Notes: generated by a model not told the origin, from the sequence alone. Counted from the stretch's first letter, positions 1 through 64,000 are shown. The stretch is 64,000 nucleotides of DNA from Candidatus Hydrogenedentota bacterium (GCA_045863295.1 BTWA01000012.1:1-64000); one strand, 5' to 3'. Made by a program: numbers and translations.

Positions 1-4
1 TTTT

Positions 5-1258
5 GTGTTGGGACTGCTTTGCGGCGAAATGGCCGTGGGCGCGGGGGGATATTTGGTTGCCTATGCTGTGTTCATGGAGAAAGGTACGTGGCGCGACAGA
101 GCATTAACCATTGTACCCTATCTGTTCATGGGCGTTATTTGGTACATCCCTTACAAATTGGGGGGGTACGGGGCTTCCGGCACGGCATGGTATTGCGATC
201 CTGCCGAAGACCCTTTGGAGTTCGCAGGGCGGGTCTTCATCAATTTGCCGTTTCTTCTAACCAACACGCTTTTTGATTGGCCTTACGTACTTGCTGGAAT
301 TCCCCATTTCAAGATTTGGGCTCCTGTGCTTTGCTACTCGCTCATTGGCGGTACCGTGTTTCTTTGCTGGCCCATGTTCAAGCAGGAACCGGTAATGCGC
401 TTTTTCGCACTGGGGATGGTTCTGTGCCTTTTTCCCACACTCTCCATTTTTGTCCAACCGCGAGTGACCATCCTCGGCACAGTGGGCGGTATGGCGTTGG
501 TGGCAATGTACATCCGTCGTTGGTACGTCGGAGTTGCTGTTTCCGATGACGCCTCCAAAGTGCGCCGCTTCGCCGCCGCTTCGTTGGCAATTGTGTGGAT
601 TCTCCTTCATGGAGTTGTTGGTCCGGTGAACCTGTTTGCCATGAGCGGGCTAAAAGGTGCAGTCGCAAACCGAATGTTTGACACGATCGCCTCCATACCG
701 GCGGACGAAGCCGTCAAAGACAAAGACGTAGTCATTCTCAACACGCAGACGGATTACACGACTTGGTTAATGACGATTATGCGCGCCGCGAATGGGGTCC
801 CACTTCCCAAGACTTATCGAATGCTTAAGGCAGGTACCAAGCCGGGAGATGTGGAGCGCCGAAACGAAACAACGCTGGTGATGCATGCACCCGAGGGGTT
901 TACGTATGTCGAGAATTCCAGCGTCTATCGATCGGCGAAATATACCTTTTTGCCGGGGGATACCATTACACTGGATGGCATGACCGTTCGTATCGAAGAA
1001 GTCAATGAAGAAGGCTGGCCCACTCGGGTGGCGTTTGAGTTTGATAGTCCTCTTGACGATCCAAAGCGCCTTTTCATGTGTGCCATGCCCAAGGATCTGA
1101 TCATTGAGCGTATTGGAAGGACGATGAAAGTGGTCCGGTTCGTGACAGTGCCGTTGCCGGCAATCGGGGAACGCGTACCAATCACCGAGATTCTAAATCG
1201 CAGCCCTGAATACCATGAGAACCTTGCAAATCCGGAAGTACTGCGGCGATCGAGGTAA
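5..1258 (+). CDS. Multi-pass membrane protein with C-terminal soluble domain (5' truncated by the window edge; possibly GT-C-like)
   Basis: 417-aa ORF running from the window edge; several hydrophobic segments followed by a soluble domain; no diagnostic motif recognised. Confidence 0.6.
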   Translation: MLGLLCGEMAVGAGGYLVAYAVFMEKGTWRDRALTIVPYLFMGVIWYIPYKLGGYGASGTAWYCDPAEDPLEFAGRVFINLPFLLTNTLFDWPYVLAGIPHFKIWAPVLCYSLIGGTVFLCWPMFKQEPVMRFFALGMVLCLFPTLSIFVQPRVTILGTVGGMALVAMYIRRWYVGVAVSDDASKVRRFAAASLAIVWILLHGVVGPVNLFAMSGLKGAVANRMFDTIASIPADEAVKDKDVVILNTQTDYTTWLMTIMRAANGVPLPKTYRMLKAGTKPGDVERRNETTLVMHAPEGFTYVENSSVYRSAKYTFLPGDTITLDGMTVRIEEVNEEGWPTRVAFEFDSPLDDPKRLFMCAMPKDLIIERIGRTMKVVRFVTVPLPAIGERVPITEILNRSPEYHENLANPEVLRRSR

Positions 1259-1265
1259 CGCGGCC

Positions 1266-1287
1266 CGGCCTGTGCTCGGCCAGGCCG
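1266..1287. terminator. GC-rich hairpin between convergent genes
   Basis: CGGCCTG(1266-1272)-N8-CAGGCCG(1281-1287); no U-tract. Confidence 0.3.
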
Positions 1288-1314
1288 CGGTGGTTCGCCA
1301 TGTATATCTCAATT

Positions 1315-1419
1315 TCAGCCAAAGATATCGAAAATGTAGAAGAGTGCGGAGAGAAACTCATCCACATCCAATCCGAAGATGGCCGTGACCAGTCCCAGAA
1401 TAATCAGCAGAACTTCCAT
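1315..1419 (-). CDS. 34-aa hydrophobic small protein MEVLLIILGLVTAIFGLDVDEFLSALFYIFDIFG (below the ORF-track cutoff)
   Basis: ATG at 1419, TGA at 1315-1317, AAGGAG RBS 7 nt upstream (1427-1432); fills an otherwise empty intergenic gap. Confidence 0.6.
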   Translation of the reverse strand: MEVLLIILGLVTAIFGLDVDEFLSALFYIFDIFG

Positions 1420-1582
1420 CGTATTACTCCTTGCAAGTTGGAAACCACTCCTCCATATCCAGACGGTTCCTATTCAATTCTTATTCACTGGCCCCAATTG
1501 AATTGGAAACCCCGGATTGATTAGCGTCTAGGTCGCGGCCGATGCGCACTCCGGTAATCAACGTCACCGGCGGAAAACCCAT

Positions 1583-2773
1583 ATGGAACGAACGTACACC
1601 TATTATAAACGAGCCACCGAAGGGCATGTCATGCCATTTGCGTTCGTCGATTTGGATTTATTCGACCGTAATATACGCGACATACAGGCAAGAGCGAATG
1701 GAAAGTCTGTTCGCGTCGCATCCAAGTCAATCCGGTCGGTGCCATTGATTGAGCGAATTTTGCAAGCTGATTCTACTTTTAAGGGGATTATGGCGTATTC
1801 CGTGCGGGAGGCAGTCTTTCTCAGTCACTCCGGTCTGGACGATATCCTGGTGGCTTACCCAGCTATGCGTGAAGTGCAAGGTTCTGGCGTACTTGACGAA
1901 ATGCGCCGGGGCAAGCAAATCGTACTCATGATTGACAGCGAAGAGCATGTCCATTTTCTCGACCGGTGCGGGCGCGAGATGGATGTGCAAATACCGGTTT
2001 GCATGGATTTGGATATGTCCACCGAGTTTCCGGGACTGCACTTTGGAGTCTGGCGATCCCCGGTACGGTCCGCGAGACTTGCGGCGGGACTCACACAAGT
2101 GGTCAAACGATGTGACTACGTACGACTTGATGGATTAATGGGATACGAGGCACAAATCGCGGGCCTACCCGATAACGCGCCGAGTCAGTTGCTCAAAAAC
2201 ACAATAGTCAGGTTCATGAAATCCAGATCTATACGGGAGATCCGGCGGCGAAGGGCAGATTCAGTGAAAGCCATTTCAGACAATGGCGTGAAGCTACGAT
2301 TTGTAAATGGCGGGGGAACCGGCAGTGTGGAGTCTACCTCGCAGGAATCTGATGTGACGGAAGTTGCCGTCGGGTCCGGCTTCTTCTCTCCGGTCCTTTT
2401 CGATTGGTATCGTGGTTTTAAGCATCATCCGGCGGCCGGCTTCGCCATTGAAATCACGCGCAAGCCGACACAGGGCCTTTTCACATGCTCTGGAGGGGGG
2501 TATGTCGCCTCCGGGCCCATTGGAAAAGAAAAATTACCTTGTCCATACCTGCCAGACGGGGCGACTCTCCTGCCATTGGAAGGGGCGGGTGAGGTTCAGA
2601 CCCCGATTCGTTACGCCGGAAAAGAACCCTTGGATCTAGGTGATCCGGTTTTCATGCGATATAGCAAGGCAGGTGAGATGTGCGAACGCTTTAATTCGTT
2701 GTTACTTATTGCGAAAGGGGAAGTTGTGGACGAAGTGCCTACTTATCGTGGCGAAGGCCAGTTCTTCATTTAA
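1583..2773 (+). CDS. PLP-dependent alanine-racemase-fold enzyme (D-serine deaminase / D-threonine aldolase-like)
   Basis: RVASKSIR (PLP lysine), GLMGYEAQIAG, NGGGTGS, EVAVGSG, KAGEMCERF motifs. Confidence 0.85.
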   Translation: MERTYTYYKRATEGHVMPFAFVDLDLFDRNIRDIQARANGKSVRVASKSIRSVPLIERILQADSTFKGIMAYSVREAVFLSHSGLDDILVAYPAMREVQGSGVLDEMRRGKQIVLMIDSEEHVHFLDRCGREMDVQIPVCMDLDMSTEFPGLHFGVWRSPVRSARLAAGLTQVVKRCDYVRLDGLMGYEAQIAGLPDNAPSQLLKNTIVRFMKSRSIREIRRRRADSVKAISDNGVKLRFVNGGGTGSVESTSQESDVTEVAVGSGFFSPVLFDWYRGFKHHPAAGFAIEITRKPTQGLFTCSGGGYVASGPIGKEKLPCPYLPDGATLLPLEGAGEVQTPIRYAGKEPLDLGDPVFMRYSKAGEMCERFNSLLLIAKGEVVDEVPTYRGEGQFFI

Positions 2774-2802
2774 TTGGTTCCTTATGAGCACCGTTTCTTA
2801 AT

Positions 2803-2831
2803 TTGCTTCCTATTAACCTATATGTTAATAT
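2803..2831 (+). promoter_or_regulatory. Sigma70-type promoter with a perfect palindromic operator TATTAAC-N6-GTTAATA (2811-2830)
   Basis: TTGCTT (2803-2808), 17-nt spacer, TG-n-TAATAT (-10 at 2826-2831); the inverted repeat fills the spacer and overlaps -10. Confidence 0.65.
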
Positions 2832-2871
2832 CGACTTGTGTCCTCTGCAAAAGTTGCCACTGGAGATGACC

Positions 2872-3264
2872 ATGCAATCCTCTTTCGCACACAGTCCGGA
2901 ATCGACGCCAACGTTCGCGGGCGATATGAATCCGCTGGCATCCGTTGTAAACTCCGAGATCCGTAGGCGGTTGAAGTCTCTAGGTTTTAGTCAAGAGGAC
3001 TTAGCTACACGACTCGGTGTATCGGCGGCTCGGGTATCCAAATTGTTGGGTGACCACAACAACATCACGCTCAAGACAATGGCGGCCATTGCTTCGGCAC
3101 TTGATGCCCACTGGACAGGAATTGGGTTGACGCCGGATGAATTGGCTGACGATTCGGAATTCGAACACATGATGGAGCGCCGGGCAGTCCGCTCCGACGC
3201 GTCGGACTCCTGGTCTCGCAGCGGAAAGGAAGGTCATGTCATCGACTTCTGCGCTGCAGCTTAA
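2872..3264 (+). CDS. XRE/Cro-family HTH regulator (HigA-like antitoxin type) with an extended C-terminal tail
   Basis: LKSLGFSQEDLATRLGVSAARVSKLLGDHNNITLKTMAAIASALD is a classic XRE HTH; GGAG RBS before ATG 2872; tail ends VIDFCAAA. Confidence 0.85.
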   Translation: MQSSFAHSPESTPTFAGDMNPLASVVNSEIRRRLKSLGFSQEDLATRLGVSAARVSKLLGDHNNITLKTMAAIASALDAHWTGIGLTPDELADDSEFEHMMERRAVRSDASDSWSRSGKEGHVIDFCAAA

Positions 3265-3688
3265 GGCGTGCCGCATACGCGAGTTCGTATTGAGTAGCCT
3301 CCCGGCAGAGGCGGGGGCCAATTTTCAATTGTCGTTCAGCGTACGTCGTCGCCGGAATGAGAATGTGTTCAAAATACCGTTGGTTTTACAGGTTCAGATC
3401 AAAGAACCACACGTATGCCTTGTACGGCTCTCACTGGACGCCGTTTTTATTCTTCCCAAGGACTATTCAGAAGAAGAAATACGGCAATACGTGCCCGGCG
3501 TTTGTCTGGCCAATCTTTATAGCATGGCTCGCGGAATTGTGGCACAGTCGAGCGGCATGTTTGAAGGTGGTCCGTTTCTGTTGCCAGTCGTTAATATGAA
3601 TGAATTACTGAAATCATCGGTCGAAGAAATGGCGCCGCCCGAGGTGGCTGTTGGTCGGGTAGAATCGGGCAAACCCCGCATGCAGTGA
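3236..3688 (+). CDS. SecB-like chaperone
   Basis: 150 aa; N-terminal LQLKACRIREF strand and C-terminal LANLYSMARGIVAQ..GPFLLPVVNM resemble the SecB LFPYAR...PLxLxPINF signature; overlaps the HTH gene by 29 nt. Confidence 0.75.
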   Translation: MSSTSALQLKACRIREFVLSSLPAEAGANFQLSFSVRRRRNENVFKIPLVLQVQIKEPHVCLVRLSLDAVFILPKDYSEEEIRQYVPGVCLANLYSMARGIVAQSSGMFEGGPFLLPVVNMNELLKSSVEEMAPPEVAVGRVESGKPRMQ

Positions 3689-3750
3689 ATCGAATGCCCC
3701 AAGTCGATGGATGGCGTGCGGCCTTTACGATATCAGGAGTATGAGTATCT

Positions 3751-6501
3751 GTGGTTACCTCAATGTTGAATCGCATCTTTGGCACGGACAACGAACGCCG
3801 TGTAAAAAAGCTTCTCCCCACGCTGCAACGAGTACGCGATTTCGAACGGGAATACGTAAAGAAGACGGATTCCGAATTACGAGCGCTTACGGGCGATTTC
3901 AAAGAGCGGATTAGCCAGGGCGCTTCCCTCGATGATGTTCTTCCGGAAGCCTATGCGGCGGTATCCGAAGCGGCAAAACGTGTGGCCGGGATGAGACCAT
4001 TTGATGTTCAGATTATCGGTGGCATGGTGCTTCATCAGGGCTGCATCGCCGAAATGGTGACCGGCGAAGGCAAGACACTCGTGGCCACATTGCCCGTATA
4101 TTTGAATGCGCTATCCGGCAAAGGCGTACATGTTATTACGGTCAACGATTACCTGGCTCGCCGCGACAGGGAATGGATGGGTCCGATCTATGAGTTTCTT
4201 GGACTCTCCGTCGGTTTGATCCAGCATCACATGGAAGGTCCTGAGAAGCAAGTTGGATACCGTGCTGATCTTACATACGGTACAAACAGCGAAATGGGAT
4301 TCGACTATTTGCGCGATAACATGGCGACGCACATCTCGCACCGGCTTCAGCGGGAATTGAACTTTGCCATTGTCGACGAGATCGACTCAATTCTCATTGA
4401 CGAAGCGCGAACCCCGCTCATTATTTCGGGCCGGCCCATGAAGAATACAGAGTTGTACTACAAAGTCGACGAAGCGGTGCGCAAGATCCGCAAAGAAGCG
4501 GACTACGAACTGGATGAAAAAGGCCGTCACGTTATGCTCACCGAAGACGGCATGGAAAATGTGGAGCGGCTGCTGGGCGTCGACAATCTCTATGTGCAGG
4601 ATTCGCTGGCGATTGTACACATGGTGGAGCAGGCTTTGCGTGCCCACAATTTTTACAAGAAGGACGACGAGTATGTCGTACGCAATGGCCAGGTGATGCT
4701 TGTCGATGAGTTTACCGGCAGAATAATGGAAGGCCGGAGGTTGAGCGACGGGTTGCATCAGGCGATTGAAGCCAAGGAACGAGTTCCGGTTCACTACGAG
4801 ACCCAGACCATTGCAAGCATTACTTACCAGAACTATTTCCGTCTCTACAACAAATTGGCGGGGATGACCGGTACGGCGGCAACCGAAGCGTCAGAGTTTC
4901 TTGCGATATACGGGTTGGAGGTTGTGCAGATACCCACGAACTTACCACTAGTGCGCGCTGATCTTAACGATCTTATCTTTGCCACGGAGAATGGCAAATT
5001 CAACCACGTTATCCGGGAAATAGAGGAATTTCACAACGCGGGCCGACCTGTATTGGTGGGCACGGTTTCCATTGAGAAATCAGAACGCGTAGCGGAACTC
5101 TTGAAGGAACGTGGGATTAGTGAGTTTGAGGTGCTCAATGCCAAATACCACGAACGGGAAGCGGCGATTATCGCCAACGCCGGCAAGCGTAAGGCAATTA
5201 CGATAGCGACCAACATGGCCGGTCGCGGAACCGATATCAAACTCGGTGAGGGCGTACGTGAATTGGGTGGATTGGCCGTCATTGGCACGGAGCGGCATGA
5301 ATCGAGGCGCATCGACAACCAATTGCGTGGACGATGCGGCCGGCAGGGCGATCCCGGCACTACACGATTTTACGTGAGCCTTGAGGATGAAGTAGCCCGA
5401 TTGTTTGGGGGCGACAAGGTCAAGCGTATGCTCGAATGGTTCGGAAGTCAGGAAGAAATGGATGAAGAGCCATTGAGCCAGCGAATGGTCCATCGTTCGA
5501 TTGAGCGCGCACAACGCCAGGTGGAAATGCACAACTTTGAAATCCGAAAGCACGTCAAAGAGTACGACGACGTGATGGACCGCCAACGCAAAATCATCTA
5601 CGAAACGCGAAAGTCGGTACTTGAAGATCGGGACGTGACCGAGCAGATGCATGCCCGTTTCGAGGGCATAATCGCGGACCTAGTGGATGAATATGCTGCT
5701 GACGACAAGATGCCCGATGAATGGGATTTGGACGGTTTGGTCAGCCGGTTCAAACACACGTTTGGGTTCGAACCCAACGTAAGCGGTGAAGGAGAAGGCG
5801 AGCCCAAGCCGCTCGTGGATGATTTGTTCGATCAGGTTCACACAGAGTACATACGCCGCGAAAGGGCCATCCAGGAGGAAATCCGGGCCAGTTTTCGCGA
5901 GCAAGTCGGAGGCGACGAGTCTCGTATCGACTTTGCGAAGATGGCGCGAAAGCAGATGCACAGTTTCGAAATGATGACACTATTGAAAGCGGTGGACGAT
6001 CGTTGGATTGAGCATCTCTATACAATGGATTACTTACGTGAATCCGTCCGGCTTCGGGCATTCGGACAAAAGGATCCCCTGGTCGAGTACAAGACTGAAG
6101 CATTTGACCTGTTTACTGACATGATGCGAAATATCGACGAGAACGTTGTTCAGACCCTGTTTCGGCTTACCGACCCCGAGGTGTGGAAAGCCCGGCGTTT
6201 GCAGGCGCGACAAGGTGTACAAGGCACACGGGAAGATCCGATTGCCCAATTCAGCAACTATTCCATGGTAGGAGCAGATAAGGAACAGGATCGCAGCTTT
6301 GCGGCATTTGACACAAGCAAATTCAACCTTGCGGGCGGGTCCGCATTGGCCAAGGCGAACGAAGAGGATGGCGAGAGCCGCTCCGAGCAAAAGCCGAAGC
6401 AGCTGCCCGTCAGGAATATGACACCGACGGTCAAACCCAACGATCCGTGTCCATGCGGCAGCGGGAAGAAGTACAAGAAGTGTTGCGGCGCCATGTCTTA
6501 A
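3751..6501 (+). CDS. secA: Preprotein translocase ATPase SecA
   Basis: AEMVTGEGKT, VDEIDSILIDEARTPLIISG, IATNMAGRGTDI, RRIDNQLRGRCGRQGDPG and C-terminal SEC-C PNDPCPCGSGKKYKKCC. Confidence 0.99.
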   Translation: MVTSMLNRIFGTDNERRVKKLLPTLQRVRDFEREYVKKTDSELRALTGDFKERISQGASLDDVLPEAYAAVSEAAKRVAGMRPFDVQIIGGMVLHQGCIAEMVTGEGKTLVATLPVYLNALSGKGVHVITVNDYLARRDREWMGPIYEFLGLSVGLIQHHMEGPEKQVGYRADLTYGTNSEMGFDYLRDNMATHISHRLQRELNFAIVDEIDSILIDEARTPLIISGRPMKNTELYYKVDEAVRKIRKEADYELDEKGRHVMLTEDGMENVERLLGVDNLYVQDSLAIVHMVEQALRAHNFYKKDDEYVVRNGQVMLVDEFTGRIMEGRRLSDGLHQAIEAKERVPVHYETQTIASITYQNYFRLYNKLAGMTGTAATEASEFLAIYGLEVVQIPTNLPLVRADLNDLIFATENGKFNHVIREIEEFHNAGRPVLVGTVSIEKSERVAELLKERGISEFEVLNAKYHEREAAIIANAGKRKAITIATNMAGRGTDIKLGEGVRELGGLAVIGTERHESRRIDNQLRGRCGRQGDPGTTRFYVSLEDEVARLFGGDKVKRMLEWFGSQEEMDEEPLSQRMVHRSIERAQRQVEMHNFEIRKHVKEYDDVMDRQRKIIYETRKSVLEDRDVTEQMHARFEGIIADLVDEYAADDKMPDEWDLDGLVSRFKHTFGFEPNVSGEGEGEPKPLVDDLFDQVHTEYIRRERAIQEEIRASFREQVGGDESRIDFAKMARKQMHSFEMMTLLKAVDDRWIEHLYTMDYLRESVRLRAFGQKDPLVEYKTEAFDLFTDMMRNIDENVVQTLFRLTDPEVWKARRLQARQGVQGTREDPIAQFSNYSMVGADKEQDRSFAAFDTSKFNLAGGSALAKANEEDGESRSEQKPKQLPVRNMTPTVKPNDPCPCGSGKKYKKCCGAMS

Positions 6502-7967
6502 AGATAGCCTGCACGGGTATAACACTGTTTTGGCTTGCCATGATGGGCCTCCTGGTCTACCGGGAGGCATTTGTTCCTCGCATCAAGGCTGGGGATCTTG
6601 CTGCTTCCACGTATCGCGATGAGCCTTCCGAACAATGGCTGGGGGTCTATCTGGCCGAGCGGCGGATTGGTTATGTAAATCTTCGCAGTTACCCTGTCGT
6701 CCAAGGGGGAGTTTCGGGAACCAGCATGTCGATGACCGCCAACCTCGCGATCGATGTATTGCAACAAGGCGGTGATATGGACATGAGGGGAAGTGCTTGG
6801 ATCGCGCGTGACACAGGCTTACGTGACATCTCTTTTCAGATGACATCCGCAGGCCAACGAATTTCCCTGAGGGGCGAGGTTGTCAAGGGCGTCCTGAAGG
6901 GAGCAGTCGAAATGGCCGGTGAGACAATGCCGGTGGAGTGGCCCGTGGGTAAGGACGTCATGCTTTGGAATAATATGGGTGTCTCCGCGCTGTCCATGCC
7001 GGTCATCGAAGTGGGAGAGGAGTATGTTGTGAGCATGGTCGATCCCTTGACTTTGAGCGCAGGCGATGCGCGAATTCGCTGCGTGGCGGAATCGGCCATG
7101 GAATTCGAAGGAGAATCCATCACCGTTCGCGAAATGACCATTGATATGAACGGGAACGAATCTCGGGCCTGGGTGAATTTGGAAGGTGAAGTTCAACGGA
7201 TTGAGACCGGCATGGGCTTAACATTACAGCGAACGACAGCGGATGCATTGTTTGCTGAAAAGAATGCCGACACTGGCGATATAACCCCCAACGAAATCAT
7301 GGCCATACACCCTAGTGGTAAGACTCCCTTCGAAGGGGCGCGGCGAATGCGAGTCCGATTAAGCGGTCATCGTCTGGATCAAGAAATCCCGCGGGACACG
7401 ACGCAGACAATCAAGGACGATGGGCTGGAAATTATTGTACCGGACGCAATGGATTTTGGCGGTGCGAGTGTGAATCCGAAATTGTATGAAGCTTACTTAT
7501 CTCCGGGAGCGTTTATTCAATCCAACGATCCGGCGATTAGGGAACAGGCGAGAGCCATCGTGGGAAAAGAATCGGATTCATGGAAGCAGGTTTCTCTGTT
7601 GTATACCTGGGTCTTCGAAAATATCGACAAGATACCGGCGCTAAGTATACCTTCAGCGACTGAAGTGCTTGCGTCTCGTCGGGGTGACTGTAACGAGCAT
7701 ACCGTACTTTTTACGGCGCTAGCGCGGTCTCTCGGTATTCCCACACGCATTGCCATAGGTTTGATGTGGGGTGAAGATGGCAAGTGCTTTTATTATCATG
7801 CTTGGCCTGAGGTGTTCATGGACAAGTGGATTTGGGTCGATCCCACGTATGGTCAGCTTATTGCCGACGCAACGCATATCAAGCTATTGAATGGAGATAT
7901 TGAGGCTTGGCCCCGGTTAATAGGATTCGTAGGCGGGCTGAAGATCGAGGTCCTTGAGGTCGAATGA
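6447..7967 (+). CDS. N-anchored transglutaminase-like (cysteine protease fold) protein; true start probably near 6480, overlapping the secA end
   Basis: N-terminal TM segment; catalytic triad motifs GDCNEH, HAWPE, WVDPT. Confidence 0.85.
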   Translation: MSMRQREEVQEVLRRHVLKIACTGITLFWLAMMGLLVYREAFVPRIKAGDLAASTYRDEPSEQWLGVYLAERRIGYVNLRSYPVVQGGVSGTSMSMTANLAIDVLQQGGDMDMRGSAWIARDTGLRDISFQMTSAGQRISLRGEVVKGVLKGAVEMAGETMPVEWPVGKDVMLWNNMGVSALSMPVIEVGEEYVVSMVDPLTLSAGDARIRCVAESAMEFEGESITVREMTIDMNGNESRAWVNLEGEVQRIETGMGLTLQRTTADALFAEKNADTGDITPNEIMAIHPSGKTPFEGARRMRVRLSGHRLDQEIPRDTTQTIKDDGLEIIVPDAMDFGGASVNPKLYEAYLSPGAFIQSNDPAIREQARAIVGKESDSWKQVSLLYTWVFENIDKIPALSIPSATEVLASRRGDCNEHTVLFTALARSLGIPTRIAIGLMWGEDGKCFYYHAWPEVFMDKWIWVDPTYGQLIADATHIKLLNGDIEAWPRLIGFVGGLKIEVLEVE

Positions 7968-8692
7968 TAGAAATTCAGAATCTTACCAAACGATTCGGCG
8001 CCAAAGTCGCCGTGGATTCCCTGAATCTCTCTGTTGATCGAGGAGAGTTTTTTTGTTTTTTGGGCCCAAACGGCGCAGGTAAGACAACAACCATAAAGAT
8101 GCTGACAGGGTTACTTAAGCCTAGTGACGGCATTGCGATGCTGGGTGGCGTTGACATTCAGCGTGAGCCCGTGGCCGCAAAATCATTGTTGGGATATGTT
8201 CCCGATACTCCGTTCCTCTATGAAAAACTTACGGGACGCGAGTTCATGCGATTTGTTGCTGGACTGTATCAATTGCCTCAGGAAGTCTTGAATGGAACGT
8301 GCGAGCACCTGCTAGAGCTTTTTGAGGTGCGGCATGTGGGCGACCAGTTGATAGAACACTATAGTCACGGTATGCGGCAAAAACTTTCCTTTGCGGCCTG
8401 TTTCTTGCATGAACCCAAGATAGTGATAGTAGACGAACCCTGGGTCGGACTGGATCCCAAGAATATCCGTTTCGTCAAAGACTATCTGAAAAAGAGAACG
8501 AATGAAGGGTTGACCGTCTTTATGTCTACCCATTCTCTGTCGGTGATTGAAGATGTAGCCGATCGCATCGGAATTATTTATAACGGAAAGCTTCGCCATA
8601 CGGGCACATTGAAGGAAATCCTGGCCCTTTCCAGAAACCCCGGATCGTTGGAGGATGTTTTTCTCGAACTGACGCGGGACGACGCGGAATGA
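7964..8692 (+). CDS. ABC transporter ATP-binding protein (ABC-2/CcmA-like)
   Basis: GPNGAGKTT, YSHGMRQK, IVDEP, STH; ATGA overlap with the upstream gene. Confidence 0.95.
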   Translation: MIEIQNLTKRFGAKVAVDSLNLSVDRGEFFCFLGPNGAGKTTTIKMLTGLLKPSDGIAMLGGVDIQREPVAAKSLLGYVPDTPFLYEKLTGREFMRFVAGLYQLPQEVLNGTCEHLLELFEVRHVGDQLIEHYSHGMRQKLSFAACFLHEPKIVIVDEPWVGLDPKNIRFVKDYLKKRTNEGLTVFMSTHSLSVIEDVADRIGIIYNGKLRHTGTLKEILALSRNPGSLEDVFLELTRDDAE

Positions 8693-10377
8693 CTCGGATC
8701 GGCACGGTAATCTGGGCAAAACACCGAATGGCCGTGCAGCAAGTATTGTCGGTCCGAAATGAGTCAAAACTTAAAGTAGCTGTGGTTTCGGTGTCTGCAT
8801 TTATGCTTTGGGCCGGTGCTTTTGTAGCGTTCTATGCTGGATTTGCTTGGTTGATATCCTATGGTCAGGATCCCACATTGGGATTGAGTATCGGTTCCAT
8901 TATCATGACAAGGCTGCTGTCAGTATTTGCGCTTGCCCTGTTTTTCATGCTTCTTTTTTCGAACGTCTTGATTGCTTTCTCCACGCTGTACAAGTCACGC
9001 GAAGTGCCCTATCTATTGCATACCCCGCTTACGTTCTGGGAATTCTTCTTGGCGCGATTTGCCGAATGTGTGGTTTTCAGTTCCTGGGCATCGGCTTTTT
9101 TGGGGTCTCCGCTCATTTTGGCGTATGGCCTGGTTATCGATGCTCCTGTGGCATTCTACATTGCCGCACTCGCTTTTTATCTGCCCTACGTTACAATTCC
9201 CGCGGCGCTCGGTGCGATTGTTGCGATTCTCCTCGTGCGCATTTTCCCGAAATTACCTCGCAGCAGTATGGTTGGCGCGGCTATGATAGCTTCCTTTTTC
9301 ATGTTCTTGTATCTTCGAACGGTGCTCCGGGAATTGTCCGGCGCGGAAGCGAGTATGGCGAGCATTCTGGAAGCTTTGAATCGAACGCAGTCGAGTTGGA
9401 TGCCAAGTTATTGGGCCGCTAGTGGTGTGCTTGCGACGACTCAAGGAGAGTATGGGCAAGCCCTGTATCACTTCGGACTGCTGCTTTCAAATGCACTGTT
9501 CCTAGTTCTGTTTGCTGCGATTCTGGCGCAACGCATCTATTATCCTGGCTGGTCTGCATTGCTGGGACACGGCGATTCCAAGAGACCGCCGGGCCGGGGT
9601 TGGCTCAGCAGTATTGATCGGCTCTTCTTGCTATTGCGCGATCCTGTGCGATCATTAGTGATCAAAGACGTTCGACTTTTTTGGCGCGATCCTGTGCAAT
9701 GGTCTCAGTTTATCATTTTCTTTGGAATCATGGCAGTGTACATAGCAAGTTTGCGCACCCGTTCTGGTACTTACAGCAGCGAGGCGTTTCGAAATTGGGT
9801 AGTTTGCGTGAACATGGGTGCGTGTACTCTAATACTGGCGACTTTGACAAGCCGATTTGTGTTTCCTTTGATTAGCTTGGAAGGAAGGCGTTTTTGGATT
9901 ATTGGTTTGGCTCCTTTGACGTTTAAGACCTTGGTACTTCAGAAATTCTGGCTGAGCGTGCTCACAGCCTCTGTTTTTACAGTTACGCTTGTCATAATCT
10001 CATGCATGAGTTTGCGTGTGGAGCCTCTCGTGTTCGCGTTGTCCTTGTACACCATTATCATTACCAACTTTGCTTTGTCCGGTCTTGCTGTTGGGCTGGG
10101 AAGTCTTTACCCAAACTTCCAGGAGGATAACCCCGCTCGCATCGTGTCTGGTATGGGGGGAACGCTGAATTTGCTATTGAGCATGGCCTATATTGCCATC
10201 GTAATCGGGGCGCAGACATTTATCCTTCAGTGGAGGGCATTGGGTTTTTATGCGGATGTGCGGGCATTCTGGTTTGCACTGGGCGCCGTGCTCACGCTTG
10301 TTACCGCGCTAAGCGTACTGTGCACGTTCGTGCCCATGCGATTGGGTCTGAAGAATCTGACCCGGGCCGAGTATTGA
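8689..10377 (+). CDS. Putative ABC-2 type permease subunit (many TM helices)
   Basis: Highly hydrophobic, KDVRLFWRDP and FPLISLEGRRFW motifs, ATGA-coupled to the ATPase. Confidence 0.85.
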   Translation: MTRIGTVIWAKHRMAVQQVLSVRNESKLKVAVVSVSAFMLWAGAFVAFYAGFAWLISYGQDPTLGLSIGSIIMTRLLSVFALALFFMLLFSNVLIAFSTLYKSREVPYLLHTPLTFWEFFLARFAECVVFSSWASAFLGSPLILAYGLVIDAPVAFYIAALAFYLPYVTIPAALGAIVAILLVRIFPKLPRSSMVGAAMIASFFMFLYLRTVLRELSGAEASMASILEALNRTQSSWMPSYWAASGVLATTQGEYGQALYHFGLLLSNALFLVLFAAILAQRIYYPGWSALLGHGDSKRPPGRGWLSSIDRLFLLLRDPVRSLVIKDVRLFWRDPVQWSQFIIFFGIMAVYIASLRTRSGTYSSEAFRNWVVCVNMGACTLILATLTSRFVFPLISLEGRRFWIIGLAPLTFKTLVLQKFWLSVLTASVFTVTLVIISCMSLRVEPLVFALSLYTIIITNFALSGLAVGLGSLYPNFQEDNPARIVSGMGGTLNLLLSMAYIAIVIGAQTFILQWRALGFYADVRAFWFALGAVLTLVTALSVLCTFVPMRLGLKNLTRAEY

Positions 10378-10390
10378 GGCGCGGATGAAA

Positions 10391-11392
10391 CTACGACACT
10401 TTGCAGTTCGTCGACTTAGCAGTCAGCGAGTGTCCCTGGCTTCCGCGTGGTCGCTTTCTTGATACCTTGTGAAGACGCTGAGCAATTATCCTGAATACGT
10501 CAGGATTCCAGGCAAGTCCACAATGCGTGCCCCTTACTTCGATGTCCACCCTTTTGTCTTCGGTTCGACACATTTGCCAGTCCACTATGCCATCGCTCTT
10601 TGTGTAAATGGCCGTTTGATCCACCGACGTGGGAAATCCGCTCCGCCATGTACAGGCAAAACCGCAAGAACAAGCCGCTGTGAAACAATCATTGGAATGC
10701 GGCTGCAACTCCTTTGGTCGTGCAACTTTGTTGAGATGTATCTTTTGGTGCACCAGGCCGCTCATGTACAACACAAAGGGATGGACTCGTACGCCGCGCA
10801 AAGGGGATCCCATCGTAATAACCGACGCAATCTTGTCAGGGTGCGACGCGGCCAGAGAACGGGCGATAACGCCGCCAAAACTGTGCCCAATCAGATGGAC
10901 TTTTCTCCCCGTCTTTTGAAATGCCCGATTTACCGTGGTCAACAAGTGCCGCATTAAGATGGCAGGACAATCCGCGTTGCGGCCAATACGCGAGAAGTAA
11001 GGCTTATACTTCATGCGGTAAAGCCATGTGAATAATTCCAGCAAGTACAGGTCAGTAGCGAGGAAACCGGGCACGAGGACAACGGCGGAACCATCGCCCC
11101 TTGGCACTCCAAAACCGTAATATACGCTGGACGACCGGAGCCTTACCCAATCAATCCCCAGGAGCGATTCCCGCCAGATTGGCAGGTCGGCCGGTGTCAA
11201 CTGATCGACCTTAAGATTCGATCGGTGCTTTGAGGTGGGAAGAGCTTTGACCTTGGAGGGGCGTGTCCTACGGGGTTGTTGCCGCTTAGGGGAATTGCCT
11301 TCGTGAAGTTCAGCCTTGGCTACTGACCGAGTCTTCGCGGCGTTGGCCGCAATAGCACGACCTTTTCGCTTTGGAGCTGAATTCGTGTTCAT
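10391..11392 (-). CDS. Alpha/beta hydrolase (lipase/esterase, PGAP1-like)
   Basis: LVPGF oxyanion motif, GHSFGG nucleophile, DGIV, THCGL; basic disordered N-terminus. Confidence 0.85.
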   Translation of the reverse strand: MNTNSAPKRKGRAIAANAAKTRSVAKAELHEGNSPKRQQPRRTRPSKVKALPTSKHRSNLKVDQLTPADLPIWRESLLGIDWVRLRSSSVYYGFGVPRGDGSAVVLVPGFLATDLYLLELFTWLYRMKYKPYFSRIGRNADCPAILMRHLLTTVNRAFQKTGRKVHLIGHSFGGVIARSLAASHPDKIASVITMGSPLRGVRVHPFVLYMSGLVHQKIHLNKVARPKELQPHSNDCFTAACSCGFACTWRSGFPTSVDQTAIYTKSDGIVDWQMCRTEDKRVDIEVRGTHCGLAWNPDVFRIIAQRLHKVSRKRPRGSQGHSLTAKSTNCKVS

Positions 11393-11478
11393 GCAATTTC
11401 CCCGTCCGGATTATACCATGTGAGCCAAGATTTCCCATGTCCCTTTAGTTGCGTTTAGGGAGAAGGTACTGTTACGTA

Positions 11479-11522
11479 TTGACAATTAACGCATTCCGGA
11501 GGACAATTGACTGGGGAGTCAA
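11479..11522 (+). promoter_or_regulatory. Sigma70 promoter plus inverted repeat TTGACT-N4-AGTCAA over the start site
   Basis: TTGACA (11479-11484), 17 nt, GACAAT (11502-11507); palindrome at 11507-11522. Confidence 0.55.
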
Positions 11523-11561
11523 CCACGCAGCCACGCACCCGTGGCGGCGAGAGAAGCCGGC

Positions 11562-11855
11562 ATGAAAGCATTTCACTGCCCGAAGTGCGGGGTCGAGATG
11601 AGCGAGACCGATCCAGTTTGTCCCGAGTGTAACGAAATTCTAGTGTCTGACGCCGCGCGCGCGGAGATTGACCGTGAATGTACCTTCGGTTGCATCGAAT
11701 GTGGATTTCTCACGGCGCTTGGAATCGCGTTGTGTGCGATGGCATGGTGGGAGTCCACGTTGGCTATACCAGGATTTACGCTGATTATTCTCGCTGCATT
11801 GCCTTTCTTGGGCAATATGCATATTCGGCATCATCTTCATCGCGGAGCAAAATAA
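11562..11855 (+). CDS. Small zinc-ribbon membrane protein
   Basis: CPKC-x10-CPEC, two TM segments, His-rich C-terminus; promoter upstream. Confidence 0.65.
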   Translation: MKAFHCPKCGVEMSETDPVCPECNEILVSDAARAEIDRECTFGCIECGFLTALGIALCAMAWWESTLAIPGFTLIILAALPFLGNMHIRHHLHRGAK

Positions 11856-11876
11856 ACGCTGACTCCATTTCCCAGT

Positions 11877-14813
11877 TTACTCGCGTGAACCAGCGACCAC
11901 TCTAAATGACTCTTGTTTATTGTCGCGTAGAACGACTATGTCAATTTCTTCACCCACTTTTAATGCCTCGATGGCATATGTGTAGTCATAGATATTACCG
12001 ATAGTCTTGCCACCTACTTTTACAATGACATCGCCACTACGAATGCCAGCGGCCTCTGCCGGCCCACCCTTCGACACGCCGCCGAGTTTGACTCCCTGGA
12101 CGTCAGTTTGGGCATAGTCCGGGATTGTGCCCAAATAGGCGCGAAGCGATGCGCGCATTCCCTGGTCTTCGGGTTTGGTTTGTTCAATGTAGTCGGGTAC
12201 TGTATCGGCCGTCGCCAACGAACGAGTAACCAAGGCCAGGAATTGGGCAATCTTTGCTGCGCCTTCATAGTTAATTTTTTCTGCCGTGTCCCTGGGGGTA
12301 TGATAGTCTTCGTGCGCTCCGGTATAGGCGCTTAAGAACGGAACGCCTTTCATGAACAGAGAAGTGGCATCTGTTGGCAAGTACGCATCTTGTTGCAAAG
12401 TAAGGGTCAGGCCGACCGGCACATTGGCCCGCTCAATCTCGCCCGGCCAGATCGAACTGGTGCCTACGCCGGCCAGTGCCAAATTGTCTCGCAGGCGGCC
12501 AATCATGTCCATATTGATGTAGGCAGCAATAGAAGGGGAGAGGGCATCGCTCCCTATTGACTCGGCCAGTTGATTCGCGTAGTGACTCGATCCCAGCAAC
12601 CCCAATTCTTCGCCGGACCAAGCCGCAAAAACGACGTCTTTTTTGAGCACAGGTTCACCACGTAGCTTGATTCCCGCGAAGTAGGCCGCAATCTCAAGCA
12701 TGCCTGCGACGCCGGATGCATTGTCATCGGCCCCATAATGAATCATTCCCACCTCATTGGGCCGCGCAAGCGAAGAGGCTCCGCCGGCACCCTCCCCTAG
12801 GTGATCAACATGGGCGCCGACCAGGATCGCTTGGTGCTTGGATACAGAACCCGACTGCAATCGTCCAAGCACGTTTTTCCCCGTGCTTTTTTCGTGCACA
12901 ATATCGATGGTGGCGGAAACAGTCAGGGACGGCAGGTCAAATCCCATGACCGGGATGCCGTTGTCCAACTCGGATTGTAGTTCGGCGAGTGAATTTTCAG
13001 CGCGCGAGAATAGGACGTCTGCTACGGCATTCGTGACCGAAATTCCGCCTATACCTGCACCGCTCAGAGACGCGTCGAACGCCAGTTTTACCAGTTCGTC
13101 CTTGGTCTGCGTATTGGGTCCCGTGACAACAATGATGCCACGAGCTCCTTTATCACGCGCTACCATTGCTTTGTATCGAAGACTTGCAAATCGACTGTAA
13201 TGCGCACGCTCTTCAACCGAAACGTTTTCCGGTACGTACCGAAGCAACAACACCCATTTGTCTGTAACATCCAGGTGTGCATAGCTGTCGTATTCGCCAA
13301 TGCTGCCCTCGGTGGGAGCCACGATACCGTACCCCGCAAAGACCACGGTTGATGCTTCGATGGTTCCGACCGAAGAAAAGGCCAACGGCCGCCAGTCTTC
13401 GTCGGCTACGAAAGAATGGGGTGTGTCTGTTCCCGTCAGTCTTACTGTCACAGCATTTGACCCACCGAGAGACACTCCGGCGGTGAAATCAAAGGATTGA
13501 AAGTACGTTCCATTGTCTCCAGCAGGAACCAGTCCCAGGTTTTTGAATAGTCCAGCGACATAGTCGACGGCTTTCTGCTCGCCCTCGGTTCCCGTCAGCC
13601 GTCCAGCCATCTCATCTGATGCGAGCGCTGTTACAACCGATTTCATGTCTTCCGGCACTATTGCGCTGTTCGCCGAAGGCGAGATCGGTTCCGATTCCGT
13701 TGGCGCAGATGCGGTATTCGCCGAGCCCAGGGCTGCCAGGGCGGCGTCGTGATTCCAATTCGAAAGATACAACTGGGATGTTCCGCTCGCAGTGCGATTG
13801 CTTGTCCAGCAAAGATGATTGCCATCCGGGGAAAAGACTGGAAGCCCGTCGAACTTTGGCGTATAGGTCACTCGCACTGGCTCTTTTTCACCTGCTGTGT
13901 CCACCAGATACAGTTCGAAATTGTCAAAGCCGTGCTTGTTCGTCGTAAAGACAATGTATTTCCCGGATGGATGATAGTAAGGTGCCCACGACATCGCCCC
14001 TAGCCGCGTAATCTGTCGACTGTCAGTTCCGTCCAATGCGGCTGTATATACTTCGGCCGTTGCGCCGTCTTCCGAGAACCGTCGCCAGATAATGCGGCTG
14101 CCGTCAGGACTGAAAAAGGGACCTCCGTCATATCCGGGCGATGCTGTTATTCTCTGAACGTTTGAACCGTCGGCATTCATGACATACAAGTCCATGAAGT
14201 ACGATGGGTCCCTGTCGAGCAATTCCTTTTCCGCGTCGGTTAAGGCACGGTTATATGCTTCCCGATTTGAAGCAAAGACTATTAATCTACCATCGGGGGA
14301 CCATGATCCTTCCGCATCGTAGCCGACGGCATTGGTCAGATTGGCGGGTTCTCCTTCCGGCAGGGATTTTTCAAAAATCTCGTACGCCGGGTCGTAATCC
14401 CAACTGTATCTCCGTTCCTTTCCCGACGCGCGAAAGTCCAATTCCTCCTGCTGTTTTCTATGTGTCTCGGGATCAAGGTGAGTAGACGCAAACAACGCCT
14501 TGTCGCCAGACGGGTGTATCCACGCGCAAGTTGTCTTCCCAGTTCCGGGCGACACCCTGCGAGTATCACCGGTTGTCAGGTCCAGCAAGTAAATTTGACA
14601 GAACGGATTGTCAGCAACGCGCTCGCTTTGAAAGATCAATTTTGTACCGTCAGAGCTGAAATACCCTTCACCCGCACGCTTTCCTTCAAAGGTTAGCTGC
14701 CGTGCCGAGGTAATGAACTGCTGCTCCCGGGCCGTATCGTCTGGTGTTTCCTGTGCATGGAGAGTGTAGGAGACCCATGCGACAAGACAAAGTCGGATCC
14801 AATGGCTGGACAT
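11877..14813 (-). CDS. Secreted M28 aminopeptidase with TolB-like (PD40) propeller, PA and PDZ domains
   Basis: Repeated YDAEGSWSPDG / YDGGPFFSPDG; GAHVDHLG, GADDNASG, GEELGLLGS, DYHTPRD; C-terminal PDZ (YLGTIPD..GGPAEAAG). Confidence 0.92.
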   Translation of the reverse strand: MSSHWIRLCLVAWVSYTLHAQETPDDTAREQQFITSARQLTFEGKRAGEGYFSSDGTKLIFQSERVADNPFCQIYLLDLTTGDTRRVSPGTGKTTCAWIHPSGDKALFASTHLDPETHRKQQEELDFRASGKERRYSWDYDPAYEIFEKSLPEGEPANLTNAVGYDAEGSWSPDGRLIVFASNREAYNRALTDAEKELLDRDPSYFMDLYVMNADGSNVQRITASPGYDGGPFFSPDGSRIIWRRFSEDGATAEVYTAALDGTDSRQITRLGAMSWAPYYHPSGKYIVFTTNKHGFDNFELYLVDTAGEKEPVRVTYTPKFDGLPVFSPDGNHLCWTSNRTASGTSQLYLSNWNHDAALAALGSANTASAPTESEPISPSANSAIVPEDMKSVVTALASDEMAGRLTGTEGEQKAVDYVAGLFKNLGLVPAGDNGTYFQSFDFTAGVSLGGSNAVTVRLTGTDTPHSFVADEDWRPLAFSSVGTIEASTVVFAGYGIVAPTEGSIGEYDSYAHLDVTDKWVLLLRYVPENVSVEERAHYSRFASLRYKAMVARDKGARGIIVVTGPNTQTKDELVKLAFDASLSGAGIGGISVTNAVADVLFSRAENSLAELQSELDNGIPVMGFDLPSLTVSATIDIVHEKSTGKNVLGRLQSGSVSKHQAILVGAHVDHLGEGAGGASSLARPNEVGMIHYGADDNASGVAGMLEIAAYFAGIKLRGEPVLKKDVVFAAWSGEELGLLGSSHYANQLAESIGSDALSPSIAAYINMDMIGRLRDNLALAGVGTSSIWPGEIERANVPVGLTLTLQQDAYLPTDATSLFMKGVPFLSAYTGAHEDYHTPRDTAEKINYEGAAKIAQFLALVTRSLATADTVPDYIEQTKPEDQGMRASLRAYLGTIPDYAQTDVQGVKLGGVSKGGPAEAAGIRSGDVIVKVGGKTIGNIYDYTYAIEALKVGEEIDIVVLRDNKQESFRVVAGSRE

Positions 14814-14919
14814 GGCGGGTATTACTTCCTGAAGGTTTAAGCGCTGCACTTTCGATAAGAACTATTCAAGGCAACAGAGTTGGTAGTTAATATACATTAA
14901 CAAAAAATCGCCTTAATAA

Positions 14920-15765
14920 TCAATTGCCAATCAGCGCCCCATATCCTTCCCGGAAAGTCGGAAACTTAAATCGATAGCCGGATTCCCGGAGAAGGCTACT
15001 GTCGCAGCGCTTGTTGGATCGCTGCGCTCGTACGCTCGGCTCGACAACGTCCGACGTTGCTGGCTCCGCAGCCCCAACTTGGTGCGCTATCCAGCGCAAC
15101 AAAGCTCCCCTCTCCACGGGTTCGCAGTCTACGCCCACATAGAGCCTTTCGGGCGACGCCAGCTCCATGAGATGATGCAGTGCCCCCGCGCAATCGTCGC
15201 GATGTATCAGGTTCGAGATTACCGGAGTAGGCCCAATTATAGCGAGACCATCACGTACTTGTTGGATAAGCCTGTCGCGTCCAGGGCCGTATATCCCGGC
15301 CAACCGCAATATCGTTGCGGGAAATCCACTGCACCAGAATATGTCCTCTCCTTCCCGAATGGCAGTCCCAGAAAAGTGAACGGGAGCGGCCAATGATTCT
15401 TCATTAACCACCTCGCCAGCGGACTGCGCGTAGACACCCGTACTAGAGGTGAAGAACAGCCGACGCGGGATTCGGCCTGACGATTGAAGGGCACCCATGA
15501 GGTTGCGTGGACCGTCGACATAGGCCTGCCGGTATCGTTCTTCTGAGAAACCGCCTGCAGCTGCGGTATAGAACAGGTAGTCAATGGTATGCGGCAGCAA
15601 TTGGGCGAGATTTGGGTCGGTTGCGTCCCCTATAATACGAATTGCTTCTTCAGGAACAGGGCGACTGGAACGCCGCATGGCATAGACTCGGTGCCCTGCC
15701 ATTGTCAGTCGACGTGTAAGTTCAGACCCTACGTATCCACATCCCACGATCAAGATGTCCGCCAT
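14920..15765 (-). CDS. Atypical SDR / NAD-dependent epimerase family oxidoreductase
   Basis: IVGCGYVG, SSTGVY, RLAGIYGPGR, IHRDDCA. Confidence 0.9.
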   Translation of the reverse strand: MADILIVGCGYVGSELTRRLTMAGHRVYAMRRSSRPVPEEAIRIIGDATDPNLAQLLPHTIDYLFYTAAAGGFSEERYRQAYVDGPRNLMGALQSSGRIPRRLFFTSSTGVYAQSAGEVVNEESLAAPVHFSGTAIREGEDIFWCSGFPATILRLAGIYGPGRDRLIQQVRDGLAIIGPTPVISNLIHRDDCAGALHHLMELASPERLYVGVDCEPVERGALLRWIAHQVGAAEPATSDVVEPSVRAQRSNKRCDSSLLRESGYRFKFPTFREGYGALIGN

Positions 15766-15890
15766 CGCGTATTCTTCCTGGGCAGGCCTTACTGTTCACG
15801 AACTTTGCAAGTGAGTGGGGTGATACTGCAGTCTTGGATTGGGACGAAGGTTCAGGTGTATGGCGAAATTGTCTCAGTAAGCCGAGGTAA

Positions 15891-16445
15891 TCAGTCATCA
15901 TCCTCATCGTGGCGATTGCGGCGCTTTTTCTCGCGCAAAGCGTTGGCTTTATAAAACATGGCTGGTTCAATTACAGGATCGTGCAAACCTTGTGTTTCCA
16001 CGTCACCATAGCTGACTCGTCCGCGGTACGTTCGATTGGACAGGATAATGGCAATTGCCTGACGCGACCAGCGATTGCCTTTTCGAGTAAATATACCCTT
16101 GCTGTGCAAATAATTAACTACTTTGCCCGTCGATCGGGTGTTCAAATATTCTCGAAAGATTATCCGAACGACTTCCGCTTCCCGATCATCCACCACCAGA
16201 GGCTTTTCACCGTCCTCGCCCCGCCGATAGCCGTAGGGCGCGGGCCCGGTTCCGTATCGCCCCTGCTGCACCGCATTGAGCTGGCCACGCTTTACTTTGG
16301 CCCCATGGGTCATTCTACCTGGCTGGTCGGCACTCGCAGGGGACTCCTGCAATGCTTCCTGTTCAAAGGTCTCAGAACTGGAACCATCAAGTAATCTGGT
16401 TTTCTGGTCTATGGATTCCATGGACAGTTGCTCGCGCCTTTGCAT
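15891..16445 (-). CDS. Stand-alone serine-recombinase 'Recombinase' (DNA-binding) domain protein with no catalytic domain
   Basis: GRYGTGPAPYGY..EAEVVRIIF..YLHSKGIFTRKGNRWSRQAIAIILSNRTYRG..GLHDPVIE matches the large-serine-recombinase RD pattern; no YxRxS catalytic motif and no zinc ribbon. Confidence 0.85.
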   Translation of the reverse strand: MQRREQLSMESIDQKTRLLDGSSSETFEQEALQESPASADQPGRMTHGAKVKRGQLNAVQQGRYGTGPAPYGYRRGEDGEKPLVVDDREAEVVRIIFREYLNTRSTGKVVNYLHSKGIFTRKGNRWSRQAIAIILSNRTYRGRVSYGDVETQGLHDPVIEPAMFYKANALREKKRRNRHDEDDD

Positions 16446-16542
16446 CTGTACATTGACTCAACGTTCACCGTCGTGGAACTTCGTCCTGACCGCACCCTTG
16501 CAAGACGAATTTCCCGGCGAACCGGTTTCCCAAGCTAGGCGT

Positions 16543-16571
16543 AGTGTAACGGAATCCGCCAAACATGTCAA
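16543..16571 (-). promoter_or_regulatory. Near-consensus sigma70 promoter for the recombinase-domain gene
   Basis: Minus strand TTGACA-17 nt-TACACT. Confidence 0.7.
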
Positions 16572-16678
16572 TTGTTTTCTTGATAGTTTTAACGGGTTAT
16601 CTACTCTGGGAAACGAAGTTCCATTCGGGATTGGGTGTATTTGTGTAAGTCTCTTTGTTTGAGTCGGTTACAAAGCAT

Positions 16679-16716
16679 AAAAAAACAGAAAGCCGCTCCG
16701 GGGGAACGGCTTTCTG
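16679..16716 (-). terminator. Rho-independent terminator of the GntR gene
   Basis: 10-bp stem CAGAAAGCCG/CGGCTTTCTG followed by T7 on the minus strand. Confidence 0.85.
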
Positions 16717-16759
16717 CAAAAGCCTTGTCAATGAATGTCTAGAATGTATTGTTTACTAC

Positions 16760-17203
16760 CTACTTGCCAGCCTTCTTTTTCTGCTTGGCAAGCAACAGCA
16801 GGGAAGATGGCGTCGCTGTATACGGACCTGCGTCTGTGCCGTAGCTCTTGTCGGCAATATCCAGTACTTCCTTGCCTGACATTCCCGCCGCTTTCGCTTC
16901 TGCGACCACTTCGTGCATGCGCGTAATGATCCGTTTGCGGCAATCCTCGCGGCACTTGTTTTCAATCCCTTTGTTCACAAACACGCCCATTCCCCGACGC
17001 GTGTACAGCAAGCCCATTACTTCCAAGTCGCGGTAGGCTTTTGCTACTGTATTGGGGTTGACACCAAGGCGTTCCGACAGTTCCCGAACAGACGGCAACT
17101 GATCGCCCGGTTGCAATTGGCCAGACGCGATGGCAAATTGGATGTGGTTTTCGATCTGGACATAAACGGCGACACTGCTGTTGATGTCGATGCTCGATAA
17201 CAT
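16760..17203 (-). CDS. GntR family (YtrA-like, short C-domain) transcriptional regulator
   Basis: VYVQIENHI..GDQLPSVRELSERLGVNPNTVAKAYRDLE..RRGMGVFV; AGGAG RBS. Confidence 0.93.
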   Translation of the reverse strand: MLSSIDINSSVAVYVQIENHIQFAIASGQLQPGDQLPSVRELSERLGVNPNTVAKAYRDLEVMGLLYTRRGMGVFVNKGIENKCREDCRKRIITRMHEVVAEAKAAGMSGKEVLDIADKSYGTDAGPYTATPSSLLLLAKQKKKAGK

Positions 17204-17312
17204 GCGGAGTCTCCTAGTCTTGTTCTTGAAGTCCCACGACATAGCAATCTGGCAGTAAGTGTGACCATGACGAGGGCCATGGCACTCACCCAGAATTGTT
17301 TACTTCCTAGAC

Positions 17313-17341
17313 ATTGTATACAAAATAGACGCTAAAATCAA
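17313..17341 (-). promoter_or_regulatory. GntR promoter with palindrome TTGTATACAA (17314-17323) over -10
   Basis: Minus strand TTGATT-17 nt-TACAAT; the palindrome resembles GntR-type operators. Confidence 0.6.
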
Positions 17342-17377
17342 TAGAAATAATTAAATGCTGCAAGGGAGGATATAGGA

Positions 17378-19138
17378 GTGGCCTGCAGTAACTACGTAGG
17401 GCGGGCTCTAACCCGCATTCTGATTGGAGCGTTGGTTGCGTTCCACTGTGGGGTCAGTTACGCGTCGGATACGGGCTCGGTTTTTATCGAATTGAACAAT
17501 ACGTTGGGTATGGATCTGCCAGGATACGTGGAAATTTACGCGCCTAAAACGAGAAAACCATCCTACCGGTTCGAATTGCCCAAGGGTAGTGCTCTTCAGG
17601 AGTGTGCCCCCGGTGAATACGAAGTCTTTGTCTATGCAGTCGATTACGATTTGGAAATTCTTGTCGACATTCAAAAGATTGTGGTGGAGAAGAAGAAGTC
17701 GGCAACGGTGCTTGTTGAAATTGTAGAAGGCATCGGCAATTCGGGGATCCGCGCCTGGGATCAGGATTTCGACGGTACCCTTGACCGAGTAGAACGAGCG
17801 TATGGCACGGATCCATTTAACCCGACTAGTTTTCCGAAGGCCGAGCCTTTGCCATTCGATTCGCCCGTGCTCTCTCCCGAGTCCAGATGGTACAAAGGGG
17901 ATTTGCACGTGCGATCCTCTTATGGCGGCGGCAGCCAGACTCCGTCGGAGATCATACGCCGAGCCGAAGCCGAAGGATTGGACTTTATTGCGATCGCTGA
18001 TCGCAATACGTTTGAGGCTTGCATGGATGCCGGCTATCAGTCAAACAAAGTGGTCCTTATCCCGGCCATGGAATGGGGGACGGACGAAAAGGGGATTGCA
18101 CTGATTCTTGGGCCGCAGACTATGCCCCAGTCCGCGGACACAATTTGGGAAGCACAAACCATCTGCCAGCGAGTACAGGCCCAGGGCGGCGTGTTCGCCG
18201 TGGCTCATCCCTGTTTTTCGAATGCACCATGGCAGTGGGGCTTGAGTTACGTCAATGCCATCGAAGTGTGGACTCGAGGATGGCGGGAGATACCCCCCAT
18301 GGCCCTCAACGAACTAATGCCTGTTTATCAGCAGAAGCACCAGCGCAAATTGGTTCATAGCATTGCCTTGGCGGCGGATTCCGTGAACAACTCGGCAAAC
18401 GGTCAAGCGGTCCTTTTCTGGGATCATGAGCTGGTTCGAGGCCTGAAGGCGTGTGCCATTGCAGGCAGCTTATCTTCCAATTCTACCATTCCACTAGGGC
18501 GACCCGTAACCCATGTATTTGCGCGCGAAAAATCGGTACGGGGTATCCTGGAAGGCATTCGTCTGGGCCGCACCTACGTTGCCAGCGGACCCGACGCGCC
18601 GGTTGTCCAATTCACAGCGGACGCGATGAAAAATGGCAAAGTAGACGTGGGTCTTGGCGGAGTCGTGCCCTTGGGAATGGATGTCGAATTTCAAGTTAAA
18701 GTGGGTCAGGGCAAGGGCAAAAAGCTTGAACTACTACGTAACGGCTATCCGATCTTATCCCAAAAGATTGAACACGATAATTCCGTGTTTTCATTGACCG
18801 ACCACACCACCGGCTATTCCGCGTATCGGGCACGCGTAATTGACACGCCAGCGACCAAGGGGTTTGGTCCCATGGAAGTGCTGGTAATGACAAGTCCCAT
18901 TTACGCGCAGAATATCGTTCCGATAGACTTGCGCAGAGAAAACCCGGCGGATACGTGGATCCGGTTGGAAAATAGCACTCTGCCCCCCGTCAAGGTTACG
19001 CAGAAAGTGGATGATAACGACCGCGTACTGGTGCAAACGGAGGGCGGCCCCCCGGATGTAAATTCGTTTAATACGGGCGAGGAATTCACCCCTCCTCCGG
19101 GTGAAGAGGTGCGGACCCTGAAACCAAAGACGTTTTGA
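17378..19138 (+). CDS. Secreted PHP-domain (CehA/McbA-like) protein with degenerate metal ligands
   Basis: Signal peptide; DQDFDGTLD..GTDP Ca-binding-like motif; WYKGDLHVRS, GLDFIAIADRN, AHP, IEVW, GIRLGRTYV. Confidence 0.75.
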   Translation: MACSNYVGRALTRILIGALVAFHCGVSYASDTGSVFIELNNTLGMDLPGYVEIYAPKTRKPSYRFELPKGSALQECAPGEYEVFVYAVDYDLEILVDIQKIVVEKKKSATVLVEIVEGIGNSGIRAWDQDFDGTLDRVERAYGTDPFNPTSFPKAEPLPFDSPVLSPESRWYKGDLHVRSSYGGGSQTPSEIIRRAEAEGLDFIAIADRNTFEACMDAGYQSNKVVLIPAMEWGTDEKGIALILGPQTMPQSADTIWEAQTICQRVQAQGGVFAVAHPCFSNAPWQWGLSYVNAIEVWTRGWREIPPMALNELMPVYQQKHQRKLVHSIALAADSVNNSANGQAVLFWDHELVRGLKACAIAGSLSSNSTIPLGRPVTHVFAREKSVRGILEGIRLGRTYVASGPDAPVVQFTADAMKNGKVDVGLGGVVPLGMDVEFQVKVGQGKGKKLELLRNGYPILSQKIEHDNSVFSLTDHTTGYSAYRARVIDTPATKGFGPMEVLVMTSPIYAQNIVPIDLRRENPADTWIRLENSTLPPVKVTQKVDDNDRVLVQTEGGPPDVNSFNTGEEFTPPPGEEVRTLKPKTF

Positions 19139-19148
19139 ATGTCCCTGC

Positions 19149-20123
19149 TCAGGAGTCCGTTCCCGCGTCCATTCGGCGGCGCATATCGGCGATCACTTGG
19201 TTGAGAATCTCGTCCAATTTCGTTTTAGGCTCATATCCAATGGCTGCTTTGATGCGATTTAAGCACGGTGCCCTGTGCAACATGTCCTCGTAGCCTGCGC
19301 CAAAAGCCTCGTTGTACGGAACCAGTTTAATTTCTGACTTGCTTCCGGTCTTGGCAATGATTCGTTCCGCCAATGCATGAATGGTAATACGCTCGGTATT
19401 GCCCAGATTGAACACCTGGCCAACAATGTCGCGGCGGTTCATTAGTTCTATGAGGGCGGGAACAACATCACCGACGTAACCGAAACAGCGCGTTTGCTTT
19501 CCGTCTCCATATACGGTGAGCGGTTCGTTTCGTAACGCCTGCTTCACGAATCGCGGTATGACCATTCCGTAGCGGCCTGTCTGGCGCGGCCCAACTGTAT
19601 TGAACAGACGGACAATTACGCACGGCATGCGCTTGGTGCGCCAGAAGGAAAACGCCAGAAACTCGTCCAGCGCTTTTGATTCGGCGTAACTCCATCGCGT
19701 TAGATGGGTAGAGCCCATAACCCGGTCGTCGTCTTCTTCAAACACTTCTTTCGTACTTTTTCCGTAGACTTCGCTGGTGGAAGTGATTAACACACGCCTG
19801 CGGTAACGGCAAGCCTGCTCCAAAACAGTCTCCGTGCCCCGTACGTTGTTGTTTATGGTCTCTATGGGATCGTCCACCACCAGTTGTACGCCCACGGTTG
19901 CTGCCAGGTGGTAAACCACGTCCACTTCACGGACCAGATCACGTACGATTTCCTGATTCAATGCGGTGTCGATGACACAAGTCAGACCTTCCAAATGTTC
20001 GATATTCTCGAATTGACCTGAACTCAAGTCGTCCAACACAAATACTTGATCTCCGCGACGGATTAGCGCCTCACACAGATGCGACCCGATAAACCCCGCG
20101 CCACCCGTAACCAGTGCTTTCAT
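19149..20123 (-). CDS. NAD-dependent nucleotide-sugar epimerase/dehydratase
   Basis: VTGGAGFIGSH, STSEVYG, YAESK, RLFNTVGPRQ, YGDGKQTRCF. Confidence 0.93.
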   Translation of the reverse strand: MKALVTGGAGFIGSHLCEALIRRGDQVFVLDDLSSGQFENIEHLEGLTCVIDTALNQEIVRDLVREVDVVYHLAATVGVQLVVDDPIETINNNVRGTETVLEQACRYRRRVLITSTSEVYGKSTKEVFEEDDDRVMGSTHLTRWSYAESKALDEFLAFSFWRTKRMPCVIVRLFNTVGPRQTGRYGMVIPRFVKQALRNEPLTVYGDGKQTRCFGYVGDVVPALIELMNRRDIVGQVFNLGNTERITIHALAERIIAKTGSKSEIKLVPYNEAFGAGYEDMLHRAPCLNRIKAAIGYEPKTKLDEILNQVIADMRRRMDAGTDS

Positions 20124-20205
20124 GACATTCTCCCGCTAGATTCTCAAAGGAAAGAAGTATACGCAGAGAATGGCCAGACAGACAAAACGCCCCGCAGGGT
20201 GTTAG

Positions 20206-22143
20206 TTACTTCACCATCGTGCTGGTGTTTAATCTTACGCGATAGACTGATGTGGGCGTGGCGAATAACCAGGTTCCCGGGGCCGATTCAGTCATAAACC
20301 GGGCATCCTGGCAGACGGCAAGCGGTAACAGCCGATTGGTCTTGGTTTCCCATCGCCGCAGGACCCCCTCCAGCAGTACGTAGGTTTCTCCGTCGGAACC
20401 GAGCCGGGATTGTTGTGCGTTAGCCAATGGAGAAGCACCTTGAAACCGGACTTCCAAAGTCCGGGAATCGACAAGTGCAATTTCACTGCCCTGCGAGACA
20501 ACTAGTAAGCCGTTTCCTGTCACCGCATTAACGTTAATCAAATCGGATCCGGGCCAAAGATCAATGGTATGTTTCACGCGTCGTGCTTCCGGATCGAAGG
20601 AATATAGCAAGGCGCTGGGCTGAGACGGCGGATGGCTTCTCATTTGCCCCCATCGATCCGTGCCACCCCATAGCAAGCCCGAAGCGCGGTCGTACACCAG
20701 AGTGGGAAGATTCTGATCTCGAATCAGGTGATGGTACACATCTATCTTTCCCGTCTCCGGATCAATGGCGACAAGAGCCCCTCCCAACTTGTTGTATGCA
20801 CTGTCCGAAGTAATGTACACAATTTTCCCGTCCGTTGCCGCGGCGCGCGGGCGTGTTTGTTCGAATTCAGGTCCGATGCAAATCAGTTCCTTTGGATTGA
20901 CTCCATACTCAAACATTTGATTGGGATCGAATCGGGAAACAATCGAATCGACGTAAATGCCAATATAGGCCATTCCTCCCAATCCAATGGCACACATGGG
21001 CTCGCCAGAAGTCCGTGCAATCACCGTATCCGACGCGGAAACCTTGCCGGTTTCGGGATGGATTGCAAACAGGTTTTGCTGGCTATAGTTTGCCCCCACA
21101 ACACAATCCGGGGAAATGGTTTCCAAAAACATAATCGAGTTGCCGCCTCCCACACGATTATTCAGGTGAGACGTGCTGAATTGGCGGGTTTTCGCGTCGA
21201 ACAAAAACATTCCACCAAAGTAGCTTACTCCGGCAACTTTACCATCTACCGGTTTGAGCCACCATGATGTTTCGGCAGGATAGCCGGTGTTGCCCACAAG
21301 GATGGGTTCGGATTCCGGTGTGATTTCCCAAACACGTCCGCTGGGATTGCTAACGGCAATTGTTGTTCCCACCAAGTCGACCGACGCAATGTACGTCTGG
21401 TCTCCAACGGGTAAAGGAAGAGTCTTGGCTGTTTGTTCGGAAGTCGTTGGAGGTCCGGAAGGGGAGAACTCGCGCGTTGCCGGATCAAATGCAAGCCAGA
21501 TCTCGGCGGGTCCCCATGCCTTGAAATGGATGCGTCCGCGTTCTTCACGGAGGTTTGTTATGTACGTGGTCTCCGGCCGAAGTTTGGTCCATGTAGTAGA
21601 CGTGCCTTTTTCTGGGTCGAATTCTCCGAAGACAGCATTCGGGTAAGTGCCAAAGTAAACGCGTCCATTCGAGGCCCCATAGGCATCCCACGTGTATTCG
21701 TTTTCCGGCAGGGTAATGGCAATCTCTTCAAACCGCTTCTCATGCGTGATGAAGTGATACGCCTTTCCACGAGCATACGGCATGAAATATACGTCGCCAT
21801 CGGGGGTCATGGCGGCGCAATGGGATCCATTGCCATTTTCGGGCATACCGAAACGTTCAAACGTCATATCTCGGCAATCTACAATGAACATCCAGTTGGC
21901 CTCGGCCGAATAACTGAAGGAGAACAAGCCCAGGGAGTAGCCATCGGGGAAATGGAGGGGTCTGCGGGTGTAACCGAGCAACGTGCGGACTTCAGGGGTG
22001 GCCAGCAACTCCGCAACGGGAAGGGATGCATCGATCGGCACGACTTCCGGAGAGCACCTTGGTTGCGTATCTACAGAGTTGCGCTCGTCAGCGTGTCCAG
22101 CAATTGAAACGAGACAAGTTAGCAGGGAAAGCATGTATGTCAT
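20206..22143 (-). CDS. Secreted beta-propeller-like hypothetical protein
   Basis: Signal peptide; repeated blades such as GRVYFGTYP..FDP, GGALVAIDPETG, LLWGGT, LLYSFDP. Confidence 0.65.
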   Translation of the reverse strand: MTYMLSLLTCLVSIAGHADERNSVDTQPRCSPEVVPIDASLPVAELLATPEVRTLLGYTRRPLHFPDGYSLGLFSFSYSAEANWMFIVDCRDMTFERFGMPENGNGSHCAAMTPDGDVYFMPYARGKAYHFITHEKRFEEIAITLPENEYTWDAYGASNGRVYFGTYPNAVFGEFDPEKGTSTTWTKLRPETTYITNLREERGRIHFKAWGPAEIWLAFDPATREFSPSGPPTTSEQTAKTLPLPVGDQTYIASVDLVGTTIAVSNPSGRVWEITPESEPILVGNTGYPAETSWWLKPVDGKVAGVSYFGGMFLFDAKTRQFSTSHLNNRVGGGNSIMFLETISPDCVVGANYSQQNLFAIHPETGKVSASDTVIARTSGEPMCAIGLGGMAYIGIYVDSIVSRFDPNQMFEYGVNPKELICIGPEFEQTRPRAAATDGKIVYITSDSAYNKLGGALVAIDPETGKIDVYHHLIRDQNLPTLVYDRASGLLWGGTDRWGQMRSHPPSQPSALLYSFDPEARRVKHTIDLWPGSDLINVNAVTGNGLLVVSQGSEIALVDSRTLEVRFQGASPLANAQQSRLGSDGETYVLLEGVLRRWETKTNRLLPLAVCQDARFMTESAPGTWLFATPTSVYRVRLNTSTMVK

Positions 22144-22188
22144 GCATCACACTCACAATAATAGGGCGCCCAAGTGTGTGGTGGACCA

Positions 22189-23097
22189 TTACCGCCGGAT
22201 CAACTCCGCGGTCAATGGCTTTGCCCCTCCAACGCCTCCGTAGCCGGCTCCGTGCCCAAGAGGCGGATTGCCAATCCAGCGGGGATCAATGGGCTCATCC
22301 GCGCGTTGATACCGGGTGTCGCAGGAAAGGCGCACGCGACCCAAAGGAGAATTGTTGTCGAGAGAACCATGCAACATAAACATGGTCACTACCAGAATGT
22401 CGCCTGCGTGAAAATCCGTGCTTAACAATCTGCAGTCGCGCTCCTCCGCAAGCGCGACCGGGTCCATCGTGACGTGGCCGGGCCGGCTTTTGTCAGTATC
22501 CACGTTGAATCCCCGGTATTGCTCGACGAGGTCAGCGAACCGGTGCGATCCTTCGACCAAAAGCATTGGACCATCGGTCAGCGGAACTTCGCCCAATGGC
22601 GTCCATACCGTATAAAGTCTATCCGTACCGCCATTCATGTACACATGGTCAAAGTGAAATGCTGAAGCCCGCCCCGGAAGCATTGCCCGGAGCCACAAAA
22701 AATCGAATGCGCGAACGTCAGTGCCGAGGATGGTCTCCATCGTCTTGATCATCGGTCCCGCGTGGGTAACACGCCTCAAAGCGGGTCCTTCGCACACGGA
22801 TCGCCAGAATACTCCCGGATCCGGTTCCAATTCTTCCCTGCGACTTACGCCAGTGGGTATTCCGTCGATTGGCGGATCCTTAATCTCGCCAACAGAAGCC
22901 AGTCGGCCAAACACTTCGTTGCGCGCCGCCCAAACGTCTTTCTGATCAAGTATGCCGCGCAGCAACAAATAACCATCGTCGTCAAGCGCCTGTCTCATGG
23001 CAGATCCGTCGCTTGCCAGAGCAGAATGTTCTTTTAGTAACCCAAATCTGTGTGAAGGAAGTAGATGTCCAAGAGAGGTGAAGGAAGTTGACGGCAT
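22189..23097 (-). CDS. Phytanoyl-CoA dioxygenase (PhyH) family Fe/2OG enzyme
   Basis: DGYLLLRG, HFD, TVWTPLG, LVEGSH, GD..LHGS, RLSCDTRY; start inferred from the AAGGAG RBS. Confidence 0.88.
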   Translation of the reverse strand: MPSTSFTSLGHLLPSHRFGLLKEHSALASDGSAMRQALDDDGYLLLRGILDQKDVWAARNEVFGRLASVGEIKDPPIDGIPTGVSRREELEPDPGVFWRSVCEGPALRRVTHAGPMIKTMETILGTDVRAFDFLWLRAMLPGRASAFHFDHVYMNGGTDRLYTVWTPLGEVPLTDGPMLLVEGSHRFADLVEQYRGFNVDTDKSRPGHVTMDPVALAEERDCRLLSTDFHAGDILVVTMFMLHGSLDNNSPLGRVRLSCDTRYQRADEPIDPRWIGNPPLGHGAGYGGVGGAKPLTAELIRR

Positions 23098-23200
23098 GGT
23101 ATTTGTTGGCTCCTTGCGATTCATCAATTCTATAACATGACCAATATAGACTGACACCAACTCGCAAGGCAATGAGGATCGCAGACGGCTTGCCAAGCTG

Positions 23201-25540
23201 TCAATCGGCGGAAAACTCAATTATGCAGGTGTAACGTGGCGGGAGTGAATAATCCAATTCACGTGAATCTTCGTTCCATGTGGTTATTTGGTCTCGGCCG
23301 GTATGGTCAGTTCTGAGAACTGTCCACCCGTTGCCAATGCCCCATTCCGACGTCGGAATCTTGAACTGAACTTCATGGTCCTTATCATCAACATTGGCAA
23401 TAGTCAGCGCCAAATCGCCGTCAGCCGCTTTCCATGCCGCGGCATACACAAGCGGATATGATTTACGGTATTCCTTCAATGCGTCTTGTTGGCCCGCGTA
23501 GATAGATAGGCGAGACATATCGATTGTGTCGATCGGCGCATCAAAAGGTGGTGTTCGTATCATAGTGCCGTATGCAAGATATTTTAAGGCCTGCACACGG
23601 AGTCTCGCCAAGTCAACTATAAACTGCATGTCATCTGCCCTTGATTCGAGGTGTTCAGGGCGGAAATTGGCCACTGTGGGCTGCTGACCCCAGACAAACG
23701 CTCGAGCGTGTTCCATCCGAAACTGCCTCGCATATTTTGTATCCAGAAGCGCAAGTGGATTTTTGGGTGCGAACTCCACCGGCCAAAGCTCGTCGTACGG
23801 TGGCATTGTCAATGAAGAGTAATTTCCGTAGAACAACGCGTAACCATGGTAAACCGCGTGAAAGAAGGGGATCGGCTCCCAATCGCCGGGATTTGCATAG
23901 CGTTCCATACTGACCTGCAGACTCAGCATCAAATCGAGATATGGCAGCCACGCCTCACCGCAACCCTCACCTGCCAACGCAATAGTGCCTCGAGAAGTGC
24001 ACCGATCTCGTATATCGCTCGACAACGTACGAAACCCGTCCATCCAGAACCGGCCTCCGCCAAGCGGATGGCCGTGATTCGGATCGAAACACGCCAGACT
24101 GGAGCAGGCTTGATCCATATAAATAGCATCGATGCCAAGGTCGTCGTAAGCGGTGCGTGCAATCTCGGAATACGTGTCCCGCCAAAACGCAGTTCCTATG
24201 CACATGGAGGCGTTCGGTGATTTTGTAAACGAGTTGTAGATTTCTGGTCGTATATTCTGCTGCTGATCCTTTACCGCGAAGCGTTCGGCGCCGTTAGCCG
24301 CCCAGCTCTTGGTAGTCATTCCCCACAAACGCTGGTTCATGTACACCATCGCATGCACGCCTTGGCTGTGTGCATCGGCAAGTGCGCTACGAAACGTGTC
24401 GGAGCCCTCACGCGGAGGCAAATACTCAGGAAAGCCGACATCATAGGGACACCCATGCCACCAATGCCAAAACACGTTTACCGGCAATTTCGTGTGCGTC
24501 TGAAGTGCTTTCGTCGGCGGCAACACATTCTCCGAGCGACCGCGATTCCAGACCCAAATTCCCGTATCCTGTACCCACTGCGGCACGAGCCCACTTTTGA
24601 GCCGGCTGTTCCGGGCCCAATCCTGTTCGATTGCCCAGTCCCTGTACCGGGTGGCGGCGTCGAACCAATCGCCCTCAATGGTTCCTACTATTACGCGGTA
24701 TGGCAACGAAAAGATACCGGATTCCGGCTGATATGTCTCCACATAGTGGGAGAACTGAATTCCGACTCCACCTCGTCCGTCTCCATAAACGTCCAAGTGC
24801 TTACGAAAACCCGCGGAATCGTCCAACGCAGTGTACAACCCTGGCCCATCTTTCGACGCAATCAAGGCGCATTGCATCGAGAGGATTCCCGGATACTCCC
24901 AACCCATACGTCGTTGCTCGGCGTTGGGTACGTTTACAAGTTGACGAAAATTGGTTGACCGCTGTCCCATCCAAATGGGTACCGACAAAGATTCACCAAG
25001 TCTTTCAGTGACATTGGCTAGTCTGGGGTACGCAATGATGGCCGGCTGCGCACTATCAAGCCCTTTGATATCCAGATTCCAATAGGAATTGAAGTCGCCC
25101 GGACTTACCGAAACGGTTGCCGTCACGATCAGAGTGGGGCATGGCACGATCTGAAACCCTGACCAGGACAGTTCAATTGAGTCCTTGTTCTCACCAAGTC
25201 TCCATGTGAAGTTGGTTGCTTGATTCGCGTCGATCGACCCCAAGTTCGAATCGCGGAAGTGAATGACCCAAAGTGCGTTGGAGTTGTCGACTAGCTCGAT
25301 TGTGGGAGATACAGCGCCTATTGCCGCAAACGACTGCAGATTTCCCGTTAATTGGTCAAATTTCAGTTTAAGTACGTCATTTGACAGGCTCGAACCTGAT
25401 TCTGCTTGAGCGGAGAGAATGCAAACGGGTATTAATGCGCAGCAAAAGAGGAAGCGTGAATGCCGGCCACGCGCATGGCGCAAATTGTCACGAGAATCTT
25501 TTGTCAATTGCCGCGAGACGGCGATAGAATGTACGTTCAT
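23201..25540 (-). CDS. Secreted glycoside-hydrolase-like protein (DUF6259-like)
   Basis: GDWFDAATRYRDW, HWWH..FPEYLP, LGIDAIYMDQ, GEGCGE, IPFFHAVYH pattern. Confidence 0.65.
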   Translation of the reverse strand: MNVHSIAVSRQLTKDSRDNLRHARGRHSRFLFCCALIPVCILSAQAESGSSLSNDVLKLKFDQLTGNLQSFAAIGAVSPTIELVDNSNALWVIHFRDSNLGSIDANQATNFTWRLGENKDSIELSWSGFQIVPCPTLIVTATVSVSPGDFNSYWNLDIKGLDSAQPAIIAYPRLANVTERLGESLSVPIWMGQRSTNFRQLVNVPNAEQRRMGWEYPGILSMQCALIASKDGPGLYTALDDSAGFRKHLDVYGDGRGGVGIQFSHYVETYQPESGIFSLPYRVIVGTIEGDWFDAATRYRDWAIEQDWARNSRLKSGLVPQWVQDTGIWVWNRGRSENVLPPTKALQTHTKLPVNVFWHWWHGCPYDVGFPEYLPPREGSDTFRSALADAHSQGVHAMVYMNQRLWGMTTKSWAANGAERFAVKDQQQNIRPEIYNSFTKSPNASMCIGTAFWRDTYSEIARTAYDDLGIDAIYMDQACSSLACFDPNHGHPLGGGRFWMDGFRTLSSDIRDRCTSRGTIALAGEGCGEAWLPYLDLMLSLQVSMERYANPGDWEPIPFFHAVYHGYALFYGNYSSLTMPPYDELWPVEFAPKNPLALLDTKYARQFRMEHARAFVWGQQPTVANFRPEHLESRADDMQFIVDLARLRVQALKYLAYGTMIRTPPFDAPIDTIDMSRLSIYAGQQDALKEYRKSYPLVYAAAWKAADGDLALTIANVDDKDHEVQFKIPTSEWGIGNGWTVLRTDHTGRDQITTWNEDSRELDYSLPPRYTCIIEFSAD

Positions 25541-25546
25541 TTCAGG

Positions 25547-26359
25547 CTAAATGAACTGCTTCATGTACTTCAAGCTCTTCTCTGCAATGGCTTCTGGGCC
25601 TCGATCAAAGATAAATACTTCGACCGACACATACGCCTGGTAAGAAACCTCTCGCAAAGACTGAAAAATGGGTCCAAAATCCACATCGCCAAAGCCAGGG
25701 CCTTCCAGGTTTGCATCGTTTGCGTGATAATGTGCAAGGTGTCTTGCAAATTTCTTGATCAACACCGGGCGGTCTTCCTTGTCGTCTGTCATCGCCTTGG
25801 TATCGAGCAGCAAACGGAAGTTTGGGTGGTTGATGCGTTCGATCAAACCGACTGTTTCCTCGGCAGTCTGGCAAAAATTGGTCTCGTTTCGGGAAAGCGG
25901 CTCCATGCAAATGGTCACGCCGCGCGCCTCGCAGGTGGGCAGGGCCTTTTCGAACGCTTCCACGGTGTAGTCGAATGCTTGATCATAGGTAAGGCTATCA
26001 TGGATATTCCGTTGCTTCGGTGATCCAAAAATCATTACCTTGCCGCCGACATCCCCGCAGAAATGAGCGAGATCAATCAGGTACTGTGCCGTCTTTTCTC
26101 GAACGGATTTGTCTGGAGAATTTATGTGCAGACCATCGGGCCCCACTAGCACCCAATGGATTCCCAATACATCAAGCTCCGCCTGATTTGCTCTCTTGAC
26201 GATGTTTTCCCGGGCGGCCGCCGGAATATCGGTCACATACTTTGACAGAGTGAAAGGGGCGATTTCGATCCCATCGTAACCGACCGATTTTACGTAGTCG
26301 ATCGTTTTTCCAATGTCATTCCACTCCTTGAAAATCTCATTGCAAATCCCGAACTTCAT
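25547..26359 (-). CDS. Sugar phosphate isomerase/epimerase (D-psicose/D-tagatose 3-epimerase-like TIM barrel)
   Basis: GYDGIEIAP, MEPL, LLDT, HYHAND, PGFGDVDF, SVEVF. Confidence 0.9.
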   Translation of the reverse strand: MKFGICNEIFKEWNDIGKTIDYVKSVGYDGIEIAPFTLSKYVTDIPAAARENIVKRANQAELDVLGIHWVLVGPDGLHINSPDKSVREKTAQYLIDLAHFCGDVGGKVMIFGSPKQRNIHDSLTYDQAFDYTVEAFEKALPTCEARGVTICMEPLSRNETNFCQTAEETVGLIERINHPNFRLLLDTKAMTDDKEDRPVLIKKFARHLAHYHANDANLEGPGFGDVDFGPIFQSLREVSYQAYVSVEVFIFDRGPEAIAEKSLKYMKQFI

Positions 26360-26404
26360 GGACAGTATCCTTACGAGCCTGCCGCGACATGCACAATTCC
26401 GCAG

Positions 26405-27739
26405 CTACGAGGTCACGTTATCTTCTTGTACATAAACTGCTACTCGATTACCACCTGCACGCTTTGCCCGATACATCATGGCATCGGCGCTGCGAATAAA
26501 CGATTCCATCGTACTACCCGGACTATAGGACATCAACCCGATGCTCAATGAGAGGTGATCGAATTGGTGGGCCAGGAAGGCGTTTCGTATGCGCTCGGCT
26601 ATGATTAGAGCTTGTTGTTCGTCGGCCTCGGGCAGCAGCACGGTGAACTCGTCGCCCCCGTAGCGAAAGCCTATATCGACATGACGCCGCGTGCTCTCAT
26701 TTACCACCAGTCCCGCGGCCTTAAGAACTTGATCGCCCTCCAGGTGGCCACGTGTATCGTTGTACTGCTTGAATTTGTCCACGTCGAACAAGAGCATTGT
26801 CAGGGGATGGCGCTGGCGTTTGGCCCGCTCTATTTCCGAATGGAGACGCTCATAGAAATAGCGCTGATTGTACAGGCCCGTCAGGCTGTCCCTTATGGAC
26901 ATGTCTTTCAATTCACGTTCCAACCGCTTCTGTTCGGTTACGTCCTTGCAGATGGCCAATACGGAAGATACTATCTTTTCCGACTTATGTACATATGAAA
27001 GCGAGATAATTGCGGGTATCAACGTCCCGTCTTTTCGCTTCAATTCAGTCTCGTAGTTCTTGATTTTCGGCTCCAAATCAAGCTTATGGCGAATGGTTTT
27101 GAGTTCCGAGGCACCTTCCCTGTAGATCTCGCTGATTGCTTTTCCAATCAATTCGCCGCGACGATATCCCAGCATTTCATACGCACCATCGTTTACAAAT
27201 TCGATCACATTGTCCGGATTCGTTGATATAATCGCGTCCACCGTGCTGTCAAGCAGGCTTTGAAGATACTCTTTGGTTGCGCGCAATTCGGCATTGATAC
27301 GCGCCAGGTCATTTGCGGCTTCGGAGACTCGAGCCTCGAGCGTTTCCTGGTACTGCCGGTTTTCCAACAGATTGGCGCGCTTTTCCAGTACGCGTTCCAC
27401 GGAATGAATAAGGTCGCGCATGTTGAACGGCTTGAGTATGTAATCATCGGCCCCGACACGAATCGCGTCAACGGCATGGCTTACCTCGACGAGCCCGGTG
27501 ATCACGATTATGGACATGTCAGGGTCAATTGCCTTGGCTTCCTGCACAACGTCGATACCGTCCATTTCGGGCATCCACAAATCCGTGATAAGAAGGCCTG
27601 CTCCATTAAGACGAAGATGCTCCAGCGCTTTGGACGGAGATATAAAAGCAACGCTGGGGTAACCGTGATCCGACAGGTGGGCCTCGAGAACAGTCAGAAT
27701 GTTCTCGTCATCGTCGAGCAAGACAATGGGCCGGTCCAA
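26405..27739 (-). CDS. REC-PAS-GGDEF diguanylate cyclase
   Basis: Receiver (DDD..TDLWMPEMDG..KPF), PAS, DSLTGLYN, RHVD I-site, RYGGDEF. Confidence 0.95.
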   Translation of the reverse strand: MDRPIVLLDDDENILTVLEAHLSDHGYPSVAFISPSKALEHLRLNGAGLLITDLWMPEMDGIDVVQEAKAIDPDMSIIVITGLVEVSHAVDAIRVGADDYILKPFNMRDLIHSVERVLEKRANLLENRQYQETLEARVSEAANDLARINAELRATKEYLQSLLDSTVDAIISTNPDNVIEFVNDGAYEMLGYRRGELIGKAISEIYREGASELKTIRHKLDLEPKIKNYETELKRKDGTLIPAIISLSYVHKSEKIVSSVLAICKDVTEQKRLERELKDMSIRDSLTGLYNQRYFYERLHSEIERAKRQRHPLTMLLFDVDKFKQYNDTRGHLEGDQVLKAAGLVVNESTRRHVDIGFRYGGDEFTVLLPEADEQQALIIAERIRNAFLAHQFDHLSLSIGLMSYSPGSTMESFIRSADAMMYRAKRAGGNRVAVYVQEDNVTS

Positions 27740-27823
27740 CGTTTTGTGACCTCGCTGCCTGCGTTAGGACGCGAAGCGCCCTTGCTACACGGACAATTGG
27801 GAATTCGAGATTAGGGGTGGAGG

Positions 27824-28090
27824 TTACAGGTATTTCACAACTATGATCATTACGCCAAAAGACCCGATACCCAGCCACATCTGCCAGGGCTTGGCCATCT
27901 TGTCTTCTTCAAAAATCTTTCGTTCAAAGAGGCCACCGATACCCTCCTGATTTGCAAGGTCCTTGTCTCCGCCTTCCTCCTGAGCGATGGCGGGACTAGA
28001 AATCAGAAATGCCGCTGAACATACAAGAAGGCATAGCAGCAATACGGATAACAGCCTTCTGAGCGCGGATGCTTGCAAGGGGGTCAACAT
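27824..28090 (-). CDS. Small exported / membrane-anchored protein
   Basis: 88 aa; signal peptide ending AIA-Q, C-terminal TM helix; GGAG RBS. Confidence 0.65.
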   Translation of the reverse strand: MLTPLQASALRRLLSVLLLCLLVCSAAFLISSPAIAQEEGGDKDLANQEGIGGLFERKIFEEDKMAKPWQMWLGIGSFGVMIIVVKYL

Positions 28091-28245
28091 AAGTTGTCTC
28101 CGGCGTCAATTTGTACCATACATATTGTACCCGTTTCTGCCCTTCGAGGTCCACCTCGTCGTAGGGTGTGTACCATATAAGATATGGGAGAAGTTATCAG
28201 TAACACAATATGAAATCGACAAGAGGCAGGGATTGGGAGTAGCTG

Positions 28246-28962
28246 CTACATCATCCGGGCAACACATTGGGCAACGAAACCAGCAAGTAGCCAGTCTGGC
28301 TGATCCGGGTTGCGCTCGGGATGCCATTGCACGCCGATCACGAATCCTCTTGTTGGATCTTCCATTGCTTCCAAAATACCGTCCTCCGTATACCCCGAAG
28401 GAATAAATGGATTAACCGGATCTGGAATGGCTTGATGGTGCGCTGAGTAGACAGTAACTACTGAATCTGGCGCAAGCGCCGCCAACTGTGTTCCGGGCAC
28501 TATCCGTACGGCATGGGGTTGTCGTCGGCTTGCGGCGGTATGCAGCAAGGAACCAGGGCGTTCCGATGGGATATCCTGTATAAGTATACCACCTGCAATG
28601 ACTTGCATCATCTGCATTCCGAGGCATATACCAAGAGTGGGCAGGTTGAGCTGCAGTGCGGCCTTGAGCCAAAGTGCCTCGCTTTCAAAGCGGATTGTAG
28701 TCATGGGTATGGTCATTGGATGTCGCTCGCATCCGTAGGTTTCGGGCGGAATATCGGCTACTCCACCCGACAGTATAATCCCGTCGAGTCGCCGGGCTGT
28801 TTCCTCAGCGAGCCCCGGTTGCGCTAGCGGAAGGATAACTGGCAACCCACCCGCAATGATTATGCCGGAAGTATACTGAGCCAAGAGATTTTGGCTGTTC
28901 CACGCCCTGCCTTCGAGGGTTGCCTCAACTGTATCAGAGGTTATGCCTATTAGTGGTCTCAT
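28246..28962 (-). CDS. Peptidase C26 / gamma-glutamyl-GABA hydrolase (PuuD-like)
   Basis: RPLIGIT, DGIILSGG, LGICLGMQ, GVQWHPE. Confidence 0.92.
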   Translation of the reverse strand: MRPLIGITSDTVEATLEGRAWNSQNLLAQYTSGIIIAGGLPVILPLAQPGLAEETARRLDGIILSGGVADIPPETYGCERHPMTIPMTTIRFESEALWLKAALQLNLPTLGICLGMQMMQVIAGGILIQDIPSERPGSLLHTAASRRQPHAVRIVPGTQLAALAPDSVVTVYSAHHQAIPDPVNPFIPSGYTEDGILEAMEDPTRGFVIGVQWHPERNPDQPDWLLAGFVAQCVARMM

Positions 28963-29308
28963 TCATCGTTCCCGCCTGCTCTATTGTGCCGTGCGCAGAC
29001 CGAGAGAGTACACGCCTGATAGACAACTTGCCAAATGGGACCCAGTAGAGCGGAATGCGTTGATTCCGCTTTTGGCGCGTCAACAGAAAAAGATTACACA
29101 GTAATTTTGACGCACCGCCGCTTTCCCCAACAGGCAAAATGCAATTTTGTTGAAACCGTTGCAGCTGTTCATAAGTCTAACCCAATGGATTACTGTAATC
29201 GCTGGAAGGCGAAAGTCTGTAACTAGCGGAACCATAAAGAGATAAGTGGAGAATAGGTGTCAGTCGTCCGGTGTGGCGGCAGGGACATTTCGAACGCGGG
29301 AATTTTGT

Positions 29309-30535
29309 ATGCGCAATGTAAATTTCGGTGTTTGTCTAGTTGTGGGTTTGACATTTATGTCAAGTTGTTCGCCCGGCACAAGTGGTGGTACTGCCATTGC
29401 CGCCACGCCCGCGATACCGCCTGCGTCAAATCAACCCGTAATTCCCATAGAAGCCAAGTATCCTGAGCGGGGAGACATCTCTGAGTATTTCAAGACTACA
29501 TCGCGAATCGCCGCTGATAAACGTGTAGATGTGACCGCGCAAGGGATGGGCAAGTGCTTGAGCGCGCACGTGGACGTTGGGGACCGGGTGGAAAAAGGTC
29601 AGGTCGTTGCCGAACTGGACAAAGAGGAAGTGCAGACCCAGTTGGCCCAGGCGCGAATCCAACTGAGCCGCATCAAGAACGACATGGACCGTTCGAAAAT
29701 GCTGTTTGAAGAGGGTTTGGGGCCGCGCAGCCAATATGAAAACGACATGTACGCGTATAAGCAGCAACAGGCGACGGTTGCCCAGCAGGAGATTCAACTC
29801 CGGAATATGACGGTCCGCGCGCCCATAAGCGGCATCATCATTTCGCGAAGTGTCCAGGTCGGCATGTACGTGTCGTCCGGATCGCCTTTGTACCAAATAA
29901 TCGATCCGTCGACCTTCGAACTCATGATCGATGTGCCGGAGCAAGAGTTGGCGCGCGTCGAAAAAGGGCAAGCCGCCGATGTATATGTGGACATACTCGG
30001 CGACGAATCGCTCGCATCCGAAGTATCGCGAATCAGTCCCAGTGTTCAGCAGGATGGTACGGTACAAGTGACCTTACGCTTCCCATCTGAAGTACGTAGC
30101 CGTCTGAAGGAATCTGCATTCGCACGCGTCAATCTGGTTCTCGATACTCACAAAGAGGCCATATTGATACCCAAAGATTCGGTCATCGATCAAAACGGCA
30201 ACAAATACGTGTTTATTGCGACAGCCAACGACCGAGAGGATGCATCGCCCATCGAGCTGGACAAGGTGAGCAAGGACACCACTTTTACCGCGAAGCGTGT
30301 GCAAGTGGAACTGGGTCTCGAAGACAGCAATGCCTACGAAATCGTGAACGGCGTTGCAGAAGGCGACTTGATTGTCACGCTTGGTCATCAGGCGTTGAAA
30401 GATGGCGCGCTGGTACGGCTCACAAATATAGAAGATGAGTTGATGTCGCGCATTGCCATGTCGCCGGATGAAGCGTTGACGAAAGCCGCCGAGGAACGCG
30501 CCAAGGGCGCAGTGAATCGCGAGCCCGGCACCTAA
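29309..30535 (+). CDS. RND membrane fusion protein (likely lipoprotein)
   Basis: Lipobox-like MSSC, VGDRVEKGQVVAELD, VRAPISGII, IPKDSV. Confidence 0.93.
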   Translation: MRNVNFGVCLVVGLTFMSSCSPGTSGGTAIAATPAIPPASNQPVIPIEAKYPERGDISEYFKTTSRIAADKRVDVTAQGMGKCLSAHVDVGDRVEKGQVVAELDKEEVQTQLAQARIQLSRIKNDMDRSKMLFEEGLGPRSQYENDMYAYKQQQATVAQQEIQLRNMTVRAPISGIIISRSVQVGMYVSSGSPLYQIIDPSTFELMIDVPEQELARVEKGQAADVYVDILGDESLASEVSRISPSVQQDGTVQVTLRFPSEVRSRLKESAFARVNLVLDTHKEAILIPKDSVIDQNGNKYVFIATANDREDASPIELDKVSKDTTFTAKRVQVELGLEDSNAYEIVNGVAEGDLIVTLGHQALKDGALVRLTNIEDELMSRIAMSPDEALTKAAEERAKGAVNREPGT

Positions 30536-30659
30536 CCAATTGACTCGCGCCATCGCTGCCGGATTCCGGGGGGTGGGCGACCCAAATGTTGTTGTGACCT
30601 ACTTCAACTGACTTCACCATACCTGAGCGCGTGTGGCGCCTTGCGAGTAACTACCCCGA

Positions 30660-33600
30660 ATGAGCGATCCGCAAAAGACCAGTAACTACCGGCTCCCAGT
30701 ACGCCGGCCTGTCACTACCGCAATGATTTTTCTGGCCATTGTCGTATTTGGGTGGCAGTCCTACTCCAAATTGCCGGTGAATCTCATGCCGGATTTATCC
30801 TATCCCAAGTTGACCGTGCGAACGGAATACGAGGGTGCGGCCCCGGGCGATGTGGAAAAGCTGGTTACCCGTCCGATTGAGGAGACGCTTAGCATTGTAG
30901 GGGGCCTTGTCGACATCTCAAGCGTGTCATCCGCGGGTAACTCGGAAGTAATTCTAGAGTTTTCCTGGGGTACGGATATGAATGTCGCTCAACAGGATGT
31001 GCGCGACCGTCTGGACTTGTTTGATCCGCCTGCGGAAGTCACCGAAAAGCCGGTGATTCTCCGATTCGATCCCACCCTTGATCCCGTATTGCGAGTGGCG
31101 TTGGTAGGGGATGATCACGCTGAAATCGCCGATCCTGACATACGGCATCAGCGAATGCGTGCGGAACTGACGGAGATTCGGGAAGCAGCGGAGAGACAAG
31201 TCAAAAGCGATCTGGAAGCGGATCCCGGTGTTGCCCAGGTTGTCGTCAAAGGCGGACGCGAAAAGGAAATCCAGATTCTTGTCGATACCAGCAAGTTGGC
31301 GAACCTGAGCCTCAGCGCGCAAACGGTAGCAACAGCACTTCGACAGCGCAACATCAACTTGTCGGGCGGACAGCTTCGAGACGGCAAGACTGAGTATCTT
31401 GTTCGCACAACGAATGAATTTCAGGAATTCAACGAGATTCCTTGGACGCTAATCTCCACCCCCTCCGGCGAAACCATCCGATTGATGGATGTCGCCGAAG
31501 TTCGAATGACCGAACGCGATCAAGAATCTATTGTACGGCTGAATGGCAGGGAGGCCGTTGAACTTGAAATCTATAAATGGGGTGACGCCAATACGGTCGA
31601 GGTTTGCAACAAGCTTAAGGATCTCTTCGGATTCCCCCGGGAGAAGACGTTTTCGGAGAAGGTCGGCGAATGGATGACGTCTGCCCAGGGGGCACCGCCG
31701 CCCAATGCACCGGACCAGATTGTAATGCAGCAAATGGCGCAACAATTGCGCACGGATCGCACACTTAAAGCGCGATTGCCCGAGTTTACGCATATGCACT
31801 TGAGCAGCGATCAGTCCCAGTTCATTATGAGTGCTATCGACGAAGTGAATTCGGCTGCCATCGATGGCAGTTTCTGGGCGCTCGCCATTATCTATTTCTT
31901 TCTTCGGGACATGCGTTCCACCATACTTATCGGTTTATCCATTCCCGTGTCGATCGTCGCAACATTTTCACCCATGTTTATGCAAGGTATTTCGATTAAC
32001 GTCATGTCGCTCGGCGGACTGGCCATGGGTGTTGGCATGCTCGTAGACAACTCAATCGTAGTTCTTGAAAGCGTCTTCCGGTGCCGTGACGAGGGCGATG
32101 ATACAACCGATGCGGCCAATCGAGGTACCAACGAGGTCGCGGGTGCCGTAACTGCGTCGACACTGACATCCATTGCCGTATTCGCGCCATTGACCTTTGT
32201 AGAGGGGGTGGGGGGGCAACTATTCAAAGACCATGCATGGGTTGTAACATACTCGTTACTTGCATCGTTGCTAGTGGCCCTATACCTGATTCCAATGATT
32301 GCATCTCGCAGACGCCTGACTCTTCAATCCGGAGAGGACGTTGTATGGGTGATTCAAGCCTACCGATTGGGCAGAAATAACGGCCAATCAGGGCGTCTTG
32401 GGGCACTGATGCTGGTGCCGCTTAACGCGATTGCACTGATTGGGGAGTGGTTTAACGATACTGCAGACGAAAAGTACGGCCACCTGTTTTCACGGGTTCG
32501 CAATTCCAAATTGCCTTATCCGTTGGCCCTGATGTTGTACGCAATTCCGTTTGCGGTCGCAACATTTCTCTTTGGGGTGGAGACTTTTATCAAGTCGGTT
32601 CTTCAAGTTCTTGTTACGATCTTCTTCGTGCTTACTCTGATTCTGGGGTCTATTTTCTGGATTTTGGCCAAGGCGATACGAATCGCACTCTGGATTCCAT
32701 TGCGGATTTTTGACGTAACCTACGGCGCGCTTACCAACTTTTACGAATCCAGCCTACGGTTTTTGATGCACTTCAGTCCTGCCGTTCTATTCATCATGAT
32801 AGCGTTGAGCGTGCATGCAGGATATATGGCAAAGGATCTTGGCACCGAATTGATCCCGTCATTTCGCCAAGGGGAGTTCACCATCCGTATGGAAGCACCT
32901 CCCGGAACGCGCCTGGAGGAGACCGCCGATCAAGCGTCAGTTATTGAACGCGAGGCTCTAGGCATGGAAGAAGTTGAGAATGTCACCGTGCAAATCGGTC
33001 AGGATAAGACTCAAGGCGACGATTCTCGTGGTGAAAATATTGCGGAGTTTACGATCCGGCTGAGGGATCCGGAGGTAAATGTGCCACGACAGGACGAGAT
33101 CGTCGAGAGATTGCGTGCGAGCATACTGAATATCACTTCAAACGAAGTTAATTTTTCCCTTCCCGCCCTACTCAGTTTCCGAAGCCCGGTCGAACTCCAG
33201 ATTCTGGGGCCAGACATTCTGGAGCTAAGACGCATTGGGGAAAAGGTAGTCGCGGCCATATCCGATGTTGAAGGGATTCGCGACCCCGATGTAAGCGTAA
33301 AAGAAGGGTATCCGGAGGTCATAATTAGCCTCGATCGGGAACTTCTCGCATCCAAAGGATTGACGCCGCAACAGATTGCAGAGCGATTGCGCGCCGAACT
33401 ATACGGTGACGTAGCCACCGATTTCGGGGCTGCGGGTCAAAAGATTGACATTCGCGTACTGGCAAGTCGCGCACAATTATCCAACTTGGAAGATCTCAAG
33501 AATCTGCCAGTCAAGGACGGTTACCCTCCAATCCCATTGGATGCTGTAGCGAGCATTCAAGTAGTTGAAGGACCAAGCGAGATTCGCAGAATCGATCAGC

Positions 33601-34250
33601 GGCAAGTTGCCTTGGTGACGGCGAATCTCGAAGGAAGGGATCTTGGCTCGGTGATGGAAGAAATCATGGAACGGGTCGCGAGCGAGGTGCCCGTGGTTGA
33701 GCCGTACCGGATTGTTCGATCGGGACAAGATCGTGAACTGGCAGAGTCCTACGAAAGTTTGATGTTGGCGCTCTTTCTAGCCGTGTTTCTAGTGTATGTG
33801 GTTATGGCAAGCCAGTTCGAGTCAATATTGCAGCCAGCCCTCATTATGTTCACCGTGCCGATGGCATTCATTGGCGTGATTTACGTCTTGGCCTGGCAGG
33901 AGATAAGCGTCAGTGTACTTGTCTGGATAGGTGGCATTGTGTTGGTTGGAATTGTTGTAAACAATGCCATTGTACTTGTCGACTACGCCAATCAATTGCG
34001 TGAACGAGGTTTGACCAAGCGCGAAGCCGCAATTCAGGCGGGGATGATACGACTGCGTCCTATCTTAATGACTGCGCTAACTACGATTCTGGGATTGCTT
34101 CCCATGGCCATCGAAGTTGGGCAAGGCGCAGAAATCCGCCAGCCTCTGGCGCTTACTATCATGACCGGTTTGACCTCTGCCACGTTTTTGACGCTCTATA
34201 TTATCCCCATGGTGTATGACCTGTTTTCGGTGAAGGATAAGAAGGCATGA
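30660..34250 (+). CDS. AcrB/AcrD/AcrF-family RND permease (with insertions)
   Basis: VRRPVT, GMLVDNSIVV, GIVVNNAIVLVD, RLRPILMT. Confidence 0.95.
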   Translation: MSDPQKTSNYRLPVRRPVTTAMIFLAIVVFGWQSYSKLPVNLMPDLSYPKLTVRTEYEGAAPGDVEKLVTRPIEETLSIVGGLVDISSVSSAGNSEVILEFSWGTDMNVAQQDVRDRLDLFDPPAEVTEKPVILRFDPTLDPVLRVALVGDDHAEIADPDIRHQRMRAELTEIREAAERQVKSDLEADPGVAQVVVKGGREKEIQILVDTSKLANLSLSAQTVATALRQRNINLSGGQLRDGKTEYLVRTTNEFQEFNEIPWTLISTPSGETIRLMDVAEVRMTERDQESIVRLNGREAVELEIYKWGDANTVEVCNKLKDLFGFPREKTFSEKVGEWMTSAQGAPPPNAPDQIVMQQMAQQLRTDRTLKARLPEFTHMHLSSDQSQFIMSAIDEVNSAAIDGSFWALAIIYFFLRDMRSTILIGLSIPVSIVATFSPMFMQGISINVMSLGGLAMGVGMLVDNSIVVLESVFRCRDEGDDTTDAANRGTNEVAGAVTASTLTSIAVFAPLTFVEGVGGQLFKDHAWVVTYSLLASLLVALYLIPMIASRRRLTLQSGEDVVWVIQAYRLGRNNGQSGRLGALMLVPLNAIALIGEWFNDTADEKYGHLFSRVRNSKLPYPLALMLYAIPFAVATFLFGVETFIKSVLQVLVTIFFVLTLILGSIFWILAKAIRIALWIPLRIFDVTYGALTNFYESSLRFLMHFSPAVLFIMIALSVHAGYMAKDLGTELIPSFRQGEFTIRMEAPPGTRLEETADQASVIEREALGMEEVENVTVQIGQDKTQGDDSRGENIAEFTIRLRDPEVNVPRQDEIVERLRASILNITSNEVNFSLPALLSFRSPVELQILGPDILELRRIGEKVVAAISDVEGIRDPDVSVKEGYPEVIISLDRELLASKGLTPQQIAERLRAELYGDVATDFGAAGQKIDIRVLASRAQLSNLEDLKNLPVKDGYPPIPLDAVASIQVVEGPSEIRRIDQRQVALVTANLEGRDLGSVMEEIMERVASEVPVVEPYRIVRSGQDRELAESYESLMLALFLAVFLVYVVMASQFESILQPALIMFTVPMAFIGVIYVLAWQEISVSVLVWIGGIVLVGIVVNNAIVLVDYANQLRERGLTKREAAIQAGMIRLRPILMTALTTILGLLPMAIEVGQGAEIRQPLALTIMTGLTSATFLTLYIIPMVYDLFSVKDKKA

Positions 34251-37200
34251 GAATGACGCTGCCATCCCTCGCGATACGGCGGCCCATTACCACGCTCATG
34301 GCCATATGCACGGTTCTCGGGTTGGGCATCATTTCACTTCAGCGAATTCCGTTGGAGTTTCTGCCGCCGTTGGAACTGCCACTTATCTTTGTCAGCATTC
34401 CCTATGTTGGGGCAACACCGGAGCAAGTCCAAAACGAAGTCGCCATACCCGCGGAAGGCGAGTTTCGCACCATTCCCAATTTACAGCGCATTTCAAGCAC
34501 CTCAGATCAGAATGGCTGCAATATTCAGCTTGAATTCAAGCTCGGCACCGATATGACCCAGTCCACTGCGGAAGTACGTGACAGAATTGAGCGGCTCAAA
34601 TTGGATCTGCCCGCTGAAATCGAGCGAATGCTCATACAGAAATTCAGCTCGGATACTCTACCCATCATGGTGTTTGGCCTTTACTGGGACGGCGATGAGG
34701 ATGAATTGGCCTATTTGTGCCGGACTGTAATACAGCCGCGTCTGATGCGGCTCGAAGGCGTGGCAGATTGCCAGATCTTGGGAAGGCCAGAGCGCGAAAT
34801 CTTGATCGAGTTCGATCAAGAGGCCCTTAGAAACAGGCATTTGGACTTGTATCAGGTTGTCAATTCGCTGCAGGCTGCGAATCTCAACGTATCCGTGGGC
34901 CAAATGACCGAGGGGGATAAGCGATATTTCGTCCGTGCACTGGATGAGATTCGAACACCGGAAGCCTTGGGAGAACTCATTGTAGGCCAAGGCAATACCC
35001 GTTTGAATGAAGTAGCCGATGTGGGATTCCGAACCAGGGAAGTCTCTCAAGAGTTTGGCATAGACGGCCGCTCCGGAACGTTCATTTTTATCCGTAAAGA
35101 AGCCATGGCAAATGCCGTTGCCACGTGTCAGGTCGTTGAAGAAGAACTAAAGCTCATTGCCGTGGATCCAATGTTTGACGGCCTGAAGCAATTTATGATC
35201 TTCAACCAATCTGACTCCATACTCTCCGCATTGGATGGGCTTATTGATTCGGGGCGATATGGAGCGGTGCTGGCCGTTGCAGTCCTTTTCCTGTTTCTCG
35301 CCCGGACTCGGCCAACCATTATTGTAGGTTTGGCCATCCCTCTTTCGGTGCTTATTTCTTTCGTCTTCATGTACTTCACGGGTATGTCTCTAAATCTGAT
35401 CACCATGATTTCCCTGATAATTGCTCTGGGAATGCTGGTGGACAACTCCATCGTTGTCATAGAGAATATTTTCCGGTACGTCGAATTGGGGCACAGTTAC
35501 CGCGAAAGCGCGGAGCGCGGTGCAAACGAAGTCGCGATGGCCATTACGGCTTCAACCTTGACCAGTGTTGTAGTCGCTATTCCTGTAATATTCTTGGAAA
35601 GTGGTCCGTTCGCCATCTACATGCGGCAGTTTTTCGGGCCGATTATTGTCTCCACCATGGCTAGCCTTTTGGTGGCACTCACCCTCATTCCCTTGGCCGC
35701 CTGCCACATGAAACCCAAATCCGATACGTGGTTGTTTCGAATTGTTGTGTCTCGTATGCGTCGGGTGCGGTCCGTCGAGAATGAGAGACCCAATATTCTC
35801 GCCCGGTTACAGAAACGCGCGTTGCGGTTGATTATGACTAGTTATGTCAGTGCGCTTGGTTCCATTTCACGAAATCGCCTTGCTTCGTTGCTGGTGCTCG
35901 GAGTAGTACTGCTGACTACTATATTCCCCATGCTCAATCTCAAACGGCAGCGTATGCCGGCAGTCGATGTTCGTCGCGTTGACATAAACGTTCGGCTGGA
36001 CCAAGGCGTGGATATGCCGCGTGCACACGATATTTTTGACACTATTGTAAAAGTAATTGATATTCAGCGCGACGAACTGGCAATCAAAAACATATTCGTC
36101 AATTACAACATGACCGGTGGCGATGTTAACATTTACCTGCATGATGTGGATGAAATGCCGGGCGGAGGGGAACCTCCCTTTTCTACCGAGCAAGTGATGG
36201 ACATTTTGTGGCAGCGTTTGTCTGGCAAGGTCCCTGGTGGCGAACTACGCTTCAATATCGCGGACGCAGGTGAACAGACGTCGCGAGCGATAACGCTCCA
36301 ACTCCGGGGCGACGACGCGGTTCAACTCGATATTTACGCCACCGAACTTGGCAAACGTTTGGCTGCCCTGCGCGACGTAAGTGACGTAAATACGGATACA
36401 ATCCGGGAGAACCAGGAAGTACGGCTGATTATCAACGATACGATGGCGAGCCAGTTTCGAGTAAGTCCCTTGTCCATCGCACAAACCGTCGATTTTGCCT
36501 TGCGGGGCATTCGCCTGCAAAACATGAAGTACGGGAATAGGGAAGTGCCGGTATGGGCCCAATTCGCAGAGGAAGACCGCAAGTCCAGATCCAATTTGGA
36601 AAACATCGACATCGGCACGGGGACAGGCCAATTGGTATCCTTGAGCCAGTTGGTTGAGTTTCGTAAAGCACAGAGTCCCAGAGCTATACAGCGCGTTAAT
36701 GGTAAGAATGTCAAGACGGTCAGTGCCAAATACACGGGCGATGATTTGGCGGGTCTTGTCCGGGATATTCAGGCAATCCGTAATAGTTTTGCATTAGCCC
36801 AAGGATATACTATTGAATTCGGCTCCGAGTTAATGGAACTGGATACGAATATGTCCGACTTCTTTCTGATGCTTCTGCTGGCAATCGTGCTGATATACGC
36901 GGTGATGGGCGCCTCCTTTGAGTCCTATTTGTTGCCTTTGTCCATCTTGATGACTGTGTGGATGGCTGGCATCGGTGTGATTTGGTCACTCTACTTGAGC
37001 GGAACACCTGTGGATGCGATATCGTTCATCGGCATGATACTGCTCGCCGGTGTTATTGTGAACAATGGGATCGTTATTATCGATCATATCAACCAATTGC
37101 GACTTTCCGGTGTGGAAAGGTACGAAGCTATCCTGCAGGCCGGAAGAGATCGATTCAGGCCTGTTATGATGACTGCGCTTACGACGATTCTTGGGTGTGT

Positions 37201-37396
37201 ACCACTTGCGATTGGGGGCACTTTTGGAGGGCAAGTCTCATTTACAAGCCTGGGAATTGCCCTAATCGGAGGGCTCTCCGCGGGCACCGCGCTGACCCTC
37301 TTGGTGGTGCCGTTGTTCTATTCGATATTTGACGATGGCCGAATATGGTTTTCCAGGTATTTCGCCAATGTTACATCGCTATTCAGAGCGGCCTAG
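34247..37396 (+). CDS. Second AcrB-family RND permease
   Basis: IRRPIT, GMLVDNSIVV, GVIVNNGIVIID, RFRPVMMT; ATGA overlap. Confidence 0.95.
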   Translation: MRMTLPSLAIRRPITTLMAICTVLGLGIISLQRIPLEFLPPLELPLIFVSIPYVGATPEQVQNEVAIPAEGEFRTIPNLQRISSTSDQNGCNIQLEFKLGTDMTQSTAEVRDRIERLKLDLPAEIERMLIQKFSSDTLPIMVFGLYWDGDEDELAYLCRTVIQPRLMRLEGVADCQILGRPEREILIEFDQEALRNRHLDLYQVVNSLQAANLNVSVGQMTEGDKRYFVRALDEIRTPEALGELIVGQGNTRLNEVADVGFRTREVSQEFGIDGRSGTFIFIRKEAMANAVATCQVVEEELKLIAVDPMFDGLKQFMIFNQSDSILSALDGLIDSGRYGAVLAVAVLFLFLARTRPTIIVGLAIPLSVLISFVFMYFTGMSLNLITMISLIIALGMLVDNSIVVIENIFRYVELGHSYRESAERGANEVAMAITASTLTSVVVAIPVIFLESGPFAIYMRQFFGPIIVSTMASLLVALTLIPLAACHMKPKSDTWLFRIVVSRMRRVRSVENERPNILARLQKRALRLIMTSYVSALGSISRNRLASLLVLGVVLLTTIFPMLNLKRQRMPAVDVRRVDINVRLDQGVDMPRAHDIFDTIVKVIDIQRDELAIKNIFVNYNMTGGDVNIYLHDVDEMPGGGEPPFSTEQVMDILWQRLSGKVPGGELRFNIADAGEQTSRAITLQLRGDDAVQLDIYATELGKRLAALRDVSDVNTDTIRENQEVRLIINDTMASQFRVSPLSIAQTVDFALRGIRLQNMKYGNREVPVWAQFAEEDRKSRSNLENIDIGTGTGQLVSLSQLVEFRKAQSPRAIQRVNGKNVKTVSAKYTGDDLAGLVRDIQAIRNSFALAQGYTIEFGSELMELDTNMSDFFLMLLLAIVLIYAVMGASFESYLLPLSILMTVWMAGIGVIWSLYLSGTPVDAISFIGMILLAGVIVNNGIVIIDHINQLRLSGVERYEAILQAGRDRFRPVMMTALTTILGCVPLAIGGTFGGQVSFTSLGIALIGGLSAGTALTLLVVPLFYSIFDDGRIWFSRYFANVTSLFRAA

Positions 37397-37535
37397 TGGT
37401 AGAAAGGCGTCAAGCAAGGAGTCTCTTTGAGGCTTTAGACTTTCCCAGACCCATTGATTCGAAAAGAGGTAAATTGGTATTCTATTGACACAAAAAGTGT
37501 GGTGTGTGTGATTCGGATTGTCCCCAGAGGTCTCC

Positions 37536-39911
37536 ATGTACGAAGCGTTTTATGGACTTAAAGAAAAGCCATTTAACCTCACTCCCGATCCGAAATTCGT
37601 CTACCTTAGCGAAAAACACAAGGAAGCCTTTGCACATCTTTTGTATGGCATCAAGAACCGTAGTGGTTTCGTTATGGTCACCGGCGAAATCGGCACGGGA
37701 AAAACAACCATCTGCCGAACCCTTGTCAGTCAGTTAGACGATGCCACGGAAGTTGCGTTCATTTTCAATCCATGTCTCTCTCCTGACGAGTTGCTCCGGA
37801 AGATTAACGAAGACTTCGGGATTAAGACAAAGGCAGAAACCATAAAAGGCCTGATCGATGAGTTGAACGCTTATCTACTTGACCGAAATGCCATGGGTAA
37901 GAACTGTGTGTTGGTCATCGATGAAGCACAGGACCTGACACCGGGCGTACTCGAGCAGATTCGTTTGCTATCCAATTTGGAGACTGAGAAGCAAAAGCTT
38001 CTTCAGATAGTGTTGATCGGCCAGCCCGAATTGAACGAGCACCTTGCGCTGGACGAGTTACGTCAACTCAATCAACGTATTACCGCTCGGTACCATTTGC
38101 AGCCTCTAAATTCTGAGGAAACAGTCCAATACATTGCGTACCGTCTGCGTATTGCAGGGGCGAGGAGGCGCATTCATTTTGCTCGATCAGCCTTTGGCCA
38201 GATTTTTAAGTATGCCAAGGGCACTCCACGTGTCATCAATGCAATTTGCGATCGCGCTCTTCTCATCGGATACACACGCGAAACGCACAACATATCCGCG
38301 GATATCATTAAACAGGCTGCACGGGAAATACAGGGCGAACGCCCCAAGCGTCGAAAGGATGCTGCTAGGCCGCGCTTATTTTCCAGTGCCGCCATCATAG
38401 CGGCCGCGCTAATAGTCCTTGCCGGTGCAATTTATGCAGTAGAACGAGGAAGGACTCCAAATGCAGTTGACAACGGACCTTCACTGTTCGCTCGCCTCCA
38501 AAGTTGGATGGATTCGCTTCGCTTTACATCGAATGCTGGCGCCGCCAGTGACGAGTATTCCACTGATCCGGATGAACTGCCTCCAGGCGTAGATCCAAGA
38601 GAGTACTGGCGTCAGCAGAATCTGGATTTGGCCAATGCCGTTGTGTCTGAGAATGACTCGCACGTGCCGGATCTACCTGAACAGACGGTTACTTTCACCG
38701 ATGTAATCGATGGCATGGATCCCGCCGCCGCCAGGACTGGAGCTGCCGCGGCCATTCTTCGTGCTTGGAATATGGCTTTCCTGAGTAGTTATCCCAAGAC
38801 CGATGACCCTGGAAGTTTCGTAGAATTTGCCGGACAGTACGGTCTGGTATGCGAAGTATTGCGGCCGGCCTTGGAGCAGGTCGAGATGATCAATCTGCCC
38901 GCGCTAGTCCGAATGAAAGGACGCAATCAAAACGTCTGGTGTGCGTTTACGGCTGTCGAGGGCGATCAGTTGCGTCTCACAACGGGTATGTCGGATTCAG
39001 TTTTGGTGTCCCGGCAGGATTTCAAAGATCATTACATGCAAGAGGCGCTGATACTCTGGCGCGATCCATCTCCAGACACGCCCACGATGAAACTTCAGGC
39101 ACAGAGCGATGACGTACAGGTGTTGCAGGCGCAACTTAGAACCATCGGCCTGTTTCGCAACAATCCAAACGGTGTTTTTGACGAAGCCACCGAAAATGCG
39201 ATCAAGCAACTGCAGCAAGATACTGGACTCCATGCCGACGGCGCTGCCGGCCGGCAGACGAGAATGGTCATGTGCAGTTGGCTTCCAGGCTTCGATACGC
39301 CGGAATTACGTACATTACCCATGCTTTGGAGCAATGCCGGAGATATCGTTCTTGGCGGTTCGCGTTTGAAATGGCGCCAGATACCCCGGCCGCTTATATC
39401 GGAAGAAACAGCCGATGCGAAATCGAATTCGGTTCAGGAACCGCCCATGCCCACTTCAGCCGCGCCGCAAGGGGAGAGTTCGACAAAAGACGATCCTACG
39501 GCGGAACCTCCTATTAAGCCGGAGTCTGCAGACACCGCTTCTCAAGTTGGCGACAACACCACTGCATCTGATTCGCCTTCTGATGTGAACTCGGCTCCGC
39601 AGCCAGAGGTGACGGAAGGCTCTGAATCAGCGCCAGATCCAGATTTGGGATCTTCAGCGGCCGCGCCTAATGTCGAGATCACGCCACCAACAGATCAGGA
39701 TTCCGTTCCCACGCCTGAAACGGACGCGCCACCCTCTGTTCCGAGTGTGGAATCACCGGCCGTGGTTGATGCACGCAATAGTACTTTTCCGTTAGTCCCG
39801 TCTGAATCAGATGCCCGGCCTCCGAATGCCGGAGCCGATCAGACTGCGCCAGTAAACCCCGCTGACACAGAAACTGCCACCGTTGTAGAACCTGAGGAAT
39901 CCCGTTCATGA
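37536..39911 (+). CDS. ExeA/GspA-family AAA ATPase with TM, peptidoglycan-binding domain and acidic Pro-rich tail
   Basis: MYEAFYGLKEKPFNLTPDP, GEIGTGKTT, IDEAQ, LIGQPEL, QRITARYHL; PG-binding FDEATENAIKQLQ..GLHADG. Confidence 0.9.
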   Translation: MYEAFYGLKEKPFNLTPDPKFVYLSEKHKEAFAHLLYGIKNRSGFVMVTGEIGTGKTTICRTLVSQLDDATEVAFIFNPCLSPDELLRKINEDFGIKTKAETIKGLIDELNAYLLDRNAMGKNCVLVIDEAQDLTPGVLEQIRLLSNLETEKQKLLQIVLIGQPELNEHLALDELRQLNQRITARYHLQPLNSEETVQYIAYRLRIAGARRRIHFARSAFGQIFKYAKGTPRVINAICDRALLIGYTRETHNISADIIKQAAREIQGERPKRRKDAARPRLFSSAAIIAAALIVLAGAIYAVERGRTPNAVDNGPSLFARLQSWMDSLRFTSNAGAASDEYSTDPDELPPGVDPREYWRQQNLDLANAVVSENDSHVPDLPEQTVTFTDVIDGMDPAAARTGAAAAILRAWNMAFLSSYPKTDDPGSFVEFAGQYGLVCEVLRPALEQVEMINLPALVRMKGRNQNVWCAFTAVEGDQLRLTTGMSDSVLVSRQDFKDHYMQEALILWRDPSPDTPTMKLQAQSDDVQVLQAQLRTIGLFRNNPNGVFDEATENAIKQLQQDTGLHADGAAGRQTRMVMCSWLPGFDTPELRTLPMLWSNAGDIVLGGSRLKWRQIPRPLISEETADAKSNSVQEPPMPTSAAPQGESSTKDDPTAEPPIKPESADTASQVGDNTTASDSPSDVNSAPQPEVTEGSESAPDPDLGSSAAAPNVEITPPTDQDSVPTPETDAPPSVPSVESPAVVDARNSTFPLVPSESDARPPNAGADQTAPVNPADTETATVVEPEESRS

Positions 39912-40879
39912 GTTCCATACTCGATGCTTTGCGCAAGCTGGAGCAGGAACAAGGAGAAGGGGGGAGGAACGATATAGGTACGGTCGAACCGGACCGTGCC
40001 GATCGTAATCCTCCTGAATACCGTGCAGCGGCTGGTGCGGTCACCATATCTATAGAGCCTTCCATGATACTGGTGGGCTCGGTTACCGCAGTGCTGCTGC
40101 TTGCGTCCGTAACGGCTGCGGCGCTCTTCATGCTGATGCGTAACCCGTCAGCTCCCGGGCCGTCCGTCGCGGCGGTGTCAACTAACAGCAGTTCAAATGC
40201 TGCAGAAGTAGCGATGAACGTTAGCGCGAACGCGATCGCGCCTACCCCGGTTCGGGAGCCGGCAGTCGAACCGTCAGTGGCTGCTACCGCAACACTCCTA
40301 ACGATAGATGAGAATGCATCGGCTGTTGAGACTAATGCAGCAGAGGTTCCGGTTGTCGAGGTGGAGGCTCCTGTGCGCGTGGCTTCCAAGGCGGATTTGG
40401 AGGTATCCCCCAAGCCTATTGAGAACAAGCCCGAACCAGTTGTGCGGGCAAAGCCTGCGGAGCCTCAATCTGAACAGGTTGCCACTGTGCAACCCCAGCC
40501 TGCAGCTGTTGTGCCCAAACCAGTGGAGGACGAACCTGTCCAACTTCCTGCGCCTCCTTCGGTCCAGCCGGCAATCGTTTCGGAAACGGATGTCCAAGCA
40601 CAATCAACTCCAGATGCGGCACCGGATTCGGTAGTTGATTTGAATAGCCTGCCCATATTGTCTGAGTCGGATCGCCTTCGCCTAAACCTCCCGGAAATCA
40701 CCATAAATATCGTGGGAACGGCCAGTTCACGCAATCCCCGGCCATCGGCAATGATAAACTACAAAAGGGTAATGGTTGGTGAGTTCGTGCCAGGGACAAA
40801 TGCAAAGCTGGTGGCAGTGGACGTAAAGGGAATTGGCATATCAGTGGGGGGAATTCAGTTTTTCGTACCCAAACGATAA
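39908..40879 (+). CDS. ExeB/GspB-like protein
   Basis: MSSILDALRKLE N-terminus, TM, Pro-rich linker, C-terminal LPEITINI..AMINY domain; coupled to exeA. Confidence 0.8.
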   Translation: MSSILDALRKLEQEQGEGGRNDIGTVEPDRADRNPPEYRAAAGAVTISIEPSMILVGSVTAVLLLASVTAAALFMLMRNPSAPGPSVAAVSTNSSSNAAEVAMNVSANAIAPTPVREPAVEPSVAATATLLTIDENASAVETNAAEVPVVEVEAPVRVASKADLEVSPKPIENKPEPVVRAKPAEPQSEQVATVQPQPAAVVPKPVEDEPVQLPAPPSVQPAIVSETDVQAQSTPDAAPDSVVDLNSLPILSESDRLRLNLPEITINIVGTASSRNPRPSAMINYKRVMVGEFVPGTNAKLVAVDVKGIGISVGGIQFFVPKR

Positions 40880-40880
40880 A

Positions 40881-41606
40881 CTACGCGTGATGGTATCGCA
40901 ATCCGACCAGCTTATATAGTCCGTCCACTTCGCTTGCGCTCAAATATCGCCACTCGCCAGGTTTCAGTCCTTTGACCTTTACATTGCCCACGGAAACTCG
41001 CTGCAGCTCGCGTACCGGATGGCCTACATGTTTGCACATGCGTTTTACCTCTCGCTTCCGTCCCTCACGAAGCAGCAATTGGATGAGTGTAGTCTTCTTT
41101 CCATGATATAAAATGACCACTTCGGCGGGTGCCGTCATGCCATCGTCCAATTCAACACCATGTTCCAGGCGAATCGCCGTCTCTGTCGACATGCTGCCCT
41201 CGACCCAAGCGAGATAGATTTTGTCAATTTGGAACCGGGGATGCGTCATTCGGTAGGCCAACTCGCCATCATTCGTCAGGAGCAACGCACCTTCCACGTC
41301 CATATCCAGACGTCCAACGGGAAATAATCGCTCGTTCAGGCCTTCGAGACAATCCACCACCGTCTTGCGTTCATGCGTATCTTTGACACTTGTAATTACA
41401 CCTCGTGGCTTGTTGAGCAATATGTATACCTTGTTTTCGGGTTGCACAGCTTTGCCGTCGAGGGTGATGGCGTCCTCGCCGGGCGTAATTACATGACCGA
41501 GGAGTACGGGTTTCCCATTGACAAGCACACGACCGCTTTCTATAAGCTGTTCTGCCTGCCGCCGCGACGCAATCCCACAGGACGCAAGATACTTTTGAAG
41601 ACGCAT
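40881..41606 (-). CDS. rluB: 23S rRNA pseudouridine synthase (RluB/RsuA family)
   Basis: RLQKYLASCGIASRR S4 domain, PVGRLD, LLLTNDG, EGRKREVKRM; follows scpB. Confidence 0.9.
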   Translation of the reverse strand: MRLQKYLASCGIASRRQAEQLIESGRVLVNGKPVLLGHVITPGEDAITLDGKAVQPENKVYILLNKPRGVITSVKDTHERKTVVDCLEGLNERLFPVGRLDMDVEGALLLTNDGELAYRMTHPRFQIDKIYLAWVEGSMSTETAIRLEHGVELDDGMTAPAEVVILYHGKKTTLIQLLLREGRKREVKRMCKHVGHPVRELQRVSVGNVKVKGLKPGEWRYLSASEVDGLYKLVGLRYHHA

Positions 41607-41610
41607 GCGG

Positions 41611-42219
41611 TTATCCCATCTCCCGCAGTTCTTCTATAGACGGCAACTCTTTCAAGTTCTTCATCCCAAAATGGGCCAGAAACTCGTCTGTGGTCCTGTA
41701 CAATTTGGGCCGCCCGGGTACCTCCGCCACACCCACGACTTTGATTAGGCGTTTCTCCTGCAAAATGTCAAAAGCATGCGATACACTCACGCCACGCACA
41801 GCTTCTACTTCAGATCGCGTGACCGGTTGCTTGTAGGCGATGATGGCCAGCGTTTCAAGCACGGCCTTGGATAGCCGGTTGCTCTTTTTGATTTGAAGCA
41901 TACGGCGAATATAAGGCGAATACTCGGATTTTGTAGTGAACTGGTATCCGCCCGCTATTTCTCGAAGGGAATAAGGAGAACCTTGCGATTCCAATTCCAG
42001 CGCAAGTTCGCCCAGTAGGTTGGCGACAATTTCCCGGTCGATATCGCCCAGCGCCTCTGCGAGCCGGTCGGCGCTCACAGGACGATCGCTGACAAACAAC
42101 AAGGCATGCAACGCCTGGCGGGACTCTTCTCGGCCGAGGGTCTGGACCGGCTCGAGTTCGCCTTCTTCCTGTTCGTCTTCTTCCTGTTCGATCTCGTTTT
42201 CGATATTCTCTTTTGCCAT
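41611..42219 (-). CDS. scpB: SMC-Scp complex subunit ScpB
   Basis: LSKAVLETLAIIAYKQPVTRSEVEAVRGV, PGRPKLYRTTDEFL. Confidence 0.97.
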   Translation of the reverse strand: MAKENIENEIEQEEDEQEEGELEPVQTLGREESRQALHALLFVSDRPVSADRLAEALGDIDREIVANLLGELALELESQGSPYSLREIAGGYQFTTKSEYSPYIRRMLQIKKSNRLSKAVLETLAIIAYKQPVTRSEVEAVRGVSVSHAFDILQEKRLIKVVGVAEVPGRPKLYRTTDEFLAHFGMKNLKELPSIEELREMG

Positions 42220-42224
42220 GGTAT

Positions 42225-43238
42225 TTAGAGCGTCTTCCCGACGAGTTCAACAAATGGACGTAAATCGTCCATTAACTTCCCAAAACGTTTTGGCTTCAAT
42301 GATTGCGGTCCATCTGAATACGCGCTTTCAGGATGGGGGTGCATTTCCACCATGATACCGTCCGCGCCAGCAGCGACCGCCGCCTTGGCCATCGAATCCA
42401 CAAATTCCCAATGTCCGGTCGCGTGACTCGGATCCACAAAAACCGGTAAGTGGGAGAGCTTCTTCAGAACGGGAACAGCTGATATGTCCAGCGTGTTCCG
42501 CGTTTCCGATTCAAAAGTGCGAATCCCTCGCTCACACAAAGCCACATTCAAATTCCCAGCAGCCATGATATATTCGGCCGACATCAACAATTCTGCAATG
42601 GTGTTCGCCATTCCGCGCTTCAAGAATACAGGTTTCGACGCTTTCCCCACAGCCTTTAGCAGGCCAAAGTTCTGCATGTTTCGAGCGCCTACCTGCAGCA
42701 TCGAAGCATACTGGTCTACCAGCGGGACTTGTTCCGGTGTCATGACCTCCGTCACAAAAGGCAACCCGTGGGTATCCGCTGCTTCTTTCAAGAGTTTCAG
42801 CCCTTCTTCCTCAAGACCCTGAAAGCTGTATGGGGACGTGCGAGGCTTGTATGCTCCACCGCGCAAGACGTGTCCGCCAAAGCGTTTTACGATTTCGGCA
42901 GACTCCATTATCTGTTCTCGCGTCTCGACCGAGCACGGACCAGCCATGACACAAAATGCGCCGCCTCCAACCGTGGCTCCCCCAACAGCAAAAGAAGAGT
43001 CGGACTTTCGCAGTTCCCGGCCAGCCAACTTATAGGGCTTCAAAATTGGCACAACCTGCTCGACGCCGGGCATGGATTCCAGCGCGTGCAAGCGTTCCTT
43101 GCCTCTTTCGTCTCCTACAGCGCCAATGACGGTTCGCTCAACCCCTTCGATAATGTGCGGCGTATACCCGAATTCCCTGATCTTCTCGATGACCCGATCA
43201 ATATCCTCGCGTATACGAGAGGCCATCACAACAATCAT
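42225..43238 (-). CDS. aroF: DAHP synthase type I-beta with N-terminal regulatory domain
   Basis: AGPCSVE, RGGAYKPRTSPYSFQG, LKRG, CERGIRTF, DPSHATG. Confidence 0.95.
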   Translation of the reverse strand: MIVVMASRIREDIDRVIEKIREFGYTPHIIEGVERTVIGAVGDERGKERLHALESMPGVEQVVPILKPYKLAGRELRKSDSSFAVGGATVGGGAFCVMAGPCSVETREQIMESAEIVKRFGGHVLRGGAYKPRTSPYSFQGLEEEGLKLLKEAADTHGLPFVTEVMTPEQVPLVDQYASMLQVGARNMQNFGLLKAVGKASKPVFLKRGMANTIAELLMSAEYIMAAGNLNVALCERGIRTFESETRNTLDISAVPVLKKLSHLPVFVDPSHATGHWEFVDSMAKAAVAAGADGIMVEMHPHPESAYSDGPQSLKPKRFGKLMDDLRPFVELVGKTL

Positions 43239-43276
43239 GTATGGCTCCTTGATTCTGCATTGGGTTACTCGCGTGC

Positions 43277-43306
43277 ATTATACGCCGCACGATTTGCTCA
43301 AGGCAA
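43277..43306 (-). promoter_or_regulatory. Sigma70 promoter of aroF-scpB-rluB
   Basis: Minus strand TTGCCT-18 nt-TATAAT. Confidence 0.55.
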
Positions 43307-43362
43307 AAAACGGCCCACCAATATTGTGTCATTACTATAGGCTCTGCAAGGAGTTATAGCCA

Positions 43363-45921
43363 CTATGCCCAGACGATAAGCTGGGTTTCGTGGGGATTCA
43401 TCAAGTCCGTGTGCCTTGGTATCGCACGTACTGTAAACCCTTGTTCCCCGGTTTTACCGCAAGGAATGCTGCCTTTAAACCGGTACAGCGTACCTTCCAA
43501 TTTCGATTCCATCTGCATCGGCACAGCCGCCCCCTTGACAATCTGACCCAGCGAATCGACATCGCCATAGTACACTTCCACTGCGACGTCATTTTCCGTG
43601 AGTCCGGCAAGGCTAATGTCTGCAGTTACGTCGAGTTTGCTACCGAATATCAGATCCTCGGTATTGCCTGATTCCAGATTCGCGATAGTTACGTTGCCCC
43701 ACGCAGTGACCACGCGTGATTTCCAATCCGATAGCGCTTTGGCCCGCTTTCGGTTGTCGGCTCTAAGTTCGTTGCGACGCACTGTCGCCGGAATATAGAA
43801 CCGGTCTGCATACTCCTGCACCATGCGATGCGTATTAAAGAACGGCGCACAGGTGCGGATAGCATTCTTCATTCGTCGTATCCAGTGACGCGGCAAACCA
43901 TCCCGGCCGCGATCGTAAAAGGCCGGCGCAATTTCAAGTTCGAGCAGTTCATAGAGCATTTCGCCTTCCACGTGATCCTGCTCGTCGGTGTTCTCGTAGT
44001 TCTCGCCGCGACCGATAGTCCACCCGTTCTCGCCAAGCAATGCTGCTTCGTCCCACCATCCGTCGGGAATGCTGATGTTGAGTGCGCCGTTCAAGGCCGC
44101 TTTCATACCGCTTGTTCCGCTTGCCTCCATGGGGCGGCGCGGTGTGTTGAGCCAGCAATCCACTCCCTGCACCATATAGCGCGCAACATTGATGTCATAG
44201 TCTTCAATGAATACGATGTGATTTCTTGTGTTGTACCGTCGGACGAACTGAATGATGTTACGAATAAGTTCCTTGCCCGCATTGTCCTGCGGATGGGCTT
44301 TGCCGGAGATGATAAACTGAACCGGCATAGCTTCCTTCTTGAGAATGCGAACCAGTCGCTCCGGATCCATAATAAACAGATTGGCGCGCTTGTATGTTGC
44401 AAAACGCCGCGCAAATCCAATAGTGAGAACCTCCGGATCCAGTACCTCATTGGCAGCCTGCACATCAGCATTCGACGATCCACGATCCTTCAATTGTTGC
44501 ACAAGGCGGCGGCGGACAAAGTTCACGAGCCGTTCGCGCCGGCGCTCGTGGGTGCGCCAAAGCTCCGCGTCGGGCACAGCGTCGATCCGGTCCCAAACCT
44601 CTTGGTCCGGCGGATTGCTTATCCAGCTGGGGCCAAGGTACGTGTCGTACAGGCCGCCCATGTCCCGCGAAATCCAGAAACGGGGATGTACTCCGTTCGT
44701 AATAGACGTAATGGGTACCTCGTCTACCGGAACATCTTTCCAAGTTCTCGACCACATGCTTCGCGAAATCTCGCCGTGCAGCTTGGCGACACCATTGGCC
44801 GCACATGAGATCTTAAGGGCGAGCACAGTCATGCAGAAAGGCTCCCGAACATCACCCGGATCCTGTCGCCCAAGTCCAAGTAACCGGCCCAACTCGATAC
44901 CAATTTCCGAGCAATAGGCTTTGAAATAATGCTCGATCATCTCGGGCGGAAACATGTCATTGCCTGCGGGTACCGGAGTATGTGTCGTAAAGACGCTGGC
45001 CGACTTCACAGACTCAAGTGCTTGCTCGAATGTCAGCTTATCATTAGACATCAATTCGCGGATTCGCTCTAATGTCATGAATGCAGCGTGACCTTCGTTC
45101 ATGTGAAATACGGTGGGATAAATATTTAACGCGCGCAATAAACGCACGCTGGCCATGCCCAACAGAATTTCCTGCCGGATTCGCATGTCCCGGTCGCCGC
45201 CGTACAGTCGCGCCGTTATCTCCCGATCTTCGGCGTCGTTCTGCTCGAAGTCACTGTCCAGCAGATAAAGAGGCACACGACCGACTTTCAGCTGCCACGC
45301 TCGAACGTGTACAGTGCGCTCTGGGTAAGCAATTTTTACAACGATCGGCTTGCCCTTTTTGTCTCGAACCAACTCGACCGGCATCTTGTGCACATCGTTT
45401 TTCGGATAACGCTCCTGCTGCCAGCCGTCGGCATTCAAATATTGCCGGTGATATCCTTCCCGATAGAGAAGGCCAACCCCGACCAGGGGCAGACCCAGGT
45501 CGCTCGCGCTTTTTAAATGATCGCCCGCAAGAACGCCAAGTCCACCGGAATACACCGACACCGACTCATGCAAGCCAAACTCGGCTGACAGATAAGCAAT
45601 GCTCAAGTCTTTCGGTGATTGTGTGTTGCGTTCTGCCCATGGAGAGGAGTTCAGATACTCGTCCATACGAACAGACACTCGCTTGAGGTGAGACAGAAAA
45701 CTGTCGTCCGCAGCCAACCGCTCAAGTGCGGCCTGGCCAACCTCGCCTAACATCGCCACCGGGTTTTGACCGGTCTTGATCCACAAGTCACGATCCATGC
45801 GGAAAAAGAGCTCAATGGCCTCGGGATCCGAACACCACCAAAGATTGTTCGCTATGTCCCGTAACCGCTCAAGCGCAGGCGGGAGCTTAGGCACAACAGT
45901 AAATCGGGTCACTTTAGCCAT
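43363..45921 (-). CDS. glgP: Alpha-glucan (glycogen/maltodextrin) phosphorylase
   Basis: YSGGLGVLAGD, HMNEGH, FARRFATYKR, EASGTSGMK. Confidence 0.97.
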   Translation of the reverse strand: MAKVTRFTVVPKLPPALERLRDIANNLWWCSDPEAIELFFRMDRDLWIKTGQNPVAMLGEVGQAALERLAADDSFLSHLKRVSVRMDEYLNSSPWAERNTQSPKDLSIAYLSAEFGLHESVSVYSGGLGVLAGDHLKSASDLGLPLVGVGLLYREGYHRQYLNADGWQQERYPKNDVHKMPVELVRDKKGKPIVVKIAYPERTVHVRAWQLKVGRVPLYLLDSDFEQNDAEDREITARLYGGDRDMRIRQEILLGMASVRLLRALNIYPTVFHMNEGHAAFMTLERIRELMSNDKLTFEQALESVKSASVFTTHTPVPAGNDMFPPEMIEHYFKAYCSEIGIELGRLLGLGRQDPGDVREPFCMTVLALKISCAANGVAKLHGEISRSMWSRTWKDVPVDEVPITSITNGVHPRFWISRDMGGLYDTYLGPSWISNPPDQEVWDRIDAVPDAELWRTHERRRERLVNFVRRRLVQQLKDRGSSNADVQAANEVLDPEVLTIGFARRFATYKRANLFIMDPERLVRILKKEAMPVQFIISGKAHPQDNAGKELIRNIIQFVRRYNTRNHIVFIEDYDINVARYMVQGVDCWLNTPRRPMEASGTSGMKAALNGALNISIPDGWWDEAALLGENGWTIGRGENYENTDEQDHVEGEMLYELLELEIAPAFYDRGRDGLPRHWIRRMKNAIRTCAPFFNTHRMVQEYADRFYIPATVRRNELRADNRKRAKALSDWKSRVVTAWGNVTIANLESGNTEDLIFGSKLDVTADISLAGLTENDVAVEVYYGDVDSLGQIVKGAAVPMQMESKLEGTLYRFKGSIPCGKTGEQGFTVRAIPRHTDLMNPHETQLIVWA

Positions 45922-46263
45922 GCAAACGGGTACCTCCTGGTACTGCGGGAAGCAGTACCGAACCGCTCAGTGCGCCGCCGGTAGCAGATTTTTCAGCGAG
46001 CCGCTCCACCCCCGCGGAGCCACACTCGCCGGCGCAATACAACGGAATGCCAATCTCGAAAAAGGGCCAAATGGGGAATATCCCTGCCCAGTGACCCACC
46101 GGCTTCGGAATGGTACCAGAATTGGATGCGCGATGCGATCCGGCGAAATGCATACATTGTGGAGGGCTGGAACCGACTATTCATTACAGTTTACCGTGGA
46201 ATACCGTCTGGGCAACGAATACAATTCAAAAGCGCCTCCATACCTGCAAATAGGGAGACTCAC

Positions 46264-46950
46264 ATGAAATTGTTGGTTGCTTGTGTCCTTGTGTTCGGGG
46301 CAAGCGCAGTGTCGGCACAGGAATTTGCGCCAGGGACTTCACCGGGCCCTGATGCCTTGCACCGTGAGCGAATTGAATGGTGCGATATCTGGATTACCGA
46401 CGCGGATAAGGACGATAGGCCGCGTGTTCTATTTATAGGCGATTCCATTACACGAGGCTATTTTGAGTTTGTGGAAAAGGCGCTGGAAGGGAAGACCTAT
46501 TGTGCCCGGCTCACATCTTCGCGAAGCGTATGCGACCCCGTGTTTTTCAACGAATTGGGTCTGATACTGAGTCAGTACGAATTTGATGTAATTCACTTTA
46601 ACAACGGCCTTCACGGGTGGCTCTATTCTGAAGCGGAGTACAAAGAAGGGGTGGAGGACTTGATTTCCGCCTTAAGGAAGTATGCTCCGCAAGCGAAACT
46701 TGTGTGGGCAGCGACGACGCCGGTCAAACACTCATCGTCGATGAGCAATCACGAGGCGCGCGTCAAAGATCGAAATGCCATCGCGGCCGAGATAATGGCC
46801 CGCGAAAAAATTGCCATAAATGATATGTTCAAATTCGTAGCCGATCATATGGAGTATATCGGGGATGATGGTATTCACTTCACACGGGAAGGCAAAGAAG
46901 CACAAGGAGAAAAGGCCGCGAATGCAGTGTTGAATGCATTGAAAGACTGA
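46264..46950 (+). CDS. Secreted SGNH/GDSL hydrolase
   Basis: Signal peptide, IGDSIT, FNNGLH, DGIHF; GGGAG RBS. Confidence 0.9.
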   Translation: MKLLVACVLVFGASAVSAQEFAPGTSPGPDALHRERIEWCDIWITDADKDDRPRVLFIGDSITRGYFEFVEKALEGKTYCARLTSSRSVCDPVFFNELGLILSQYEFDVIHFNNGLHGWLYSEAEYKEGVEDLISALRKYAPQAKLVWAATTPVKHSSSMSNHEARVKDRNAIAAEIMAREKIAINDMFKFVADHMEYIGDDGIHFTREGKEAQGEKAANAVLNALKD

Positions 46951-46982
46951 GCCGAAACATTTACCCCGCCAGGGGCCCCGCG

Positions 46983-48263
46983 TTAAAAGAAGTAACGCTT
47001 TACAAATCGGCCAATCCGGCGCGACATGGATCCGACAGGTCCGCGCGATCCAATGCTGCCATTCCTGGCTGCACGGCGATGTTCGATGGCATGGCGCACA
47101 ATTCCCACCGCTGCCGTGTAGTCGGGCGCGGCGACACGTGGCGGCATGGTTTCCAGACTGGCAGGAAGGCCGCTACGGCATGGAACTTGAAACACGGATT
47201 CTGCCAGCGAAAGGTAATTCCTCAGCATACTTCCACCGCCTGTAAGCACTATTCCCCGGATTAGATTTTTGCTCAGTCCCCGTGATTCGAGGTGCTGTCG
47301 AACTTTGATTAACAATTCCTTTGCCCGCTCATAGACGATGTCATCCAATTCAGCGCGATCAACAACATTGGGCGCCCCTGGCACTGCGGTTTTGAGTTTA
47401 ATTCTCGAATCTGATCGGTCGGAGGCATTGGAAGCCTCGAGGGTGTTTTCAAATTCTTCCCGGATATTGGCTTCCGAGATACCATATTCGAGAATCAACT
47501 CGTCAGCCTCGTCAAAGCTGACCTGCAATCCTGCGGCCACGTCCCGCGTAATTTGAAACGCCCCCCATTCAAAACAATGGGAGTTTAAAATCCGGAAGTC
47601 ACGGTATACGGCCAGGCCCGTTACACTTCGGCCAAGGTCCAGTACCGCCACACCCAATTCCATGTCTTCCGGTGTCAGACAACCCATAGCCGATGCAAGC
47701 GGTAAAAATACAAAGTCCTCCAGATCGCAACCGAGTGATTCAATACAGGAAACGATATTGTCCTCGATAACAGATGGGAGGCGTGCAAAGTGCACACGGG
47801 TTTTCAATACCTGCCCCCGAATTCCCATCGGATCGAGTACGCGCATGTTGTCGACATACCACTCTTGCGCATCTATGGACGAGGTAATAATCTTACCGGG
47901 AGCCAAAATATCGCGCGAAGCAATATCCCGCGCTTCCGCCATGTTTGCATATTCAACAACTTCGCGCTGAATCTCCGCGTGGCCTTCACGTATAAAGGTC
48001 TCCACGTTCTTGCCGTTTACACCGCAAAACAACGTATTAACCTTTAATCGTGCTTCCTTCTGCGCCGCGGTCAATGCTTTTTTCAAGGCGAGTTGTGCGC
48101 CATTGCGATCCTGAATTAGACCCTGAGACACAGACCCCTGCGTCGGGCAAGAACCGTGTCCAATTACCTGTACCGCGCCGTCGGTGTCCTGTTGGGCAAT
48201 CAGCACACGGATCTCCCGCGATCCGAAGTCCACAACCGCGACAATTTCCCGTTTCGCGCGCAC
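46983..48263 (-). CDS. ftsA: Cell division protein FtsA-like actin homologue (orphan, divergent)
   Basis: VVDFGS, LTPEDMELGVAVLDLG, ITRDVA, GIVLTGGGS, YTAAVG, C-terminal amphipathic helix RRIGRFVKRYFF. Confidence 0.88.
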   Translation of the reverse strand: MRAKREIVAVVDFGSREIRVLIAQQDTDGAVQVIGHGSCPTQGSVSQGLIQDRNGAQLALKKALTAAQKEARLKVNTLFCGVNGKNVETFIREGHAEIQREVVEYANMAEARDIASRDILAPGKIITSSIDAQEWYVDNMRVLDPMGIRGQVLKTRVHFARLPSVIEDNIVSCIESLGCDLEDFVFLPLASAMGCLTPEDMELGVAVLDLGRSVTGLAVYRDFRILNSHCFEWGAFQITRDVAAGLQVSFDEADELILEYGISEANIREEFENTLEASNASDRSDSRIKLKTAVPGAPNVVDRAELDDIVYERAKELLIKVRQHLESRGLSKNLIRGIVLTGGGSMLRNYLSLAESVFQVPCRSGLPASLETMPPRVAAPDYTAAVGIVRHAIEHRRAARNGSIGSRGPVGSMSRRIGRFVKRYFF

Positions 48264-48327
48264 AAATTGGCCCTACCGAGCGTATGAATTATGGGTTACT
48301 AAAGTGAAATACACATGGAAATGCCCT

Positions 48328-50760
48328 TCAAAACAACAAGGCATCTTTGCCGGTATCCGAATTCTGTTCCGCGCTGCGTATGTGTTGAATCGTCTGCTCA
48401 ATGTCGGTTACCGAACCGCGCTGCCGTTGAAGTAGATCACGAGCACGCTCAAGTGCCGCCTCCAGTTCCATGCGGCGCCGTTGAAGACTCTTGACTTCTT
48501 GCCGCGCGTCTTCCAAACGCACACGTGCACGTTGTTCTTCCTCGTTGAGCCGCTCAAGGCGCGCCTGCGCTTCGTCCTCTTGGGCACGCGCTTCGTCACG
48601 CCGCGATACTTGCGCCAAGCGCTGGCGTTCCGCCGACTCCCGCTGCGCAATGAGTTCTCGAATCTGTGCATCCAGGTCGGAGACTCGGGATTCCATCGAC
48701 TCAAGTTCGTTCTGAATCCCCGCCGTCTGCGCTTTACGTTGAAGCAGGGATTCTTCTCCCTCGCTTACGCGGCGCTCTGCGACTTGTACCGATTGCTCGG
48801 AAATTTGCGATCTCTCTCTCGCCGTTTCTATCGACGCTGTGCTTTCGCGAAGCCGCACTTCGGCCGCACGTACGCGCGCCTCGGCTTCCTCCGCCTGCTG
48901 ACGTGCGATACTCGCTGCTGCCTGCATGGCCAGTAGCTTTGCGTCTACCGCGGAGCCTTTGGCCGCCGCAGCCTGCGCGGTTTCAAGCAACCGCATGAAA
49001 GAAGCACCTTCAGACTCCCCGCCTCGATCATCGTCTAATGCTTCATCTACGTTGGGCGGCGTATACGACGCAGGTTCGTCCAATTGCGTCTGGTGCAATT
49101 CCTGAATCGTCGCGGCGGCAAGCTCAAGCGGTGTCGAATAGGTATCCGGCACAGGCTCGAACTCTGGGATACCAAAATCGGTTTCGGTGGAATCAGATAT
49201 TTCGACTGTCTGCTCAAACGGTGTCGAATCCGCACCGGAGACAGCCGGTTCGGTCATTGAGACATAGGCCTCTTGCTCGGCCAACTCAAAAAGATCACCT
49301 TCATCATCCGTCACAACCACCGGTTTCGGCGGGGACGACTGTTCCAATGGTGTCTCAATTTGCCATTCGGCGAGCATTCCGTCGCACTCGGAAATCCACT
49401 CCAACAGTGCGGCGTCGTCAGCGTCGTCGCTCGCGTCCGCGTACAGACCTCCAAACGCATACGCCAGCTCAAAAAAACGGTCGCTCCAATGGTGCGGATA
49501 CTCGAACGCCCCTTCACATAAGCGGCGAATCGAACGCGTCGCAGCCAACGCGCCGTTACGGCCGGTCTCGTGAGCCCGCTCGGCCAACAACTCCAGGCTG
49601 TGGCGCATTGCGTTCCACGTTTCATCGCGATCGATTTGTTCGCGTTCCTGCTCCATGCGCGACAGGCCTTCGCAAAAGATATCAATAAAACCCACCAGAC
49701 TCGGAGAAAGCCCACGTGATGCCCTCGCGGTTGCAATCGCCGAGGGCGAAGTATCCAAGTGCATTGGAGCGAGAGGCATCATCTCAAATTCTTCGTCCGG
49801 AGCCGTAGCGGGTGTCTGCTGTTTCACAAATGGACGACCGGCGCTTAAATTGTCAGTACTGGATTCCAGCCCCTCCAGCACAGGAGATGCCAAGGAATTG
49901 TCCAAGGGAGCCTCCATCAACAACGGCGACAGGTCATCCAGAGAAGGAATCTCAACGTCTGCCGAGTCAGATGATTCAGATACCATTGGTGGCAGCTCAA
50001 ATGGGGAAAGACCATCGTGGTTCGAGGCGGATGTCGGCGGTGCTACGTCGTCGACCGCCGAAGTTATGTCGAAACCCGGCGACGGCGCGGGGGCATCCAG
50101 GTTTCCAAAGCCGTCCTCCACATCGACCTCGATCGCCGAATCCTCGTCACGTACTAGAGGAATGCCAGCATCCCGTATATCTTCAACCGCTTCCTGGTAG
50201 CGGGCGCGCCAGCGCTGAATCACGGCTGGCCGGACACGCCCCGCAATCAAGTCGCCAACCATCAGGCACAATATTTCGTAGCTGTCGGTCAAGAAAGGGA
50301 CACACTGGTTTGCGCGACCCACGTCTTCATAGCTCTGAAGAATACGCGCTGTCTCCGTGAGCGACTCGACCAAATCGCTCCAACCTTGTTCGATCGATAT
50401 CTCCACGGCACTGATTAGATAGTTCATGCATTCATCAGACCAGCGGTCTTGCGGAGCCCCATCTTGTGCAATTAAATACTGGCGTTGAAAGCGACCCAAG
50501 GCGGTCAACAAGCGTTGTGTGGGCTCGTTTCCGGCTGGCGCGGTCCTGTTCATGCGCTCTTCCTTCAATTGGCGGGTCGATTCCCGCATAGGCACCACGT
50601 TATCAGCCACAGGGGCGTCCTGGAAAGACGGAGCATCAGCGGAGGGTAGGGGGGGATCATCCATTTCGGGCACGTGAACCGCATCCGCCTGGGCCTCCGC
50701 CGTATTCTGCTCTCGGCGACCCCACAACAACGGATTTCGGCTGCGTTTACCAAATCGCAT
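48328..50760 (-). CDS. Large acidic protein: two helical-bundle (Hpt-like) domains, disordered linkers, about 200-aa C-terminal coiled coil
   Basis: 810-aa ORF with its own promoter; heptad E/R/Q/A-rich C-terminus. Confidence 0.75.
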   Translation of the reverse strand: MRFGKRSRNPLLWGRREQNTAEAQADAVHVPEMDDPPLPSADAPSFQDAPVADNVVPMRESTRQLKEERMNRTAPAGNEPTQRLLTALGRFQRQYLIAQDGAPQDRWSDECMNYLISAVEISIEQGWSDLVESLTETARILQSYEDVGRANQCVPFLTDSYEILCLMVGDLIAGRVRPAVIQRWRARYQEAVEDIRDAGIPLVRDEDSAIEVDVEDGFGNLDAPAPSPGFDITSAVDDVAPPTSASNHDGLSPFELPPMVSESSDSADVEIPSLDDLSPLLMEAPLDNSLASPVLEGLESSTDNLSAGRPFVKQQTPATAPDEEFEMMPLAPMHLDTSPSAIATARASRGLSPSLVGFIDIFCEGLSRMEQEREQIDRDETWNAMRHSLELLAERAHETGRNGALAATRSIRRLCEGAFEYPHHWSDRFFELAYAFGGLYADASDDADDAALLEWISECDGMLAEWQIETPLEQSSPPKPVVVTDDEGDLFELAEQEAYVSMTEPAVSGADSTPFEQTVEISDSTETDFGIPEFEPVPDTYSTPLELAAATIQELHQTQLDEPASYTPPNVDEALDDDRGGESEGASFMRLLETAQAAAAKGSAVDAKLLAMQAAASIARQQAEEAEARVRAAEVRLRESTASIETARERSQISEQSVQVAERRVSEGEESLLQRKAQTAGIQNELESMESRVSDLDAQIRELIAQRESAERQRLAQVSRRDEARAQEDEAQARLERLNEEEQRARVRLEDARQEVKSLQRRRMELEAALERARDLLQRQRGSVTDIEQTIQHIRSAEQNSDTGKDALLF

Positions 50761-50786
50761 GATGCACTACCCCTATTTAACGCAAA

Positions 50787-50825
50787 ATTGTAGCACAACG
50801 CCACCCTGTACGCAATATATTGTGG
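50787..50825 (-). promoter_or_regulatory. Sigma70 promoter overlapped by an NrdR-box-like palindrome
   Basis: TTGCGT-17 nt-TACAAT with extended TG; CCACAATATATTGCGT (50810-50825) covers -35. Confidence 0.6.
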
Positions 50826-50944
50826 TATCCCTGTCCAAGAAGTCAAGCAAATCCGCTGTGGAAAATGCGAAGAGCCGGAAATTGTAGTCCAATTTCCGGC
50901 TCTCAAACGCTTCTACAAGCACATTACGTGCAAAAAGTCACAGA

Positions 50945-51553
50945 CTAGACAAGAATCCCTTTGCTTCTAAGGTAGGCCAAAACCAACTCCGCAGACTCTT
51001 CCAAGGAATGTTGGGATGTGTCGACAACCAATTCGGCATTATCCGGTTCTTCGTAAGGTGCCGAAATACCCGTGAATTCGGGAATCTGGCCTGCGCGGGC
51101 TTTCTTGTACAGTCCCTTCGGATCGCGTTCTTCACAGACCTCGATCGGGCATTTTACGTAAACCTCAATAAATGAATCCTTTGCAATAGCCCGTGCTTTG
51201 TCGCGATCAGCCCGGTAAGGAGAGATAAACGCTGTGATGGCAATGACGCCCGCCTGTACAAACAGGTTGGAAACCTCGCCAATACGACGAATATTCTCTT
51301 CGCGATCCGCGGGCGAGAAGCCCAAATCCTTGTTCAGACCGTGTCGAACATTGTCGCCATCAAGCACATACGTGCGGCAACCCTTTTCAAACAACGCATT
51401 CTCGACCGCATGGGCCAGCGTTGATTTGCCCGAACCCGACAGACCGGTGAACCAAAGAACACAGGCCTTATGGCCGTTCAGGCGTTCGCGATCCTCTCGG
51501 GTAATGTCTGCCGCGTGCCAAGTAATGTTTGTTGCCCTAACTTGATCAGCCAT
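50945..51553 (-). CDS. cysC: Adenylyl-sulfate kinase
   Basis: [41 protein letters not shown]. Confidence 0.97.
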
Positions 51554-51692
51554 GGAGGTAGTGCCCTTTCCAATACCGTGGGGTGTCAACCAGTCGCAAC
51601 CGAACCGATCAGACATGGAATGCGGTTGCAAAGAGGGAAAAGCTTACCAGAATTTGGGTGTATTTTGCCAATTGCCTGGCGTCAAGGTGAGA

Positions 51693-53483
51693 CTAGGACC
51701 CAAAGTAGGATTTGAGTGCCGCGACGTATGCGATGGCAAATTGCTGGCGCCACCACGGATCCGCCGTCCACGATTGATCTTCACTGTTTGAAAGGTTGGC
51801 CACCTCAATGAGCACCTTGGTTGGGATTTGGTTGTTGCGAAGCACCGCAACCACATATTCTTTGCCACCGGACTGGCGGATCACGTTGCGTATCGGATCG
51901 CCTACCGAATGGCGTTTGATCCGGTGCTGACCAAGTTCGTCCAGAATAGTCTCTGCGAAATTGCGAGACAAGGCTTCATCCCGACGGCGCTCGTCGGCAG
52001 TCGACTTAAACTCCGGCTGTTCCACATACTCAAGATAATCGTTGTACGCCTTCGGCGGCCAACCTCTTTCTGAGTTCTTACGATAGCGAGCACCCGGGAT
52101 GTATACCATCGCACCTCGTAGATCGGCATTAAACAATGCGTCACCGTGAATACTTGTGAAGACCACCTTGCGCGGGTCGGCACCAGCCTTAACCGCGCGA
52201 TTATAGACGGAATTGGCCCAATACCAACGCAATGTGGCCGATACGGAAGCATTTTCATTGAGGTAGTTCGGCGTCACAAGCACAGACTCGTCTGAATCAT
52301 TGGTGAATCGATTGACGTCATTGGATTCATAGCCATTGTCTGCGTCCAACATACTGACGTACACTTTGGCATGGGTTGTCTCCTCAAGAATCTTTTTAAT
52401 TCGACAGACAATGTCGTATGCAATCTCATCTTCATAAAGGCCGAGCTTACTTGCTGCCGGCGTGCCAATATCTTTGCCTCCGTGGCCGGGATCCAGTACC
52501 ACTACGACGCCTTCCAGTCCGCGTGACTGTACGCTGCCGCGTAGGCGTTGGGCCTCTTGAACCGTTTCTTCAAACTCTTCACGCTCCGGTGTACCCTCGG
52601 GTTTGAACCGATCGGCCAGCATATCCACCGGTATGAACACCCGATCACCAATCTCTACCTTGTTTTTGTCTTGAATCCCGCTCTCTCGAACAATGACGTC
52701 GATTGCGCTGTGGATGTCTGCGTTCTCACGGTAGTTGGTGAAGCGAACAACCACTTTGGTGTACAGCGTGTCCCCGGGCTTAATCCTGTATACCGCGAAT
52801 TGCCTGTTGCCCTTGTTGTCAAAGGACAACTCCTGAGCGGCCTCTTCCAGGTTCAGTTCGATTTCCTCGGACTCCTGCCTGACAACGGTCGGCTTTTGCA
52901 TAACAGACCGCAACAAATTCTGTGGGAAGACCAAAACTTGCCCGGTAGACAGATCGGTTGACTTGAGATTGTTGAATTTAGTTACGGCCGTGTGATTTGT
53001 ACCCCGGCCAGTCAACCACTCGCACAAAGTCCATAAGGTCTCCTGATCGGGTCCTGCATAGACTACCGTGTGGTGCCAGCCCTCCTCGTCCACAAAGTCA
53101 AATGGGAACACGGCCAACAACATGCGCCGCTGAGTCTCCTCGTTGAGGTGGCTGTATGGAATGGCAGCCCGCTTACCCGCATATTGACGGTAATTCACTC
53201 CAGCGGCGAGGTAAGGTTCAAGGTATGAACGGCCAGCTTCTCCGGACGGGGCTTCGCAATTAAGAAACAGCATCCGCCCTTCCCGCAGTAGAGCGTACAC
53301 CCCGTCCGCAATTTCTACTTGGACCAGTTCGGCACAGGCAGGTGCACACACTATTCCAGCCAGCAGTAAGCCTCCAAGTATCTTTCGTAGGGGAGTATAG
53401 GATTGACGAAAGCGCATCGGCATCTGGCTACAAAACTTCTTCCCCGGCACAACGGCCTTGTAAGAGCCGTATTGCCGATTCAA
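51693..53483 (-). CDS. N-acetylmuramoyl-L-alanine amidase (Amidase_3) with LysM-like domains; start may be near 53423 or 53417
   Basis: VVLDPGHGG, EDEI, SIHGD, LIEVAN ligands intact; YRIKPGDTL LysM-like; signal/TM segment. Confidence 0.88.
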   Translation of the reverse strand: MNRQYGSYKAVVPGKKFCSQMPMRFRQSYTPLRKILGGLLLAGIVCAPACAELVQVEIADGVYALLREGRMLFLNCEAPSGEAGRSYLEPYLAAGVNYRQYAGKRAAIPYSHLNEETQRRMLLAVFPFDFVDEEGWHHTVVYAGPDQETLWTLCEWLTGRGTNHTAVTKFNNLKSTDLSTGQVLVFPQNLLRSVMQKPTVVRQESEEIELNLEEAAQELSFDNKGNRQFAVYRIKPGDTLYTKVVVRFTNYRENADIHSAIDVIVRESGIQDKNKVEIGDRVFIPVDMLADRFKPEGTPEREEFEETVQEAQRLRGSVQSRGLEGVVVVLDPGHGGKDIGTPAASKLGLYEDEIAYDIVCRIKKILEETTHAKVYVSMLDADNGYESNDVNRFTNDSDESVLVTPNYLNENASVSATLRWYWANSVYNRAVKAGADPRKVVFTSIHGDALFNADLRGAMVYIPGARYRKNSERGWPPKAYNDYLEYVEQPEFKSTADERRRDEALSRNFAETILDELGQHRIKRHSVGDPIRNVIRQSGGKEYVVAVLRNNQIPTKVLIEVANLSNSEDQSWTADPWWRQQFAIAYVAALKSYFGS

Positions 53484-53487
53484 GTGA

Positions 53488-53597
53488 GCACAATATGTAG
53501 GGGTGCCAAATCACGGCGGAAACGATATTAGCAGATCAGGAGGTGGGAGTAAAGGCCATATTGTGTAAATAAAATGAAAGCATACAATATCTAGATA
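53488..53597 (-). promoter_or_regulatory. Amidase promoter with four phased NrdR-box-like sites
   Basis: TTTACT-17 nt-TAATAT with extended TG (53525-53553); 16-mers start at 53488, 53520, 53551 and 53582. Confidence 0.5.
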
Positions 53598-53640
53598 TCC
53601 GGTACGGCCAATCTGTAAACTTGAGCCACGGTTCAAGGGG

Positions 53641-54207
53641 CTACCCTTGTGAGACGTACTTTGCGACTTTCTCAGCGTCCCGAGCCATGTCTCGTGCCAA
53701 CGCCTCGAGTCCGCGAGTCAGTGTAGTGACTAAACCTTTGGGTCCATCGGATTCAACCGGCAGCAAGGTCTCGTACGTCACTTTTCGAATAGCGGGGTCG
53801 TACGGGTCCATTTCAGGAGTTCGGTACACCATTTCAATCTTAACGTGGCCTTTCGGACCTTCCTTGGTATCGTTCTGGCCAAAGGCCAGTACTTTTCCCG
53901 TCGCCAGCACGGTAGTCCGCCCTTCCTGTGGATTTCCAAACTCCGCCTTCAACTTCTCTGACACTAGTTCGGTCAAGCTGGCAGCCCAATCGTCGGATGC
54001 ATAGTATTCAACTTCCGTGGGGCTCTTCAGGATGAGAATGTCCATCCGATTCAGAGTTTCGTGTACGCGCATGTGATCGACCTCAATATTGCATTCCGGT
54101 TTGGCGAGACCGGTTGGGGTCATATCCAGCGTGTATAATCGGGTTGGGGGCGTGCTCGCGCAACCCACCACAATCATGACTGCCGCTCCAAACCAAATTA
54201 AACGCAT
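53641..54207 (-). CDS. PqiC-like ABC transporter auxiliary lipoprotein
   Basis: Lipobox VVGC, TRLYTL, YASDDWA; last gene of the MCE operon. Confidence 0.85.
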   Translation of the reverse strand: MRLIWFGAAVMIVVGCASTPPTRLYTLDMTPTGLAKPECNIEVDHMRVHETLNRMDILILKSPTEVEYYASDDWAASLTELVSEKLKAEFGNPQEGRTTVLATGKVLAFGQNDTKEGPKGHVKIEMVYRTPEMDPYDPAIRKVTYETLLPVESDGPKGLVTTLTRGLEALARDMARDAEKVAKYVSQG

Positions 54208-54225
54208 GCGACTGGTTCCTTTCGC

Positions 54226-55296
54226 CTATTTCGATTTGCGTCCCTGAGGTGTCGATCCCCAAATGGCGGCATTGGGATCGTCCTTCAACTTGCGGGAAAA
54301 TTCCTTCAGATTGCGCGCCGTCTCGCGAAGCTCAATCAACAAATCATCTACGAGCGGGCTGTTCGCCTTGATCATGCCTCCCGCAGTCGTGGCCGCTGTA
54401 TCCACTTGTACGATGACGCCTTCGATACCTGCCACCAACCCATCCAAGTCTTCCGTCACCGATTTTACGTCAATCAATATTTGATCGACGTTTCCTACAA
54501 TTGAACTGATGTTTTCCTTTTCCTGGGTCAACAGTGAATCAATTTGCGTTGCCACCGATTCCGCCGACTTACCTGTTCTCTCGACGCGCTGCAAGAGATC
54601 TCTGATGGTCTGGCGGTTTTCGTCAATAACCTGACGAGTATCGTCCACGGCTCGTTTGCCTGAATCCATGGTGGCTTCCAGACTCTCAAAAAGCGTGGCC
54701 AGTGTACTCTTCAAATCCTCCGCTTCGCCGGACCGGTCTTCTGGTGCGGCCACGCCCAACACGAGGCGCACATCCTCCACGGTCATTTTCATTTCCTCAA
54801 GCAAATCGTTGACCGTGTCCATTGCCCCGACAATTTCATTACCAACGCTCGCAATGGCTCCAAAGATGCCGCCCTCGCCACCGCGGAACGCAATTGTATC
54901 GCCTTCCGCAAGCAGGGGTGCATCGTCCGAACCGGTCGTAATCTCCAAATGCTTGGGTGAGGTAAGGGTTGTTTGACCGATAAAAGCCTCTGACTTTGCA
55001 TTAAGCGGAACATTGGCATCAATCTTGGCGGTCAACCGGATCTTGGAGGGTTGGGCAGGATCGAATCCTACTTCAATTTTGCTGACTCGGCCCGACAATA
55101 CGCCGCCATAGCGTACGTCAGCCCCGCGGTTCAGGCCACCTGTATCTGACGCATACATCACATACGTTCTCTGATCCTGTGCCGGTCGCCAATTCAGAGC
55201 GGCCGCTAAAAAAACGAAAAACACGATCCCCGCAATTAGGACCATGACGCCCGCTTTGATTTCCACGACAGTGAAATTATGTTTTTTAGTTGGCAT
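54226..55296 (-). CDS. MlaD/MCE-domain protein with long helical C-terminus
   Basis: EIKAGV TM, GGLNRGADVRYGGVLSGRVSKI, LKDDPNAAIWG. Confidence 0.9.
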   Translation of the reverse strand: MPTKKHNFTVVEIKAGVMVLIAGIVFFVFLAAALNWRPAQDQRTYVMYASDTGGLNRGADVRYGGVLSGRVSKIEVGFDPAQPSKIRLTAKIDANVPLNAKSEAFIGQTTLTSPKHLEITTGSDDAPLLAEGDTIAFRGGEGGIFGAIASVGNEIVGAMDTVNDLLEEMKMTVEDVRLVLGVAAPEDRSGEAEDLKSTLATLFESLEATMDSGKRAVDDTRQVIDENRQTIRDLLQRVERTGKSAESVATQIDSLLTQEKENISSIVGNVDQILIDVKSVTEDLDGLVAGIEGVIVQVDTAATTAGGMIKANSPLVDDLLIELRETARNLKEFSRKLKDDPNAAIWGSTPQGRKSK

Positions 55297-55328
55297 ATCG
55301 CTTCTTGTTGAATGTGAGTTTTGGCAAT

Positions 55329-56138
55329 TCAGCCGGTTTCAGTTAGCGATTGAATGAAATCCGAGCGATCCGCGTCTTCTTCCTCTGGTTGGCGCAAGAA
55401 GAACTGTTTCACGAAGGGATCGTTGGTTTGCTTGATCTGTTCCAAGCTTCCGTATCCTACGGACTTGCCCGCCTTAAGCATCAGCACACTGTCGGCAATC
55501 AATTCCACACTTGCCATTTCGTGTGTTACGACCACGCTCGTCAGATTAAACGTACTCTGCATTTTTCGGATGAGCTGATCGAGTCCCGCCGCGACTATCG
55601 GGTCCAATCCCGCGCTTGGCTCGTCGTAAAAAATGACTTGCGGATCCATGGCCATGGCGCGGGCGAGCCCGGCTCGTTTCTTCATTCCACCACTGATTTC
55701 TGAAGGGAGATAATCGCCAAATCCGCCCAGTCCAACCAACTCAAGCTTTATCTTGGTCATGATTTCAATGGTGGACTCTTCCAGACGCGTATGCTCCCGA
55801 AGCGGCATGGCCACATTGTCCGCAATGGAAAGTGAATTGAACAAGGCAGATCCTTGAAAACACATGCCCATGCGCTTACGCGCGTTCAGGCGTTCCTCGT
55901 CCGTCATAGCGGTGAAATCCTGCCCATCGAACATGATGGAACCCGACGTAGGGCGCATCAAGCCGACCAGATTCCGTAACAAGGTACTCTTGCCGCAACC
56001 GCTGCCGCCCAGAATCACAAACGTCTCGCCCCGACGTATATTGAATGTCAACCCATCGATAACCGTGCGTGCGCCGTAACGCACGACAAGGTCTTTAACT
56101 TCGATTAGATTGTCTTCCTTATCCATCACAAGTCCCAT
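55329..56138 (-). CDS. mlaF: MlaF-type ABC ATPase
   Basis: GGSGCGKST, PSEISGGMKKRAGLARA, YDEPSAGLDP, VVTH. Confidence 0.9.
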   Translation of the reverse strand: MGLVMDKEDNLIEVKDLVVRYGARTVIDGLTFNIRRGETFVILGGSGCGKSTLLRNLVGLMRPTSGSIMFDGQDFTAMTDEERLNARKRMGMCFQGSALFNSLSIADNVAMPLREHTRLEESTIEIMTKIKLELVGLGGFGDYLPSEISGGMKKRAGLARAMAMDPQVIFYDEPSAGLDPIVAAGLDQLIRKMQSTFNLTSVVVTHEMASVELIADSVLMLKAGKSVGYGSLEQIKQTNDPFVKQFFLRQPEEEDADRSDFIQSLTETG

Positions 56139-56141
56139 TCT

Positions 56142-56939
56142 CTAAAAGAAGAACAATGCGGTAAACACGAGGTCAACGACAATAATTAAGAAGATAGAGG
56201 TAACCACCGAGGAAGTTGTCATGCGGCCCACACCTTCCGCGCCTCCTTCGACCTGAAAACCTCGGTAAACCCCTACCCAGCAGATGGTCAACGCAAAGAA
56301 AACGCTTTTAGTCATGCCGGTGGTGAAATCCTTCATGCGAATGGCATCGGCGGTGGTCTCAAGGTACTGCAGTGCATCGACCCCCAATACGCCGGCAGAC
56401 AAGCAGAATCCCCCAAGGATCATGATGAACATTCCAAGGATGGTCAAACAGGGAATTGCCAGTACCATAGCTATAAACTTCGGTACGACCAAGTACTTGG
56501 TTGGATTCAATCCCATTACAACTAACGCGTCAATTTCCTCGGAGACCTTCATTGTGCCAATTTCGGCCGTAATTGCGGAACCGCTTCGGCCAGTCAACAG
56601 AATCGCCGTCATGAGTGGAGCCAGTTCCCGCACTCCGGCAACTCCGACCAGACTGGCAATCAGGTGAGTGGCGCCAAACCGGTCCAGTTGCTGGTAGGAT
56701 TGCATAGCCATGATCGCACCGATTAGAAAGCAGATCAGCGAAACCACCGGGAGCGAATTAACGCCAAACTCCACAAAATGCTCCACGGCACTTCGCAGCC
56801 GCAGACCCTTGCCACGAAAGGGCTGAATGAACAACCAGTTCATGGTGTCCAGCATCAGGACACAGACGCAACAAAACGCATACAGGCCGTTTAAAGAGAT
56901 TCGGCCCGTGGAACCGGCGATATTTGTCAATGCACTCAT
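56142..56939 (-). CDS. mlaE: MlaE-type permease
   Basis: RELAPLMTA..GRSGSAITAEIGTMKVSEEIDAL, GGAEGVGRMTTSSVV. Confidence 0.93.
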   Translation of the reverse strand: MSALTNIAGSTGRISLNGLYAFCCVCVLMLDTMNWLFIQPFRGKGLRLRSAVEHFVEFGVNSLPVVSLICFLIGAIMAMQSYQQLDRFGATHLIASLVGVAGVRELAPLMTAILLTGRSGSAITAEIGTMKVSEEIDALVVMGLNPTKYLVVPKFIAMVLAIPCLTILGMFIMILGGFCLSAGVLGVDALQYLETTADAIRMKDFTTGMTKSVFFALTICWVGVYRGFQVEGGAEGVGRMTTSSVVTSIFLIIVVDLVFTALFFF

Positions 56940-56963
56940 AGTGGAAACTCGTCTGGCACAGGA

Positions 56964-57281
56964 TTAGCCTACGTTCTCTATGTCAAACACCGTGTCCAGG
57001 CGAGAGAGATGCAGCACCTTCATGACCGAGGCTGAAGGCGTTACGAGCGTAAAGGCCGCATTGCGATCATTCGCAGTGCGGAGACCTTCCACCAGGGTTG
57101 CCACGCCCGAACTGTCCATGTACGAAACGCCGCTGAGATCGACGGCCACGGTCTGGGTATCTTTTGGAACCTCTTTCGTTATGGCCGTGCGAAGTTGAGG
57201 GGAAGTGTTCAAATCCACTTCGCCCTGCACGCAGACGGTCCGTACGCCATCTTTGTCGGTCTTGCTTAGGTTCATCGCCAT
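56964..57281 (-). CDS. STAS-domain anti-anti-sigma factor (RsbV/SpoIIAA-like; positionally MlaB-like)
   Basis: GEVDLNTSPQLR, VDLSGVSYMDSSG (phosphoacceptor Ser). Confidence 0.9.
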   Translation of the reverse strand: MAMNLSKTDKDGVRTVCVQGEVDLNTSPQLRTAITKEVPKDTQTVAVDLSGVSYMDSSGVATLVEGLRTANDRNAAFTLVTPSASVMKVLHLSRLDTVFDIENVG

Positions 57282-57367
57282 GTTCAGCCGAATCCTCTAT
57301 TCGTTACTATCGTTGTCCGTTTCAGCCACCGTATGCCAACACAGCCAGGCAAATCACAATATGTGAA

Positions 57368-57802
57368 CTACAACGCGCGCCTTCTCAAACGCATGATTAC
57401 GGTATTGCCATGCGCCTCGCCGGGTACAAATCGCACCTCGTCGAATACATAATACATAAGTTGAACACCGAGACCGCCCGGCTTCAACGTGTCTCGGGAC
57501 GGGGTGGTCAACTCGCGTCGCTCAATTCGATCCAGCGGTGCGGGAATGCCCTCATCCTTCAGTGCGATATCGACAAACTCCCCGTTGGAGCTGAATGTCA
57601 ATTCGTACTCCTGATCGGCCTTGCCTTCGTACGAATGCCGTATGGCATTGGCACAAGCCTCGTCGACGGCAAGAACTGCGTCATCCACGCGATCCGAATC
57701 GATTCCGAAATTGCTCAGGTAGGACCTGACCAGTCCGCGGATAGAGCAGAGCAAGTTCGGGCTCGATCGCACCGTCAGTTTAATATCCATCGAGTCTTCC
57801 AT
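57368..57802 (-). CDS. RsbW/SpoIIAB-like anti-sigma serine kinase
   Basis: LAVDEACANAIRHSY, DEG, GGLGVQLM. Confidence 0.9.
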   Translation of the reverse strand: MEDSMDIKLTVRSSPNLLCSIRGLVRSYLSNFGIDSDRVDDAVLAVDEACANAIRHSYEGKADQEYELTFSSNGEFVDIALKDEGIPAPLDRIERRELTTPSRDTLKPGGLGVQLMYYVFDEVRFVPGEAHGNTVIMRLRRRAL

Positions 57803-57847
57803 GCCTACCCTCGGCTGGCTCGATAGGCATAACCGTAAACCACCCGG

Positions 57848-59602
57848 TTACGCCCCGGTTCCGTAATACTTCAGCGCAATCATTGTGCAATCGTCTTGCG
57901 GAGCCGTGTTATGACAATGTACACGCACCGCTTCATTAATCTGATCCACTATTCGTCGCGGCAATGCCGACACCAACTCCTTGGCCTCCAAGCTCAGGCG
58001 CTTCATGCCAAACTCATCCAGGACCTTAGTCTGGCCCTCACCGGTATACCGTCTGGCCTCCACTATGCCGTCAGTGTACAGGAGAATAGTCTCGCTCTTT
58101 TTGACTTGTATGTGCACATCGGACCAGGTTGCGTTCTCAAGTATGCCTACAGGCGGTCCTGATGGATCTGGGAAGACCCGCACCCCTTTTTCCGCCAGCA
58201 TCAATGGCGGATGATGGCCCGCATTAGCACAGATAGCCTTGCCCGTGTCCAAGTCCAGCAAGACATAGCACAAGGTACAAAACATCCCGGCCTGGCTGCG
58301 CACACATTGGATGTCATTCAACGCTTTCAAAACAGCGGCGGGCGATTCAAGATTCGGCGCGTGAATGCGGAATTCCGCCAGCAGTTGGGCCATGGTCAAC
58401 GCCGCTGGAATCCCCTTGCCACTCACATCGCCAATCAGGAGTCCTACCTTGTTTCCCGACGGCACAATAAAATCGTAAAAATCTCCACCGATAATCTTGG
58501 CGGGACGAGTCTCGCCATATACGGCATACCGCGCCTCGTTCTCCGGCCAGTCTTTAACCAGGAAACCTTCCTGGATGGTCCATGCGTGCTGAATTTCTTG
58601 GTCCGTGCGTTCTTTGTCCACAATTTTTTGGTGCATGGTCGCATTTTCGAGCGCAAGTCCGGCGCTGTTGCCCACGGCCGTACTGAGTAACATATCCTCG
58701 TGTGTGTACTGTAGGCCGGGTCGATCCGAGTCAACGTACAGGATGCCAAGAATGCCATACTTGCCACGCAATGGCGCGCAAATAATTGAACGCAATTTGA
58801 GCGACATGATGCTCTGGGCTTCGTTCAACTCACTTGCGTTGTCCGTATCCTGAAAAAGCAGACTTTCGCCCTTGCTAAGCACATTGTTGGCCACGGTCCG
58901 GCTAATGCGGATGTCCCGCTTTTCGACATGGGTAAGACGCCCATTTTCTATCACATGGAACTTCCCGCAAGATGGACAAGGTTCGATATCCGTCGGACTT
59001 GTACCCGCAAACAGGATCGTACCCCGTTGCGCGTCGATTGCGCGCAGTGTCGTTTCAAGAATGCGATCCACTAAGGGACAGGGCTCGTACGTAGACGCAA
59101 TCTCGTTCATTACTGCAAAAATTGCCCTCAGCAGCGACTCGGACTTGGCTTCGCCTTCGGCGGCTTCGCCTTCTCTCTGCCAGCCAACGAGCTTTTCCTT
59201 GAAAATGGTCGAGTCGTCGGGTTCGTCCAATTTGACCGTCTTTTCAACTTCGATCACCTCGAAACGTAGTATGGTCTCGCCAATACGGATACGGTCGCCG
59301 TGGGAAAGCTGGCCCTCCACCATGGGATGTCCATTGACAATCGTCCCATTGGTGCTACCCAGGTCTTTCCATTTAAATCGGTTGCCGGTATGGACAATTT
59401 CGAGGTGATGGCGAGAGGCTGCACCGTCGTCAATCACGAGCCCGCAGTCTATGGATCGGCCAAGAGTCAGTGTTTGTCCCACTGCGATTCGGCGATTTTC
59501 GTCGCCTTCGCATACGATGTAGCCCTGCTGCAACGGACATTTCTCCTTCTCATCCACGAACAGCGTAATTCTATCCAGCTTTGCAGGCGGACACAAATGC
59601 AT
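57848..59602 (-). CDS. FHA-GAF-SpoIIE (PP2C) phosphatase; likely start TTG at 59533
   Basis: FHA (LGRS..SRHH..DLGSTNGT), GAF (SIICAPL..GILYVDS), PP2C (GGDFYD, DVSGKG, YTDG, DDCT). Confidence 0.93.
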   Translation of the reverse strand: MHLCPPAKLDRITLFVDEKEKCPLQQGYIVCEGDENRRIAVGQTLTLGRSIDCGLVIDDGAASRHHLEIVHTGNRFKWKDLGSTNGTIVNGHPMVEGQLSHGDRIRIGETILRFEVIEVEKTVKLDEPDDSTIFKEKLVGWQREGEAAEGEAKSESLLRAIFAVMNEIASTYEPCPLVDRILETTLRAIDAQRGTILFAGTSPTDIEPCPSCGKFHVIENGRLTHVEKRDIRISRTVANNVLSKGESLLFQDTDNASELNEAQSIMSLKLRSIICAPLRGKYGILGILYVDSDRPGLQYTHEDMLLSTAVGNSAGLALENATMHQKIVDKERTDQEIQHAWTIQEGFLVKDWPENEARYAVYGETRPAKIIGGDFYDFIVPSGNKVGLLIGDVSGKGIPAALTMAQLLAEFRIHAPNLESPAAVLKALNDIQCVRSQAGMFCTLCYVLLDLDTGKAICANAGHHPPLMLAEKGVRVFPDPSGPPVGILENATWSDVHIQVKKSETILLYTDGIVEARRYTGEGQTKVLDEFGMKRLSLEAKELVSALPRRIVDQINEAVRVHCHNTAPQDDCTMIALKYYGTGA

Positions 59603-59792
59603 GCCGCTGTAAGTCTAATCTGGGCTGGCATGTAGTAAGGTGGGGGTGCAAATATGCCTCAAAATACGTTCACCACAGCCAAGAAGCGGCTGTGTAAAGG
59701 TCCAATTGCGTTTCAACTGTCAACACATGGCGGGTTTGCGCAACCCTGTGGTATAGTTCAGATTCCGTAGGGACAAGGCTGGATACAGGTCG

Positions 59793-60557
59793 ATGAGCAA
59801 CAAGGCATTTCTCGAAAAGCGCGTGCTGGATTTGGAAAAGGAGTGTGCCGATGCACAGGCGCGATTGGCGGATGTGCGAGAAAAGCTCGATCGTGCCGAC
59901 GCACGAAAGAAGGCTGACCCCACGCAACGTGACCGATGGAATGGCGTCATTGAGAACCTCGAGCGGGACATGGCAAAGGCAAAGGCAGTAATCGCCCATT
60001 GCGAAGCCGAGATTAGCGAGAAAAGAAAGAAGATAGCAGAACTGCCGGCCGAGGAGTCCCCTCAGGCACCGTCCGCGGCTGCTGAGTCTGATCTCGAAGA
60101 TGCGGAGGACGATCTCAACAAAGTTCTAGATGACCTGCATCAATTGCTCGAGCCGGAAGACGACGTCAAACGCCTACTGGAGATGCCGCCGTCCGAACTG
60201 GTCAATGTCAGTGACGAAGAGTTAAGCGCCCTTCAGGACTACGAATTACGGGCGGCCCGCGCAAGGCGCAAGCTGGGGGAAGAGAATGCGCCTAAGTTGT
60301 TGACACCAGGCGAGAGGCGAAAACAAGAGAAGTTGCGCCTTGCCTTGGAAAAGCTGCGGGTCGACAATTTCTACGCGCTGACGCTGGATGACATGACCGT
60401 CATTTCCGAAGCGTACGTGACTCTGAACAAAATACCGCGCCGGACAGCACAAGAAGAGGAAATGCGATTTCTGATCGGTGGCGCAATATACAGTTTCGAG
60501 ATACTCTACAAATACATGCAGCGTTGGTGGAAGAAGGCCGAAGGGAAGACTCCGTAA
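59793..60557 (+). CDS. Hypothetical coiled-coil protein
   Basis: 254-aa ORF, charged heptad N-terminus, divergent from the phosphatase operon. Confidence 0.7.
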   Translation: MSNKAFLEKRVLDLEKECADAQARLADVREKLDRADARKKADPTQRDRWNGVIENLERDMAKAKAVIAHCEAEISEKRKKIAELPAEESPQAPSAAAESDLEDAEDDLNKVLDDLHQLLEPEDDVKRLLEMPPSELVNVSDEELSALQDYELRAARARRKLGEENAPKLLTPGERRKQEKLRLALEKLRVDNFYALTLDDMTVISEAYVTLNKIPRRTAQEEEMRFLIGGAIYSFEILYKYMQRWWKKAEGKTP

Positions 60558-60574
60558 CTCCAGTCGCGGTTGGC

Positions 60575-61507
60575 TTAGGATGCCGTTTTGCTGAGTTCTC
60601 GGGGTAGCTTAAAGTGAACACTCTCGGTCACAATCTCGCTTTCCTCAACCTCCACAGGTCCCCGCGCTCGGAAATATTCGATCACACCCTGTACCAGCGA
60701 TTCCGGGGCGGAAGCGCCTGCTGTTAACAAAATAGCGCCAATGCCTTCCAGCCAGCGTTCGTCAATCATGCTGGAATCACCGATGAGCCGTGCGGGCTTG
60801 CCGGTTGTCGCGCAGATATCAACCAACCGGTTTGAATTAGCACTGGTTACGTCACCGACCACAAGCACGAGATCCACGTCTGACGACAATGCCCGCACGG
60901 CAGCTTGTCGATTTGTCGTCGCATAGCAGATATCTGAGGTAGGGGGGGCTTGAATATTTGGGAATTTCTGCTTGAGGGCATCCAGGACAATCTCGCAATC
61001 TTCGACACTGAGCGTGGTTTGGGTAATATACGAAACTTGGTCGGGATTCTCGATTTCGAGGTCTTCCACGTCCTGCAGGGTCAATACCCGCTTAATGTGG
61101 GTAGGTGCCCAGCCCATGGTCCCCACCGTCTCGTCGTGGCCTTCTTCACCAACAAGGATAATCGTAAAGTCCCGTGCTGCGAACCGGCGTGCTTCGTTGT
61201 GTACTTTCTCGACCAGCGGGCAAGTGGCGTCGATAACTTCCATCTTATACCGTTCGGCTTCAGCATACCGTTCCGGGCTTACGCCGTGTGCGCTAAAAAG
61301 GAGGTGAGAACCTTCGGGAACGTCATCCAAGTTCTTGACGAAAACAGCCCCCTTGGCTCGCAAGTCATTGACTACATGGGCGTTATGCACTATGTCGTTG
61401 AGTACGTATACGGGTGCGCCATAGCGTTCCAGAGCCTGTTCGACGCATTTAATAGCCCGTTCCACTCCCGCGCAAAACCCACGCGGCCTCGCCAATATGA
61501 TTTTCAT
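60575..61507 (-). CDS. ispH: 4-hydroxy-3-methylbut-2-enyl diphosphate reductase
   Basis: PRGFCAGV, IVHN, SAHG, DATCPLV, QTTLS, DICYATTNRQ, TAGASAPE. Confidence 0.98.
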   Translation of the reverse strand: MKIILARPRGFCAGVERAIKCVEQALERYGAPVYVLNDIVHNAHVVNDLRAKGAVFVKNLDDVPEGSHLLFSAHGVSPERYAEAERYKMEVIDATCPLVEKVHNEARRFAARDFTIILVGEEGHDETVGTMGWAPTHIKRVLTLQDVEDLEIENPDQVSYITQTTLSVEDCEIVLDALKQKFPNIQAPPTSDICYATTNRQAAVRALSSDVDLVLVVGDVTSANSNRLVDICATTGKPARLIGDSSMIDERWLEGIGAILLTAGASAPESLVQGVIEYFRARGPVEVEESEIVTESVHFKLPRELSKTAS

Positions 61508-61730
61508 AGTTTTCCCTGTAGACGAATGAACACCAAAGGTTTGCTATGTGAAAAACAACAGACTGCGGACTTGCTATTCCGTTTGGGTCACCAATCTGCG
61601 GATACAAGCATAGCATACACTTGATCGCTGGCTCGAATCCGGCCTGGTGCACAGGTTGTTCCAGCGGTATTTACCCGCAAATACTTGTCAGGAAGCGCAA
61701 CTTCAATAGGGAACAGTTCACGATACTCCG

Positions 61731-62510
61731 TTAAAGGTGAATTTCTCCGGTGAGAAACAAAGCGGCTGTGCCAGCTACGGATACACGATCACCCTTGTCT
61801 TCGCAGGCAACGGCGCCTCCCCTGTGCGACACTTGGCGGGCGTTCAGCCGCGACTTTCCAAGGCGTGCGGCCCAATACGGGGCCAATGTGCAAAAGGCCG
61901 AACCGGTAACGGGGTCCTCCGGGATACCTTGACGTGGGGCAAAGAAGCGGCAGACAAAATCGCATGATTCGCCTGGCGCACAGATGGTAAAGGCAAACGT
62001 GTCAAATGCCGCGATCTTGGTCATGTCCGGTTCGACCGTGCGCACAGCAGCTTCAGATTCCAGCACCAAAACGGTATCTCGGGCGACAAGAGATTCCAGC
62101 ACCTTTGCACCAATTGCGTCTGCCAGGTTCGCATCAGTCGGTACTGGTTTACCGGGACGTGCCGGAAAGTCCATCGCAAGTAAATTACCCTCGCGCGTTA
62201 CCGACAATTGCCCGGAAAGGGTCTCAAATTCCACCCGATCCCCTGAATAGTCTAGGCAGTTGAACAGGATATGAGCTGTTGCCAATGTGGCATGACCGCA
62301 TAGGTCGACTTCAGTCGTGGGAGTGAACCAACGCAGTCTGAATACGTCTCCCTCCTGCACAAAAAAGGCGGTCTCGGACAAGTTGTTTTCCGCAGCGATG
62401 GATTGAAGTAGGTCGTCGTCCAACCAATTTGGCAGGGGACAGACGGCTGCGGGGTTGCCGCCAAAGATTTTGTCAGAGAACGCATCCACTTGAAATACGG
62501 GAATATTCAT
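61731..62510 (-). CDS. PhzF/PhzC family isomerase
   Basis: VDAF..GGNPAAV, NLSETAF, EVDLCGHATLA, EDPVTGSA. Confidence 0.95.
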   Translation of the reverse strand: MNIPVFQVDAFSDKIFGGNPAAVCPLPNWLDDDLLQSIAAENNLSETAFFVQEGDVFRLRWFTPTTEVDLCGHATLATAHILFNCLDYSGDRVEFETLSGQLSVTREGNLLAMDFPARPGKPVPTDANLADAIGAKVLESLVARDTVLVLESEAAVRTVEPDMTKIAAFDTFAFTICAPGESCDFVCRFFAPRQGIPEDPVTGSAFCTLAPYWAARLGKSRLNARQVSHRGGAVACEDKGDRVSVAGTAALFLTGEIHL

Positions 62511-62804
62511 GCGAAATCCTTCCGGCTCTGAATTGTCCGATTGTGTTCTTTCACGAGGTCATGCCTACTGGTTGCTTCAAAGCAAGTTAGGGATTGCTAG
62601 CGGCTGTTTGCCTATAACCTTGCCGCTTTTCCGTGCATAGGCCGTTTGCGCTTTGGGATATAGGCGCTTGGGCAAGCATAGTGCAATTCCAAACCCATTG
62701 CCGATAAGGGTTACGCATTGGTATAGTCATCGGCAAGGCCCGGCCTTGGCGGGTAGAGGCCGGACAGGGCCCATCGGGAGGGCCGACGGAAGGAGCGTAC
62801 GGGT

Positions 62805-63776
62805 ATGACGGTTCTGAAAGTATTGGGTTTCAGCGTCGCGGTCTTGGGGTTGATCGGGGTGCTTGGCTGTGTTCGTGCGCGACCCGGTGCGCCCCACGGC
62901 GTGACCGATGTAATTGCCCACCGAGGCTCGAGTGCGTACGCGCCGGAGAATACCCTTGCTGCTTTTAAGATGGCCAAGGAGCAGGGTGCGGATTGGTTTG
63001 AATTGGACTGTAGGCTCAGCGAAGACGGCCAAGTGGTCGTGATTCACGATGAGACGGTAGATCGTACCACGAATGGAACAGGATACGTTCGCGAGTTGGC
63101 GTTGCACGATTTGCAGAATCTGGACGCGGGCACGTGGAAGGGGCCTGAGTTCGAGGGAGAGCGTATCCCGACTCTGGGACAGGCGCTCGATTTCGCAAAG
63201 TGGAAAATCGGCGTCTATTGCGAAATCAAGAGCGACGACGATGACACTCTGCTGATTGAGCGGATCAAGGAGCGCTCGAAAGGAATTGCAAAGGCCGACT
63301 TTCAGTTTAAGCAGGACATCATGGCGATGATTGAAGCCAGCGGAACTCGAAACCTGGAACTCACGCGCAAGGCTATTGTGGAGATTCTGAACCGGCGCAT
63401 GTGGCGGCAGGTTGTCATTCAATCATTTTCTCCGGTCATTTGTGCCATCGTGGCAATCGAAGCTCCGCAGATACGAGTGGAATATCTTGGCGGCGAAGAT
63501 CCAGATGTACCGGGGTCGTGGGAAGAGTATTTGCGGATGGGCTATTTGCTCGACGTGGACGGATTCAACATCAATCGACAATCGGTGACTGAAGGACGAA
63601 TCGCGGCGTTTCACGAGGCAGGCAAGACCTGTGCAGTTTGGACAGTGGACGAACTTGAAGAAATCGATCGGCTGATTACTTGGGGTGTCGATGGAGTCAT
63701 TTCAAACAAGCCAGAAATTGTATTCAATTCGACCCGCGAGAAGCAGTGGGTTGGCGCTCCCTACAAGGCGAAATAG
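62805..63776 (+). CDS. Glycerophosphodiester phosphodiesterase (exported or lipoprotein)
   Basis: IAHRG..PENTLAAF, ELD, IHD..DRTT, WTVD, GVDGVISNKP; AAGGAG RBS. Confidence 0.93.
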   Translation: MTVLKVLGFSVAVLGLIGVLGCVRARPGAPHGVTDVIAHRGSSAYAPENTLAAFKMAKEQGADWFELDCRLSEDGQVVVIHDETVDRTTNGTGYVRELALHDLQNLDAGTWKGPEFEGERIPTLGQALDFAKWKIGVYCEIKSDDDDTLLIERIKERSKGIAKADFQFKQDIMAMIEASGTRNLELTRKAIVEILNRRMWRQVVIQSFSPVICAIVAIEAPQIRVEYLGGEDPDVPGSWEEYLRMGYLLDVDGFNINRQSVTEGRIAAFHEAGKTCAVWTVDELEEIDRLITWGVDGVISNKPEIVFNSTREKQWVGAPYKAK

Positions 63777-63807
63777 GCTACTTCCTTTCGACTAGTCACG
63801 AAAGACC

Positions 63808-63843
63808 AGGGCACCGGTCCACATAGGCCGGGAGCCCTTTTTT
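63808..63843 (+). terminator. Rho-independent terminator
   Basis: Imperfect stem AGGGCACCGGTC...GGCCGGGAGCCC followed by T6. Confidence 0.65.
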
Positions 63844-64000
63844 GTCTTGCCCGGGTTCATGGGCTGGCGGTAAATAGGCGGGTAAGGGCGAAAACTTGAA
63901 AATTGCCCGGAGTTTGCGGGTGGGACCGTTCAATCACTGGGGTGATTGCGGTTTTTGAATACTATCCGACGGTACATTCTGTTCATTCGCGTTCAAACCT

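Follow-up and report, generated by a model that had tools for sequence, protein, structure and literature searches.

A toxin-less antitoxin-chaperone pair derived from a TAC operon lies upstream of secA in an uncultured sludge bacterium

The two small genes that precede secA in this Candidatus Hydrogenedentota bacterium form an antitoxin-chaperone (AC) pair, a toxin-less derivative of a TAC operon of the Gp49/HigB type. We think it probable that the pair is what was left of a horizontally acquired operon of this kind after its toxin gene was deleted in place, and that its adjacency to secA is a positional by-product. The features of interest, all within the window (the whole stretch of 64,000 nucleotides that was analysed), are the following.

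2803-2808, + strand: -35-like hexamer TTGCTT, separated by 5 nt from the operator and by 17 nt from the -10-like hexamer
2814-2827, no strand assigned: operator TAACCTATATGTTA, class TAACY-N4-NGTTA, core of an inverted repeat at 2811-2830
2823-2831, + strand: extended -10-like element TGTTAATAT, made up of TG, a single base and TAATAT and sharing bases with the operator's right arm
2836-2865, + strand: 30-nt remnant at the toxin position, from its place relative to the operator
2866-3264, + strand: XRE-family HTH antitoxin, 132 aa, from its PF01381 (HTH_3) match
3127-3261, + strand: putative ChAD tail with an Ala-Ala end, from pLDDT and C-terminus
3236-3264, + strand: dual-coding overlap of antitoxin and chaperone, 29 nt, from the reading frames
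3236-3688, + strand: SecB-fold chaperone of TAC type, 150 aa, from predicted fold and Foldseek
3689-3750, + strand: spacer between the SecB-like gene and secA, 62 nt, with AGGAG at 3736-3740
3751-6501, + strand: secA, the single copy found in the genome (NF009538, 1089.6 bits)

The initial annotation had proposed a TAC module that lost its toxin and was then domesticated as a sensor of secretion load. Its first half is borne out by the SecB fold, the XRE antitoxin and its disordered tail with Ala-Ala at the end, the overlap, the operator and the missing toxin, whose place can still be located. In complete TACs the toxin ATG stands 4-10 nt after the operator (six TACs); here a TTG at 2836 stands 8 nt after it, in frame with the antitoxin ATG. 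As only 30 nt are left at the toxin position, we infer that the toxin was deleted in place, and 2836-2865 may be the scar of that in-frame deletion. The PLP-type gene upstream (Ala_racemase_N) ends at 2773, leaving 92 bp before an antitoxin start at 2866 and 98 bp before the alternative start, a second ATG at 2872 behind GGAG (2862-2865). The latter gap is the one that had been called too short for a toxin, and tblastn with 12 TAC toxins indeed found nothing in the window under an E-value of 0.05.

At related loci this position is occupied. We took a locus as assessable where its upstream side was readable, which gave 18 loci (10 in other genomes of the phylum, one elsewhere in the organism's own genome, two on genome contigs and five on metagenome contigs, two near-duplicate pairs included), three more being cut by a contig end. 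In all 18, the antitoxin is immediately preceded by an ORF at the toxin position. A Pfam scan of the 16 distinct ORFs, leaving out the near-duplicate copies L056 and L061, assigned 11 to Gp49 (nine over the cut-off), two to DUF4258 and one, weakly, to HicA; two matched no family. The pair could still have a use against toxins of this kind, by neutralising homologous Gp49-type toxins that arrive on plasmids or phages, or some toxin whose gene lies elsewhere. Neutralising toxins elsewhere in the genome is one role suggested for AC systems in the portions of PMC3581621 covered, and contig C15 of the organism's genome does carry another TAC, a complete one. However, the toxin of that system is an unrelated DUF4258 protein and its antitoxin is 17% identical to that of the window (in a five-sequence alignment), no second copy of the HTH gene was found in the genome, and a search for the Gp49 family in the 96%-complete assembly brought nothing below E 0.98. 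We give this explanation very little credence.

The promoter and operator that would once have preceded the toxin now stand 34 nt ahead of the antitoxin ATG. The -35-like hexamer scores under the threshold of a consensus promoter scan; the layout as a whole (-35, 5 nt, 14-nt operator, and a -10 beginning with the operator's last two nucleotides) recurs in the complete TACs L004, L053, L054 and L059. The operator had been described as perfect, which is true of its 5-bp arms TTAAC and GTTAA, separated by a 6-nt spacer, but not of the full 10+10 repeat, which is 90% complementary; it has one arm mismatch, and complete TACs also show one. The 14-mer TAACCTATATGTTA occurs a single time in the 64-kb window, counting both strands. 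Its class is found 18-24 nt before the toxin ATG, exactly in 6 of 12 Gp49-type TACs (shuffle mean 0.03) and with at most one mismatch in 8 of the 12 (shuffle mean 0.43). A palindrome over a promoter fits the autoregulated promoters of type II TA systems, and the putative operator appears homologous to those of complete TACs in both sequence and position.

The antitoxin had been called a HigA-like XRE protein. Its XRE character is clear, with a PF01381 match at E 1.7e-10 (41.2 bits against a cut-off of 23) and an HTH core at residues 21-90 that AlphaFold2 models with block-mean pLDDT of 81-96, but membership of the HigA family is not supported, TIGR02607 giving 25.2 bits against a cut-off of 47.7. 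Nothing in the PDB reached E <= 0.001 by Foldseek (the best E was 1.6e-3), and the rows are general XRE/Cro-type matches, headed by R-M controller proteins and with P. vulgaris HigA at rank 50. Over 79 residues the protein is 49% identical to the antitoxin of a complete TAC in genome G019 (E 5e-22). The tail of some 45 residues (about 88-132) is as first described, with aromatics at F99, W116 and F128 and the terminus C-A-A-A; pLDDT falls below 50 over residues 112-132, a low-confidence helix is predicted at 97-110, and the tails of related antitoxins cannot be aligned with it. Two small aliphatic residues at the end fit an ssrA-like ClpX degron, and Ala-Ala closes 11 of 17 antitoxins from related loci. 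ClpX degrons within ChAD tails are known for other TAC antitoxins (PMC8165232; bioRxiv 10.1101/2024.02.24.581848; portions covered), among them CmdA, which ends in Ala-Ala and loses its ClpXP dependence upon a change to Asp-Asp (same preprint). By analogy, the Ala-Ala end would be a putative degron and the tail a putative chaperone-binding ChAD.

The SecB fold initially attributed to the downstream gene is confirmed by a model with pLDDT 90.8, for which every one of the 23 Foldseek PDB matches at E <= 0.001 is a SecB or SecB-like protein, E. coli SecB, H. influenzae SecB and M. tuberculosis Rv1957 included. The Pfam SecB profile PF02556, matched by 29 of 71 homologues of the chaperone, matches it weakly (E 0.005, 17.1 bits against a cut-off of 26), and the canonical SecB cut-off of NF004392 (NCBIfam) is not reached (17.5 bits against 143); its own profile run against PDB sequences finds SecB 1fx3 at E 0.007. 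The PADLOC model PD-T4-9_C matches at E 2.6e-6, identity to TAC chaperones is 27-44%, and six of seven invariant or nearly invariant family residues are kept, the seventh being T to S. The two genes overlap, as had been seen, by 29 nt: the nucleotides of the antitoxin's Ala-Ala-stop (GCA GCT TAA) also serve, read in the +1 frame, for the L-Q-L-K at the chaperone's N-terminus. The antitoxin stop falls inside the L-[KEDN] codons of the chaperone at 13 of 17 loci, preceded by Ala-Ala in 10 of these. Both ORFs are full length, with host-like GC3 and codon usage, no more than about 1 sd away from the long ORFs of the window. The intact ORFs and the kept family residues fit a retained function, possibly a selected role, and a recent deletion equally well.

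The SecA encoded next to this chaperone keeps a C-terminal SEC-C zinc motif (PF02810, E 7e-9); such motifs are widespread in bacteria without SecB, which counts against reading it as the mark of a general export chaperone, that is, of the SecB-like protein being the organism's SecB, delivering preproteins to SecA, with the HTH protein merely its regulator. In favour of that reading, the gene adjoins secA, and no canonical SecB was found in the genome, where two sub-threshold PF02556 matches are both of TAC type. Moreover, the SEC-C motif is the SecB dock in proteobacteria (PMC6377645), and SmegB, the chaperone of an AC system, complements secB mutants of E. coli (PMC3581621, portions covered). 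Nevertheless, no match was found in 123 of 134 genomes of the phylum sample, TACs being sporadic there (11 of 134, about 8%). Also, the acidic cluster with which SecB docks the SecA zinc finger (D20, E24 and E77 on the beta-sheet in E. coli; PMC6377645) maps to E16, S20 and R64, one of three acidic, in a low-identity and hence tentative alignment to 1fx3. We give this possibility little credence.

As the initial annotation had it, secA follows the SecB-like stop by 62 nt in the same direction, with no predicted terminator between them; none is in fact predicted anywhere from 2776 to 3751. Its start, GTG 3751, was set by comparison with the N-termini of relatives. Short contigs of identical sequence, taken from other metagenome studies of sludge, span every one of the junctions PLP/HTH, HTH/SecB-like and SecB-like/secA, so the layout is no assembly artefact. 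Upstream of secA, 22 of 29 relatives have the promoter-like motif TG[CTG]TA[TGC][CG]AT (shuffle mean 0.35, maximum 3), which in the relatives L009, L020 and L026 lies 130-155 nt away. In the window this motif does not occur in the 260 nt that precede position 3763, and on the + strand of positions 1-9000 no TGnTAnn[AT]T match other than TGTTAATAT lies upstream of secA. For these reasons secA may receive read-through, the missing motif being a point in favour of co-transcription of the AC pair and secA. A weak TG-n-AATCAT string is present at 3607-3615, about 140 nt before secA; it does not match the motif of the relatives.

TA modules commonly decay once their toxin is lost, and the pair might be an inert relic, unused, with secA driven by its own unrecognised promoter inside or just after the SecB-like gene. 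The string at 3607 lies at about the distance seen in the three relatives named above, and complete TACs are sporadic in the group. That string, however, differs from the relatives' motif, neither ORF is truncated, the conserved overlap and the residues typical of the family persist, and the operator is intact save for an arm mismatch of the sort seen in complete TACs. A relic of this kind seems to us unlikely.

The second half of the initial proposal fared worse than the first. It held that the pair is a SecM-independent sensor: a disarmed TAC, promoter-proximal in the secA unit, in which accumulating preproteins titrate the chaperone, the labile repressor is degraded by way of its Ala-Ala terminus, and transcription of chaperone and SecA rises with preprotein occupancy. 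Several observations agree with this, namely the co-directional genes with their short gap and no predicted terminator, the missing secA motif with the AC promoter as sole extended -10-like site upstream, the intact ORFs with host-like codon usage, and the lack of any canonical SecB found in the genome. In addition, overexpressed TAC/AC chaperones can replace E. coli SecB (PMC3581621, PMC5105189), and a published proposal has preproteins titrating the chaperone (PMC4257090), as far as the covered portions of these papers go. A survey of relatives had been named beforehand as the place where the sensor could fail, and there the module is absent beside secA, while homologous modules carry a toxin-position gene in all 18 cases. 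HTH, SecB-like or PLP genes occur within about 1.3-1.5 kb upstream of secA in 0 of 29 relatives, at least 17 of which have a divergent membrane-protein gene there instead; the PLP gene is found in 10 of 30 relatives, never beside secA; and the DNA fetched around 21 other SecB-like loci contains no secA. On sequence comparison, the link between AC pair and secA is specific to the lineage of one uncultured sludge bacterium, where, given that the nearest relative's SecA N-terminus is 73% identical and the comparison holds no same-genus genome, lineage-specific means absent from other genera and does not imply that the link is recent. With the closest homologue found at about 43% identity, neither conservation of the arrangement nor selection on it can be shown, and the docking cluster, one of three acidic in the low-identity alignment, also speaks against a sensor. 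In a rough estimate (about 8% TAC carriers, 11 of 134, and about one fifth of published systems, 11 of 60, without a toxin), a single chance adjacency to secA among some 200,000 species is not improbable. As the link was found in no other genome searched, a purpose-built sensor is possible but unsupported, and we judge it quite unlikely.

The SecM-secA monitor of E. coli works through arrested translation and unfolding of mRNA in a single transcript. The likeness to it is in concept only, in that under the sensor hypothesis an upstream gene product would report export status and raise secA expression; the proposed route is transcriptional instead, and no arrest peptide or SecM-comparable structure was seen before secA, the spacer having no unusual fold (z-score -0.03).

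The closest counterparts are the AC systems. Toxin-less AC pairs and the idea of preprotein titration are both already published, the former in 2013 (Sala et al., 11 of 60 systems; PMC3581621) and the latter in 2014, with the chaperone as "sentinel of protein export" (PMC4257090; both in the portions covered). Judged by sequence, the window pair fits the AC definition, being homologous to the pairs of complete TACs, in the same order and with the same overlap, and having no toxin. With systems such as that of M. smegmatis (chaperone SmegB), as the covered portions present them, it shares the DNA-binding antitoxin, the overlapping SecB-like gene, the homology to complete-TAC pairs and a sporadic distribution like that of horizontally transferred genes. 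It differs in that the deletion is traceable, the ancestral toxin-preceding operator and promoter abutting the antitoxin, and in its position 62 nt before secA; the portions of PMC3581621 and its supplement covered make no mention of a secA neighbourhood.

Complete systems resemble the pair in their parts. HigB1-HigA1-SecB(TA) of M. tuberculosis (Rv1955-Rv1957) also joins an XRE antitoxin with a C-terminal extension to a SecB-fold chaperone, the fold here matching 5mtw (Foldseek E ~1e-6) at 16-18% identity to Rv1957 in structural alignment, and the acidic SecA-docking cluster is conserved in neither. The HigA1 extension binds the SecB-fold tetramer and its ClpX degron is Val-Ala, against the putative Ala-Ala here; unlike that system, the pair has no toxin, and the antitoxin tails are not alignable. 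E. coli CmdTAC (PD-T4-9) and HigBAC share the chaperone type, through the PADLOC match, but they consist of three genes, serve in defence and are set off by structural proteins of phages, and the pair, being without a toxin, cannot abort infection as they do.

We therefore return to the in-place deletion from a horizontally acquired Gp49/HigB-type TAC. Such a deletion would have kept the promoter and operator, the XRE antitoxin with its aromatic Ala-Ala tail, the frame-shifted overlap and an intact SecB-fold chaperone. By comparison with studied TACs, an antitoxin dimer on the TAAC-N6-GTTA operator over the -10 would repress its own promoter, and the chaperone bound to the tail would shield the antitoxin from ClpXP-type proteolysis via its Ala-Ala end; with no toxin, this loop would control only itself. 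A lineage-specific rearrangement would have put the pair before secA and also removed the promoter-like motif of the relatives, so that secA is probably reached by transcripts begun at the AC promoter or, further upstream, at the PLP gene. This read-through is most likely a by-product of position, with no conserved, selected circuit behind it. Still, it would be odd for a single-copy essential secA, lacking the relatives' motif, to depend on an autorepressed promoter, unless such a layout were tolerated or useful. Were the disarmed TAC, in a lineage that would also have shed its ancestral secA promoter, to tie chaperone and SecA transcription to preprotein occupancy after all, which we doubt strongly, the "sentinel of protein export" idea would gain a case with a direct, non-toxic transcriptional output.

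The gene pair upstream of secA was described correctly in the initial annotation, small adjustments apart: a helix-turn-helix (HTH) protein with a C-terminal tail, a SecB-fold protein, and secA 62 nt after the chaperone stop, with no terminator-like site predicted between 2776 and 3751. The features are as follows.

1583-2773: PLP-type enzyme gene, upstream neighbour of the pair
2803-2808: -35-like hexamer TTGCTT, 5 nt before the operator
2814-2827: operator TAACCTATATGTTA, the sole such 14-mer in the window on both strands
2826-2831: -10-like hexamer TAATAT, preceded by TG
2866-3264, + strand: XRE-family HTH antitoxin gene, 132 aa
3236-3688, + strand: SecB-fold chaperone gene, 150 aa, overlapping the antitoxin gene
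3236-3264: overlap register, compared with the antitoxin/chaperone junctions of the related loci L004-L006, L040, L044-L050, L052, L055 and L059
3751: GTG start of secA, behind AGGAG, placed by the N-termini of relatives

By comparison with complete operons, we regard the pair as a genuine toxin-less antitoxin-chaperone (AC) system, descended from a Gp49-type toxin-antitoxin-chaperone (TAC) operon whose toxin gene was probably deleted in place. AC systems as a kind have been known since 2013, when Sala et al. listed 11 of them beside 49 complete TACs (PMC3581621); in none of the other genomes searched does such a pair stand before secA. A full-text literature search found no paper that links secA to an AC or SecB-like module, and one supplement of PMC3581621 makes no mention of secA or the translocase, while other supplements of the cited papers may list AC neighbourhoods.

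The SecB fold, which the initial annotation had proposed, is borne out by structure prediction. Despite a weak Pfam match (E 0.005 only), the 3236-3688 product is, as modelled, a SecB-fold protein: the model, built from 71 homologues (29 of which match PF02556), has a pLDDT of 90.8, and 23/23 Foldseek matches in the PDB at E <= 0.001 are SecB or SecB-like (TM-scores 0.5-0.7), including E. coli SecB, H. influenzae SecB and the M. tuberculosis TAC chaperone Rv1957. The family profile recovers H. influenzae SecB over nearly the full length (E 0.007), PD-T4-9_C, the CmdTAC chaperone model in PADLOC, matches at E 2.6e-6, and six of seven invariant or nearly invariant family residues are kept, the seventh being changed from T to S. 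A word-indexed homologue search with the chaperone returned only itself, and a metagenome scan gave 197 pattern matches, none of them encoding a relative. GC3 and codon usage of both genes resemble those of the neighbouring genes.

The antitoxin matches PF01381 (E 1.7e-10; 41 bits, cut-off 23) and stays under the curated cut-offs of the named antitoxin families (25 against 47.7 bits for HigA, 30 against 72 for the Y4mF/HipB-type family). AlphaFold2 (13 sequences) predicts a confident core (block-mean pLDDT 81-96, residues 21-90), beyond which residues 97-110 form a weak helix and 112-132 are disordered; Foldseek with this model finds only general XRE/Cro-type folds (restriction-modification controller proteins, HipB, ClgR), and P. 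vulgaris HigA ranks 50th. The protein shares 49% identity over 79 residues (E 5e-22) with the antitoxin of one Gp49-type TAC, and no second HTH copy was found in the window's own genome. The tail contains the aromatics F99, W116 and F128 and ends in C-A-A-A. In HigA1, the chaperone-addiction tail combines the chaperone-binding site with a Val-Ala ClpX degron (PMC8165232), and CmdA ends in Ala-Ala, the exchange of which for Asp-Asp abolishes ClpXP dependence (bioRxiv 10.1101/2024.02.24.581848). Co-folding of four chaperone copies with tail residues 84-132 scored 0.14 against a mark of 0.32, which speaks neither for nor against binding. The last antitoxin codons, GCA GCT TAA (Ala-Ala-stop), are also the nucleotides for the chaperone N-terminal L-Q-L-K in the +1 frame. 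In 13/17 loci the antitoxin stop falls inside the chaperone L-[KEDN] codons in that frame, and in 10 it is preceded by Ala-Ala, GCRGCTTRA then encoding both the antitoxin Ala-Ala and the chaperone (L/V/M)-Q/R-L. Because these nucleotides are shared, dual coding would tie the putative degron to the first strand of the chaperone, and it does so in more than one antitoxin family. Judged by this register, the antitoxin 3' end is ancestral as well.

Relatives of the chaperone were sought in the genomes of the phylum, in one genome per species and in metagenomes, the latter two scans being built on a narrower chaperone alignment (A5). A profile search found a SecB-like gene in 11 of 134 other genomes of the phylum, and the species and metagenome scans contributed two and seven further loci. 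A further SecB-like gene lies on contig C15 of the window's own genome, as part of another operon:

G000:C15:132.8-134.1 kb (positions 665-1911 of fetched locus L002): second, complete TAC of another type, with a DUF4258 toxin (109 aa), an antitoxin ending IHAA (170 aa) and a SecB-like chaperone (140 aa)

A toxin is absent from the window and, as judged by gene position, present at related loci: three of these are cut by a contig end, and all 18 with a readable upstream side (two near-duplicate pairs included) show a toxin-position ORF, then antitoxin, then chaperone. Among the loci assessed, the toxin is missing from the window's alone. A Pfam scan of 16 distinct toxin-position ORFs (near-duplicates L056 and L061 left out) matched 11 to Gp49 (PF05973), nine of them above cut-off, two to DUF4258, one weakly to HicA and two to no family. 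Searching the 64-kb window by tblastn with 12 TAC toxins gave nothing below E 0.05, and candidate toxin remnants were rejected as chance-level hits. Three Gp49-type TACs from different genomes (L043/L006, L044 and L047) have the same flanking genes, upstream a protein ending ...LRKLAFAKEVPAP... and immediately downstream a large protein with the conserved start ...RDWQPTYSHEDGDLVDLFFLPALSC... and then a helicase-like part; these common flanks suggest that the TAC rides in a larger mobile or defence element.

The promoter region preserves the layout of a complete operon. A palindromic 14-nt motif, TAACY-N4-NGTTA, stands 18-24 nt before the toxin start codon in 6/12 Gp49-type TACs (shuffle mean 0.03), or in 8/12 when one mismatch is allowed (shuffle mean 0.43). 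Four of the loci (L004, L053, L054 and L059) have a TTGAC-type hexamer 5 nt before the motif and a -10-like hexamer, read by eye, that starts in the motif's last two bases. The window repeats this arrangement exactly: -35-like hexamer, 5 nt, operator, -10-like hexamer. Where complete operons have the exact motif (six cases), the toxin ATG stands 4-10 nt past the operator; the window has a TTG (2836) 8 nt past it, with the antitoxin ATG 30 nt further in the same frame. The simplest reading is that some 350-450 nt, the toxin gene among them, were deleted in place, which would have joined the autoregulated promoter to the antitoxin and, as far as the sequences tell, left the AC pair otherwise intact.

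What the pair does before secA is a separate matter. The mechanism first proposed, a secretion-load sensor, is the published export-sentinel idea of preprotein titration of the chaperone (PMC4257090), with secA derepression replacing toxin activation. We consider a selected sensor of this kind quite improbable. A survey of relatives for XRE-secB-secA synteny was negative: an HTH, SecB-like or PLP gene occurs within 1.3-1.5 kb upstream of secA in 0/29 relatives, which are other genera with a SecA N-terminus at most 73% identical, and secA is present in the fetched DNA of 0/21 other SecB-like loci. A divergent membrane-protein gene occupies the place upstream of secA in at least 17 of these 29, and the PLP gene, found in 10/30 relatives, is beside secA in none. 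The nearest non-self chaperone relative among 1.84 billion representative proteins is only 43% identical, and the three acidic SecB residues that dock the zinc finger of SecA (PMC6377645) correspond, in a low-identity alignment, to E16, S20 and R64, which also argues against a link beyond position.

Other observations favour such a link. In 22/29 relatives (L009-L037; shuffle mean 0.35, maximum 3) the 48-155 nt region before secA contains a promoter-like motif, CTYTG-n-TAT-[CG]-AT, often with a palindromic partner about 10 nt later (e.g. TAGCA, TAACA). The motif may represent a secA-specific extended -10 promoter of this order, combined with an operator or a 5' hairpin. It is absent from 3503-3762, the 260 nt upstream of 3763 in the window. 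In the window's own genome secA is single-copy. The strict form TGYTATSAT occurs once in the window, within a gene and at chance expectation. Within 1-9000, no extended -10-like string other than the AC promoter precedes secA on the + strand. With the usual secA signal lost and secA behind the AC promoter, read-through into secA is plausible on these grounds. That the pair is an inert relic and secA is served by a separate promoter strikes us as unlikely. A consensus promoter scan of 2600-3760 found nothing, the AC promoter itself matching the -35 consensus at only 3/6 positions, and neither intergenic region shows an unusual fold (z-scores -0.03 for the spacer before secA, and -0.22).

The remaining probability goes to an anti-addiction or a general chaperone role. 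Sala et al. proposed two origins for AC systems, neutralisation of toxins encoded at other places in the genome or loss of their own toxin, and showed that E. coli SecB can be replaced by the AC chaperone of M. smegmatis (PMC3581621); in the window's own genome (96% complete), Gp49 has no match better than E 0.98. We favour an intact, self-regulating remnant whose transcripts probably reach secA as a by-product.

The PLP/HTH, HTH/SecB-like and SecB-like/secA junctions are each bridged by short contigs, identical to the window, from other sludge metagenome studies, so the gene layout is real; the contigs, from four other studies, are nearly identical and lend junction support without evolutionary depth. 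The sole difference in the module across them, C for T at 3284 in one low-depth contig (2.85x), would turn F17 of the SecB-like protein into L and may be an error. On contig C50 of the same genome (1-1616, L062), the orthologue of the divergent secA neighbour of most relatives lies 326 nt from the contig end; the secA motif is absent from these 326 nt, and the contig ends 10 nt past a TTGACA. The ancestral secA neighbourhood is thus broken exactly there, in the genome or in the assembly. Downstream, secA (3751-6501) and the ABC-transporter genes are co-directional and tightly packed; the longest ORF of a transglutaminase-like gene (6447-7967) overlaps the secA end by 55 nt (6447-6501), and its true start is probably downstream of 6447.

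The conserved promoter-like secA motif of this order, and the Ala-Ala-stop/L-Q-L overlap linking antitoxin degron with chaperone first strand, may be of wider use. If the pair survives by position only, it offers a clean natural example of TAC disarming, the toxin having been excised exactly between operator and antitoxin, with the regulatory and chaperone parts intact. If read-through is real, a formerly selfish element would supply the promoter on which an essential housekeeping gene depends, and this promoter is predicted to be sensitive to chaperone load and to ClpXP activity. The locus would then allow a simple test of whether SecB-like TAC chaperones monitor protein export, an old but unproven idea.
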